Below, piece by piece: positions 1-64,000 of a stretch of DNA of 64,000 bases (position 1 is the stretch's first letter; every line of letters begins with the position of its first letter). This DNA comes from Entomortierella parvispora E1425 (lineage: Eukaryota; Fungi; Mortierellomycota). The notes under the pieces were generated by a model. That model saw only the letters and a list, made by a program, of their open reading frames with translations. It ran no database searches and was not told the origin of the DNA. A program made the position numbers and the translations under genes. The stretch spans positions 558,001-622,000 of the forward strand of contig BQFW01000009.1 of NCBI GenBank assembly GCA_020891255.1, in the 5' to 3' direction.

Positions 1-2903
1 CGGGAGCCGTCCATACTATAAAGGTTTTCTTTGGGTGCGAAAACGGTGCAGGTGAAGAAGTACTCGAGGAGCGAACGATGAATAAATCCGTAAACGTTCT
101 TCTTGCGGACCAATTGGCTAGATTCTCGCAATAGCTTCACGTCAGACTCAGAACTGAAGAACTTGGCCTTCCATGTCCGCTTGTCCACCATGGCTGAATA
201 TTCCACTGCGTTGACTCCGTTTTGCTCTGAAAATATGTAGGATGCTAATCGCTTGGAGAAGTCGATGCCAATATGGATAAAATCGTCTTCCACTGCTTCT
301 AATGCCTCGAGCTCGGCTGGGCTCATTTTATCCTTTGACCGCTGCTCGCTCAATCGCTGCATTTCGTGCCTGAAGTGTTGTATTACAAACTCATCGTACA
401 GTTGGACGCGAGTCATTCGGATAGCCGAGAGGTCCCGACTGGAGCCCACAATCCTTGGCAAAGTGTCCAACATGAGTCTTAGCAAAAACGGGTTCGTAAC
501 GAGGTCCATTAACTGAGTCACTTTTCCAAGCTGCTCCAGGTATTGTGCGGTGGTCCAGACTTTTGGATCTCCAAAGGTCTCTTGAAGCTCGCTTGCCGCC
601 GTGTACTGATCCAGATAGTCTTTGATTTGATCCATCTTGAAGGGAACTATGACCGCTTCTTCAAAGAGCTCATTCAGTGTGGAGCGAACCTGTTGATAAG
701 AATCGTCCACTTTTGGCTCGAAATAACTGCGGTAATTTGGTCCGAGGTATTGGCTCCGACAACTGATCGTCATTTTGGCTTTCCACTGTCGAGGGCGATT
801 CAGACGGTTGTTGGTATGCAGGTTGGACATTTTACGACATTCGTCGTAGCCATCACATATCAAGATGAACTGTCGTGACCTCTTGAGTTCCTCGATTTGA
901 TCCGCGGGAAACAAGTTGTTGTCCGTGAGATGTTGTTGAATCAGGTCCTTGTCCGGTCGATCGACTGCCTTTAGGTCAATAAGAAGGGGGATCCAGCCGC
1001 CAGGTTGATATCTCATCCAAAGGTCATGCTCCAACTGCATGTTGAACATGGACTTGCCAGCTCCAGAGTCCCCAAGAATTAACATCACCTCGCCTTTGCC
1101 CTGAAGGAACTCATCGACACGTTCATGCAGTGGCACCAAGCTGTCATCCATTGCCTGCAGGCCTCGCTTTCATAAGGGCTGGATATAGACTGCTGGCTTC
1201 CTGTAACTCTCTAATCGCTCAATCCGAAGTCGATCTAGATGAAGCTCGAGATCCGGCGTATTGTTCACCTCTTTCAAAAGTGAGGATGACGTGGGTAATG
1301 GCATGCGACTGCTTAGAAGATGAGAGTAGTGAAAAGCGCCCCCTTCTCCAAGTCCTTGGATTTTGGTGTGAGCTTGCATACTGACGAGTTTGTTGCCTCC
1401 ACTGCTGATCAATTCGTCCGCCGGTAAACTTGCGATGTGGCTGAGAAGAACCAACACACCTTCTGAGAACTCGTTCTGCTTTGTTGAATAAAGGTAAGAT
1501 TGGTACATTTCCTCGAGAAAGTCGATGGCTTGACAACGTATGGTGGTATCCCAGGATGGATCAACAGCAATCTTGGACAGCAGCTGGCAGATGCCCCACT
1601 GGAACAGCGGTTCCTGAAGGCATGGCTCTTCGCATACAAACCCATTCAGGTCCGCGAAGAGACCTTCTCTTACAAGGACTTCTGCGGCGCGAATTGCCAG
1701 ATACCAGGGTCTTTTCGCACCATGCCCAAGAGCTTCCTTCAGGCTGTTAAAGATTCCTCGTCCGCCATCAAGAACATCGGGAAGTCCATCAGGAATCCCG
1801 GATATATCCAAAGAGATGACCCCTGACATCTGAAGTAGACCACGGACTATTACAGTACAGTGCCTTAAAGTATAGTGGACTGTACCTTCGTTGTCCGGTA
1901 CCTACTGTAACGCCTGGAGAGCATAGAGCGCCTGATAGTGTATGAAAACATCCTTGCTGACTTGAAGCCTAGACAGCGCTCTGCGCAGCGGCTCATGGTC
2001 AAACTCGCGGTCGAGATCCTTAACCTTGTTATCTGCCATGACGTTAAGAACCCTGGAGACAGCCGACACTAAGTGACTTGAATTTTCGTTGGACTGTTGG
2101 CTTGGATTCTCCAAACGTTGTCTAATAACTCGGAGGATCTGAATCATGTCGTCTGATTGAAGGTATCCCGAGGGCGCTACCTGGACCAACTGAATCAATC
2201 CCTGAAGCAGCTCGGTATCCAAAATGCCATTCCTGTCAAAGCTGTCCATGAAGCATCGAAGTAGTGACTGGAAATGTTTCTTGTCCAGAACTGGTCCCAA
2301 GATAACAACTTCTTGGATGCTCGCAGAATCCTTGGTAGGCTTGGAAATGAAAATATCGACCATCCTATAAGTCTGCTGGCGAAGATGAGCCACCTCGAAT
2401 GGACGACTATCCATCCTCCGAATCCACTCCCTCTGAGAATTGGTTCGCTCGCTCTTATTGGGTTCTGGAAATATGAAAGGCGTGGACGACGACGAGGAAA
2501 GTGGAGACGGCAGAGGCGACGAAAACGGGGAAGATGTCAGAGTTGGACTGGCTACGAGGCTGGCACAGAGAACAAGTTGACTGGTATCCTCGATCCGGGT
2601 ACCGATTGTTGGAAGAGGAGCCCTGTTCACAATCCTCGGGGGAAAATTCTCAAAAAAGATATCTGGGCGACGGACGCGAGGCTCGGTTTGTCTAGGCGCA
2701 GATACTGTATCAACCCCTTTAGCAGAAACAAAGCTGGCCATAGGAAGCTTGCCATGTTCAACAAAGACAGCTGCGACTCCGTCGCTCAATGATCGTTCAT
2801 GTTTGTCAGTTGGAGGACTAACAGCCTTTTTGGCCGAGCTGAATATGCGCGAAAACACGGCCTTCCTTAAGGAAGAGTCCGAATTCGGAGTTCCGTGTGT
2901 CAT
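1..2903 (-). pseudogene. Mortierellaceae-type NLR (N-terminal Arm-like domain + NACHT NTPase), truncated by the window edge; one reading frame with in-frame TAG (1902-1904) and TGA (1170-1172)
   Basis: ORFs 1902..2903 and 1170..1829 plus an unlisted open frame 1169..3 are all in one frame. P-loop GDSGAGKS at 1050-1073, Walker B ICDGYDE at ~840-860, NPFLL and FIHRSLLEYF downstream. The first stop falls in the motif ALQ*VPDNE (usually ALQYVPD). Confidence 0.85.
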
Positions 2904-3453
2904 GGCAATGGTACTAGGTTAGCAGCCAAGGACGGGTCTTATCAGTATTGTTCCTAAGCATGACGTTTAGGATGTGAACGCACAGCGTTGCTTGTCTACC
3001 TCGTCTACAGATTGTGAATACTGTTGCAGGTGGGGGCTGGCGCAGTAAGGCTCTGGACAGAGAGAACCTGTTCACCACGCGTTCGTTTGTAAGATAAAAC
3101 TATTAGAACAACAACCAAAGTAGTGCTGAAGTCGCTGACTGTTCGACACAGATACCTACATAGACTATCACAGAGAGACACGATCAAAGGAAGGAGCTCC
3201 TGAGGGAATGAAGAGAGATGCAATGGCGGTGATGAAATGCTGGTTCATGATGAGATGAGCCAGCGGCATGCAAACCAACAATTTTTTTTTCTCCTTGCGC
3301 TCTGCAGACGCTGTCGCACAAGGACCACCATGCCACCGCCCCCAAATGCACACATCTCAACTAGAATTCTGCGCGCCCCTCATTATCATAACCTCGATTT
3401 TGTTCATAGCATGTCATTGGTGTATTATTTCAATAGCGCTCTTAATATCCCGA

Positions 3454-6400
3454 TTAGTCGTCCCTTTCTTCCACCAGCTCGTCTTGTTCCGTCTCCATCT
3501 CCATCTCCATCTCGACATCCTCTTGATCCTGCTGCTGCTGCTGCTGGAAAGGTAGGTACGCCGCATCAGTCACTGTCTTGTGCTGGTCTGCAACAGGTTC
3601 ATCGCGATCTCCAAGTGCAATCCGGCTGACCCCAACAGCATTCACGTCCTCGTCCTCGTCAGAACGCCGGAGCTCCTGCACACCGCCAATAGAATCTACC
3701 AGACGACGATCACTCTCTGTGTCATCGTTATACTGATCATCGTCCTTCTCGTCCTTCAGATCGTCTTCATCATCGTCGTCGTCTTCTTCCTCTTCATCAT
3801 TCGCGATCGTGGCGGTCAAGGAAGAAATAGAGTTCATGGACGAAGAGCACCCCAAGGTCGTTGTCGTTGACAGAGGGGCACCAGTGCCCATCCTCGGTCC
3901 GTGATGGTGGCCATTTCTCAGCCCCAGGCTATGATGCTGCTGCTGCTGCTGTGGTCGGTGCTGGTGGCGATGGGCCTCAAAGGCTGCCTCTTCCTCGGCC
4001 TGGCCCTCAGCCTCGTCATCCTCAAGCTCATCCACCATTTCTTCGCTACAGTCATCACGTCGGACTCCCCTTGCCTCCTCTCTTTCATGCTTGAGAAGTG
4101 GAGCAGCCATTCCCTTGTCCTGGATTTGTTGCTGTTGACCGACCACCGTATCGACATCCGCGTCAAGTTCCATGACCTTTGGTCGTAACATGAGTCCGAA
4201 ATCCTCGGAACGGAAAGAGGCAACGACATTTGGGGGAATCAGGATCCTCCAACCCGCGGTTTCGACCCTTGTGAACATGGAATAATCCACCCCAAGCTCC
4301 TTTTGGTCCTCCAAAGTAACATAAGAGGAAGCTTGAGCCACTTTCAAGGCCTCGATCGTAGGACTGGCTGAAGCATCGTTAGAGGAACCTGTTCCAGAGG
4401 ATAGGCCCAAGCCAATGTCTTTCTTGTCCAAGTAGTCAATCCCAAAGACCTGGACCGCGGAGTTGTTGTGGCCAGGGTTTGAAGGTGCCAAGAGAGGCGT
4501 GAACGCCGTGGACACCACAGCCTTTGCAGCCGCTGCAAGTGCTGCAGCTGTTGCTTCGGCCATTGTACTGGTCATCTCTCCCTCATCCGAATGACGGCGG
4601 TCCAAACCTCCAGCTGCGGTAGCATCCGAGTCATCCGATCGTCGCTTCTTGGAGGCAGAACCTCCCTCAACCTCCATGCTATCATAGGGAGAGGCTGACC
4701 GTCGGATGGTGAAATGGGGCGAAGTGGATGAGCCTGCTGCCTGGTGAAGAGGTGTGCGCTTCAGGTTGGGCTGTGATTTAGCACGATGGACCGATTTGCT
4801 GTTGACCTGGCTATCGTTGACAGAGGCACCAGTGGTGGTAGGATACGATTGCATGTATGCCGGTTGAGTGATCTCAATCACCAACTTAGAGCTCTGTTGA
4901 AGCCGCAGGCTCACGGCATCCATCGACTCTAAGGTTTGACTTGTCGGTCTGCCGCTGTTGTTGTCATCGCCCGGAGGAAAGCAAGTGAACTTGATGGCAC
5001 TCTTGGGCAAGGCTTTGTCCAGACTTGAATCCATCATTGGGGTTGTGGCTCGATAGCCTCTCTGTGCTCCAGATTGGTAATGTTGCTGATGTTGACTATG
5101 GGTCATGTATAGGTTTTGGTGGGAGCCAACACGGTTCAATGGATGACCGATACTCTTGCGCTTGGCTCCGTGGTTTGTCCGGATGATAGGACCTAATAAA
5201 ATCATTCATTGAAAAGGTAGTGAGTTTGAGTTGGTTCTGATATTTTGGAATGGGACGCCACCAAAGCAAAAACTAGCTCATGTTCACTTACGGCCATCCG
5301 AGTCCATCTCCTGGTACTCTGGCGACATCTCTCGGTTGCTCTCTCCCCCTTGTTCAGAATCATACTGATCACGGTCGTCCCCTCTTGGAGCCTGGTAATA
5401 CAAGCTGGAAGACGATCCCTGGTGTCTTACAAGTGGTCGCGCCTGAGGCAAGGAGTGCGAGTACCGCATGGGCTCCGACTGGGGTGTCCCCAGACCAGGG
5501 TGGCCTCCGTGGCTAATCCAAGGAGAAGACACCTGGGACGAATTTGCAGACCCAGCTTGCTGATGGTGGTGGATAGGCTGTGAGTATCTCGTTGGGGGGG
5601 TCATTGGCTGTCTGGACGATTCCTCAAAAGGATCTACGGGGTCTAGAGGATGCTGCGGAGAAATATCTCCCCGGAAGGATTGCCGTCCCTGAGATCCATT
5701 ACTCTGTCCCTGAGAATGAGGGTGAGAAAGCATAGGCGAGGATGATGACGAGGGTGGTGCAGGCTGAATAGCTCGAAGCTTCTGATGTGGAGCACGGGAC
5801 GATGAGGAGCCGGGGGCAAGGAGCGTGCTCGCATTCAGCCGCTCGTACTTGTCTCGATGCATCTGTGGGTACTCGTCTGCCTCACTCGCGCGGCGATCAT
5901 ACGGGTGCGAGAGTGGCGAGGGCATTGGAGGAGGAAGACCAGAAGACGAGGAAGAAGAAATGTATCCACCATAGCCTGCATGAGGTTGACTCATACGGCG
6001 CTGAAAGTATCCCGTTGATCCTGCGGGACCCCCTTCATCGAAACGACCAGCACCCGCTAACGTGCGCAATGGAGGCGTACCTGCTCCCACGTTGTGACCA
6101 TGTGGGGCTTGATGCACAATATCTCTGCTGGGTGATGATCGGGGGGATGCCGACATGGCAGGGGATTGGGCCTCATGTCCATGTCCAAGAAGCTTTTGGG
6201 AACTAGGAATAGGAGATGACATGGTAACGGACGATGAGGACGACGCCTGCAGTGTTGAAGCATAAGACTGGGAAGACCTGCGGTCAGTTGGAGCACCAAG
6301 TTGCTGAGCAGACTCGCGCCGGTTGAGCTGCCGATGCAGTTGCCGATGTTGCTGCTGTTGCATGGCATGAGAAGAATAACCGATGCTGCCTCGGTGTTCG

Positions 6401-8155
6401 CGTTGGTACTCTTGCTGCTCGAGATACTGCTGGTGACGCTGCTGACCAATGTTTGGGTGTGAATGAGAATGATGGAGCTTTTGACGACCCGTCGAGGAAG
6501 GGGGACCTTGGGGATGAGAAGGACCAGTGGGGGTGACAGATCGGGCTGGTGGGCCATAGCCAAGTCGCTGTTGACGGTATGATCGAGAGTCTTCCCCATC
6601 CAGAGGAGGCGTTCCTGGGACTTGGAGGTGATGTCCAGCAGAAGAGTGATGCATAAGCGGCAGTTGAGAAGATGAGCCATTACGGCTGTCATGGTCCATC
6701 GAAGACGACATCATAGCATCTTCGGCAGCCAGGGACTTGCGCCTGAGCTGCTGCACGGAAGCACGGCGGCTGATCTTACCGCCGTGCAAAGAGGGGCGAC
6801 GTGTACTAGAGGACGGTGGGTGAAGAATCATCCGATCGTCACCAGTGCCCTCGAGGGCATCAAGATCGATAGCTAGCGGGTTGGAATCATCCACATCATC
6901 TTGCTTGGACGACTCCATGTCTTCGTCGTCCTGGTCAGCCTTTGCTCGGTCTAATGACTTTTCGGACCCAATCTGGGGGCTATTGATGGCCTTGACTTTG
7001 GATCCCCGACGCGACTTGACGCCAGGCGGGGGTGCCAATGCCAAGCTGTTCTCGCCGGAAGCTGACGCTGGCGAGTTCGAGTCTGGCAGAGAGTGACCAT
7101 AGACGACACCGGCGATCATGTTCCGGATCTTGGACTCGGAGTAAGACTTGTTGCAAATCAAACTCATCGACACAGGAGGCCTGCACTTGAAGCGAAGGTT
7201 GCCATCTATGTAAGAGAGTGTCAGGAAAACAAAGTGTGTAAGAGATATCTTCAACGGTTCGCAGGTTACTTCAAGGAGTGAAAGGGGGAGCAGTACCAGA
7301 CATGCCATCGCGCTGGATGGTGTTCCGGCAGAAGCATTTTGCACAGGGAATCAGATTTCGGAACTGCTTGAACAGCGCAATCGTCTCTTCCTGGAGTGCT
7401 GATCGAGGGATGGTTGCAGGCATAGTACGGAGGGAGGGTCTTCTTGAAGATGACGTCGAAGTGGCAGTTGTTGGTGTATCCATATGTGCTGTGGTGGGGC
7501 TAGAAGGCGTGTGAGCCTCAAGGTGTGGAGACGACGCGGAGGTATCGACAACTAGGTGCGTTCGCTCTGAGGCATGCTGTTGCGAATACCTGTCCTGATC
7601 ATTCTCTGTCTCTGAGGACGATCCATCGTGCTGTGGGTCTTCATCGTGTGTCATGATAATGTCTGGTGTGTTGACCGTTGGCGTAGTTGCAACACCGTGC
7701 TCCGTCTTCAATTTCAACAGCTGCTGGTGTTGTTGGGGTTGGGACGAGGGGTAGGTGTGGTTGCTACTGATGCTGTAGTTCTGGTCCTCGTGGGGTGATC
7801 CCTGTGATGGTGGTTGCTGTTGCTGTTGCTGTTGTGAGCGCATCTGTGTCTGTTCAAGCGCAGAAGAAGGGGCCATCGAAAACGGATGAACTGGAGATTC
7901 GTCGGCGTAGTCCATTCGTCCTTCGAAATCATTTGCAGCCTTCGAGGGATCAATTGTCACAGAGTGGTCGCGCGGTGCCTGTGTTCGATTGTCGATGTCC
8001 AACGGGTGGACGTCATGATCCGGCTCTGTTTTGATAGCTGAGGGGGCTGATTTGGATGGCGACTGGGCCTTTGACCCTGGCGTCGAGCTGTTGTGATTGT
8101 TGTCATTGTTGTTGTTGTTGTTAGCTAGGGTCGACTGTGACAGTGCGGACAGCAT
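3454..8155 (-). CDS. ~1503-aa mostly disordered S/Q/H/D/E-rich protein with a CxxC...C...C Zn-ribbon-like motif; exons 8155-7297, 7205-5292, 5192-3454
   Basis: Three long ORFs join in phase through GT-AG introns 7296-7206 (GTACTG..TAG) and 5291-5193 (GTAAGT..TAG). Spliced motif: CAKCFCRNTIQRDGMSDGNLRFKCRPPVSMSLICNKSYS. Confidence 0.8.
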
Positions 8156-11100
8156 GATGGCGGGATAGGTGAAGTATTTGGCAGAACGGATAATCGGGGG
8201 TTTGGGGGTCTTCTAATCGTTGATCTAGGGAGCAGTAAAGGAGGCGATGCAAAGTGTCAGTTGGGAGAGGGTCTGTTGCGGGATGAAAAGAAAGACAAAG
8301 AGAGAAAAAGAAGTAATGGGAAGGAGAGAAGAAAAATGTGAAAGAGAGGGAGGGAAGGAGTGATATAGCATAAATAGTGAAGCGCAGAAAGGGTGTAGCT
8401 ATTCAGGCGTAAGAAGGGATAGAACGCAAGAGGTGAATAGCCAAGAGAAGGTACTTCAAGGGAAGGCAACGCAACCAAGGGATCAAAAAGCGAACGAACG
8501 AGCGAAGGGCGACAGGGAGGCAGGGAGACCGGGAGGGGTGGGGGCCAGCAAGGGCCAAGAAGGGCCTTCAGGAGGATTCAAGGAGGAGGGAGGCGACGAA
8601 CAACCGATCCGGGTTTGGATTACAAAAATAAAACACGATTGAGGGGTGGACATGGTTCGTGGTCCTTTGCAACAGCAGTATGAAAAGAACATGAACATTG
8701 CATCCATATTCAATCGCAAGCGCTAATTGCAGACGCAGCGGATGTCAAAGGGTAAAGCACGGAGATGAAGTAGGACAAGGCAAGCTCAGGGCTCGGCACA
8801 GCTTTCTCATTCTTTCGCTGGTAGGTGGTTGCACCAAGGAAGTGTCGCAAAAAAAAAAAAAAAAAAAAAGAGCGTTTTTGTCTTGTACTTTCCCACAACT
8901 GTTTGTGGAATGTGTGGAGAAAGGGCAGACATGTTCTTGTTGACGGGTGCTGTTGGATGGAGTTTGTGTTGCTGTGGCATACCTGGGATATTGTAAATGA
9001 GATGGGGGCACAGACAACGCAGTGATATGTGAAATAGGGTGTCAATGAGTTTAAGCACGCACAGAGAAGGCAGGGAGTTGGAATGAAAGGAGGAAGAAAG
9101 AAAGAAGTCGATTTTGCTGAAGTGAGGCTGGAGGCGAAGAACGAACTATCAGTTGGGCTGGACTAAGGCAAAAGGGCGAGCAGGGTGCTTGTAGTGACTG
9201 GATTGCTGGTAATGACGATAATGGTGATGATGATGGGGCCGGATGTGCTCTGTGCGCCAAGAGAGAAGAGGGAGATGAAACAAATATGAGAGTGAGCGAG
9301 AGAGAGGGCGAGATCCAAGAGAAAGAAAGAGAAGCTGCTGCTGCTGCTGGGGGTTCTCAAGGGGGTTCGCAAGTGCGGAGACACAGGGACAAGGAGGAGA
9401 CAAGAAGGATGGAAGACGAAAGGGGAGGGGGGTTGATGAATGGAGAGGTATCTTGAGAAAGACAGGATCAGGGATGGAGCAAACGAAGGAGACGGTGTAG
9501 AGTGATATGGATGAATGGACGAATGAATAAATGAATGAGTGGATGTGGATGTACAGAACAAAGTCCTCCTGGAAGCGACCCCCACTTGCTGTGGGCAGGT
9601 AGGGATTGAGGGCCCAGGGCTGGATGGAGAGGATGATTACCACTGGAAACTTCTGTTTCTACTGCTCAGGTATCATGTTCATGTCAACAGGGGCAGTAAG
9701 AGGCTGTTCTCTTTTCGCCAAGTGGTCTTTCCATCCAGTGGTGACAATCAAGACGGCACAGGGCCCTCGCTTGATACCAGTTCCAAAGGGTGGTTTGCGC
9801 GATGTGGACAGGCTGCTTTGGGATCAGGTCCGCGAAATCCTTCCAAGCAGTGACCCCCATTCTCACCGAAAGGTCCTCTTCCTCTCGGTGGTGGTGGTGT
9901 TCGTGTTCCAGGAAAAGGGACGAGGGGTCGCACAAGGAGACCGATCCCAAGCAAGGGGAGGCACAGACACACAGACACACACACACAACACAAAAAAAAA
10001 TCTAGGCATTCAGCCAGAGAGCAACCTTGAAGCTCTTGGATCATTGATCATTGACCATCGACCCATCCCCTCCAATCGTTTCTAGTAGGTCCAGCTGTCT
10101 TTCTGCGACACCAGTGTCGAACTCCAGATACCGCACGTCAGCTTTGCTTCTGCAGCTCTAATTACTCTACTGCCTTCTGTCTGGAATTGACTTGGGCCCC
10201 TCATGCGTGATATACGGGTCACTGGGGGGTGGAGGGTTGCTCCTTCAAACACAAGATTCTATCCTTCTCCACCTTGTCAACGACGCCTCATTCATCCCTA
10301 TGGGCGAGGAGTCGTGACATGTAGCTTTTGGGGTAGATCTATCCCAAGACTTTATTTGCCCCGTGTCTCTCTCGCGCGGCGCCCAGCAAGGGGAGGCAGG
10401 AGGAGAGGAGGAAGAGAAAGGCAGAAGAAGACTCCCTTTCCTACCAAGAATAGTGACAATGGGAACGACAGGCAATCCATGACCCCTGGTTCCTCTGGTC
10501 GATTTTTCATGAGACTCTTTGCAGCCCCGTTCCTTTCTTTTTTTTTCCATTCATTATCTCCTTGCAATATCATGCAAAATCAAAAGGGGATGAAGGGTTT
10601 AAGCACTCAACACATGGCAAAAACAGACAAAAGGACTTGAGGGACGTACGTGTGCAAAAGCCTTGTACTGCAGGGTATGTTTGTACACCAGGGCAGGGGT
10701 CTTTTTTTTTTTTTTATTTTTTTTTTTCAAAGATGGAAGAGGCGCTTTTGACATCAGTTGGTGCTATCTTTTCTCTGCCCTTGCGGTCAGAACGACATGA
10801 GGAGTTTTGATCCGAGAATGTGTTTTGTCTTTATGCACAAACTGTGGTGTTTCCCTCCAGGAGATTCTTGTTCAAGACGGTGGCGCAAAGTCCGCATCTA
10901 TCACGCGAACACAAAACGAACTCTGACAAACGATCCAAGCACAGCGAGAGACTTCGATGGGCACTGGTGTTGTGGGCATGTGTTTTAAAGGGGTTGTCGG
11001 CTTGTGACCTGACGGGATGCTCCATGCTCTAAATGCAATCATAACATTTCACTGGATCGGTGCATTCTGCACTCCCGCACACAGCAAACACAACAAAAAC

Positions 11101-11753
11101 AACACACATTGTTCAAGGTAGATAAAGATAGAAAAGTGTGGAATGAGAAAGAGAGCAAGAGCCAGAAAAGAGAAACGAGAAGAGCACCAGGTGAAGATGA
11201 GCATCAGCACGTCCCAGAAAAACAAGGACTGGCCATGGCCTACAAACTCTCCACTCTCCAAATCCAAGAGAAAGAGTGGGAGCGAGAATGAGCGTGCGAT
11301 GGAGAGCAAGAGTGAAGAGAATGAGGACAAAGAGAAGGAAGAGACAGAAAGAGAGACAGACAGATGGCTGGTGACGGTGGTGATGACAGTGATCAGACAG
11401 ACGGAGAGGACTGAACATAAAAAAAGATCTTGCCATGCTTTGGACTTTCAAGGGGGTGCAACCAAGAAGACCAAGAGAAAGAGGACCGACGGTCCCTTTT
11501 TCCGTGCTGACCCCATGATGTGTCCAAGCGCTGGAACATCCAGAGGACAAATCAGACTCATCCTTGTATTCTCCCTCTTTCTCTCTTTCCTTTTCTTTTT
11601 CTGTTCATCTTTAGCACTCGCCCAGTACCTCCACCACGCCCGCAAACACACAAGTTCACAAGCACACACAAGCGCACATACACTCCAACGGCTTTCAGCT
11701 TCCTTCAAAATTCATTCTTCAGCAGATCAACCTGACCACAATCTATTTGTTCA

Positions 11754-12992
11754 ATGTCCGACCAAACACCCACACCCTTTAGCCAGTTCTGCTTCTTCAA
11801 GAGCCTGTCCTACTCACTCTTTGAGGACGATTGGATCAACATGGTCGAGTCCTGGCAGTCTATGGTTGCGGTGAATGCACCTATGCCTGAGTTTGCCTTC
11901 AACCTTGTCCCTTTCTTCGCCAACGCTCCTCGCTTGTTGCCAGTATTCCACCGCTACCTAGGCTTTGCCGAGAAGGTAACACACCGTTTTGCACGTTGAT
12001 CCTGCTTTGGGGGATGGATCCATCTTTCCCTCTCCGTCACTGTCCTTCACAACAGACGTTCTCAGTTGCGTGGGAACACCGTTATTGCTCCCGGGTTCGC
12101 GTGACCCGGAGCTTGTTGCGGGGCTAGGAGTCACGTGCGGCCCGTGACAACTTCCATATTGGGACGCTAATCATCACCCATGTTCAATAATAGGACCAGG
12201 ATTTTCTGGCGACCATGACGACAGTGCTCATGTCGACTCCCCTATTGATCAAGGTCCAGCACATCCTCAAGTCTACAGATCTGTTTTTTGCGTATGTCGT
12301 GGCCCTCAAACTTGACAAGCCTTCGGCTTCGCACACTGAGGTCATGCAGTCGCTTCAGACTTTCCTCTCTGGCCTTCCCGAGCCTACGAGACTAGAGATT
12401 CTCAGAGTCTTTGCAGAGGAAGAAGCCTCGGATTCTATGGGTACGAATTTATTTTACTGCAGATTGTAGGATCCATACCTTTATGCTAAAATAATGGTTT
12501 CATCTTTTATTTCATCTAGGCCTCTCCACCTCGACACTTGACACCGCGCTGCAGCTGCTTCATGCTGATACCCAGCTCTACATTGATATCCTTTCGACCT
12601 TGCAACTCAACCAGACGCAGAACATGCCCTGGGATGCCATTGTCAGCAAGATCAAGGATCTTGTTTTGGCCAATAAGCCTCACGCCTGGGCCGGTGTCGA
12701 GCAGTTCCTCCAGAGTCTTCATTGGGGGCCACAGCAGGAGTCGACTGCTTCAGCTGCGCAGGAAGAAGAGGAAGAGAATGACGACATTGTGGAAATGATC
12801 GAAGGAGTCGACTATTACCCTGACGAGGAAGATGAGCAGGAGATCGGCTCTTTCCCAGAGGGCGAGGAGTATGATCAGCACTATGCCGCGTTCCTGCAGG
12901 ATGTTCAGGATATTCAGTCCGGCCGTGAGTCTTTGGACGACTTTTCAAAGCTGAGCGTCGTTGACAGTCGCCTAATTGTCGAGTCCTGCTAA
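11754..12992 (+). CDS. ~313-aa protein with three PAH-like amphipathic helical repeats and an acidic tail; exons 11754-11975, 12194-12440, 12520-12992
   Basis: Phase-compatible GT-AG introns 11976-12193 and 12441-12519. Repeats such as FAFNLVPFFANAPRLLPVFHRYL and LYIDILSTLQ...IVSKIKDLVLANKPHAWAGVEQFL resemble Sin3-type PAH ends. The gene model is firmer than the PAH call. Confidence 0.65.
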
Positions 12993-14055
12993 TCACTTGT
13001 GGGAGTGAACACCCAAACTCAAATCAAAAACCCCTACGCGAAAATCGCAATGCCATACTTTCAGTACCATTCAACCAAACACACAATCTCTGGGTCAAAG
13101 TCAAGCGATCAAAAACGACCAAGCTGTTCAACTACAATGGGACAGCAAGCAGCAATACAAGATCACCGCAATTACAACAACAACGTCAGACCAACTTCAA
13201 AAAAACAAAACAAAAAAAGACGCCCCTCGCTCCTCTGCAAAACGACTCACAATCTTCAGGATCCCAAAATTCTCGAATGGCACCTTCCTTGTCGCGAACA
13301 TCGCTATGAGGTGAACTGACAACTGTCGCCTTCTCCAAAAAAAAAACCTCCAACATATACCCAAACCTTTATCCTCTTGCTTTGTCTGTAGTTTTTTTGT
13401 CGTTTCTCATGTACCTTACATCTTGCTGTTTTTGCTTTGTTCTCCTTCTCGTTTGTACTTTAACCCAGAACCAAAAAAAATATATCCTTTTTACAAACCT
13501 TTGAGGAACTGATCTTGTAAAGGGTTATCGCAAATATCAAGGTTCAGGGTTCAAGCTTCTTGTTCTGTTGTGCTATAGCGTCAGAATTCATTGAGAAGAG
13601 ATGCATGGCTCTGGTTGTCGGAGAAGAGATAGATTGACAGAGCAATCTTCTGAGGTCCAAGATTAGATGGTGGTCCCGCAACAGAGCCTGAAAAGACTGA
13701 CGCGACTGAAGCGCAACATGCCCGACAGAGCAAGTCTGCATTTGCTTTTTTTGATCGTGTGCGTGTACCGTAACCGTTACATCGGGTCGGACAATCAAAA
13801 ACAACTGCAACCGAGAAAAAAAAAAACAGACCAAGATTTTTGGGCGTTCGTGAGTCTCAGGTCCCCTTTTCATTTTTTTTTGCTTACCTACAACTATAAA
13901 GCTCTTCTTCTTTTCTTGCAAGTGAAGAAGAAGGGGCCCCAGTTTTTTTTTTCTTGGTAGAGATGAATGCAGCTCGACTGAACCCCCGCATCTTTTTGAT
14001 AAAAAAAATGGTGTTCATGCATGATTGCGCACATAGAGGTGAGGGCGAGCGCGTT

Positions 14056-14065
<10 letters not shown>

Positions 14066-14093
<28 letters not shown>
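14066..14093. repeat. A28 homopolymer (one of many 15-28-nt A/T tracts in intergenic and intronic DNA)
   Basis: Read directly; similar tracts near 8870, 22901, 24718, 40457, 55613, 56605. Confidence 0.85.
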
Positions 14094-14094
<1 letters not shown>

Positions 14095-16756
14095 GGGTAC
14101 TGGCACAGGTACCTCTCTCAAAGCGAACAAAACACCTCAATTTTCCGCAAGAAGAATCCAACGAACTGAAGGGAAGGAAGGAAGAAACAAATGGGACAAA
14201 ATGGAAGATGACTAGACAAGATGAGCGAGAGAGGTACATGAAAGAAGAAAATAGATACAAATAGGGGTCTTTCCAGCCCTGCGCGCACCGCCGAAACCAC
14301 ATTCTGAGGTTGAGAGGGTTTACGACGAGAGCGTCAAGGGACGAGAGCGCGCGCAGCTTGGACAGAGTGATATGATTTGATCTCAACTGGCTCTCTGGTC
14401 TGTGAGTGTTGTGTTTTGGTGGCCAAAAGGCCAAAGAACTAAATTTGTTCCCTTCATCTGAAGGCTATGAGCCACCGAGACGGGAGTTCTGACGATGAGC
14501 AGTGAGTCGCAGCGAGCAGAGCCACAAGATACGGGGTCCGTAATAGACGAGAGGCTTTGTTCCCTTTCAATTTATCGTCATTGTCGTCCATACCACTTTG
14601 TCGTTTTCATAGTCATTATTCATCATCCATCGTCGTGGTCGAGGTATTCGTTTTTTTTTTTAAAAAAAAGACATCATCGTGCGTGAGAAGATTAGAAGCT
14701 CATTCCTCCTTTTGGCTCCAACTAGCCTTTGTCTCTGTTTTTGTTTGTGTATCACACCTGTAGTAAAATAAACAAAGGACGAGAGATTGCCTTGGCACAA
14801 CCCTTCCTGCATCCCCACAGTCTTTTTCTTCTCTCCTGTTGGTAGGGACCACCTTAGGTCTTCCACCAAACAAACAAACAGACAAACAAACAAAGAAGGG
14901 AAGCAAGACGATACGGCATCAGAAAATAATATCCGGCAACCTACCAAAGCGCCACAGGGCACCTCAATTCTTCCGCCCTCTTCATTTTGAGTCATATGTA
15001 AAATATGTTGGGGACAAGAACAAAGAAGGGCCTTGGGCGAGCAAAAGTTGTTTGTTTTTATTGACATCGAGATGGTCCCTCCCTCCCCCTTTTCTTAACT
15101 CGTGGGCTTTGGACCATGTTCTGGCGTCCTTTTAGTGGGTGTTTGTATGTGTGAGTTGGGTGGGTGGACGATAGCCTTGGAGACGGCGGCAGAAGAAAAA
15201 AAAATAAAAAAGAAAAGGACATTGAATCTTGTCCAGGGCGTCGCCGAAAGAGGAGGGTCTGTGTCCCAACCTTGGTCTTTGAATTCTTGATGTTTACCTC
15301 GATACCGCATCAAGAATGCGGACGATAACCAGCGTTGGGGAGAATGGACAAGCAGAAAAAAAAGAGAAAGAGAGGTCAAAAAGAGGCCCACATCCAAGGT
15401 GTGGCCCCAAGACGAACGCGAGAAACAAGATATTGAAACAAGACCGTTGTTGATTGTTGTCACGACATCCAATGGTCAGTGCTCCCATTCTTGGTGGGAC
15501 AGAACACAGAGTGTTGTCACCCTTTTGGGGAACGTTGCTGTGGAATTGAATTGCGTTGGGTTCAAGAGTTCTTTTTTCTTTTTCTCTGTCCTTCTTTCTT
15601 ATTACCGCTGATGAGACAGAGATACATAGACAGGTTCTTTCTTCTAATAGACACATGCACACGCTCTCCAAGAAGTAAAAATAAAGACACTTCAGAGGGA
15701 ACCGGATGGACATGGGTAAATGCAGGGTACTTTGCTCCCATATAGCAAGAGAGCTCAGGTCTAGAAGCTGATTCATAGGGTCAAGATGACCTAACGAACG
15801 TATTGGCTGTTGGGCTGGGGGAGCCAAACCACTGACTGGACCACCAGCTTTTTTTTTTACGAAGTCAGGACTACTTTATTTCCGAGGCGAAAGAACAAGC
15901 AATCACCTATCAGCAGCGGTCTTTTTAGGAAGAGTTTCAGTCCGTGGTAGAGGTGGTCATGACCAGTAAGTTGGCTACCTGGCTCCTTGAGGGTGGCTTT
16001 CTTCCAAGTGACTAATCATAGCATGCCGGCTGATTCGGTGCAGAAAAGAAACCTGCTCTGCAGGGCAGGGTAGCGCACATCTGTGAGGCGGGGAGAGCGA
16101 TCGAGATGATATGACTATGTTTGTTTGCAAGCAAGAGTGGAAGGGGAGATGAAAGCACAACCCGATACACTTAAAAACAGAGTCGTCTCGGTCGACACTG
16201 CCGAGAATAGGCAGCCAAGGGGCGAAGGGGATGCAAAAGTAACCGCCATGCCATGGGTGTCTGCCGTTCCGGGCTGGAGGTGGCCGGATCATGGATGCCA
16301 CCACCATCCCTCGTTGTCGAAAGTGTGCGCCCTGGTGGAACGGACGGGCAGACAGACAGCTCAGCTTGTGCACCCATCCTCCCGCTGGATGACCAGGCAA
16401 ACGAAGCGAAGCACAGAGGCTGCGAGCCCTGTGCTCGACGCACTGTTTTTCCTGCCTTCCCTCCGTTCCATTTCTTCGCCTTCCGTCTCTTTTTTTTCTT
16501 TTCCTCTTTTCTGTCTTGACCCCTCTTCTTTGCCCCTTCCCGTCATCTTTATTTTCATTTCTCTTTCTCTCTGTCCGTCCTATTTGATCATCCGCATCCT
16601 CTCAACCTTCCTTCATCGCTCCCATCGGCAATTCAACCTGCTTCCCTTGCGAATGAGCCCCGCCCTGCACTACTGACCATCCTTCCCCCCTTCCCACCCC
16701 CCGGTCTCATTTCACCACCCGCACTTTCCCTACCAAGAGACCTTTAATCTCTGCAT

Positions 16757-19700
16757 ATGAATCCCTACCTTACTGCCTCTGCCACCATGGCGTCGCAGCC
16801 TCATCACTTCTTGGGAACCTCTGGGCAGCCAGGTTACTCCCCGCAACAACAACAGCAACAACAGCAACCACAGCAACAACAGCAACAACAGCAACAACAA
16901 CAATCCATCCCCTCGCAGCTCTCCCTCATGCAGCAACAACAACAACAACAGTTGAGATTGCAGCAGTTCCAACAAGAGCACCAACGTCAGATGACTTCTG
17001 CTCAGCAACCTTCGATGGTTCCTGGCATGTTCAACAACATGCAGCAACAGCAGACACCACCGCAGCAGCAGCAGCAGCAACAGCAACAACAACAGCAGCA
17101 GCAACCACAGCAACAGCAACCCCAGTACACTACTGCTGCTTACCCCAGCAAACAAAACTGGGACATCCTCACTGGCCCCAACGCTATTGTGTCGCTCCAG
17201 ATTGGCCCCGATGGATCTCTGGTTCCGATGGCCCCTCGATGGGAGAATGGCTACGATCTCGGTAACCTGCCCCCTGTCCAGATTTCCCCCCGAGCAAAGA
17301 ACATCAATGTGCTTCCCCGTGCGCCATCTGATTACAGTGGACAGCAACATCCTAGCATGATGCTTTCACGGTCTGGTTATATGCAGCCTCAGGCTATGGG
17401 CCAGCAACAACAACAACATCAGAACCCCTATATCTTTAGTTCACCAGCAGCAGTTCCTGGCATGGGCATGGGCCAGCCCAGCTCTCAGCAGAACCAGGGT
17501 CGTCAGACTAACTCGTCGGCTTCTCCTCCAGTGGCCATTCAGGGCTACCTCCAGCCCAGTTGTTCGCCGGAAATGCCTATCAAGGCCTCGCCTGTGGAGC
17601 AGCAGCTCTCTTGGGGTAAGCCGATTGACTCGATTGGGTGACTTCAGTGTCCTAGTGACCACTCTTCCTTGTTGGCCGGTTGGCCGGTTTAATTACATGT
17701 GCAGTGCCAAGCAGACCGACAGTCGACAGACAGGTGGTGGCACCCCCTTTTGCTTTCGCCTAGAAAGAAGGACATCCGCTGTGCTGACGACACGCTATTT
17801 TTTATATTTTTTTATTATTTTTCGCTTTTGTTGTTATTTTGATATGGTTGAAAACGCTAATCATGACCGATCGTACCTTGTTCTTGTCCAAATACAGCTT
17901 CGTGGGAAGAGGCCGCCCAGAACCAGGATGACCCGTACGCAACACCCGCAAGCTTTGACGAGGGCACCAGCGCTCGGGTAAGTGCTTCTCTTCCGTCCCT
18001 TCCCTGCTAAAACAATCTTTGACAAAGCAGTAACATATGAATCCGAACCCTTTGGACCAATGTGTCTAACATCCCTGTTCAATCCACATGTTGTGCCTAA
18101 TAGGATCATGCTAGTGCTGAGTTTAGAGGCACGAAGAACCTCAAGGTCTTTACTTCCTCCAAGAAGGACGACGATGGCGAGTTCCGAAAGGGCCAACAAT
18201 TTTATCTTAACGTCCACCTGAGCCCGGAGGACCGTGATAGATACCGTTACCTCCGCATTCCTACCGAGAACATTGTCCTTCCCTGCAGGGCTGATAGTAC
18301 TGGAAAGATCACCCTCAATACCTCTGGAAAGAGAGGGGCGGATGCCATGCATGCCCCCACGAGTGCCCAGGAGGAGGATGTTCTCTCGCTGAAATTGACT
18401 ACATTCCTGGAGCCAGAGCACCGCGTTGTTGTCCCTTGTGGTCGCTGCAAAGACAAGACACCAGAGATCCTTCGTTTCCATCCTGGTGTAAACGGCAAGC
18501 CCATGATTGACGAGAATGGCATGGTCACACTGCGCGATGGTCAGATTAAGCTGATTGCATCTGCCTGGTGCGCCAGCACGTCCCACCATCGCGGACCTGG
18601 CACCAAGTTTAGCTTCCAAGTCGAGCTGACAGGCCATTCCCGCGCAGAGCCTCTTCTGATCTACGAAGGTCGCAGTGACGAGGTCGAGATCTATGCAAGT
18701 CATGGTCGTGACAAGGGCGCTCGTATTGCCAACAAGAATATGGATAAGGCATCGTAAGTCGTTTGTGATCAAACTGTTACTGTTTCTTAAAACGAATGAT
18801 CGGACGTTTGGTCGCCGAAGCAAGGACGGGCCAAGGGGTCGCGTCTTTGATACCCATTCACATGATTACTCACCAACTATTTACTACCATAAATCACACG
18901 ATAGGAAATCGCACTCGCCCAGCTTCCACGAGCGTGGGAACACAGGTCCACCTTCACCGGCCAAGACAAACTCTTCCAGCCCTCCTAGCTCTCCCACCTC
19001 TGCCTCTGGCCACTACGAGTCTGGCCCAGCCAAGAAGCGTAGAGAGGATGGGCCTATGACCCCTCCTCTCGTTGACTCTGATGCGCCACCGACTATCAAG
19101 AGCTTGGAGCCAAGAAAAGGTCCTATCTGCCGAGAGAACCATGTCATTATCATCGGTTCCAACTTTACACGCGGAATGACACCCATGTTCGGACGAGAAT
19201 ACGGCACTGTGATCGACATCAACCCATTTTATATCGAGTGCACCACTCCAAGATACCCTATCACTGAAGTCGTTCCACTCTGGATCTACCACAACGAGTC
19301 TTACCTCGCGACAGACAAGACATACGAGTTTACGGATGAACAAGCCCAGAGCGATATGGAGCAGCTCTTGAGAAACCTGATCCAGTCGGACGGCGATGGT
19401 GGAGACTCTGGCTCTTATCTTTCGTTGCTTGAGCGTATTGCTGGACTCCCACCATCAACTGATATCTCTGGTCAGACTCAAGGCAATGGTTCGACAATGC
19501 TTCACAACGCGTCTATGCTTGGTTACCAAGCAGCCGTGAACACGCTTATCGCTCAGGGAATTGAGCTCGACATTAAGGATGATTCAGGATTGACAGGTAT
19601 ATTTTCTTCGCATGTCGGTATTGAGGCACTTTTTTTGGTGGCAGCAACATCAAATTAACCGTTTTATTTCTTTTTCTCATAGCCCTTGACTACGCCATTT

Positions 19701-21274
19701 ACGCCAATAATGTCGAGATTACGGAGGCTTTGCTCCAAGCTGGTGCGATGGTCTCATACAGGAGGATGGGGCAGTTGAATCTTACTCCATCACCAGAGAT
19801 GTTGGACCTCATGCGTAGAGTGTGTAGTGTCGATCTTGGAGCTGATTTGGCTTTGCTTGGACGGACGACGGAAAGCGACGATCAAGACTTAGAGGAGGTG
19901 GTGGAAGAAGAGGAAGAGGAGGCATTGGAAGAGAACAGCCTGTCGAATGCATTTGAAGCCACTAGATTGAATGAGGAGGAAGACACTGGCCTCTCTGTTC
20001 CTCTTTCGTCTTCAGCACCAGCATCGCGACCTCGAGCTGTCCCTCAACGGAGTGAAAGGCCACTATCCATCTCAACCATCTCAACCGGAATGATGTCTCT
20101 GGCCCCAACAATGTCAACTCTTGCACTTTCTGCATCGTCCTCGAACCTGTCGCGAGGCTCTGGTGTGTTGGTTGGACGTTCCCCTGCGCATGTGGTCAAG
20201 GGTGGCCAGGAGAATATTTGGCAGTGTGCCAAGAAAGGAAATCTTGCCCTTGTTAAGTACCATCTGGACAAGGATCCTACTTTAATCAACACGCCGTGGA
20301 AGTTTGATGGTAGATCCGTTTTGAGCAGTGCATGTGCGTCCAGTCTACCCCAGGAATTGGTCGAGTTTTTGGTCCAAAGAGGCGCACAGGTGAACAGCGC
20401 AGACTCCTTCTACAAGCGAACTGCGTTGCATACGCTGTGCGAGGAAGGCGGTTTGTCTCAGGATGACTGGAAGATCGTGATGTCCCAAGCGGATCAGGAA
20501 GCAAATGATCAGGATGTTTTGGCTGCGATGCGCTTCCTTTTGGATAACGGTGCCGTGGTGGATGCCAAGAACCATTGGAAAGAAACCGCGCTAATGCGTC
20601 TTTTCGCTGGACGGGACTGTCCTCTCATGGTCCAAGAGTTGTACAGTCGAGGTGCTGATTCTAGACTGAAGAGCTCCAAGGATGCCTACCCCCATGGTAC
20701 GGCTCTCTGCTACGCCGCCTTCTATGGACGGACACAGTCTCTCAAGTGGATGATCGAGAATGACTTGCTGCTGAACGATGAGGCCAATGTGAAGGAGGCT
20801 ATCAAGTGGGCCAAGGCTAGCAAGGGCGAGATTCAACAATTGTCGTCGTCGCCTTCTTCCTCGCAGAGCGTGAACATGGTTCGAAAGAAGGAGGAGCGCA
20901 AGGCCGAGGCTATCCGGCTTTTGGAGAGCTGGCTGGGTGAAGCCGGTCAGTTGAAGCGTAAGGCGTTGGCCAAGGAAGTCTCGTTGTTGGATGGTGAGGA
21001 GTGGTGGCAACGGATGAGCGGTATTGTCGCAGAAAAGCCAGCCGCCTCGCCTGTAGCCCGGTTAGAGCCTTCAAACATCTCAGCTGCCAGCTTCTCATTG
21101 TCACCCTCACCCTCGGCATCATCATTTTCATTGACAACATCCAAGATGCCTATGGAGATGAGGCCGCTCTGGCGTGAGGTTCAGGGATTGTCTGAAAGTC
21201 TGTCGAGTTCGGATTTGGCCACCAGTCCAAGCTCACGGATGAAGTGGAACCCCTTGACAATTCTCCGCAAGTAA
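16757..21274 (+). CDS. SPT23/MGA2-like transcription factor: poly-Q N-terminus, putative DNA-binding domain, IPT/TIG, two ankyrin blocks, no C-terminal TM; exons 16757-17615, 17898-17977, 18104-18753, 18905-19596, 19683-21274
   Basis: All four introns are GT-AG and phase-compatible. IPT/TIG PTIKSLEPRKGP..VIIIGSNF; ankyrin motifs GSTMLHNASMLG, TALDYAIYANN, KRTALHTLC, KETALMRLF, TALCYAAFYG; VVPCGRC and WCASTSHH..KFSF motifs in the DBD position. Confidence 0.8.
16844..17120 (+). repeat. CAA/CAG coding microsatellite region (several poly-Q tracts)
   Basis: Runs of caacaacag/cagcagcag in frame with ORF 16757. Confidence 0.9.
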
Positions 21275-23256
21275 TTGATCTCTCAAGCACAGTACTAATG
21301 GTAGAAACACTTTGATCTCATACCCCTCCGCACCTTATTCTCTTTCCTATCTTTCTGTTCTGGCAAAAGTTGTGCTCCCTACATACATCCTTGTCAATTT
21401 TGCTTTTTCTTTCTTTCCAGGAACATGTTTTTTTAAACGATTCTTTTTTGTATTTAGTTATGATGTTCTTTCTCTTTATTTTTTTCAGTCTTCTCTCTCT
21501 CTCTCTCTCTCTCCCCTCTCTCTACCATCCACCCTCTCCCCCTTCCTCTCTATACATTTGTATCAATACCTTTTCATAAAGATTTATCTTCATCTCATGA
21601 CCGTGCCAGATACCCTGCTATACCGGTTAAATGGAAGGAGTCCTTCGTTGGCTCGGAACCTCAATGATCGTTTCTTTGAAGGATATTAATGTTGATGATG
21701 GGTTTGTGTCCTCTGAGATGAACGAAAGGGTTACAGCTGCTAGGGAGCTAAGTTCCCAGGTAAGTTGATGTCAGGTAGTGCATGTACAGACCAAGACCAG
21801 ACAGAATTCTTGATCAAAGTTGGTCCATCAAAGATTGAGTTGTTCCGAGTTTTGTTGATATGAAGTCCTCGGGCGTATCCTGTGCCTGGATTGGGATTCG
21901 GTATGAGGTTCGGAGGTACCAAAGAGAGACAGGGCAGATGTGATAATCCAAAGAAAATGCCCCAATAAAGCTGCGTCAGTTTCCGACCTTTTTCGTGATC
22001 ATCAAGAGAAACATCTCGGAATGCTCTAGAGATCTGGGGGTTTCGCCTGGTCCCCGATGGCGAATGAGTCCGCAGTTTCGACCCAAACATGGATGAGTCT
22101 TGGGATGTTGGATGGCTGGTTTAAGGTACAGCCTACATACTTCAAGACGTGGATGGACATGGCCCTAGGATTACTGAGATACACCTGAGAAGATTAGGTC
22201 GAGAAGGTCAGTGGTGAGTAGGGTGAGATGTTGTACCAGCGAGGTGGAGGAGGATAGAGTCCATTGGTGATAAAGTCGAGTCTCGAAACTAGGACCAGAG
22301 TTGGGGAGAAAGGCCAGATACCATTGCCGATAGACCGGGAGAGAGAGCATGGAGGAGGAGGGAGGAGGAAGCACTGTAAGAAGATGGTTGCTGGTGTCCT
22401 TGTTCTGAAATGAGGCACCTAGAAGCGGAGTGCATGGAGTTCATTCGCGTTCGTTGAGGCAGAGAAGACAAGCGCGGATGAGTGGCGCAGTGCAGGGACA
22501 GGAAGGTCAGGGTCACAGACAGAGGAAAGAAGGGGCAGAAGGACTGGGCAAGCAACGGCGGCGGGGGGGCGGGGCTTTGTGTGCCGGTCTGTGTGAGCGA
22601 TGACCGGTTTGTTCGCATCCCTCAACCGAATTATACGAGGGGTGCTGCTCTCTGAGTGCTGTCCCTGTCTTGTTGTCCTGTCCTTGTCATCACCGCGCCC
22701 ACCTTCTCATCGCTCGCTCCCTCAATCCACTTTCCTGTCTCCTCTTTCTGTCTCTGTCACGCGAAGCACCGTCAGGAGCATACGGCGCGTGCACCACCCG
22801 GAGGCCCTTTTTTTGTTTTTATCTTTTTTTTCTTCTTTTTGTTCTTTGTTCGCATCATCTCGCTCAACTTCCCTCCATTCGTTTGGCTCTTTTTCTGGCC
22901 TTTTTTTTTTTTTTTTTTTTTTTTTTACACCCTCCACCCTTCCTTTGCCTGTAAACAATTCACGTCTTTTACTTCTTTTCCCTTTTCCCCTCGCATCACG
23001 ATCCTGTCCTCAACCACACCCACCCCTCGTCATTCCCATTGAACGAATTCATCCTCCTCTCCCGCGTCCTCGCATTCGTCGCCTTCTCCACTCCCGCCAC
23101 TCTCTGACCATCTGCGCATTTTTATTATTATTTTCGTCATTCCATCCACATTCGACCCTCCCTCACGTCAACGCCTCTTTGTATCATAACAATCTTCACC
23201 CACAGGACAAAAAACTCAACCACACCACCGCCCCACACCCACGCTAATTACGCATC

Positions 23257-24713
23257 ATGGCTGGTAAGAACGCGGTGTTGGGCCCATGACCACAAATCAT
23301 TTCAGTGGTTAAACTGCACGTTGCGTGTGTTCTTTCTCGACTGCTCAATTTTTTGGGTCCTGGAACCCAGCTGAGCTCAAAGAGTGTTTATGATGGACCT
23401 TTGAGCTATGAGAGGCAAGGGGGAAAAAAAAGCCCATGGAAGATACCACACAATACATGCAATGGAACAGCAGGATTTGGGAGAACAGGAGCATCATTCA
23501 GGCGGATGTGCATTATTCTCTTCCAAACATCACACCTTTAGCCGACCTCACAACAAGTGGCAGGGGTGAACGGCTCAAATTTGTGTTGGCTGCCGTAACC
23601 TGCACGCACACACAGACTCTTATTACACGCACGGCACGCAGACGCACACCAAATGCGCACAAAACAAAAAAAGAGCGGGAAAACAGCCAGAATATAGTTC
23701 TGCATGCTTACGCCTTCTGTTGCTCTTTCTGTGGAGGCAATAACAATCAAAAAGAGGACGTAGAGAGAGGGAAGAGTGAGAGATGGGAGCATGCGATGCC
23801 CAACGACAGAGCCGAAACGGAGAAAAGGAGAAACCCCGGCGAGAGGGAGAGAGGGAGAGGGAGCGTCAGAATAGAAGCAGGATGGGGTAGCAGTGTTAAA
23901 AGGCACTGTCGGATAGACATTTTGGGGCAGTGGGCTTACTGCAGAAAAGAAAAACAAGCATCAAAACTTCAACCCGGAACACGGAAACCAGGAGCTGCAA
24001 AACACGGATCAGGAGAGGCTGTAAAAGGACGAGAGAAGCAAAAAAAGAGTTGAAAGGAGTCAATGAACGTTCAATTTTGTTTGGAAAACGTTCGGATGAT
24101 TGATAATGGATGCTCATGCAGGAGGACCAGAAGGAGAGCCAGTGGTGATGTTGTGTGTGTTTGTGTCTATGACGATGTGGTTTGAGAGGTCTAGATCTGA
24201 TCGTGGCAAGGAAAACCCCTACTTTCATTTGAGAAGCATACTGTCGTTTGTTTTCTGACCTGTCTTTTAATATCATGCAACACTCATCTAGATCTTGGTA
24301 TCTACTTTGGCGAAGATGAAGATGAAGCCCAGCTGGAAGAAGAGTTCACAGAGGACCAGGACAACCTCTCGTACCTTGTTGTACCCAATGACCAGGATGA
24401 TGCCTTCGATAATGTCGACACGGAGACTTTGCTAGCAGAGCTAAGCACAGGTAGGCCGTGCCGCATTACTTGGTTGCTGCCATGTGTTTGTGCTCGGGAG
24501 ACTGCGGTGTGATACAAAGGCAAAGCGACACAGACCGTAGACTGACCACGTTCCCTTTTCTTTTTTAGCCTCATCTTTGAAAAAAGCATTGGAGCTGGAC
24601 GAAGATACCAACCTAGAGTCGATTCTCGAGGATACGTCACTCACGGCAGTGGAAAAGGCCCAGTTGTTCGCCGACGCAGGGTGGAGTTTTCAACGGTAAG
24701 ATTCTCTATCCTA

Positions 24714-24745
<32 letters not shown>

Positions 24746-27700
24746 GAAAATGAGTCCAGCAAAAAATAACATTTTTCCATTGACAAAACTAGCGCTTTCT
24801 TGGCCAAAAACATGACAACACTGCTGGCAGCCATGGAGCCAAAGGAGGCCATTGAACATGTCATCCCGATTGTAAAAACCTTGTCTGTCGACACTATGGA
24901 GTCGGTCAGGGAGACCCTGGCGGTCAACCTAGACAAAATTGTGCTGTTCTTTTTTCAGGTAAATACGTGTCTATGGCAAAGTCAAATATTTGATGGAGCG
25001 TGCAACTGGTATTGACGAATTTCATATCTCTGCAGCATATTGCCATCTCATATGAAGACCCTGTCGAGTCTCAGGATCAGGAGACATCCACCTTGGATTC
25101 GCTCTCAATACCTCACAACACGTTCACCCCGATATTTATAGACCTGTTGCTGGATCAAAACGCAGAGATCGCGCATCAAACCCGACTAGCAGTCGTGACA
25201 GTAGCAGAAAATGTGGCCGAGAGTGTCATGGAGAGTGAGATCTTGAATGGAGTCATGGCTGGGCTGGAGAGACTTTATACCACTGCTGATGGCAAAGATA
25301 TTAGCGAGATGCTAGATTCAGAGGATAATGGCGGCTCATCCAGCATCAAGGATGATCAAGATGGGGAAGCAGAGCTCGGAAAAATGCTCGTGGTCGTGGT
25401 AAGGATAGTTTGTTCTTTGGACGTTCGCATGTTAAGGAAAAAATGTGTGCCTGGAAGTTGAGACACGGAGCTTTGACCCTGATTTTTTATTTTTTTTATT
25501 TTCTTTTAACAGCTTTTGACAGCACTATCGAATGTCCTGGGTCAAGAACGCTGCATGACCATAGTCCTTCCCACTCTTGAAAAACTCGTTGCCCAGTCAC
25601 AGTTTTATGTCCGAAAGGTAACAGGGGGGATTTAGGGGGAAGCAGAGTATAGCTTTGTAACGAATGTCAAACGCGCTTCTAATGACGACATCCCCCCCTC
25701 CATTGTGTACCGTCGATTAGGAAATCGTCATGGCACTGGGCACACTGTGCAAGATCGTACCGCAGGATGTTGTTGTGAGCAAACTCCTCCCATTGTTCGA
25801 GATGTTTGTTCACGATAGTACTTGGCACATTCGACGAGCCTGCTGCACAGTCTTGCCACCTTTCGTTCTCTCCCTGCCTGTGGAGATGAGAGCCAACGAG
25901 ATCGAGACAATTTACGCCATCTACTCTGTGGATGTCAGCCGAAGTGTTCGTAATGCCATGATGGAGGTCCTTGGAGAACTGATCGCAGGATTCGAGCAGG
26001 GTACGGTCCCGGACACGCTTTTGGAACACTTTTTGGACATGGGTCAACAACCTATGAACGAGCACGAACTGGCTGTGATGTGCGCTTTTAGTTTCCCAGG
26101 TATAGTCTTTGGATTCAAGTTATGGACTCTAATGAGATCATCTCTTTCGTTATTCTAATTGCTACTCTTTTCTTACTGAATAGCTGTTATTTTGACTGCG
26201 GGTCGGTCAAAGTGGGAGCTCATGAAACCTGTTTATATGAAGCTTGCTGGGACATTCAGGTCACCTATTCGCCGATCTTTGGCATGCTCGCTCCATGAAG
26301 TCGCCAAAATTCTGGGCCCAGAGCTGGCTGACCGTGACCTGTCCATGGCGTTCTCGGATTGTTTGATGGCGGAAGACGAGGTCAAGGAGGGCGTCATTGG
26401 ACATGTGGTCGAATTCATTTCTTGTCTGTCTCCCAAATTTCGATCTGCGGCTCTTCGAGATCTCTACAGTGCCTGGTCAGATCTGGAGCGGTCCAGTAAC
26501 TGGCGTCTCAGGGATTCTCTGGCTGGCCAACTTCCAGCACTTTGTGAAATTGCAGAGGGCAAGGATCTTATTGCATACTTGATTCCTCTGACTGTGAAAG
26601 CATGCACCGATGGCGTGTCAACGATCCGAGAGTCAGGTGTTATGTCGTTCCCCACTCTCTGGGAGGCGAGTGATCGACTTGGATCTTTTCCAGAAAAGGT
26701 TGAGGAGGTTTCCCCCTTGGACTTGGATATTGTCGATGATGGACCAGTCATGGGTTCCTTTGGCGAAGGAGAGGACATGGATATGGAGGACGTTACCAGC
26801 CAACTCCACAGCGAAGATCTTGACGACTTCGACAATGAAAAGCCCTTGATTTCGTTTGATCAGGATGACGATGAGGATGAGGCGCAAGGAAAGAATGCTT
26901 TACCTGTTACCGACAAGAACAGTATGGAAACAGACACGGTCATGGATAGTCCAATGACGACAGTCAAGGAGCAAGTGATTAGGCATACCAACAATTTCAC
27001 AATGGGTGGCTTCCGATCTCGAGTGGTTGCTGTGCAGATTATTCAGTCACTCTTGGACTCTGCCATTTCTGTGGAGGAGTTTGAGGCCCACTTCTTGGAT
27101 CTCCTGGTGGAGCGCTTGGCAACGGACACGGTCGTCAATGTCAGGATCTGGGTTTCCAGAGTGGTCACTTGGATCTTTGAGAGCTGTTATTATGGTGACA
27201 GACCAGTTTCTCAGAGACTGCAGGATGTACTTGCAACTCTGCAGCATGATCCAGACCGCGATGTTCGTATCTATGCTGGAGGACCTGCAGAATTGCCTAA
27301 GCCCATCAAGAAAAAGAAGTCAAAAAAGAAAGGCAAGAAGGGCGAGAAGAAGAAGGCCAATGGCAATGCTAGTACGAGTCCATCAGCAAATGGTTCGAGC
27401 TCCTCAGATCGGAGAGTATCCAGTATTGAAGAAGGGGATGAAGAGGACACACCAATGAGTTTTCTTGCAGGAGAGGGGGGAGAAGAGGACGAGGATGAAG
27501 AAGAAGAAGACGACGATGACGACGAGAGTGGAAGCGAGGAGGAGAGTGAAGAAGATTCGGACAAGGAAAAAGAAAACATGGACTACCTCGAGTCAGCAAA
27601 GTCAAAAGTCACCAACAAGCCGAGGAATCGAAACAGTATAGGAATCGGTATGAAGGTCATGGTCGGCAACAAACTCACGGTATCTGGGAAGGAAATCCGG

Positions 27701-28870
27701 AAACCAAAGACGAGCTGGGACTATGTTCACGGAGAGTTGGATGAAGATGACGAGGTTGATGAGAACGGCAAACAAAACTCTTTCTCAGCCTCCTTGGGTA
27801 GCGCGTCAGAAAATTGCAAAAGTGGCCTTACATCCTCAGTTAACGATAAGCTGGAGGACGATGCTGAGGCCGGCGGATCATTGTTTGATGCCCCTAGACA
27901 GGCCCGGAGTGACTCGAGTGACGAAGAAGATGAAGACAGTGAGCAGGATGTGATGGAGCGTGGAGCAAGCAGAACCCATTCGATCCATTCTCCGTTCGAC
28001 TCGAAAGCGGATGGCGACTCTTTTGAATCTCTGGATAGCGAAACGGAAGAGGTGGTTGATTTTGAGCAACAGTTGAGAAATCATATGAGTATCTCGGAAG
28101 AAACTGAGGAGGATCTGGCTGTCATTGTCTCTGGAGGTAATGACGATCAAAACACGGGCTCTATCAGCTCTATCACCACGAACGCCTCGACTGCTGCGGG
28201 TGCATCTGTTAATTCGAACCGCACACTTGCTGGCCAAGTGTCGGGCACAGATACCAATTATTCAGCTCCAGACTCGACAGGGGCCGATGTACTCTCGCCT
28301 GTCAAGGATACGGTGACTGTGAATGCTGCCACAACGCCGCCGCTGTCAACTGCCGGCACCAAGAGCAACGCAGATTCACCCTATCCAAAGGCAAAATCCA
28401 AGGGTGGTGGAGTAGATGCAGCAGCGACTGGAACAAAGAGTCGATCGCCCGAAGAAGAGGTTCTACGAGTGTTGAATGCCAAGCTCTTGGCAGGCACAGG
28501 AGCAGGGTCTAGTGGAGATGGTAAAGTGACAGGAGTCGGTGGTGGCCGCCTTGGCCTTGTTGGGCGAAAGTTGCCACCCATCTCTGTGAGTAGCCCACCC
28601 AGGAGAAAGCTCTCGCTTTCGGATGCTCCGGGCTCACCGTCGTATGCGGCGGTAGTGGCATCAGGAGCAACGTCTCCTCGACCGATCCCAGGACATCCGG
28701 GCTTCCCACCTACACTGCCTGCCCGCGCCTTGGCTCTTGGTGGATCGCTTGCCTCCTCTGCCTCGTCATCACCGTCTGGGACGTCACCGCTGGGTCCAGG
28801 GCCGTTTTCACCCCCACTGTCGCCCATGACGACATCAACGGCCACATTTGGAAACACCCTTGGGTCATGA
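23257..28870 (+). CDS. PPP4R1: Protein phosphatase 4 regulatory subunit 1 (HEAT repeats) with a long acidic/low-complexity C-terminal tail; exons 23257-23263, 24292-24450, 24569-24695, 24793-24958, 25036-25398, 25513-25617, 25721-26099, 26184-28870
   Basis: Spliced start MADLGIYFGEDEDE; HEAT motifs FVHDSTWHIRRAC, DVSRSVRNA, IRRSLACSLHEVAKILG, DTVVNVRI, DPDRDVR; all introns GT-AG and in phase. The 7-nt first exon is inferred. Confidence 0.85.
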
Positions 28871-29505
28871 TAGTCTGCCCCCAGAGAGAATCGAGGAGAG
28901 AAAGAGAAAGAGCGAGACAAATAGTTCGTCAGATATAAACGACCTTAATTTCTGTAAAACGCGAGACTAGAGAGAGTGTGTGTGTGGGTCAAGAGCATGC
29001 ATGTCACCGCCATGGGTTAGAAACCCAGGGACATGAAAATGAAGTCATAAAGAACCAACGAGCAAGGCCCACGGTCACCTGGAGGAAGCGTGCTGGATCG
29101 GACAGCAGTGGACAGCGAAAACGGCCACTTCCACAGGGCATCACGTGGCGCACACGCGTTGCGCGCAGGCAAGAAGCACGGTCGACTTTCTGCTTGGCCA
29201 AAGAGAAGCCAGGATGAGGCAAGAGTGACACGATGCATGCCATTGGCATGGGATTGACATGCATTGCTCCTTTTTTTATTTCGTTTTTGAGTTTTTCCTT
29301 CCTCCTTTCTTTTTATCTTTTTGCATCTCCCGTTCTTTCTTTTCGTTTCCTTTTCTTTACATTCCTCAGACCGCACACCCCACCATTCCAATTCTCATTC
29401 CCTCCCCCCAACTCACTCGTTGCCCCCAACAAGTCCTCCTTTCGTGGCAACGGTCCTGCTGTGTTACCTCTTGGCAGCGCCACCACCCTTTGCTCCCTCA
29501 CAACA

Positions 29506-32500
29506 ATGTCCAAGAACGGATACCAGCCACTCGCTGGTGACGACCAGGAGGAGACCTTTCTTGACCAGGACCCGGATCAGGAGTCCCCACAACAGCGTCA
29601 AGTGTCAGAGCCACCGACACAAGGGAACGCCCCGGCCGTGTCTTCGCTGCATCCTGTCTCAAACGATACCCACGCCAACGCCAACAGCGCCTTGACGCGT
29701 CCACTGCTGTCGGTCCTGGATGCCCATGTCTCCTCAGACACAACCAATGCATCCGTTGATACCGTTGATGCCGTTGCAGCCCGTTCTGGTGCAGGGGCAT
29801 TCCCAGTCGACTCGAAACCCTCGTCTCGACTGCATGAGCCTAGGATCCCCTTGGACGCTTCTGGTACTGGCACTGTTGCTAACGGTGCTGCTGACTCTAT
29901 CACGGAGCACGAGCTGACCAGATCAGGACTTTTTTCAAGACCCCAACCTTTGCAAACAGAGTCTGCCCCTGTCGGTGTCCCGACAGCAACCACAACCACA
30001 TCCACCCCCTCCGCAGCTACATCCTCAACAACGGCGACAGCAGACCATTCCTCTTCATCTTCGAACTTTCTTCCTCAGTTTGGAGTCAGGCGCAAGACTC
30101 TATTGGGACTCAAGGACCGACTCTCTTCGGCTTCGACTACCAATATTCCTGCTGGATCCGGCTCTGGATCCTCATCCTCTTATGCCCGACTGGTGGGATC
30201 GAAATCGTTGGCGTCAGGATTGTTGGGTGGCGGAAACAGCAGCAGTCGTGATCAGAGTAACAAAAGGGGCGAGGCCAGGGATGCAAGAGCCTATTCAGAT
30301 CTGGCTCATATTCGACCCAAACAGCACCCTCATACGACCTTGTCTGGGCCACGAGGTATCCAAAGGGCTCAGAAACGTCAGGTCCTAAGAGAGATCCGTC
30401 CTGACCCTCATAACTTACCTGAGGAACTGTTGCGAGAGCAAGCTAAAAGTGGAGCCGCAGTTGAGGCCGCCCTCGGCGGTGGAGGCGGCGCCATAGATAC
30501 GATGCGCGGCCTGGAAGGCGACCACACCATCGGCAGCCTGAGTGTTCCAGGAGGAGCACCCGGAAGTCCTGGAAGTCCTGGTGGAGGTCGAGAGCGCGGA
30601 ACATTGCTCGGATCGGGTGACGGATTGGGATTAGGGATTGGATTGGGAGGCAAGGCCCATCAGGCTCTGCAGCCACAGCCGTCCCGATGGAGCAGCGCCC
30701 GACCGAGACTTTCGACCCGACAGCGACGCGTACCGAGTTCGGGACTGGGACGAGAGAATGACCAACGCGTGATTCAATCCTCGGTTTTCACGCCTGTCTT
30801 GGTCTCTGTGGACGGAGGTCAGGTAAGAAAGGAAAAGAGCATGACATCGAACCTGCGTGTTGACAAGAGGGGAGAGAAGGGAGCAATGGAACAGTAGACC
30901 CCAGGAGGGAGGCGCATGGTGGCGGGAAGAAATATGGGAGGCAGAGCTTCTGTTTGGGGATGGTTTCTCCGCGGTGCTTGGTCAAAAACAGACATTGGCG
31001 CATGCGTTGTTCCTATGGATGAGGGAATGGCTGGGGAACGAGGGGGGAAAGTGGCGGCGAGAAGTTGTCATGCGGCTGTGTGTTGTGTTTCTTTTCTTTT
31101 TGCCCCTCTTCCCCCCATGCTCCCGCAAAATACCGCGGGGTCAAAGATGTTTGTTGTTTTTGTTGTTATGGTTGTGTGAGCTCAAATATTTTTCAAGGTT
31201 CATTTCATTTCTACTTTTTTGATGGGGTCTGACGTTTTAAGCTGTGTTTCTTGAACTGCGCTCTAGCCCATGACACAAGCACCTGCACTGACGCCCGACC
31301 ACGCAGAGCCTATGACGAGCGAGCGATTTGTGGCCATTGTTGACTCTGTCAAGGAAGCGATTCGATCTGGAATTCAACCTCTGAGGATCGCACAGGGTTC
31401 TTCAGGATCTTACTTTTGTAGAAACACGGATGGCAAGATCGTTGGAGTCTTTAAACCCAAGAACGAAGAGCCTTATGGACAACTGAACCCTAAATGGGCG
31501 AAATGGATCCATCGCAATTTGTTTCCTTGCTGTTTTGGTCGAAGCTGGTAAGGATAGACGCCCATGATGGACCTCACTATTTTTTTCTCTCGGCATATTA
31601 CTGACATACTAAGGACCCACTTATTGTTATCCAAAACAAACGCAAACCAGTTTGATCCCAAATCTTGGATACATCTCAGAGTCGGCGACTTCACTTGTGG
31701 ACCGTAGACTAAAGCTGAATATTGTACCCAGCACAGAAGTTGTCTGGATATCGTCTCCAGCTTTCCACTATGACTACCTGGATCGACGAGCAGCCCAAAG
31801 TCAGAAAGGCGCCAAACCTCTACCAGACAAAGTGGGTAGTTTCCAGCTTTTTCTGAATGGATTCAAAGATGCAAACCTGTTTATGAGAGATCACCCATGG
31901 CCCTTGGAGGCGGCTGTCCCGGGAGAAGGAAACGGGAAAGGACGGTATGGCAACTGGAGACGGTCCTCCCCAGAGAGTATCCACAGCCACCAGGAAGATG
32001 CTGCAAGTGTGTATGGGAGTATAGCCGGATCAACCACAGGAACGGGTCTCGCAGGCGGAGTACCATTATCTGGGTACAATGTTGAGCGACCAGGGTTTAG
32101 CTGGACTCCGGCACTTCAGCAGCAGTTCAAGGAACAGTTTGAAAAGATGATCATTTTGGACTATCTCATCCGAAACACAGGTAAATACGACCACCTGAAC
32201 ACCTTTTTTTTGCTCTTGATATTGGCTCTGACCGCCTGATGACCACGTTGCACCAACATAGATCGAGGATTGGATAATTGGATGATACGGTACTGCGAGA
32301 AGGAGGGAATTTCTATTGTCGCGCCTGGCATGCAGCGCACTGACACGCAACAGTCCAATCCGGCGGCCTCAGTAGCGGCAGCGGCGTCAAGACGAGGCTC
32401 TCGTGTGGGCGATTTGCTTGGGCAAAGCGTTGACCTCAATGGATCACCATCGTCAAGCCACTCTCTTCTCCGGGATGCCACTACACGCAGCAGCGGCATG

Positions 32501-34621
32501 TTGGCGACCCCCCCAGGAACACCGCCTCAGTCTAACCTTAGCCGCGCCCCATCAGGCATGGAGCTGCTCCAAGATGCTGATGAAGATACCCACAACGCCC
32601 ATCAGCACAGAGCTGGATCTCCCCCTTATTCACAGCCTGCATCACAAACACCAGAGGCAACCATGGAGTCCTATTATGGAGCAACCCATGTCCACGTTGC
32701 AGCGATCGATAACGGACTTGCCTTCCCTTTCAAGCATCCGGATTCATGGAGATCGTACCCTTATGGATGGTTGTTCCTTCCTCGGCCCTTGATTGCCCAG
32801 CCTTTCACAAAAGCTACAAGAGATCACTTTCTGCCGTTGCTTTCGGACCCGGTTTGGTGGCGAGAAACCATTGCGGATTTGAGACGACTGTTTAGTATCG
32901 ACAGCGATTTTGATCAGGGCATGTTTGACAAGCAGATGGCAGTCATGAAGGGTCAAGGCTGGAATATTGTCGAGACTCTTAAAAACCTGGACCATGGACC
33001 TATGGATCTCTGTCGACGAGTCGCAGTTGTGGTGTGGGATGAGGAGGTTACGTTAGGACCAGATGCTGCAATCCGAAGATCAGCGTCCAATACAGGCCTC
33101 CATACCACAGGAAGTACTACAAGTGCCCCAATGGCAGCGGCGCCACCGCTGTCTTATACCAGTGCCCAACCAACGGCCAGGACGATGGATGCTAAGACAA
33201 CAGGTTACGCTAACTATGGGAGCATGATGACTATGTCCTCTTCGGCAGCGGTTGAGAACCGATTGTCCAGCGCAAAGACATTGTCAACGTCATCAACAGC
33301 TATCGGGGAGGGAACTCCGTTCTTGACGGCATCTCTGGACAAGGGCCACCCATCAAGCGTACACAAGAAACCTTCGTACACCGCCATTGATATGGATCGT
33401 CATGACAAGTTCCTTAGCGTGGACAGGCCAGTCTCGTATGTCTCTTCTGCCACCGAACCGCCACGTCATGACAGCTTTAGGCAAGTTGTGAGCGATGGCG
33501 AGTACGATCTGGATGACGAAGATGACTACGAAGACGACTATGATGACTATGATGACCATGGTTTCTCGTACGAAGAGGACTTTGACTGTGACGATGAGGA
33601 GAGAGAGGACTTCGGCCCATTCGAAGACGTTCCTAAGTCATTGTCTTCGGTAACTGCAGCCAACCCTAACAAGCCCTTGCAGCAACAGCAGCAGAGCCAA
33701 ACCTCGAGAGGGCCTGTTGGCAAGGGTGGTATGGTCTCGATTGATATGACACTTTCAGGCGATTCAAATATTGCCTCCACCAGAACTTCAAGACGAGGAC
33801 GGTCAGAAAGTGGACAGAGTGGTGGATGGGGAGCCGGCAGTGGCAATGGAGACGATGGGGAGGCTGCACGAGGCAACAATCGTAGTCGCGGGCATCGTCG
33901 GCGGCAGAGTCATCGGAGTGAAGATGGTCGATCAGGAAGGCGTAGTCGTGTACAGAGCGGCCAGCCTGTGGGTGTTATTGTTGCAACTAGTGGAGCTGCA
34001 GGGGAAGCGGGCTCCAATCTTGCCACAACAACGACTGCAATGGCTCGCGTTTCAGATGAAGAAGATCAGCATTCAAGACATAACCATCGTCGCAGCCGGA
34101 CTGAGCACGATGATCGGACGGGCACGATCCGCTTTGAACATGCAGCGGGGTCGCCCTCTCCCTCAAGGCAACGTCAGGAAAGAGAAGCGAATGAACGGAC
34201 TGGATTGATTCCAGGAAGCTTGAATCCGTTTGTGTCTCCTGAAGATAACCGTGCATCGGCAGTATCAGCCCAAGCAGCCGAGGGGCAGGAGGCCGACCAG
34301 GAGGCCGAACCTGAACGAGGACGAGGCCGATCCCGGATGGCAGAGTTCTTTTCTGCCGGCTATGGGGCCATTGGGGGTCAGAAGGACGGTCAAGGAGAGG
34401 ATGGACGGCTGGGCGAACGACCGAGATGGGCGGATCGATTGCGTCGTGGCCTGAGTTTTGATGGCCATTTGCTGACAGTGGGCATCGGCGAAAGCGCACG
34501 AAGGGAACGCAAGTTGAGAAAGCAGAAGCAACGAGAACGCGAGCTACGGGAACGTCGGGTGGTGCTCGTGGAGCGGATCGAGCCTGTCACCAAGAACTTG
34601 CCTTATTTCAAATGGTGGTAA
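29506..34621 (+). CDS. LSB6: Type II phosphatidylinositol 4-kinase (Lsb6/PI4K2) with long disordered termini; exons 29506-30822, 31267-31547, 31651-32180, 32262-34621
   Basis: IAQGSSGSYF, VFKPKNEEPYG, GRSCLIPNLGYISE, LDYLIRNTDRGLDNWMI, AAIDNGLAFP, WRSYPYGW. Confidence 0.93.
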
Positions 34622-35081
34622 CCAACAGGAGGCGAAACTCCGTTTGTATGTAGATAAAGAAAAAGAAACGCTTAAACCATTCACATGCATGTATGAACAG
34701 AGACGGCGCCAGGTGGCCGGTAACGTCCTCGGGGGTGGAGGAGTGCGAGGCACACAGATCCGAGGCCGGGGCATTGATGGTGGTGGTGGCGCGAACGTGC
34801 CGAAGCGAGGTGGTCATTTCATCTGGTGTGTGTTACGGTGGCTCTGGAGTTTTGGGGTCGCGGGTAGAGATAACGTCGTTTCGGGGGCTGTGGCGCTGAG
34901 CTGAGTGGGCATGGCAAGTGCAGGCGGAGATGTTTGTTGCGTGTATGAAAACAAGGCAAAAGAAAAAAAAAAAAAATGGCGTCCAGGAGGGCTGGGTGAC
35001 CAACAGACTCTGGAGTGGAATGGACGAACAAGGAGAGGGGAAATCGGCTGGGCAGCCAGCAAGGATGACGGATGGACAAAA

Positions 35082-35111
35082 AGGACAGGACAGGACAGGA
35101 CAGGACAGGAC
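35082..35111. repeat. (AGGAC)6 pentanucleotide microsatellite
   Basis: Six perfect units read directly. Confidence 0.9.
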
Positions 35112-37073
35112 CAGCTCATCTTATTGTTATTATTATTGAATATTGATTGCATTCTAAATGCCATTGCGATTGCGTAGAAGCGAGTAAATGTACCAGACAG
35201 GGTACATTGGCAACGTACGGGTAACTAGTACGTATGGGCAGACAGGGCAGACAGGGCAAGACAGGCCAGAATAAGACAGGGGCAGCCGCAAGCGACAGGG
35301 TGTCCGCAAAGAATGATCAATGACAAAGAGGGAAAATTGATAAAACAGAAATCTAATTTTGGCTCGGACAGGCAGTGTAGTAAAAAGGAAAGAGGTGGGT
35401 GATCTGGGCCGTGTGGGATGGGTGATATGGCTGATACTGAATGGCGATGGATGGATGGACGATTGTGGGCCACTTGGGCACCCCCCTTCTTTCTTTTTTC
35501 CTTTCTCTCTTCCCTCCCTCCCTTCTCTGGACGTCTTCTCTTCTCACTTCACTTCCTCACCCTCCATTCACTTCATTCCGCTTCCGCATTCCTTGCTGGC
35601 TTGACTGCCTGTCCTTTCCCTGATCGCCTTTCTCTTTCTCTCTCTCTCTCTCTCCTGTCAGACACACCCGCTGTCCTTTAAAGACCCTCTTCCTTCGGAC
35701 TTGCCCACCTGTAAGTGCGTCCTCCCTTCCTGTCGCCCTTCCTCCCTCTCACTCCCACACCTCCCGCCTTTTCTTTCAGTCTCTGTGTCTCTCTTGCATG
35801 AAGCGGCGCATTCAACAGTGGATTTCAACCTGTGCATGGACCAACCCTCGCCCAACCAACCAACCAACCCAAACAATAGAACCTTGCCCTAGGTTGTGCT
35901 GTTGTGTGACCCCTACAACAACGGAGAGCCAGGGGCTTGCTTAGTTTCCTTTCTCTTATTTTTTGGGCACTGGAACTGAACACACGTACACAACACGCTA
36001 GTGCTCCCATTGTTCTTTTTTATTTTTGGGTTGCTCAACCTTGATCCAGCTGCCACAGCACCGCACTGCTGCTCTTCTGTGTGTGTGCAGGTGTGTGTGT
36101 CCATCTACAGCCCTGGCTTGCTTCTCTCAAGTCATAATTCAGTTTGACGTCTATTTTTCTGTGCCCTGTGAGCTCACTCAAGATCTTAAAAAAAAGACAG
36201 AGAGGAAGAGAGCAGGACGAGATCAAGTCTGCTATCTGGGCGCTAGAACCAAAGCAGACAAACACCCTTGAGCCATGCATACACAGGGAGAGAGAGAGAG
36301 AGAGAGAGAGAGCAAAGTTGGAAATGAAAAACAACGGACCGACAGGGTGTTATGGGGGGTAAAGTGAGGGAGCGAGTGTGTCTTATTTCGGTTTACATGT
36401 TCCGATCCACCTTATTTCTATTCTTGCTGCTCGTTCTCTCTGCTCGCTCGCTCGCTGCAAGAACGGGTGTCTATCTTTGATCCCATGTGGCAACTAGGCC
36501 TGGAATGAGTAGAGTGCCCCCGCGCCTTTGGACAGACAGAGAGGCACACAACGACGCAGACGGACAGACGCACCACGCAGAGAGATTGACATGCATGTCG
36601 CATTTCCGATCCAACGGAAGGCAGGAGCACAGACAAGGAGGTGGTCCCTGTTTTGGCCCTTGTTCCCCTGCTTTGCATATACACTCGGTGTACTCTCACT
36701 GGCTGTCGGGCCCTTTTCTGTCCCTGTCCCTGTCTCTGTCTGTCCGTCTGTTGGGCGCGCGCTCATCTGCTTTCCCGCCGACTGGTGTCTCAGTTCAGAC
36801 TTATTCTGGGTGATCCCTTGGTCCCCTTCCCAACCCTGTCTCTATCCTCCCTTGACGCCACACCCTCCCCAGAGTCTGGCCCTCAAAGGATCGACCAGAC
36901 AGACTGCACATCTGCTCTCTTTGTCGCTCTGTCCCCCTATCAATCCTCTCATGAGCTGCTGCGAACCCTGATCTGACACACTATCTCTTTCTCTCCACGC
37001 TTCTATTTCCAAAACGATAGATCGATCGAATATCCAACTCTTCACTCTCACCACACACACCTCGCCCCTCTCC

Positions 37074-38246
37074 ATGCAGCTCAAAAAGTCGTCACTGATG
37101 CTAATCGCAGTGGCATCCGTCCTGGTCGCCTTGAACAGCCCCACACTCGTCTCGGCCCAACTCTCCGGCATTAATATCATTGGCGATGACCCTGCGACGG
37201 GGCCTACCGATGGCCCCTCGTCTGCTCTGCCTGCGACCACCAGTGCTGCTCTTCCTCCTCCTGCTTCTTCACCACCACCAGCTGTCACTACCACGACAGA
37301 GGCTCCGCCTCCAGCGACCTCGGTCCTACCACCACCACCAGCCACCACAACGACTGATGCTGTTATCGTTCCTCCTGTGACTAGCGCAAACCCTGGTGGG
37401 GGCAAGCGAACAACAACCACATTTGCGTTTACAGGAACTGGCACAGGAACAGCAACGACCGGCACAGGAACAGCATTGCCCAGCCCCTCAAAGACACCGG
37501 ATGGAGGCTCGTCCAGCGCTAGTTTGATGACGGCCGGTGTTGTGGTTGGATCGGTTGTGGTTGCGGCTGCCATTGGTATTTGGGTCTTTAGAAAGTGGAA
37601 GCTCTCTGTAAGCACACACGTTTTGAAGTTTTTCATTGACGCTTTGTATTGGCATGTCACCTCCTGTTGTTTGGATATCTTTACTCATGAATTCATTAAT
37701 TTACGACGTAACAAAAAAAAATAGCCGTCAAGAGAGTTTCAGTCCAAGATCAATGGAGATGACTACACGGACTATCCACGCTCGTATGAATCGGATGCCG
37801 TCTTCTTGCGCAACTTGGGAGACCAGCCTGCAGAGCCTGCACCTACCAAGTCGCCTTACCACGCAGCCGGAGGGTTGCCAGCACCTGTAGAAGACCAGTA
37901 CTATGATTCATCTTATGACCAACACCAGACCGCAGGAGCATACCATAACGAGGGCTATGGCTATGACCATAGCGGATACGATCACCAGGCAGGAGGAGGA
38001 TACGATTATCAAACCGGATATGACCAGCTCGGATACGACAATGGCCAGTACGCTCACGGTGAATATGCTCAGTCACAGGTCAGCGGTGGTTCGCAAGTAG
38101 GCGGATACGGCGGATCGCAGGTGGGAGCCGCTACAGGAGGTGGATATGGCGGCGGCAGCGGTGGCTCGCAGGTCGGCGGATACGCACAGTCAAATGTTGG
38201 CGGTGGATACCAACACCAAGGGTACGACGACTACGGACGACGATAG
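37074..38246 (+). CDS. Single-pass type I membrane protein (signal peptide, P/T/A-rich ectodomain, TM, G/Y/Q-rich cytoplasmic tail), Mid2/Skg6-like topology; exons 37074-37607, 37725-38246
   Basis: Hydrophobic N-terminus MQLKKSSLMLIAVASVLVAL; TM GVVVGSVVVAAAIGIWVF followed by RKWK; phase-0 intron 37608-37724 joins to PSREFQSKI. Confidence 0.85.
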
Positions 38247-38714
38247 ATGATAATAGCATGCAAAGCCAGGCTCCTTTATTTTTATTGTTCACTTTTATTC
38301 TCATATTCTATCCACCATGTAATTTTATATACGCACCTTGTCAACGACACCATTGTCCCTCAATTTCACCTTACATACAAGCACCCTCTCACATCCATCC
38401 CTTTCAAAAAAGAAAATGAAGATATCAAGACCGACCAGGGTCCACCCAATTTGAAAAACGCGTCACTCAGCCTTTTTTTTTTTTTTTTTTTTTTTTTTGA
38501 TTTCTCGCAGCAACAACAGAGAGGACCCAAAAAGCGCAGTAAAATTTCTAAGCCACCGAGTCTCTTTTTTTTTTCTTTTTTTTTTCTGTCTGCGGCGTGG
38601 TGCAGGGCATCGTCGAAAGAGGCGTGGCTCTTTTTGTCTTTTTTTTTCTGGTTCCATTGTTCATTCCTTCCCTTAATCACATCCCTCCCTCCCTCCTTTC
38701 ATCCTATATACACA

Positions 38715-40211
38715 ATGGCTGTCCGTACGTAACACTCGCTACTCTTTCTAATGCAGGAACTCGGGATACATTCAGAGTGTTAAGCACATCCATTTCCCAA
38801 GACGGATCATTCATGGCTGCTTGATGAAATAGCGACGTCAAGGCTCAACCTAGAGCTTTGCTGGACAGACAGGCAGGGAGACGATCAGGGAACCCTTTTC
38901 TTTGACAGGAATGGAGAATGTCAACGTGGACACGTCCTCATACTGCCCGAGGACAGAGAGGAATGCATATACAGCCACTCGTTGGGAGAGTGACCGTGCT
39001 CCTTCCGAGGCTCCTACTTAGGCTCCTACTTAAGCAAACGAGTATTCTATCCTCGGTTGGACAGGCCGACGCCGCCTTTTTTGAATCCTTTTTTTTCTTT
39101 ACAGGAGTGATGTTTTGACGTTTCATCGCCTTGGAAAGGCTAAAGTCTCTGTGATAAACCTCACTTGAAAAGAACACCATGCTGACAGAATCTCCTTTGC
39201 CTCCCCTGTTGCCCCATAGGTGCTCAATTCGAAAACAACAACGAGATTGGCGTCTTTGCCATGCTCACTAACAGCTACTGCTTGGTCGCCGTCGGTGGTT
39301 CCGAGAACTTTTACAGGTAACCTATTTGACTGTCGTGCTTGAACATGCCCAATGCTTAATAATGACGGCTTCAATTGCTGGCCCTTTATTCTTTGTTTGC
39401 TTTGTCATCGTTTTTTTATATATTTTTTATGAAGAGCAACATCTGACCTTGGTCCATTTTTTTTAAACCCTTTTATCATGATAGTGTCTTTGAGGCCGAG
39501 TTGAAGGATGTCATCCCCGTTATCCACACCAGCATTGCTGGCACCCGTATCATTGGACGTTTGTGTGTCGGTAACCGTCACGGTCTTTTGGTGCCCTCGA
39601 CCACGACAGATCAGGAGTTGCAACATTTGAGAAACTCTCTCCCAGATTCAGTGGCGATTCAGCGTGTGGAGGAGCGACTCTCGGCGTTGGGTAACGTGAT
39701 TGCCTGCAATGATTACGTTGCGTTGGTGCACCCCGATATCGACAGGGAGACGGAGGAGATCATTGCTGATGTCCTCAAGGTCGAGGTTTTCCGTCAGACC
39801 ATTGCTGATAACGTCCTCGTGGGCTCTTACTGTGCTTTGAGCAACCAGGGTGGTTTGGTGAGTGCGATTTTTTGCGTCTTTCTATTCTGTGAGACTACAG
39901 GACAAATGTCAGATTTGCTAACCATCATATTCACTTCTCTTTCGCAATCACAGGTCCACCCCCGTACCTCTATTCAGGATCAGGATGAGTTGTCATCATT
40001 GCTTCAGGTTCCCTTGGTTGCCGGTACCGTTAACCGTGGTTCGGATGTGATTGGTGCTGGTTTGTTGGTCAACGACTGGTGCGCGTTTGCTGGTTTGGAC
40101 ACTACCTCCACCGAGTTGTCAGTGATTGAGAGCATCTTCAAGCTCCAGGACAACGGCCCCAGCGCCATTGTCGAGGATATGCGTGATGCCCTCGTTGACT
40201 CCTACGTTTAA
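38715..40211 (+). CDS. TIF6: Translation initiation factor 6; exons 38715-38724, 39220-39316, 39485-39857, 39954-40211
   Basis: Spliced [42 protein letters not shown]; [12 protein letters not shown]; [25 protein letters not shown]. Confidence 0.97.
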
Positions 40212-40457
40212 ATTACTCTCCCTTCACCTTTAAACACGCCGACCATTCCCTATCCCCATCTTTCCCCACTTGGCATGAGATAAAAAAACTACCATTCAAA
40301 AAAATCTGACATATTAGACCATTGGTTTGTTTCTTGACTCCACTTTTTCACCTCTTCTCTGTTTTCATATATTTTTTTCATTTTACCTTTTACTTTTACC
40401 ATAGTCAACGACAGGACTTTTTGATTAAAAAAAAGGAACATGCTGTCATTGTTCACC

Positions 40458-40488
<31 letters not shown>

Positions 40489-40744
40489 CTGAGAAAAATG
40501 CGGTGGTGACAGGCGAGACTCACTACGACGTGGTAGTTGGCAAACATTGCACCATGTCCTGCACACCCCCTCGTATCAATCACGCGTTATTGACGCGTTT
40601 GTCCTTTATTTCTTTGCTGATTGAGCAGACATCCTCTTCCCATGCTGGGTAACCAAAGGGACAGCAGCTAAGTCAGGTCAAAGGACAAGAGATGCTTGAT
40701 GTGCAAAGTGCAGGGGCCTTTGACGATGGAACTGGCAAAGCTGA

Positions 40745-40970
40745 TATATAAGCAACTAAGATCCACAGAAGCGTGCTCCTTCTCCTTTCTCTCCTTTCTC
40801 TCATTTCTACCTCAAATTCCACAGTACAGGTAAGTCTTCTATTCCAAGTCCATAAACTCACTCAAGAGGTGCTCGTTTGACTGTCTTGATGTTTGTTTGT
40901 TCTAACTGGGGGGAACAACAGGCAAGCTATGTTCCGCTATTATCAGCTATACAACTAACGCTCTCGTCAG
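40745..40970 (+). promoter_or_regulatory. TATA box, CT-rich leader and 5'-UTR intron upstream of the PilV-like ORF
   Basis: TATATAA 40745-40751; pyrimidine tract ~40776-40810; donor GTAAGT 40830; branch CTAAC at 40902 and 40955; acceptors CAG ending 40921 and 40970. Confidence 0.65.
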
Positions 40971-40989
40971 TATTTCAAAACAAATAACG

Positions 40990-41517
40990 ATGCGTTTATG
41001 TTTGCTAATGGCAGAGTTGATAGTTACTTCTGCTGCAGTTGCAGCACCTGTCCAGTTCAGATTATCATCTGAAAACAATCAGGATGTGACTATACTCGGT
41101 GAGGTCTCTATCAGCGGCAGCCTCCAAGTGTCGGGTCGCATTGCGACTGATGAGTTTCTCCAAATCAATGGAGTTTCTGTTGAAGGTGACGCCTGCTCTT
41201 CGAATGGGCTTATTGGAAAAACTGGCGAAGGACAGATCATCTCCTGCGAAGAGAGCGTGTGGCGCAACCCCAATCCAAAATTCACCACAACAGTCCGAGA
41301 GGCCACTAGTCAACCAATATATCGTTTTCCGTCGGCCACGGTAGCATGTGCCTCTAACGAGCAAGTCGTTGGAGGAGGAGGATGGTGTACCCAGCCGCCC
41401 GGTTATATTTGGGTAATTGCGTCCCGACCGCATTCGAACGGCTGGGAGGTGTTATGTGATGGAGGTATGAAACACACATGGGGTACGGCAACTGCATACG
41501 CGATTTGTGCCTCGTAG
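40990..41517 (+). CDS. Secreted 175-aa protein resembling the C-terminal part of the bacterial shufflon pilus-tip adhesin PilV (end of constant region + one variable-type domain); candidate horizontal transfer
   Basis: Residues 49-91 GRIATDEFLQINGVSVEGDACSSNGLIGKTGEGQIISCEESVW fit the PilV constant-region end (G-R-x-x-T-x-E-Y/F-L-Q...C-S-x-N-G-L-V/I-G...G-x-I-L/I-S-C-x-x-x-x-W). Cys-rich tail CASNEQVVGGGGWC...SRP..NGW...ATAYAIC. Signal-peptide-like N-terminus; intronless CDS. Confidence 0.8.
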   Translation: MRLCLLMAELIVTSAAVAAPVQFRLSSENNQDVTILGEVSISGSLQVSGRIATDEFLQINGVSVEGDACSSNGLIGKTGEGQIISCEESVWRNPNPKFTTTVREATSQPIYRFPSATVACASNEQVVGGGGWCTQPPGYIWVIASRPHSNGWEVLCDGGMKHTWGTATAYAICAS

Positions 41518-41765
41518 AACAAAGCATCGTCTCCAGCAATCCTTTTTGCAGCCACTCGTAAAAACCGCCGGGCCACGATGGTGACAACTCGGGTCAATCG
41601 ATTCATTTGAGCAGCACAAACACTCTCAATCAACTCTAACGGACGTGATCAGTCCATTGCCCCACCAGATAGCAAATCCTCAACCCAACATTTCGTCCAG
41701 TAACTCGAATACACATACTTTACCACCTTGAATCCTAGAATATCTTGTCCTCTCTTTGTCCATAG

Positions 41766-42198
41766 GGGCTATGCACCTTGATGGAAATAAAAGGTTGCAT
41801 TTAATCGGTTGACAGATCCAACTACAGCGATGATATGGCCAGCATGGCATGCTTGATTTGTGGACTCTTGCTCACACCGTCTATGGGATATTTGGGGGAG
41901 GGTAAAGTCAGACTGAGATTTAAATTGCAGACCGTGTCTATCACGCGATACTGACACGGTTCGTTCTACCCATCTCTTTCCTCCATCTCGCTTCACCCTA
42001 GTTCCATTGGTCTGCTCCCAGTTGTTACAGCGCAAGTGGTCGGTTTGAACGTCTTGTCAGGAACCTTGGCAATCCTGTACTGTGGAGAGGTGCTTGAAAA
42101 CCAGCAACACGGACAATAGCAAGATCGTTGACCTAGGAGCCTTTTTTGTCGCGTTGATCCGTTTACAATTGAACAAAAGGCTGTTTGCAATCGTTTGA
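41766..42198 (+). pseudogene. Relic of a third MCT-type MFS paralog (degraded exons 2 and 3 only)
   Basis: MASMACL..WTLAHT..VYGIFGGG then GTAAAG donor (41902); acceptor 42001 then SIGLLPVVTAQVVGLNVLSGTLAILYCGEVL, QHGQ*, GAFFVALIRLQLNKRLFAIV*. Collinear with the neighbouring paralogs, with the same phase-2 intron, deletions and frameshifts. Confidence 0.85.
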
Positions 42199-42872
42199 TA
42201 ATACACAGCAGGTAATGTGAGTAGAGAAGGGATTCCATAATATGACACATACCTACAGGTAAAAGTAGTGTGGAGAGGGTGTACCCGGCTTAGGGCCATA
42301 GAACATGGAGAACAGGGGCTGCTGGACGATACCGGGGATACTCTGAGTCCATCCAAACTTTCCTCGCATCAAGGTTGGGGTTGATACAACCATGTGGGAT
42401 GAATTACCGTCCTCTGTCGGGAGAAGTTGAGCCGTGGTGAAGCCTGAACGAATGAATAAAACGCGTGGCTGTCAGACTCAACAAAAAAAAAAAGAGCATT
42501 TAATCCCTCGGATATTCGGGTGGCGGTTCCCAGAGAAGTCCTAACAACACCTACCGCGTGATCCAAGAGAGGGGTCAGTCGTTGATTTCGTCAGTTCAAG
42601 ATCATGATAGAAATGGAAGGAGAGAGAGGGGAGGAGCGAAAAAAGGAGGTGGACCAACCAAGCGCAAGTACAAGGGCCCGCAAAAAGAAGAGCAACGAAG
42701 AAAGAACCACCCACCAGAGGTGCCGGCTCAACGATCCCTCCTGAGACACTTTTTTTTTGGCGGACCCTGCCCCAGGAGAGGGTTCTCTTCCTTCATTATT
42801 GCCCCTCCTTCATACGTCTTCCTTCTCTCTTTCGACTAAACTTTCAGCCTCCCATCCTCGTCGTCCATTCCC

Positions 42873-44452
42873 ATGCCAGCGTTACTCGCCTCCAATCCTA
42901 GCTCCGAAGGAATAGATGTTGTTGACGATGCAAGCGCTTTTGAAGTCAACGTGGAGGCAGCCTCAATCAAGACTGAGCGGGAACAGGAGGAATCTGTAGA
43001 GGACTTTCCCGAGGGTGGCTTTGGCTGGTGGGTGGTAGTCGCCTCCTTTGCCATCAACTTTTTCACACTTGGACTCACCTCGACCTTTGGGGTGTACCAA
43101 GCTCATTTCTTGGCCGTCCACGCCTTTCACAACGCTTCAGACACCTCCATTTCCTGGGTGGGCCCCATAGCTTCTGGCTGTGTCTTCCTTCCAGGTCCAT
43201 TTATTGAACCTCTCATGTCTGTCTTTGGTCTCAAACCGTTGGTGTTCATCGGGATACTAGCTTGTTCTGTGGCTTTTATTCTCGCCAGTTTTGCACGCGA
43301 ACTCTGGGAGCTCCATATGACGCAGGGGTTCCTATTTGGCATTGGAGCAGGTCTTTGTTACTTGAGCACCGTATCACTAGCATCTCAATATTTTGACAGG
43401 AAGCGCGGCCTGGCGAATGGTATCTCAGTCGCAGGAGCAGGCATTGGGACGTTAGTCATGGCGCCATTGACGCATGAGATGATTGCAAGAGTGGGCATTC
43501 CATGGTGTCAACGGATCGTGGGGATCTGTATGTTTGGATGCTTGATGGCGGTGTTGCCGCTGATCCGACCCAGATTCAAGTTATTGGAGAGAGGAAGTAA
43601 CGCCAGCGGACATGAATACGGTGCAGTCGTACGACGACCGTACTTTGATTGGAGATTGCTCATCATCCCGCGGTTCAATTGGTTGTGCCTCTTTGCATTC
43701 ACGATGGCGTTTGGTAAGGGACAGATCAGATTCCCCTTTGTCGTGCACTGTCCAGGTAATGGTCAATGCTGACTGTTCGACTGACGTAACTGCTGCTCTC
43801 CGTTTTTTTTTTTTAGGATTTTTGGTACCTGTCTTCATGATCCCCCCTTACAGTCGATTTTATTTACAGCAACTTCCTGGGACAGGAGCCGATTTGCTCA
43901 GTCTCTATGCTGCCGTCAATGCCATCTCCAGAGTCCTCGTTGGCCTCGTCTCGGATCGCGTAGGCAGAACCAACAGTTTATTCATTTGCACGTTCATGTG
44001 TGGGGTGTCTTGTTTGGCTATCTGGTCCTTCGCGTCCACTGTGGGAATCATGGCGCTGTTTGTTTCATTTTACGGCTTTTTCAGCGGCGGGTAAGTGGAT
44101 GAAAGACTAGCAACTCGTTACATAGGCCATTGACTGTTTCGCCTTGCTGACACAACGTTCCATTGCTTCCTTGTCGTTTTTTGGGGGAAAAAGTCTGACG
44201 AGTATGATACCTGCTGTAACGGCCCAGGTGGTAGGCGTTGAGAAGCTACCAGGGGCCCTCGGGATTATCTACTTTGCTCAGATCTTGGGCTATGTCTTGG
44301 GGTCACCGATCGCGAGCACCATCCGACGATCTGGTGATCGACACAATCCTGTAGGTTCTATTATTTGGGCGGGAACCGCACCCTTGATCGCTTCACTCTT
44401 TGTTCTGGTGATTCGGTTCCAGACGAACAGACGATTGTTCGCGTTTGTGTGA
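42873..44452 (+). CDS. MFS monocarboxylate-transporter family protein (MCT/Mch-like), copy 1; exons 42873-43713, 43817-44090, 44194-44452
   Basis: FPEGGFGWWVVVASF, SQYFDRKRGLANGI, GLVSDRVGRTN; 12-TM hydrophobic pattern. Confidence 0.9.
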
Positions 44453-45051
44453 AAGAGAGAAAGAAGGGTCCCACACAAAAGTGCCGTCCCAAGTAAAGAC
44501 AAGCAGTGTAGATACCCCCAAAACAAACAAACAAAAGAAAAAGAATGAACGCTGTGTTGCTCTCTCGCCTTGCAAAATGGGGGACATTTGGAATCTGCCC
44601 ACGCATTATTGTTTGGACGAGCGAAAGAGTGGTGAGTGATGAGTGGTGTGTGCTCTTTCTTATCTATGCAGGTAGATCAGATCGACAGAGCCCTGGCGCA
44701 TCCTCACTCGGCCTTTTTGTTTCCTTCTCTGCACTTTCCTTTCTTCCCATTGGGTTGGCTGCTCTTTGGGCGTAAAAAAAAAAGACAAAATAATAGCGCG
44801 CAGTGCGCTTTAAACACTTTGGCGGATGATTCATCGCTTTTCTTGAAAGAGGCAAACAAAGGTTGATTCACCCGCACTTCTCATCCGCCCATTCGCCTGC
44901 CTGTTGGCCTTGCCCGCTCAGGCCCCAGTAAGGCACGGTCTCTGTTATCCTCTTTTGGAGACAACGACCCCCCATGACAACCACTACTTTTTTGTCTTTT
45001 TGTCTCTTCAATTGCAAAACAGTTCGTTCCGGAACCATCACTATCTCACTA

Positions 45052-46636
45052 ATGACAACCATCACCCCTTCTTCAGAGAATGAGAAGCAGGAAGCGATAC
45101 CACAAAGCACGGAAACCCACCCTGACAAAGAGTCGATCAGTCCAGGGGAGCAAAAAGCAATTAGTGCCACCTCCACTCTTGTCGAACCCGATGTCTTGAA
45201 GGATTTTCCCGAAGGCGGATTCGGCTGGTTGGTAGTTTTGGCCTCGTTTGTGATTTACTTTTGGACGTTTGGACTCAACAGCACCTTTGGTGTTTTCCAA
45301 GCTCATTTCCTCCGGGTGGGGGCCTTTAACCATGCCACAGAGGCCGATCTCTCTTGGGTGGGGTCTTTGGCTGCAGGCGTCGTTTTTCTTCCAGGACCGT
45401 TTATCAACACGCTGATCCGTCACCTTGGACTATATACCTTGGTCATTGTGGGGACCTTGTCTTGTTCTTTAGGATTCATCTTGGCCAGTTTTGCAACCCA
45501 GCTCTGGCAATTGTATTTGACCCAGGGTCTGCTCTTTGGTTTGGGCGGAGGCATGGTGTTTCTCTCGACCATCTCCATGACGTCTCAATACTTTAACAAG
45601 CGACGGGGCTTTGCAAACGGGATCGTGGTCTCGGGTTCTGGGCTCGGGGGTCTGGTCCTGGCACCGTTGACGAATCTGTTGATTTCGAAAATGGGCGTTC
45701 AGTGGTGTCAGAGGATCTTGGGGTTCTGCATGTTGGCTTGTCTAGTCGCCATCTTTCCATTTCTTCGACCTAGAGTCAAGACAGTCAAGACAGTCTCTAT
45801 CGTGGATTGGTCCTTGTTCAAAGTCAAAGGATTTGGATGGCTCTGGGCGTTCTCGCTGGTCATGCCTTTTGGTAAAAAAAAAAAAAAAAAAAGGCGAATT
45901 ATCGTGGATGTTGTTCAAGAATGAAATCTGACCTTTGTCCTTGCCACTTTTCTTCTGTTTCTTCCTCAGGCTATATGATCCCAGTCTTCCTGACCCCGAC
46001 CTACAGCAGTTTTATCCTTGGTCAGTCATCGGCGACGGGTGCACAGCTCATCAGCATCTTTGCAGGCGTGAATGCAGCAGCCCGAATTGGCATGGGATTC
46101 GTGTCTGATCATGTGGGGCGTGTCAACACTTTGTTTGTTTGCTGTTTCATGGCCGGGATGGCTTCGTTGGCCATCTGGTCTGTTGCCACGAGTATCACCA
46201 TCTTGACCGTCTTTATGGTTGTCTTTGGAGCCTTTGGAGGAGGGTAAGTTGATCCGCTGTGGCAAACTGGAAAAAAAAAAAGAAAAAAAAAAGTAAAGCC
46301 ATTGAGCCATTGGTATGTCAAGGAGAGCGTATCCGCTCACTTTTGTTGCTCCTTTTGTTTGTTCATTTCCATATCTCCAGGTTCATCAGCATGGTCCCGG
46401 TGGTGACGGCCCAGGTCGTGGGCGTGGAGAGATTAACGGCCGCCCTTGGGATCTTATACTTTGGTCAGATGATCGGTAACCTGTTTGGAGCTCCTATAGC
46501 TACTGCCATCATGAAAGTCCAACACGGGCAATATCTTGGTGCCATCCTGTTTGCAGGACTCGCTCCACTGGTGGCGTCCTTCTTTGTGCTAGTCATTCGC
46601 TTTCAGATGAACAAAAAGGTCTTTGCATTTGTATAA
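45052..46636 (+). CDS. MFS monocarboxylate-transporter family protein, copy 2; exons 45052-45871, 45970-46243, 46381-46636; probable 5'-UTR intron 44928-45022
   Basis: FPEGGFGWLVVLASF, SQYFNKRRGFANGI, GFVSDHVGRVN; intron positions identical to copy 1. The upstream ATG at 44974 lies inside the putative UTR intron. Confidence 0.9.
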
Positions 46637-46798
46637 CAAAACAAGATAGAAACAAACCATGCATCAAAAAGTTCTTCCCAATGATCAGAATCTACTTCTT
46701 CGCAGATCATCTGCACTTTGAGAGTTGTCCGTCCAAAAGTTTTGAAAGAAAATGCCAAAATGTCTATTTTAATTTATATGGTCGTGCATCTCCCCGCA

Positions 46799-49700
46799 CT
46801 ACAATTGTTGTTCCTGATGCTGCAGTGATGGCTGCTGCCTTGACCGTGCGCTCTCTAGAGCCTGTCTCAAGCGTCCGGCCTCCGCAGCCATGTTCTTCTG
46901 GCCAATGACCCTAGGCAAGACCGAATTCAGGGCCCAATCGGCCTCCTCCAACATCTCCGCCGATCCCTCCCGAAGACAGGTATCAATGTACTCACCCAGA
47001 ATGTACTTGTTGATATAGCTCAGGCTTCCTGTTGCTGGGCCTCCGTTCCTAGCCTCGGGCTTGGAGGTTATTGATGATGATGATGGTGATGTTGAAGATG
47101 ACGACGATGATGTTGCGGGTATTGGGTTTTCGATTGATCCATAGGCATTGCCATTGTTGTTCTTGCCCGCCAAATAATGAATCACCTTTTGGGCGTCCAG
47201 CAAACGAGCCCTCGCTCCACCGCCGAATCCAGTTTGCTTCTCCATCTCAATCAGTTCCAGTCTTTCCCTCAGATCTGCCATCACCAACAAGTTCAACATG
47301 GACGCTGTCGATGGAGAGAGTTCAAGTCTTTCGACTAAATGAGCGCCGCTCTCCTTGGCCCTTTGGATTTGGTCCCAGTTTGCCCTCAGCTGCTTATTGG
47401 ATATCCTCTTGACCTCTTCAAAATCCGCCTCGGATGACAAAGGTTGTTCCAAGTTTGCTAGTTGTTCAAGAGCTTCTCGTGTCGAAATGTTCTCCTGGAG
47501 CTTCTTCTCGTTCGAGTCAACAACAGCCTTGAAAATATCTCGTGCTGCAGCAAAGTTCTTTTGTTTCGTCACGAAATACTCCATCAAGAACTCGTGGAGC
47601 CCATTTGAGGGCTCGAGTTCAGCCATCATACCCTGAGATTTCATCGTCTCCAAGAGCTGGTGTCCTTCGTGTTCCAATCCCTCAATCGACAGACAGGCCT
47701 TGACCATGGGGACATACCACTGACTCGTCCTTTGAATATCGCCTGAAGTCGAGTACTGCTGGATAAGCGATCGGGCAGAAATTGGATCCTGCGTGCGGAC
47801 ACAGCAGTTCAAAAGGCCCTCAAAGATCTCGGCCGACACAGGTACTGGTGGTTGCTCCTTTGCCATCTCATAGCGTACTGTTCCCAAAATACCTCTTGCC
47901 AGGTGCTGCTGACCCTGGGAGGCTCCGATCAGTGCCTGGTACAAAGTCGCGTCTCTCTCCACGCCTTGGAGAACCAAATCGTTCCATCGGTTCCAAACCT
48001 GATCAATCCGGTCACCATGGGCAAGACCGACAAGAACGTTAGCCATAGTGATCGAGTCGTGGTATGATTGAACTTGTTCAGCATGCCCATGGTCGTTCGT
48101 TGAGGATCCGAGCGTCCTGCGCATCATATCCTCCACCTTGTAGAGTGCCTCTCTGGCTACGGGATACTCTTGGTTGGAGTATATCCAATGGCTGGCGGTG
48201 AATGGTGAGTGGGAATAGAGACCAAAGCAAGCCTCCACCAGCGGAGCAAAGTCCTGCGGGTTCTTGGCCCTGTACCCTTCGTCCTCGCTGACCATGTCTT
48301 CGTAGACTTTCAGGACTTTCCCAGCGACGGTGCCATCCTCTCGCTTAGGACCAAACTCGCGAGTCCGTGCAATTGTTGTCATCAGAGTGTAGTAGGTGCT
48401 CTTAAGTGGCCTTTGTCCTTGCTCCTTCATGTTGCGGACAATCTTTCCAGCATACTCATCAATCGGCCATTGAGAAGGGCTCAGCAGGTTAAGCTCGCCT
48501 GTAATCTTGACCATTCTGTCATAATCCTCAGCCGTCAACTCAGATTCAGGAATGTTGGCAATGGCATCTTTGGTCTTGTCCCAGATATAAAGAGCCTCCT
48601 TGTACTGCTCACGGCTTAATCGAGTTGGTGTCATAATTCCAGGAAGAACTCCGTCGGGCAAAATGTCGGATCTTCGGTCCTTCTCAATTTTTGAGATATC
48701 GCCCCTGAGTCTCTCCAATGCGACCACGTTCGCGGCCAGCAAGGATCTGTTCAGTTCCACGAAACCAGACTTGTTAGAGTCCGAACGCTGTCCTTTATCC
48801 TGCCAGAGTCTGATCTGTCGCAGAATAGTCTCATAGTCGCCGACCTTGACGAGCTGCTGTCCAAGGGTTACAAGTGGGCTGATTGAAGGAAGTCCATTTG
48901 GTCCGGCTGAAATTGTCGTAATGATTTTCTCGGCTCTCTGCGTCCATCCACATTTGGCCAATGCTTCCGCCAAGATTGAGGAATACTCTGGGTTCTGGAT
49001 TCCTGCGGTTGGGAGTCGAGAGTAGATATCGCTCAAACTAGCCGATGCTCCTGCATTTCCAAAAGCCTAGAAGTAATATGCACGCTGTTAATGACTACTG
49101 TTATAGACACATTCCGACTTGCTCTAGTTCAACTGAAAGTACCTGAACAACGTAAGACCAGAGCTTCTCGTCAATCTGAACGTCAGTAGCCTTTGTCAGT
49201 TGGTTTGCCATCAAAAAGCTGATGGTGTCCAGTTCTGTACGGTATCCAGATTCGGGATCGCGCTTGCCAACGCACTCAAACATGGCTTTCCAGATGTCCT
49301 GATCCAGCTCAACGTTCAGATCTGGCAGTTCCCATTGATCCAGCGACATGATGGCTGGCAAGCGTCCATGTCTGATGGCATCCACCAAAACCCAAAGATC
49401 TTTTTGACCCGACAGACTTTTGTGACTGAACCCAGCGACCTTCAACAGATGAATAAGTGTCTCTCTATCGGGCTGCATCGACGTATTGCCCAAGGAGCTG
49501 GCTTCTCTGCTCATTGCTGTGAGAATTCCAATGGCGCTGTTAAGAGGATCCAGAGTTGTATCAGCCACCGTGGTGCCCTCAGTAGCGAGCGGGGCAAACG
49601 CTTTGGGCGAGTCTGCAAGAGTCTTCAACAAGAAATGGTACACGTCCTTGGAAGCATTTGCCTGAGCTGGTGTGGATTGAAGGGCGATGCATGCTTGTTG

Positions 49701-50132
49701 AAATTCAGCATAGTCCTCTTTGGCTAAAAGCTGCTCCAGTTCCTTGACAGTGGTGACGCTATTCGATGTTGGTGCGGAAGTATGAACTACACAGAATAAG
49801 GCAGGAGGTTAGGAGCAATGCTTCATATCGCCATTGACGAGTTTATGGGTCCACAAGGTAGACGTACATCTGTTCTTCCACTGAAGACGAGGGGTTGAAG
49901 GCGATTGGCTGTTCCACATATGGGAGTTTGTGCGTCTTGAGGACCGGGAGAGAGTGGAGAGGGTTGCGGACTGAGTCGCGGCATGGCGAGCATGGTTCTG
50001 TTGCAGAACGACAGCTCTAGATGGCTGGAGGAGAAGAGGAGTCGGGAAAGGCTGCTGCGCCTGAACTCGGGAGGAGACAGCCCTTGCCAAGGGTGACCCG
50101 GTCTTTGCAGTGGTCCTGGCCAGTGAATGCAT
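46799..50132 (-). CDS. Pentatricopeptide-repeat (PPR) protein, probably mitochondrial; exons 50132-49868, 49786-49143, 49066-46799
   Basis: R/S/A-rich presequence ending RFHTSA; PPR-like units RPLKSTYYTLMTTIAR, GVERDATLYQALIGA, PVSAEIFEGLLNCC, WYVPMVKAC..LLETMKSQGM; in-phase GT-AG introns. Confidence 0.8.
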
Positions 50133-50507
50133 TACTGATCAGAGGCCGTTGGGGGAGGAATATGCTGGTGCGGCAGTCGCCTGATCGTCTCGTCAAAACA
50201 AAAGGGTGCAGTAAGGGGTTGGGTCAATCTGGCCACGCAAAGGACAAAGGAAGGGATGCGCACTAGCCAGAGAGTCTAGAACGCAGTGCCGTGGGTATGC
50301 AGAGAGGACAGAGGGATGAAGAAAGGAAAGAGGAGCAGGTTCGATGCGATGTCTCTATGGATGCATGCGGGTGTTGATCTTTGTTTTGTGACTTGCTTAG
50401 TTCAATATAGTCACGTGCGCTGTTCTTGCATCCAAAAAAGGCGCGCTGCTCCGCCCCACTTGTTCTTCAGCTTCCTCACGTCTTCAAAGTTCAACACATT
50501 CGCCACC

Positions 50508-52952
50508 ATGGACCAGGAAGAGGAAACACCCCGTGAGCAGTTCATGGGCAGCCAGGAGATCCTCTCGACTATCGAATGGGTCGACGTCCTCATGGACCAC
50601 TCGGAATCCCTCGACGCCATCGCTCTCTTTGACATGCACATCACCTGCGTGCTTAAAGGTAACTCAGTCGAGTCTCTTGGTCACCTTTCTAGCAAGAGAA
50701 TCTTCAATCTGCTGCGCATTTTTCATCCGCAGTGGGTCCTAACCGAGAGATTTCACCATAGCGCTCAAGGAGTTGAAAGCCAAAAAGTTCTCGCGGTTCT
50801 TGAAAGACACAGTTATGACACTTACGCGACCAGTCAAGGCCCTTCATCGAATCCATGAATACATTCTTGCAGAACCTGACTCTGACATTGCCAAGCGTGC
50901 TCATGAGGACAAGGACCTGTTTTCGAACTTTGAGGAGCGCATCTTGGTCTCTGTGCAGAGACTAGTTGAGCTAGTTGTTGGACTTTGGGATGGGAAACAG
51001 GTGAGACACCTGAATGACACTCTACGCTACATTTTTTTTCTTTGTTTATTTCTTGACAATCAACTGGCAACGAACACGCTTGATCTTGATAGACATTTGA
51101 ACTCAAGCTGAGCCCTGAACAGGAGAATGAAATCAACAACCAACACTATCTTTTAGTATACCTGATCTTAATGGTCCTGGATCAGTGGGTGGCGCTTGAA
51201 GATATGGAGGCGTCAACTGCCTACTTTGAATACGCACACCCAAAGTACAGAATGTTTTCGTCTCGTGGACCTGGACATGCACCTGAGCCAAAGAAAGACA
51301 CTGGAAGCACATTTAAACATCTTCAAGTCATTATGGCAAGTCTATACTCTGATTGTACTCGACTTGGATCCTCGTTGATGGAGTTGCACAGATCTAACTC
51401 GAAACTCTGGTCAAACAGAAACTTTGTTCTCAATGTCATCTCTCAATTCAAAATCTTTTGACCTGGAAACCCACCCCAGGTAAGGATGCTCGACAAAAAG
51501 GCTAGATCTTTATACTCTAGTAGACCTGACTGGCTGAACAATGCTGCTTCTTGTTAGTATTCTCGACAGGCGTCGATGAAAACGATGACAGTTACGATGA
51601 AGAGGCGCTCATTGAAGACAACTACCCGCTCTCGGAAACCGGCATCACCACTCTGACTGCAGGAATGATACACGTCATGACCTGTCCATCTGATCACAAA
51701 GGGCACCCTTCAACATATACCCTACCCTTGACCTTGGCTCAGGACTGGTTCTTTACCCATGCAGGAGGACTAGCCAGCGCATTTCTCAGCAGTGATGAAT
51801 CGCTGCTGGCAATGTCCGATAAGGCTCTCTCCGTCTTGCTATATGCGATCGACCGTGTTCCATTTGACAGTTTCAAGCTAGAGTTGCTGGACTATTGCTC
51901 TGTGGATAGTTCACTTGATCGAATGGGGCTATTCCAAATTTTTCAGGTCATGGTGACATTTGCGTCTACTTGTCCCATCTCCAACTTGAGATTTTATTGT
52001 TTTCAAGGACTGGACCGACTACTCCAAGCCAGTGAAGATTCTGTCCGACTGTATCTTTTGAGCCAACTGGTCTCCTCTTCTTGTCCTTTCGAGTCTATGC
52101 GTGCTGCGTCTGTGAACCTGGTCAAGGGTACAGTGGAAAGGGCATTTTCAAAGATGGACAGGGCTCGGGCTGCCAACGAAGCTGCCCTGAGATCTGCTGG
52201 CGACAATCCAGAGTCTGCAGAGCCCAATATGACGATCCTTGTCCAGAGCCCTTTCACAAGCCCAATGCTTCTCAAGACCTTCCAGGATGAAATCTGGAGA
52301 CTTGAAAAGTTCAAGGATGCCCAGCAAGATCCAATGCGAAGCGAAAGCGCATGGCGGGATAAATACGATCGGTTAATGCATAGCTTGAACTTTTACCTGT
52401 TCTTGTTGATGCGCGATCCTGAAGATGACAATGTTGTAAGTCACCCATTCTGGTTATCTGGATTTGTTTGTGTAATGTGAGGCCAAGTTTTATTAATGCT
52501 CCCACCTGATCAACTGATAGACCGAGGTGTGGTCCACATCCAACCTAGAAGAGACACGCAACTTGTTTCTGGAGCCGCTTTCTGACCGTGTCCAGGAGCT
52601 CAAGGAGGAGAACATTCGTAGACTTGCGCAGGCAGAGCAGGAGCAGGACCTGGAGCTAGGTGATGGTGAAGATGACATTCCTGGGGCCCCAGGAATGCTT
52701 CCTCCTCTCAAGGCCAAGAACGGGGTAGTGAACTTTGATATCGACATGGACAGCGATGACGAGGACGACGATGTTCAGCCCGCTGTGCCTGGTCAAACAA
52801 AGGAGTCGGCCTTGGAGCTGAACCAGAGTATCATGAAACTCGAGTTGATGGATGAGCTGCTGGAGCGGATCCAAGAGCTGACCACCGAGTCGAGAGGGAG
52901 CGATGACAACGACAGCGGGGGCGAGGGTACAGAGTGGGTCGCAGCGAAATAA
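50508..52952 (+). CDS. Ybp1/Ybp2-glomulin-ALF4 family helical protein; exons 50508-50658, 50762-51000, 51093-51335, 51419-51479, 51570-52435, 52521-52952
   Basis: LRFYCFQGLDRLL..SCPFESMRAASVNLVKG and LMHSLNFYLFLL family-type motifs; the model needs one GC-AG intron (51336-51418). Confidence 0.75.
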
Positions 52953-53112
52953 AGTGACTTGTTAAGGGTGTAATGTCACCAAGGTCGGTTCTCTCCCCCA
53001 CTCAATGCATGCATGTCTCGCAAGTCGTGGTCTTTCCTCATTCCCAGCTCATTTTATCTGTCTTGTTCATCTGCATTTCCTTCTTTTCAACTTTACCCCC
53101 TGCCTGTACACC

Positions 53113-53895
53113 ATGTCCTTTATGAACTCGCGACAGAGGTACTGCCGCTGTGCCTTCTCCCCTCTGTTACCCTCATGACCTACTTCGTTCAACTAACAAC
53201 GACTCGTTATCCGCCACGTTGCATCTCTTTCGATTTGATCAACTCTTCATTCATCTACGTAGACAACAAAATGCATGGCAAAGGAATCAACTCTTGCCCA
53301 CACACACCAACTCTGGCCGGAGTTCACCCTATGACCCCTCAAAGATGACCGACCGGGACTTGCTCTCACTCGAGAGCCAGAACGATGAAGAGCTTTCAGG
53401 GTTGCATTCCAAAGTAGCCATGCTGAAAAAGGTAAAAAAAAAAAAAAAAAGGGCCTAATCAACTTCCCTCATCTCCTTGCACTTGTCTTGTGTATTTATA
53501 AAACTGTTTTTTATTTGGAGGATCGTCTACTAATTTTGGAACATGGGCATAGATCACAATGGATATCGGCCATGAGGTGCGCGACTCGACGTCCTTCCTG
53601 GGCGATCTGGTAAGACCTCTTTTCTCTTTCTTTTTTTTTTCTCTCGGGCGGCGTCGACTTTCTGTCTTCTTGCTTGGAATCAAAAGAGAGACATACAAAA
53701 AACTGAACCCCCCTTTTTGCTCCTTTTGTATCCTTTTAGGATCAAGACTTTGGACGGACAGGAGGCTTGCTTAATTCGACGTATACGCGACTGAAGGTGA
53801 TGGCCTCGACACAGAACGGACGGTACATGTGCTACATGATCATGTTCTGTGTCTTTGCTCTGATCTTTGCCTACTTTTTCATTTATCGCCGATAA
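53113..53895 (+). CDS. BET1: Bet1-like Qc-SNARE; exons 53113-53138, 53263-53431, 53553-53609, 53740-53895
   Basis: LESQNDEELSGLHSKVAMLKKITMDIGHEVRDS SNARE heptad; C-terminal TM MCYMIMFCVFALIFAYFFIY. Confidence 0.85.
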
Positions 53896-54417
53896 ATGGA
53901 GAAGCAAACAGACAGACACGGGCCATGAAAATGAAATTCGTGATCTGTCAGCACAAACAGGATTGAGGGACGCATCAACTAATAGAACAGGAGCAACGCA
54001 GGGGGGCATGTCAAAAAAAAAGGGAACGCGGGATGTTGGTGCAACGTCTCCCGTTCTTTCCACTGTTCTCGACCAATCTCGCGGCGACAAGTCTTTTGGG
54101 AGTGGATTGCAATTTTTTTTCTTTTGTCATTTTCCTCCAGCCCCATGTTAGTTTCGTACCTCCTTACTACTCATAGACATCCTATCTATCAGCCATCTCT
54201 TGTTTTCTCTTACTACCTCTTACTCTGCTTGTTTCATTAATCGCGCCAAACAAATACACACAACTAGTAGACTATCTTCTTGACTTGATATTCATGTCTT
54301 TGTGGGTAATGACAGATCTTCAGAGTATGTAGAAAGGTATATTTGCGCTAGATGGACAACACCGATAGATAACTAAAGGACGTCGACTGGAGTCTACGAA
54401 GACATACAGGTATTTGT

Positions 54418-55748
54418 CTAGAGAGCAAAAGCCAGGAAGCTCATGGTGACCACGGCCGACCACATTGTTCCCTTGGCGATCACGTTCAAAGATCCCTTGT
54501 TCTCGAGACTTCCACCATCAGCATTCGTGGGCCTGGCAGACTTGACCTTTGCCTGACAGACAGTCTTTCCTTTGGCACTGGCCTTCACCTTGGACAGGGT
54601 CGAGCAGTCGAAATCGTTACTACTGGATAGGACTGACATGCCGCCCTTGACGGTCGTGACGGCGGGCAGGGAGACGGTGGAGAAAGCGCCACGCATATTC
54701 AAAACTCCCGAAATATCCTTCAACTGTCGGAACCCATCCACGACTGTCAGTTCTGTGTTGTTGGCGATCAAGAGTGCGCCCCCGATGGCGGTCAAGTCCG
54801 AGAAGGAAATGTTGGACAATTTATCGTTGGAGACAATGCTCAGGGTCTGACCCACGCTCTTGAGATGGGGTATCACAATGGAGGTCAGACTTGTTTCGTC
54901 AAACGACAAACTGGCCGAGACAGTCGACAACACTGGCAACTGAAGATCTGTCAAATGGCGGAACGTGCAGTTGGACGCTGTTGTCAAGTTTGTCAGGGAG
55001 AGAATGGTACCTCCCGGACTTGTAGTAGAATCAGCGGAAGGGGTGGAAGAAGAAATAGAGGAAGCAGCGGAATACTTGGAGTCCGATAGACCGTTGGCGG
55101 CGATAACAAACTTGCCAGAGACGGATTGCAAATGGCCCATCTCAATAGTCTTTAGATACTTGTTGTTACTAACGCCCAGATCTGTGGCCTTTTGCAAAGT
55201 AGACCAAGGCAACTGACCAGAATTATCCAAGCCTGTATCCTCCAACGTGAGACTGCCCAGAGAGTCGATTGTACTCAGGGACAATTGACGCAGGTTAGGC
55301 GCCGTGATGATTTCCAAGGCATGAAGGCTTTGCAAGCTTGGAAAACTAACAGCAGAAAGGACAGTGTTGTTGTAAAGGCGAATGGATCCCGTGGATGCCT
55401 TGAGACCTTCCAAGGCAAAGGTCGAGAGATGGGGGTTGGATTTGACCTGGATAGATCCTGTCAGAGACTGAAGCGCAGGCCAGGAGATGGCGGTGATGGC
55501 CGGGCCAGAGATTGTGACAGTACCACTGAACGTCGAGCAGGCTGCCAAGGACGCAAGGTCCGCCTCGGAAGCAACCACGACTTGCTTGGCACATCCTTCT
55601 AAAAATGTGAAAAAAAAAAAAAAAAAAAAATTCAATATGGACACATAGAGGTTGTTTTGAAGATCGAAAGAGCCACGTTACCTTGCTGTGCTGAGGCTAC
55701 AACGGCTGCCGAGACCAAGACGAGGAGACTGGATGTGAAGCGAGTCAT
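54418..55748 (-). CDS. ECM33: Ecm33/Pst1/Sps2-family GPI-anchored cell-wall protein (receptor L-domain-like LRRs); exons 55748-55682, 55598-54418
   Basis: Signal peptide MTRFTSSLLVLVSAAVVASA; repeated LxxxxG.xxI..N..L units; hydrophobic GPI-signal C-terminus. Confidence 0.85.
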
Positions 55749-56429
55749 TGTTCAAAAGCTAACACAAAGTCGGTGAAGAGGATGCTGCGGAAAGCGGATG
55801 ATGATGTGGCTGTTGGTGAGGTAGGATGATAAAAAAAATGGCAACACTGGCGCCTTGAATCTCTTTATACTTTGTTATGACCTGTGCAAAAGCGAGGATC
55901 TGCTTATTCCGAGCTAGGATAGAGAGAGAGACAGAAAGTAGGCAGACTCGGAGGAATAGGACCCTCTAGAGGCCAGGCATGTTCGAAAAAGGCAGGTTCG
56001 AATAAGATGCCGTCGGATCCTGGGCGCCAGAGTCAGAACCCGACCAGAATCAAGTTCCTGTTCCTATCCGATCGGTTCGCACTTTTGGGTTCGACTCTGA
56101 CACATTGGGGCATGTGCGCTTGTTCAGTTCTTGACCAGCAAACACACTAGGTCTTGACTAACAAACAGACGAGTCGCTGCTGAAGAAGAGAAAGGGTCCG
56201 AGAGGTGAGTAAAGGCAGCAGCAACAAAAGAACAAGAGGTCGAGTGCTGTGCTATCTTTGGAGATCATTTCCGGTCAAATTGCTCGCAAAAGCAAACCTT
56301 CCTTGCCCCTGGGGCCAGCCTTACTCTCCCACGCTTGTTGACGCCCGCTCTTTGGCCGTGTACTTGCCCTCCGTTTCTCTTCTTTCTCCACCTCGGCTTC
56401 ACCTGTTTGCATCTCTTGCATTCCGTTTG

Positions 56430-56459
56430 TTCGTTTCGTTTCGTTTCGTTTCGTTTCGT
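56430..56459. repeat. (TTCGT)6 pentanucleotide microsatellite in the leader of the Rieske gene
   Basis: Six perfect units read directly. Confidence 0.9.
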
Positions 56460-56597
56460 TTGTCTGTTCATTTCATCCTTACATCCCTGCTTCCATCTCG
56501 ACTCATCTCTTCATTCCAGCCCTTCCTTGACCCAACTCAAGCTCGGGCCACACTCCATTCTACTCTAGCCTCGCATCTGATTCCAGTTTTCTCGCTT

Positions 56598-56629
<32 letters not shown>

Positions 56630-56646
56630 CTCTCCTCGTTTCTGCT

Positions 56647-57396
56647 ATGTCCGAGTCCACTTCCTCCACTCCTCTCAAGCCCGTTGTTGCCTTAGCAGAG
56701 GATTCCTTGGTTAGCTCATTGTCCACCTTGGCTGTCAAAGACGACGCCGTCCCTTCCACATCCTCAACTCCCGCCACCCCAACAGTCCCTTCCGCACAGT
56801 CCGAGACATCCGCAATTGCTCTGGAACAGCCAGCCTCAGCCCCTTCAACAACCCCTGCAGCGTCCACCCCCTCGACCACCTCCGCCTCCGCTACCAACGA
56901 CTCCACCGTCACTGCCACCGATGCCACTACTACCACTACCACAAAGGCAGAGGCCATCCCCACCGTCATAGTCCAAACCCCTCAGGAGCCAGAAGAGGAA
57001 GAACTCTCGGAGGAGGAAGCAAAACTGAGAGCCAAAGGCCTCAAGAGCACCCATCGCCCCGGATTTTTCATCCACATCGATTCGCCCAAACGACTCCGCA
57101 TCCAGACCAAATCAAAAACCTTTGATCTGGACCGGTATTGCCCCCACGCCCATGCCGACATGCTGAAATGGGTACGTCTTTTTTTTTTCTTGCCTAGCTC
57201 GTCATTCTGTTTGTGAAGACCTTCCCTATTAATACTCTTATGTAAACTATCTTAGGGAGTGCTGCGAGGCGACATGACGCTGCGGTGTGGTGTCCACTAT
57301 TGGGGATTCGATCTCGTCAAGAATGGCCAGTGCATCGCCCATCCGGACGAGACTTTGAACGCTTGTCCGGTAGCAGACTCCGAGTTGGAATGGTAG
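56647..57396 (+). CDS. Stand-alone Rieske [2Fe-2S] domain protein with an S/T/A/P-rich N-terminus; exons 56647-57171, 57256-57396
   Basis: Spliced DRYCPHAHADMLKWGVLRGDMTLRCGVHYWGFDL gives the C-x-H...C-x2-H ligand set. Confidence 0.85.
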
Positions 57397-57533
57397 AACA
57401 ATAATATGATACATTTACTACATATAAAAAGAACATTATAGTACACATCGAGAAGATGCTATCGTGAATAGGTACTCTGATCCTTCGACCAGTTTCCAAC
57501 TGTAGGGTGCGGCATACAGCTTTCTGGAATAGT

Positions 57534-59271
57534 TTATCGACGACGAGAGTCAGGGTCATGGCGATCTCGAGATGAAGCGCTGCTCCTTTCTCTCTTTCTG
57601 TCATCAGAATGGCTGCGTCCAGAGCGGCCATCATCGCGGGACGGCCTGTTTCGGTAGTCATCTCCATGGTTATCGTTTCTCCGATGCGATCCATCCTTAT
57701 CTTTGTCATGTTGATCTCTGTGACCATCCATACGGCGATCATCCTTGTGGTACGAGTATCGATCATCTCTGCTTCCATATCGGCTGTTATTATTGTCACC
57801 AGAGTGGCCATTTTCAGTTCTGTTGGCAGCTCCAGAGCCGTTCTCGTACCTAGACCCACGATCACGGTACGAAAACGAATGAGCGCTCTTGGTAGCCGCT
57901 GGATTAAATTGTTGATTGTATGCGCCTCTTCGGTCATCCACTGCCGCCTTGGAGGGTGTAGGGTTGGTCAGTGCTCTGGCTTTTTTCCTTTCCGCCAGTT
58001 CTCGTTCCTTGCGCTCCTTTCTCAACATGTCCATCTTTGTCATCTCCTTTGGAGGTGCAGTCTATTTTATAACATGGCAGAAAGTACATGAACAGATGGT
58101 CAGTGGCAAGCTCCGACTCTCTGTATCCTTCCTCCATTACAAAAAGTAGAGCTTACGCCGTCAGCATCTGCCTTGCGAGCTAGATTGTGACTCGAACGTC
58201 TTTGACTTGAAGGAGAGGGGCTTCTATTCCGTTTGGCATTCTCTTTCTTTTTCAGCATGACCTTCATGGTCTGGAGCGGATCTTGGCGACTCTTTGAGTA
58301 GTCATGATCATCTCTAAAGAACGTTCGATCGATTAATTTGTAAGTATGTTAGGGTGGGGTCGCATGTAATCCATCGAAATCATGCCTATTTTTTTTGTTT
58401 GAATTTTCTTACTTTTTAGCAGGGGCAGTCTTGACGTCCGAGCTCAACTTGTTGTACCATGGTGAAGGCCCCTTGACGACCTGGTCCAGACGGGTCGAAG
58501 GAAATTGCGGGCGACGTTCCTCTGTCTTCTTGTCCACAGGCGCTTCTTTTAGTTTGGGTGCCAAATTCTTGCTATCCTAATAGGCATAGCGAAAAAGTAC
58601 AAGGCGTTAATGGAAACAAAACTTCGCAAATTTTCTCAGCAGAGTACAGGAGAGAAGATATAGGGGAGTGGAGGGAAAGAAGAATGATACGTTGATGGGT
58701 TGCTTTTGTCCTTACAATATCTTCTAACTCTGGCCAAAAGTTGATATGCTCCTGTTTGGTCGGGGGAGGAACTGCAGCTTGTGTCTCTCCATGTGCAAGA
58801 TAAAGTTGAAGCCCTTCACCATCGCCACTCTCCTTGCCTGAAGAATCCACATCCACAATGTCGTTGGCTAACCGCCTTCGAGACCGCTCCCGCAAGACAT
58901 TGAGTCGATGTTCACGGTCCTGAGAACAAAAGAATAGAGTGCAAACATGTGTAAGTTGAAGTCAGATCGACACTGGAAAAAATAGCACAAAAATAATCAG
59001 AAATAGTAAAAACGGTTCATTTACTGCAGCGATAGCGCGTTCATCAATCTTGGCTTGCTCTGCTTCTGCATGGGCCTCATCCTGTCGGACCTTGTCCCTA
59101 TTTTTCTGGTTGTAGACGTGCCAACTATATTGGAAAGAGGTGGCAAGTGCGGGTGGCGAAGTCAGTTGGTCGGAATGCACTTAAATGGAACCACATCTGT
59201 TATGCCGTCTAGTCCAATAGTTGCAACGTTCGGGCTACTTTTAGTTACCTCTTGTGCGGCAGGATATTCAT
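57534..59271 (-). CDS. LENG1-like / Cir_N-domain spliceosome-associated protein with an R/D/S-rich tail (multi-exon)
   Basis: Exon 59271-59249 plus exon from 59124 give MNILPHKSWHVYNQKNRDKVRQDE; later HINFWPELE and R.ERERELAER; internal exon limits not all resolved. Confidence 0.8.
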
Positions 59272-59436
59272 TGTCGTCTATGCAGGGTCCAACGGAGGGG
59301 AATGAGAGAAAGGCACGGAAAGTGCATGCACCCTCATTCCTTTATGTAATTGATTAAGGGGTAAACATTTAGGCGCGCTGTCAAGATCGTCTTTTTTTTA
59401 TTCTTTTGAACCTGCTGTCCACAACGAACTGGATAT

Positions 59437-60734
59437 CTAGCCGCGATGCATTCCACGCTTGCCGCTTCTACAGTGATTTAAATGGATATATTAGTAAATA
59501 TTTCCTGAAAGAAAGTGTACTACTGACAACTTTGTAGATAACTTACCTCTTCGGTCCGCCAAACATGCGCTCGTACTCGCCAGAAAACTCTGGACTTTGG
59601 AATTGGTGCTGGTCGCTCATTTCGTAATCCATCATGTGCGAGCTTCCAGGCCCCAATCTGCGATTCTTTCCAAGTGGAAGGCCGGAGCCATCCTTTCTTG
59701 CCTTTTCCACTTCCTTCTCAAACGCTTCCCTTGCGAGCTTGTCCCTTTCATTGTTCTCTTTGACTTCGGCCATCTTGGCGCTCAAAGTCTGCAATAGGGA
59801 CTCTGAAGTTTTCGTCCTAAAACAGAAAAGGAATCAATTGTTTTCAGACAAAGTGGTGCAAGATATACTGCAATTGGTGATATTGGGTGAATAAACCTAC
59901 CAGTCATTGAGAATCTTGACCATGACCTCAGCCTGTCCCGGTCGCAAGTCTCTACCCATGGCCGAGTGAACCTCGACCAGCTTCAGCTTTTGGTCCAAGC
60001 TCGCATTAATGACATTCTGATAGATGGCGTCCATGATCAAATCCTCCAGCTGGCGAACGTTTGCAATCTCGAGGTATGTCAACAGGTCGTTATAAGGAAG
60101 GGCCTAATGAAGGTATCAAGGACAATGATTAGGGCTCATTCCATTAGAATATCAAAGCTGGCCAGTCAAGAAATTTACCCTCGTCTGTTCTGAAAGTGTG
60201 ACAATTGACAATTGCTGCAGCTTGGTCCTCTGGACATCATTGATCTCGGGAAGTGTTGCCTTGTTTTCTATTTGTTGGGAGAGCAAAGCCATTTTGTCAA
60301 GATTTGCGTGGTGAAAATAATCTCGCCCTTTTTTTTTTTTTTTTTTTTGATAGTTATATCGCCTTACGCTGATAATCCTGGAATGTTCCGTAGGCGAAAA
60401 TCTCGAGGAGTCGATGGAAGCGGCTGTGCTCAGGACTGTTCTTCAACTGTATATCATTGAACGCGTCATCCAGCCATGAGTACGTTTTCTTGCTATCTGC
60501 TCAAAGACGATCCGATATTGGATGAAGGAAACAATTGTCTTGGAAGCTTACCTCAACCACATTGGGCATATCCAAGAGTTCTCCAAAGACCATCACGCCT
60601 GGCGCAGCCAAAACATCTCTGATAAGTTGAGCGCATGCAGCTCCTTTGGCCGACTTTGAGAGGGCCAGATAGGGCTCCAATCGCTGGCCAAAGAGAGACT
60701 TGAAAGATTCAGCTGGCTTATCGGTCGAGGTCAT
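59437..60734 (-). CDS. CSN7: COP9 signalosome subunit 7 (PCI domain, multi-exon)
   Basis: [41 protein letters not shown]; [35 protein letters not shown]. Confidence 0.9.
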
Positions 60735-60925
60735 AATGGCTGTAGGTGGGTTCAAGGTGCCGGTGCTTTGAAGCATACAGATGGGTGGGGATAGGTTCTC
60801 TGCTGTTTGAAATGAGTCGGGCACACGAGAGCGACGCGACTGCGGATGAAAGAGGTGGAGGTGATGTCGAGGCTAGGTCCTGATTTACGCACGAGCGAGT
60901 CCTGGTATAGAATGAGAGTCGTCCT

Positions 60926-60987
60926 TGGAGGTCGAGTGGAGGTCGAGTGGAGGTCGAGTGGAGGTCGTGGGTCGAGGTGAGGTCGGG
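60926..60987. repeat. 11-bp tandem repeat (TGGAGGTCGAG)3 plus degenerate copies in the CSN7/CYM1 divergent promoter
   Basis: Perfect units at 60926, 60937, 60948; partial at 60959; further GGTCG copies to ~60987. Confidence 0.9.
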
Positions 60988-61227
60988 AGGCAGAAGACAG
61001 GGGGCAGAGTGAAGGAACATGCCAATGGCACAGACGAATGTTCGCCCCTGCAATGCATGCGCCACCATGAAGGCAGAAGGCTGCACGTGACAGGGGACTG
61101 CTCCTTCCATATCGGGTTGTTGCGCCGGCTGCATCCTCGACCTCGACCAAATCGCCTTTTCAGTTGCATTCGCCCCAGGAACCAACCGAACCAACCCCAC
61201 CTTCGCCCTACTCGACACCTCCCCGCC

Positions 61228-64000
61228 ATGCTCGCCGCTGCAAGGACACAGGTGCCTAGCATCCTTAGGACAGGAGCCCGCAACACCATTGTCCCAAGAG
61301 CATTTAGACAATCCCAAAGAGCATTCCTCGCCACCAGTGCAGGTACTGTTCTCTTCTTTACTCTGCATACCTTTGCAGCGCAGTCTCGGCATGTCTGGCA
61401 ACCGAAGCTAACTACAATGAACGACCTCTTTGTCTTCAGATTCATGGAAGCCTGGAAAATCAATTCACGGATACACTGTCTTGGAGGTATGCCACGACAG
61501 CCACGATGTAGCGGCGTTTTGGACCTGCTGTTCTCCACGCACTGTAGATTTAATTGTATGTGTTTTTTTTCTCTCATAGACCCGTCATGTCAAGGAGCTG
61601 GAATTGGACGCTATTCGCCTGAAGCATGACAAAACAGGAGCTGAGCATCTTCACATTGCCCGCGATGATTCGAACAATGTTTTCGGCGTCGGATTTGCTA
61701 CTCCTCCAGATAACAGCGCAGGAGTTCCTCATATTTTGGAGCACACCACTCTCTGTGGTAGCAGATCATACCCTGTGCGCGATCCATTCTTTAAGATGTT
61801 GAACCGAAGCATGGCAACCTTTATGAACGCCTATACCGGTAAGTCGAAGAGTCGGGCCAAGGCTTGTTCGACTGGGACAAGCTATTTCCTGATGATCTCT
61901 CCAACTGGTTGCTAACTCTGTCGCGTTGGCCCTCAACATTTATCAGCAAGCGATTACACACTTTACCCATTCTCAACCACCAACCCCGTGGACTACAAAA
62001 ACTTGCGAAATGTGTACATGGATGCTGCATTCTTTCCCCACTTGAGAGAGCTTGATTTCAAACAGGAGGGCTGGCGTTTGGAGCATGAGAACCCAAATGG
62101 TACCTAGAACGCACCGTTGCAATGCTTGAGAAAAGAATGTTCAAAAATGGACCTTCTATTAGACGACAGGGATAACTGACAACATAAATCATTGACTTTG
62201 GAAATTAGACAAAAACTCGCCTATTGTCTTCAAAGGGATCGTCTACAACGAGATGAAGGGCCAGATGGCGGATGCAGGGTACCTATTTTACTCAAAGATG
62301 CAACAGCATATGTTCCCCGGAACAACTTATGCTCACAACAGTGGAGGAGAACCCGCCAACATCACCGATCTTACCCATGAAGAACTTGTGCACTTCCACA
62401 AGACACACTATCATCCCAGCAACGCCCGTTTCTACACCTATGGAAACTTTGCTTTGGAGGACTCGCTCGAGTTCATCAACTCGAAAATTCAAGAGTTCTC
62501 GCCTATTACCCCTCCTTTGGCAGAAAAGATTGTAAAGCCATTTGAGAGTCCTCGCCGCGTTGCCATGACCTGCCCAGTCGACCCCAGTATGAGATCACAA
62601 CGTTATTTGCAGGCGATGGAGTTGACAAGGCTTTTAAAAATCACTAACTGTGGTCATTTTCACCTGATGAAATAGTGGCGTCGCCCGAGAAGCAGGCAAA
62701 GATGTCCGTTTCCTTCCTCACGAACAAGGCCACCGATACCTTTGAAGGATTTGGACTTCGTATTCTCTCTGATCTGCTCACGGATGGACATGCTTCTCCC
62801 ATGTACAAGGCTCTAATTGAGTCCAACCTTGGATCAGAGTACTCTTCCAACACTGGTTATGATGGTTCGACCATGGTCAGCTCCATGTCCTTTGGTGTCC
62901 AGGGGATGAAGCAGGAAGACATTGCCAAGGTTGAGGAGACGGTCATGAAGGTCCTTCAGAATGTCCAAAAGGAGGGTGTTGATCCCAAGCGTGTGGATGC
63001 TATCGTTCACCAGATGGAGCTCGGTCAAAAGCATGTAAGTTTCATATCCAACCACCACCAAAAAACCACTGCGAAAGTGTTTAAATGTACTTAGCTGCTT
63101 TGAACGATCCTTCCCCCTAGAAAACCTCGTTCTTTGGATTGAGTCTCATGCAGGGATTGTCTTCCGGATGGTTCAATGGCTGCAACCCCGTCGATCTCTT
63201 GGAATTGAACAAGGTATGTATACATTAGTTTTCTGTTTCGCTGGGAATGTATGCCCTAATGCTTGAATTTTCTTCATTATAGAACATTGAGCGCCTCAAA
63301 GTTGAGCTTGCGTCTGGACCTTTCTTCCAGAACTTGATTTCAAAGTACCTTCTCAACAACCCACACAGATTGGTATTCAGCATGACTCCCAGCCCCGACT
63401 ATGGTGCCGAAGTCACCGCCAATGAGACGACGCGTTTGATGGGCAAGACTAGTATCTTGACCAAGCAAGATGAGGAAGCCATTTATGAACAGGGTCAGGC
63501 TTTGCTCAAGAACCAGGAAGCCACCGAGGATGTGTCATGTCTCCCTACCTTGAAGGTCGAGGATATTTCCAAGAAGATGAAGACCTATTCGTTGGAGCAC
63601 AGCGCCATTAGCAGTGTCCCAGTTCAATGGAGACCTACCTTGACCAACGGGATCACATACTTCAGAGGTATCAGCGCTATCCCAGGATTGACCGCCGAGC
63701 AGAAGCAATATCTCCCTCTCTTCACAGATGTAAGTTGTACTTTTTGAAGCTCTACCCTATGATCATGATCCACCAATTCTGATTTTTTGACAAAATTTGG
63801 TGTTTGAAATTAGTCTCTTACTTCATTGGGAACCAAGGAGCGCCCCATGAGTGCAATTGATGACGAGATTCGACTCTACACTGGCGGTATTCGCATTTCA
63901 CCCTTCCTCTCCACCAACCACTCTGCCATCGACCGCATTGAGGAGGGAGTTTCCTTTAGCTCATACTGCTTGGACAGGAACCAGGACCATATGTATGATC
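61228..64000 (+). CDS. CYM1: Mitochondrial presequence protease (pitrilysin M16C), multi-exon, continues past the window end
   Basis: Presequence [10 protein letters not shown]..; [30 protein letters not shown] (HxxEH); [11 protein letters not shown]; HYHPSNA. Confidence 0.95.

Follow-up and report, generated by a model that had tools for sequence, protein, structure and literature searches.

The window, by which we mean the whole 64-kb stretch of DNA analysed here, contains a single copy of a PilV-like open reading frame (ORF) with a gene for eIF-6 upstream (PF01912, E 1.5e-65; eIF6 below) and two MFS_1 ORFs downstream. An intronless 175-aa ORF between eIF6 and MFS genes had been described in the initial annotation of this DNA, and the ORF list and Pfam searches on the neighbours bear this out; residues 49–91 and the four cysteines downstream of them were likewise identical to the quotation given there. 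The eIF6 and MFS genes flanking the ORF carry introns, and the GC content of the ORF was ~0.50, like that of its flanks. Based on the best matches of eIF6, which came from Mortierella, Podila, Haplosporangium and Linnemannia, the window belongs to the Mortierellaceae. The parts of the ORF are listed in Table 1; the later cysteines of its product are C120, C133, C157 and C173.

Table 1. Features of the PilV-like locus, in window coordinates.
Feature	Position	Strand	Remarks
Candidate 5'-UTR intron (GTAAGT ... CTAAC ... CAG)	40829..40970	+	Sequence reading only
PilV-derived CDS, intronless	40990..41517	+	ATG start, 175 aa plus stop; from the ORF list
Predicted signal peptide, ~residues 1–18	40990..41043	+	Predicted cleavage directly before A-P-V; assigned by eye
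Last beta-rung of the PilV constant region and junction motif, residues 25–91	41062..41262	+	Includes C69 and C86
C-E-E-S-V-W codons	41245..41262	+	Position of the 19-bp sfx site (C-Q-S-G-x-W) in IncI plasmids
Four-cysteine beta-sandwich domain, residues 92–175	41263..41514	+	Homologue of a PilV variable (adhesin) cassette

The sole Pfam-A match of the product was Shufflon_N (PF04917), which scored 32.1 bits (E 1.1e-7; gathering score 27.5), and the profile match to PilV that had been suggested as a check was thus obtained. Residues 26–87 cover positions 262–322 of the 324 profile positions, the extreme end of the PilV constant region, and profile positions 1–261 have no counterpart in the 175-aa protein. 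The type IV prepilin leader and the hydrophobic N-terminal helix are absent, and the N-terminus reads as a short hydrophobic signal of eukaryotic type. A tblastn search against 72,556 plasmids matched 2555 records (top E 2e-22), mostly conjugative plasmids of Escherichia and Salmonella, and in 568 of the 2555 at least 80% of the query was covered at one place. The best plasmid matches were annotated as 'shufflon system plasmid conjugative transfer pilus tip adhesin PilV'. In pSL476_91 (IncI-gamma/K1) the gene order was pilin, transglycosylase, prepilin peptidase, the matched pilV and integrase, and BLASTP against this IncI-gamma PilV aligned residues 25–173 with 38% identity (E 1e-29) and all six cysteines; for residues 92–175 the match is with its expressed C-terminus.

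In R64 (NC_005014) the similarity fell into two pieces. Residues 27–92 matched the annotated 475-aa PilV where its constant region ends (38% identity, E 9e-13), and residues 82–173 matched a separate silent cassette adjoining rci (37% identity, E 5e-14), which was placed by its position beside rci in this record and not by cassette letter (A, A', B, B', C, C', D'). The fungal protein is thus equivalent to the PilV junction joined, in one fixed arrangement, to a cassette of one particular type. The R64 motif cited in the initial annotation was found in the same record, and the homology that it had claimed, to the end of the PilV constant region and one variable cassette, holds by Pfam, tblastn, BLASTP and the R64 comparison. 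Orphan cassette ORFs of Enterobacter and E. coli are also among the relatives, and bacterial Shufflon_N proteins were nearest in feature-based and shape-based Atlas searches and in AlphaFold DB clusters. Searches with the ORF product in PHROGs, NCBIfam and PDB sequences gave nothing useful, a word-index protein search with the single query gave no match, and its profile version (8000 candidates scored) added little. Taken over several independent lines, the likeness to PilV is far above chance.

We then compared the DNA at the joint with that of a working shufflon. R64 (locus L017) has exactly seven copies of GTGCCAATCCGGTNNNTGG between 22900 and 25400, four on one strand and three on the other, which mark the R64 shufflon, and its 19-bp sfx core is the coding sequence for C-Q-S-G-x-W at the joint of the PilV constant and variable regions. 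At this position the ORF matches 9 of the 16 specified bases, and the values among the fungal genes are 9–12 of 16; the peptide there is C-E-E-S-V-W in the ORF and C-Q-S-G-K-W in L. gamsii. A DNA-level sfx relic was considered as a sign of a shufflon-bearing donor and rejected, as 9–12 of 16 bases are largely explained by the codon constraint of the peptide. The C-x-x-G-x-W motif is also kept by bacterial metagenome relatives (P0012, P0015, P0017) in a comparison that dealt with the motif and not with their shufflon status, and it hence looks structural and is no proof of a shufflon-bearing donor. By its place in the reading frame, this stretch of codons may still mark the decayed position of an sfx site. 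Allowing up to 3 mismatches, no sfx-like site was found in the window; homopolymers are the only inverted repeats close to the ORF, and no bacterial genes, Rci or pil genes lie near it, the neighbours being eIF6 and MFS.

Fungal relatives came out on top in an exhaustive phmmer search of 1.84 billion representatives, which gave 323 matches at E ≤1e-3; they were followed by bacterial PilV-type proteins of 460–600 aa, matched at their C-termini. Names were looked up for 20 of the best 150 of the 323 matches. The top fungal matches were hypothetical proteins of Linnemannia gamsii, Mortierella sp. AM989, Entomortierella beljakovae, Haplosporangium sp., Mortierella sp. AD094, Mortierella sp. GBA30 and Jimgerdemannia flammicorona (Endogonales), the last of which bears the automatic database name 'Bacterial shufflon protein N-terminal domain-containing protein'. 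The family is thereby known from at least five further Mortierellaceae plus Jimgerdemannia, and the fungal matches that were named came only from these two groups. The capture looks old and is common to several Mortierellaceae genera and Jimgerdemannia, and not private to the E. parvispora genome.

At the fungal loci inspected, in Linnemannia, Mortierella, Entomortierella and Jimgerdemannia, the neighbours were eukaryotic (among them SACS/BTB and a zinc-finger protein; HlyIII and SPB4 helicase; EFR3 and ARPC5). Synteny among the fungal copies was looked for and rejected: neighbours differ genus by genus, and none of the inspected loci is syntenic with that of the window ORF. Coding density is low on the Jimgerdemannia contig, which bears three consecutive copies. 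These PilV-like copies of J. flammicorona (contig L002) lie within 7 kb at 9571–10125, 12761–13321 and ~15836–16336 (minus strand); the third is weaker (E 4e-11) and has no gene call. The first 6 kb of the L002 locus have an unusually strong GC skew of ~-0.42.

The full-length fungal members are 172–186 aa long, and their hydrophobic N-terminus leads into a conserved [AT]-P-[IV]. We read this N-terminus as a predicted signal peptide, cleaved directly before [AT]-P-[IV]. In E. beljakovae the ORF of KAF9436788 (L016:7965-8780) reaches an ATG at L016:7965, 12 codons upstream of the annotated start; the annotated start seems too late, and the upstream extension would add a predicted signal peptide of the kind found in the family. 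The fungal members have kept every cysteine as well as the G-G-G-G and N-G-W motifs, and the prepilin leader and the body of the constant region are absent from all fungal relatives seen. The proposed replacement of the pilin N-terminus by a signal peptide agrees with this pattern, in that the pilin part is gone and a hydrophobic, signal-peptide-like start is conserved across the fungal relatives. The E. beljakovae copy retains a longer run of beta-solenoid-like repeats, equivalent to Shufflon_N positions 187–322, which suggests that the captured gene at first included more of the constant region and was trimmed later. The initial annotation had envisaged acquisition of only the junction and the variable domain; this describes the window ORF correctly, but the ancestor probably had more, given what E. 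beljakovae has kept.

A tree was calculated from the junction and the C-terminal domain (45 rows, 128 columns, LG+C20) and was left unrooted. The seven fungal rows formed one clade with an ultrafast bootstrap of 88 and an SH-aLRT of 59, and were a single clade in 92% of the bootstrap trees; within it, Jimgerdemannia was sister to the Mortierellaceae (94/87). The patchy occurrence of fungal matches among bacterial sequences that had been anticipated for a transferred gene was thus found, in the form of one fungal clade with a narrow named distribution. As the bacterial backbone is a polytomy, the donor cannot be named. A Burkholderiales MAG homologue (L006) fell in a separate, well-supported group and was less similar to the fungal proteins than IncI PilV. 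The suggestion of a Burkholderiaceae-related endobacterium as donor consequently finds no support, and no contradiction either, with the backbone a polytomy and the Burkholderiales homologue not nearest. A degenerate DNA pattern for G-G-G-G-x-C ... P-x-x-N-G-W retrieved 11 bacterial genome loci, six of them true homologues, and none of these six was nearer than IncI PilV. As the tree is unrooted and has no clear bacterial sister, the direction of transfer was judged from distribution and architecture. Both favour transfer from bacteria to fungi: bacterial members number in the hundreds to thousands and fungal ones are few, and the module is the tail of a larger protein known only in bacteria, with a narrow fungal range.

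AlphaFold2, run with a 68-row alignment, predicted an all-beta model with a mean pLDDT of 89.3, exceeding 90 from about residue 40 on and throughout residues 92–175. Foldseek gave no significant match in the PDB, and there were no solved structures with a sequence relation. Model residues 97–175 (window 41278–41514) superposed on the PCSK9 C-terminal module with a Z of 8.5 (rmsd 1.9 Å over 65 residues, 23% identity) and on resistin with a Z of 6.6, and R-type pyocin fibre feet and H-type lectins were lower structural matches (Z 3.8–4.8). The PCSK9 module and resistin have no relation to the ORF product at the sequence level and resemble it in fold only, and since the Z values are near the best scores that the tool reports for unrelated models, they provide a lead only. 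The model may hint at a resistin-like, disulfide-rich beta-sandwich for a class of PilV cassette that has no solved structure.

In AlphaFold DB clusters, pilins as well as collagen-like and YadA-like proteins terminate in this C-terminal domain, and at bacterial genome loci it occurs in small proteins of ~160–170 aa with their own signal peptides. Found at the ends of many bacterial proteins and in small secreted ones, it behaves as a general tip or binding module. In MAGs of Blastochloris and Sulfurirhabdus (L012 and L008), small stand-alone proteins carry the four-cysteine domain with little or no PilV junction; their tblastn matches were limited to query residues 107–175 and 133–174.

Sequencing data were available as X1, the probable source sample, X2, a second isolate with the same organism label that is ~90% identical, and X3, a run of X1's sample. 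One 4.8-kb Logan contig of X2 spans 40702–44200, that is, the ORF and the MFS gene, and in X1 these two also lie on one Logan contig. Compared with window positions 40700–41700, the X2 contig has two indels only, at 40751 and 41604, and the ORF is free of them; part of the candidate 5'-UTR intron is swapped for unlike sequence in X2. The placement of the ORF in a true fungal chromosome, as originally claimed, is supported by its eIF6 and MFS neighbours and by the X1 and X2 contigs that join it to MFS. Around eIF6 there is an inverted pair of homopolymers, a poly(T) of ~26 at 38473–38498 and a poly(A) of ~30 at 40457–40486. The Logan contigs of X1 and X2 end at or just past this poly(A), so no contig links eIF6 to the ORF.

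No run was listed as RNA. X3, labelled 'DNA?', is RNA-like, its contigs skipping GT..AG introns at 39315–39482 and 39857–39952 (eIF6) and at 43713–43815 (MFS). Its depth was 367 over eIF6, 3–8 over MFS and 0 over the ORF, where contigs show presence and not absence; between eIF6 and MFS the difference in depth was ~50-fold. The candidate 5'-UTR intron is likewise uncovered by RNA. A TATA-like element ahead of the ORF (~40744–40751) has two substitutions and an insertion in X2, and residue 9, in the hydrophobic core of the signal, is Glu in the window isolate and Ala in X2. The PilV-derived gene may be expressed conditionally or be little used. Over the first 95 codons the window isolate and X2 differ by 13 changed and 8 silent codons, a ratio within one species that points to only moderate constraint; seven of the changed codons lie in the signal peptide. 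Codons 22–95 have 6 changed and 6 silent, for a dN/dS of roughly 0.3. Between genera dN/dS was 0.17–0.35 where computable, with silent sites saturated, and for the Jimgerdemannia tandem pair it was 0.60. On these figures the PilV-derived fungal family is under constraint yet fast-evolving.

An assembly artefact, or bacterial contamination fused to fungal DNA, might be suspected because the nearest non-fungal relatives of the protein are all bacterial and because the contigs of X1 and X2 are interrupted between eIF6 and the ORF at the poly(A). We give this reading next to no credence. Contamination and chimeric assembly were set aside on finding the ORF and MFS on one contig both in X1 and in the independent, diverged X2; the composition is like that of the flanks, nearby bacterial genes, sfx sites and pil genes are lacking, and the signal peptide and shortened module are common to six other fungal assemblies at loci with eukaryotic neighbours. 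The X2 contig together with these relatives among eukaryotic genes makes a contaminating or chimeric join very unlikely, and the reading is close to refuted. A silent relic, that is, an old xenolog unused or marginally used whose frame is open by chance or under weak constraint, would be in keeping with the zero depth of X3 over the ORF with both neighbours covered, with the altered TATA-like element in X2, with the excess of changed over silent codons between the isolates and with the dN/dS of the tandem pair. We consider it unlikely, as the frame is intact and free of indels at ~10% nucleotide divergence, genera already saturated at silent sites still share the six cysteines and the glycine and tryptophan motifs, the predicted signal peptide and cleavage motif are conserved and several paralogues have been retained; moreover, the signal peptide accounts for most of the changes from one isolate to the other, and the codons behind it show the lower ratio given above.

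We think it probable instead that this Mortierellaceae gene stems from that of the bacterial type IVb minor pilin PilV and that its product is secreted and acts as a lectin for bacterial surface glycans. A fungal lineage would have captured the gene of PilV, the tip adhesin of conjugative thin pili. What it has kept is the final rung of the constant region, a presumably disulfide-bonded junction motif and a single, fixed adhesin cassette; the pilin N-terminus is gone, as are recombination sites and recombinase, and a eukaryotic signal peptide would have been added. The homology, the fungal location, the single fungal clade and the loss of domains are shown by the comparisons above. The capture would be older than the split of several Mortierellaceae genera and either common to, or passed to, the Endogonales (Jimgerdemannia), and the family would then have spread to different loci by duplication. 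The product would be secreted as a soluble, disulfide-stabilised beta-sandwich and might bind LPS core-type glycans as PilV cassettes do, serving as a lectin in encounters between fungus and bacterium. PilV cassettes decide, via LPS core sugars, which bacterial cell the conjugative pilus holds. C-terminal segments of PilV bind LPS as GST fusions, and the R64 variants recognise defined core disaccharides (PMC9045228, PMC13729200). With an identity of only 38%, the binding specificity of PilV is not transferable to the fungal protein. The target of the secreted protein could also lie elsewhere than in bacterial LPS, for instance in cell walls of fungi or plants or on the surface of another organism, or the protein could be effector-like. 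This would accord with the presence of the C-terminal domain in many non-PilV bacterial proteins, some of them small and secreted, with the fast evolution of the family and with the best solved-structure matches, since PCSK9 modules and resistin bind proteins and not sugars. We judge it improbable: LPS core sugars are the only experimentally defined ligands of this domain class (PMC9045228, PMC13729200), and the structural matches are near the background level of the tool.

Building on the reading as a secreted lectin, we tentatively raise an idea that we hold to be possible and rather doubtful, namely that secreted PilV-derived lectins are retained in Mortierellaceae and Endogonales as a small family that diversifies, in which gene duplication would replace the shufflon as the source of binding variety. 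If true, such a family would recognise specific LPS cores to recognise, recruit or restrain bacteria, including endohyphal partners, and would be a eukaryotic pattern-recognition tool made from the bacteria's own device for partner recognition. Mortierellaceae and Endogonales are two fungal lineages noted for intimate bacterial partners. A PilV module off the pilus, behind a predicted secretion signal and long kept in both, is an easily testable candidate for the recognition of bacteria by early-diverging fungi. It also brings a class of adhesins to the list of genes that fungi have taken from bacteria, which are mostly enzymes. The fungal proteins are small, presumably soluble and naturally stand-alone versions of a domain without a solved structure.

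A full-text literature search found no paper linking shufflon, PilV or PF04917 to Mortierella, Mucoromycota or fungal gene transfer, and the text and accessible supplements of Ciach et al. 2024 (PMC11291939) do not mention any of these three terms. According to that study, Mortierellomycota gained genes from bacteria, transfer was followed by domain loss, and signal peptides are enriched in xenologs (33% versus 7.7% of the proteome). The xenologs of early-diverging fungi described there provide the same setting, from which the PilV-derived family differs in being a pilus adhesin module and not an enzyme or NOD-like receptor. It is a known adhesin module acquired by a well-known process; the architecture and the kingdom are new.

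The closest known system is the PilV of IncI1 and IncI2 thin pili (R64, TP114; PF04917). Within residues 25–91, which match the end of the constant region, the fungal protein has the same motif, G-R-x-x-T-x-E-[FY]-L-Q ... C-S-x-N-G-L ... S-C-x-x-x-x-W, and its residues 92–175 match one cassette type; over the two parts the identity is 37–38%, with all six cysteines aligned. Based on this homology, residues 25–175 would be the part of PilV that binds LPS core sugars (PMC9045228, PMC13729200). In contrast to PilV, the protein has no prepilin leader, N-terminal helix or main body of the constant region, and its locus has no sfx sites, Rci or pil operon; it combines a single fixed cassette with a predicted eukaryotic signal peptide on a fungal chromosome, and membership in a pilus is impossible. 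Bacterial stand-alone and fibre-tip proteins, including PilX-like pilins, share C ... G-G-G-G-x-C ... P-x-x-N-G-W ... C-D ... C at the extreme C-terminus. Some of the stand-alone ones, of ~160–170 aa and with a signal peptide, resemble the fungal proteins in architecture, but most of these bacterial proteins lack the Shufflon_N junction kept in the fungi and they are less similar to the fungal family than IncI PilV.
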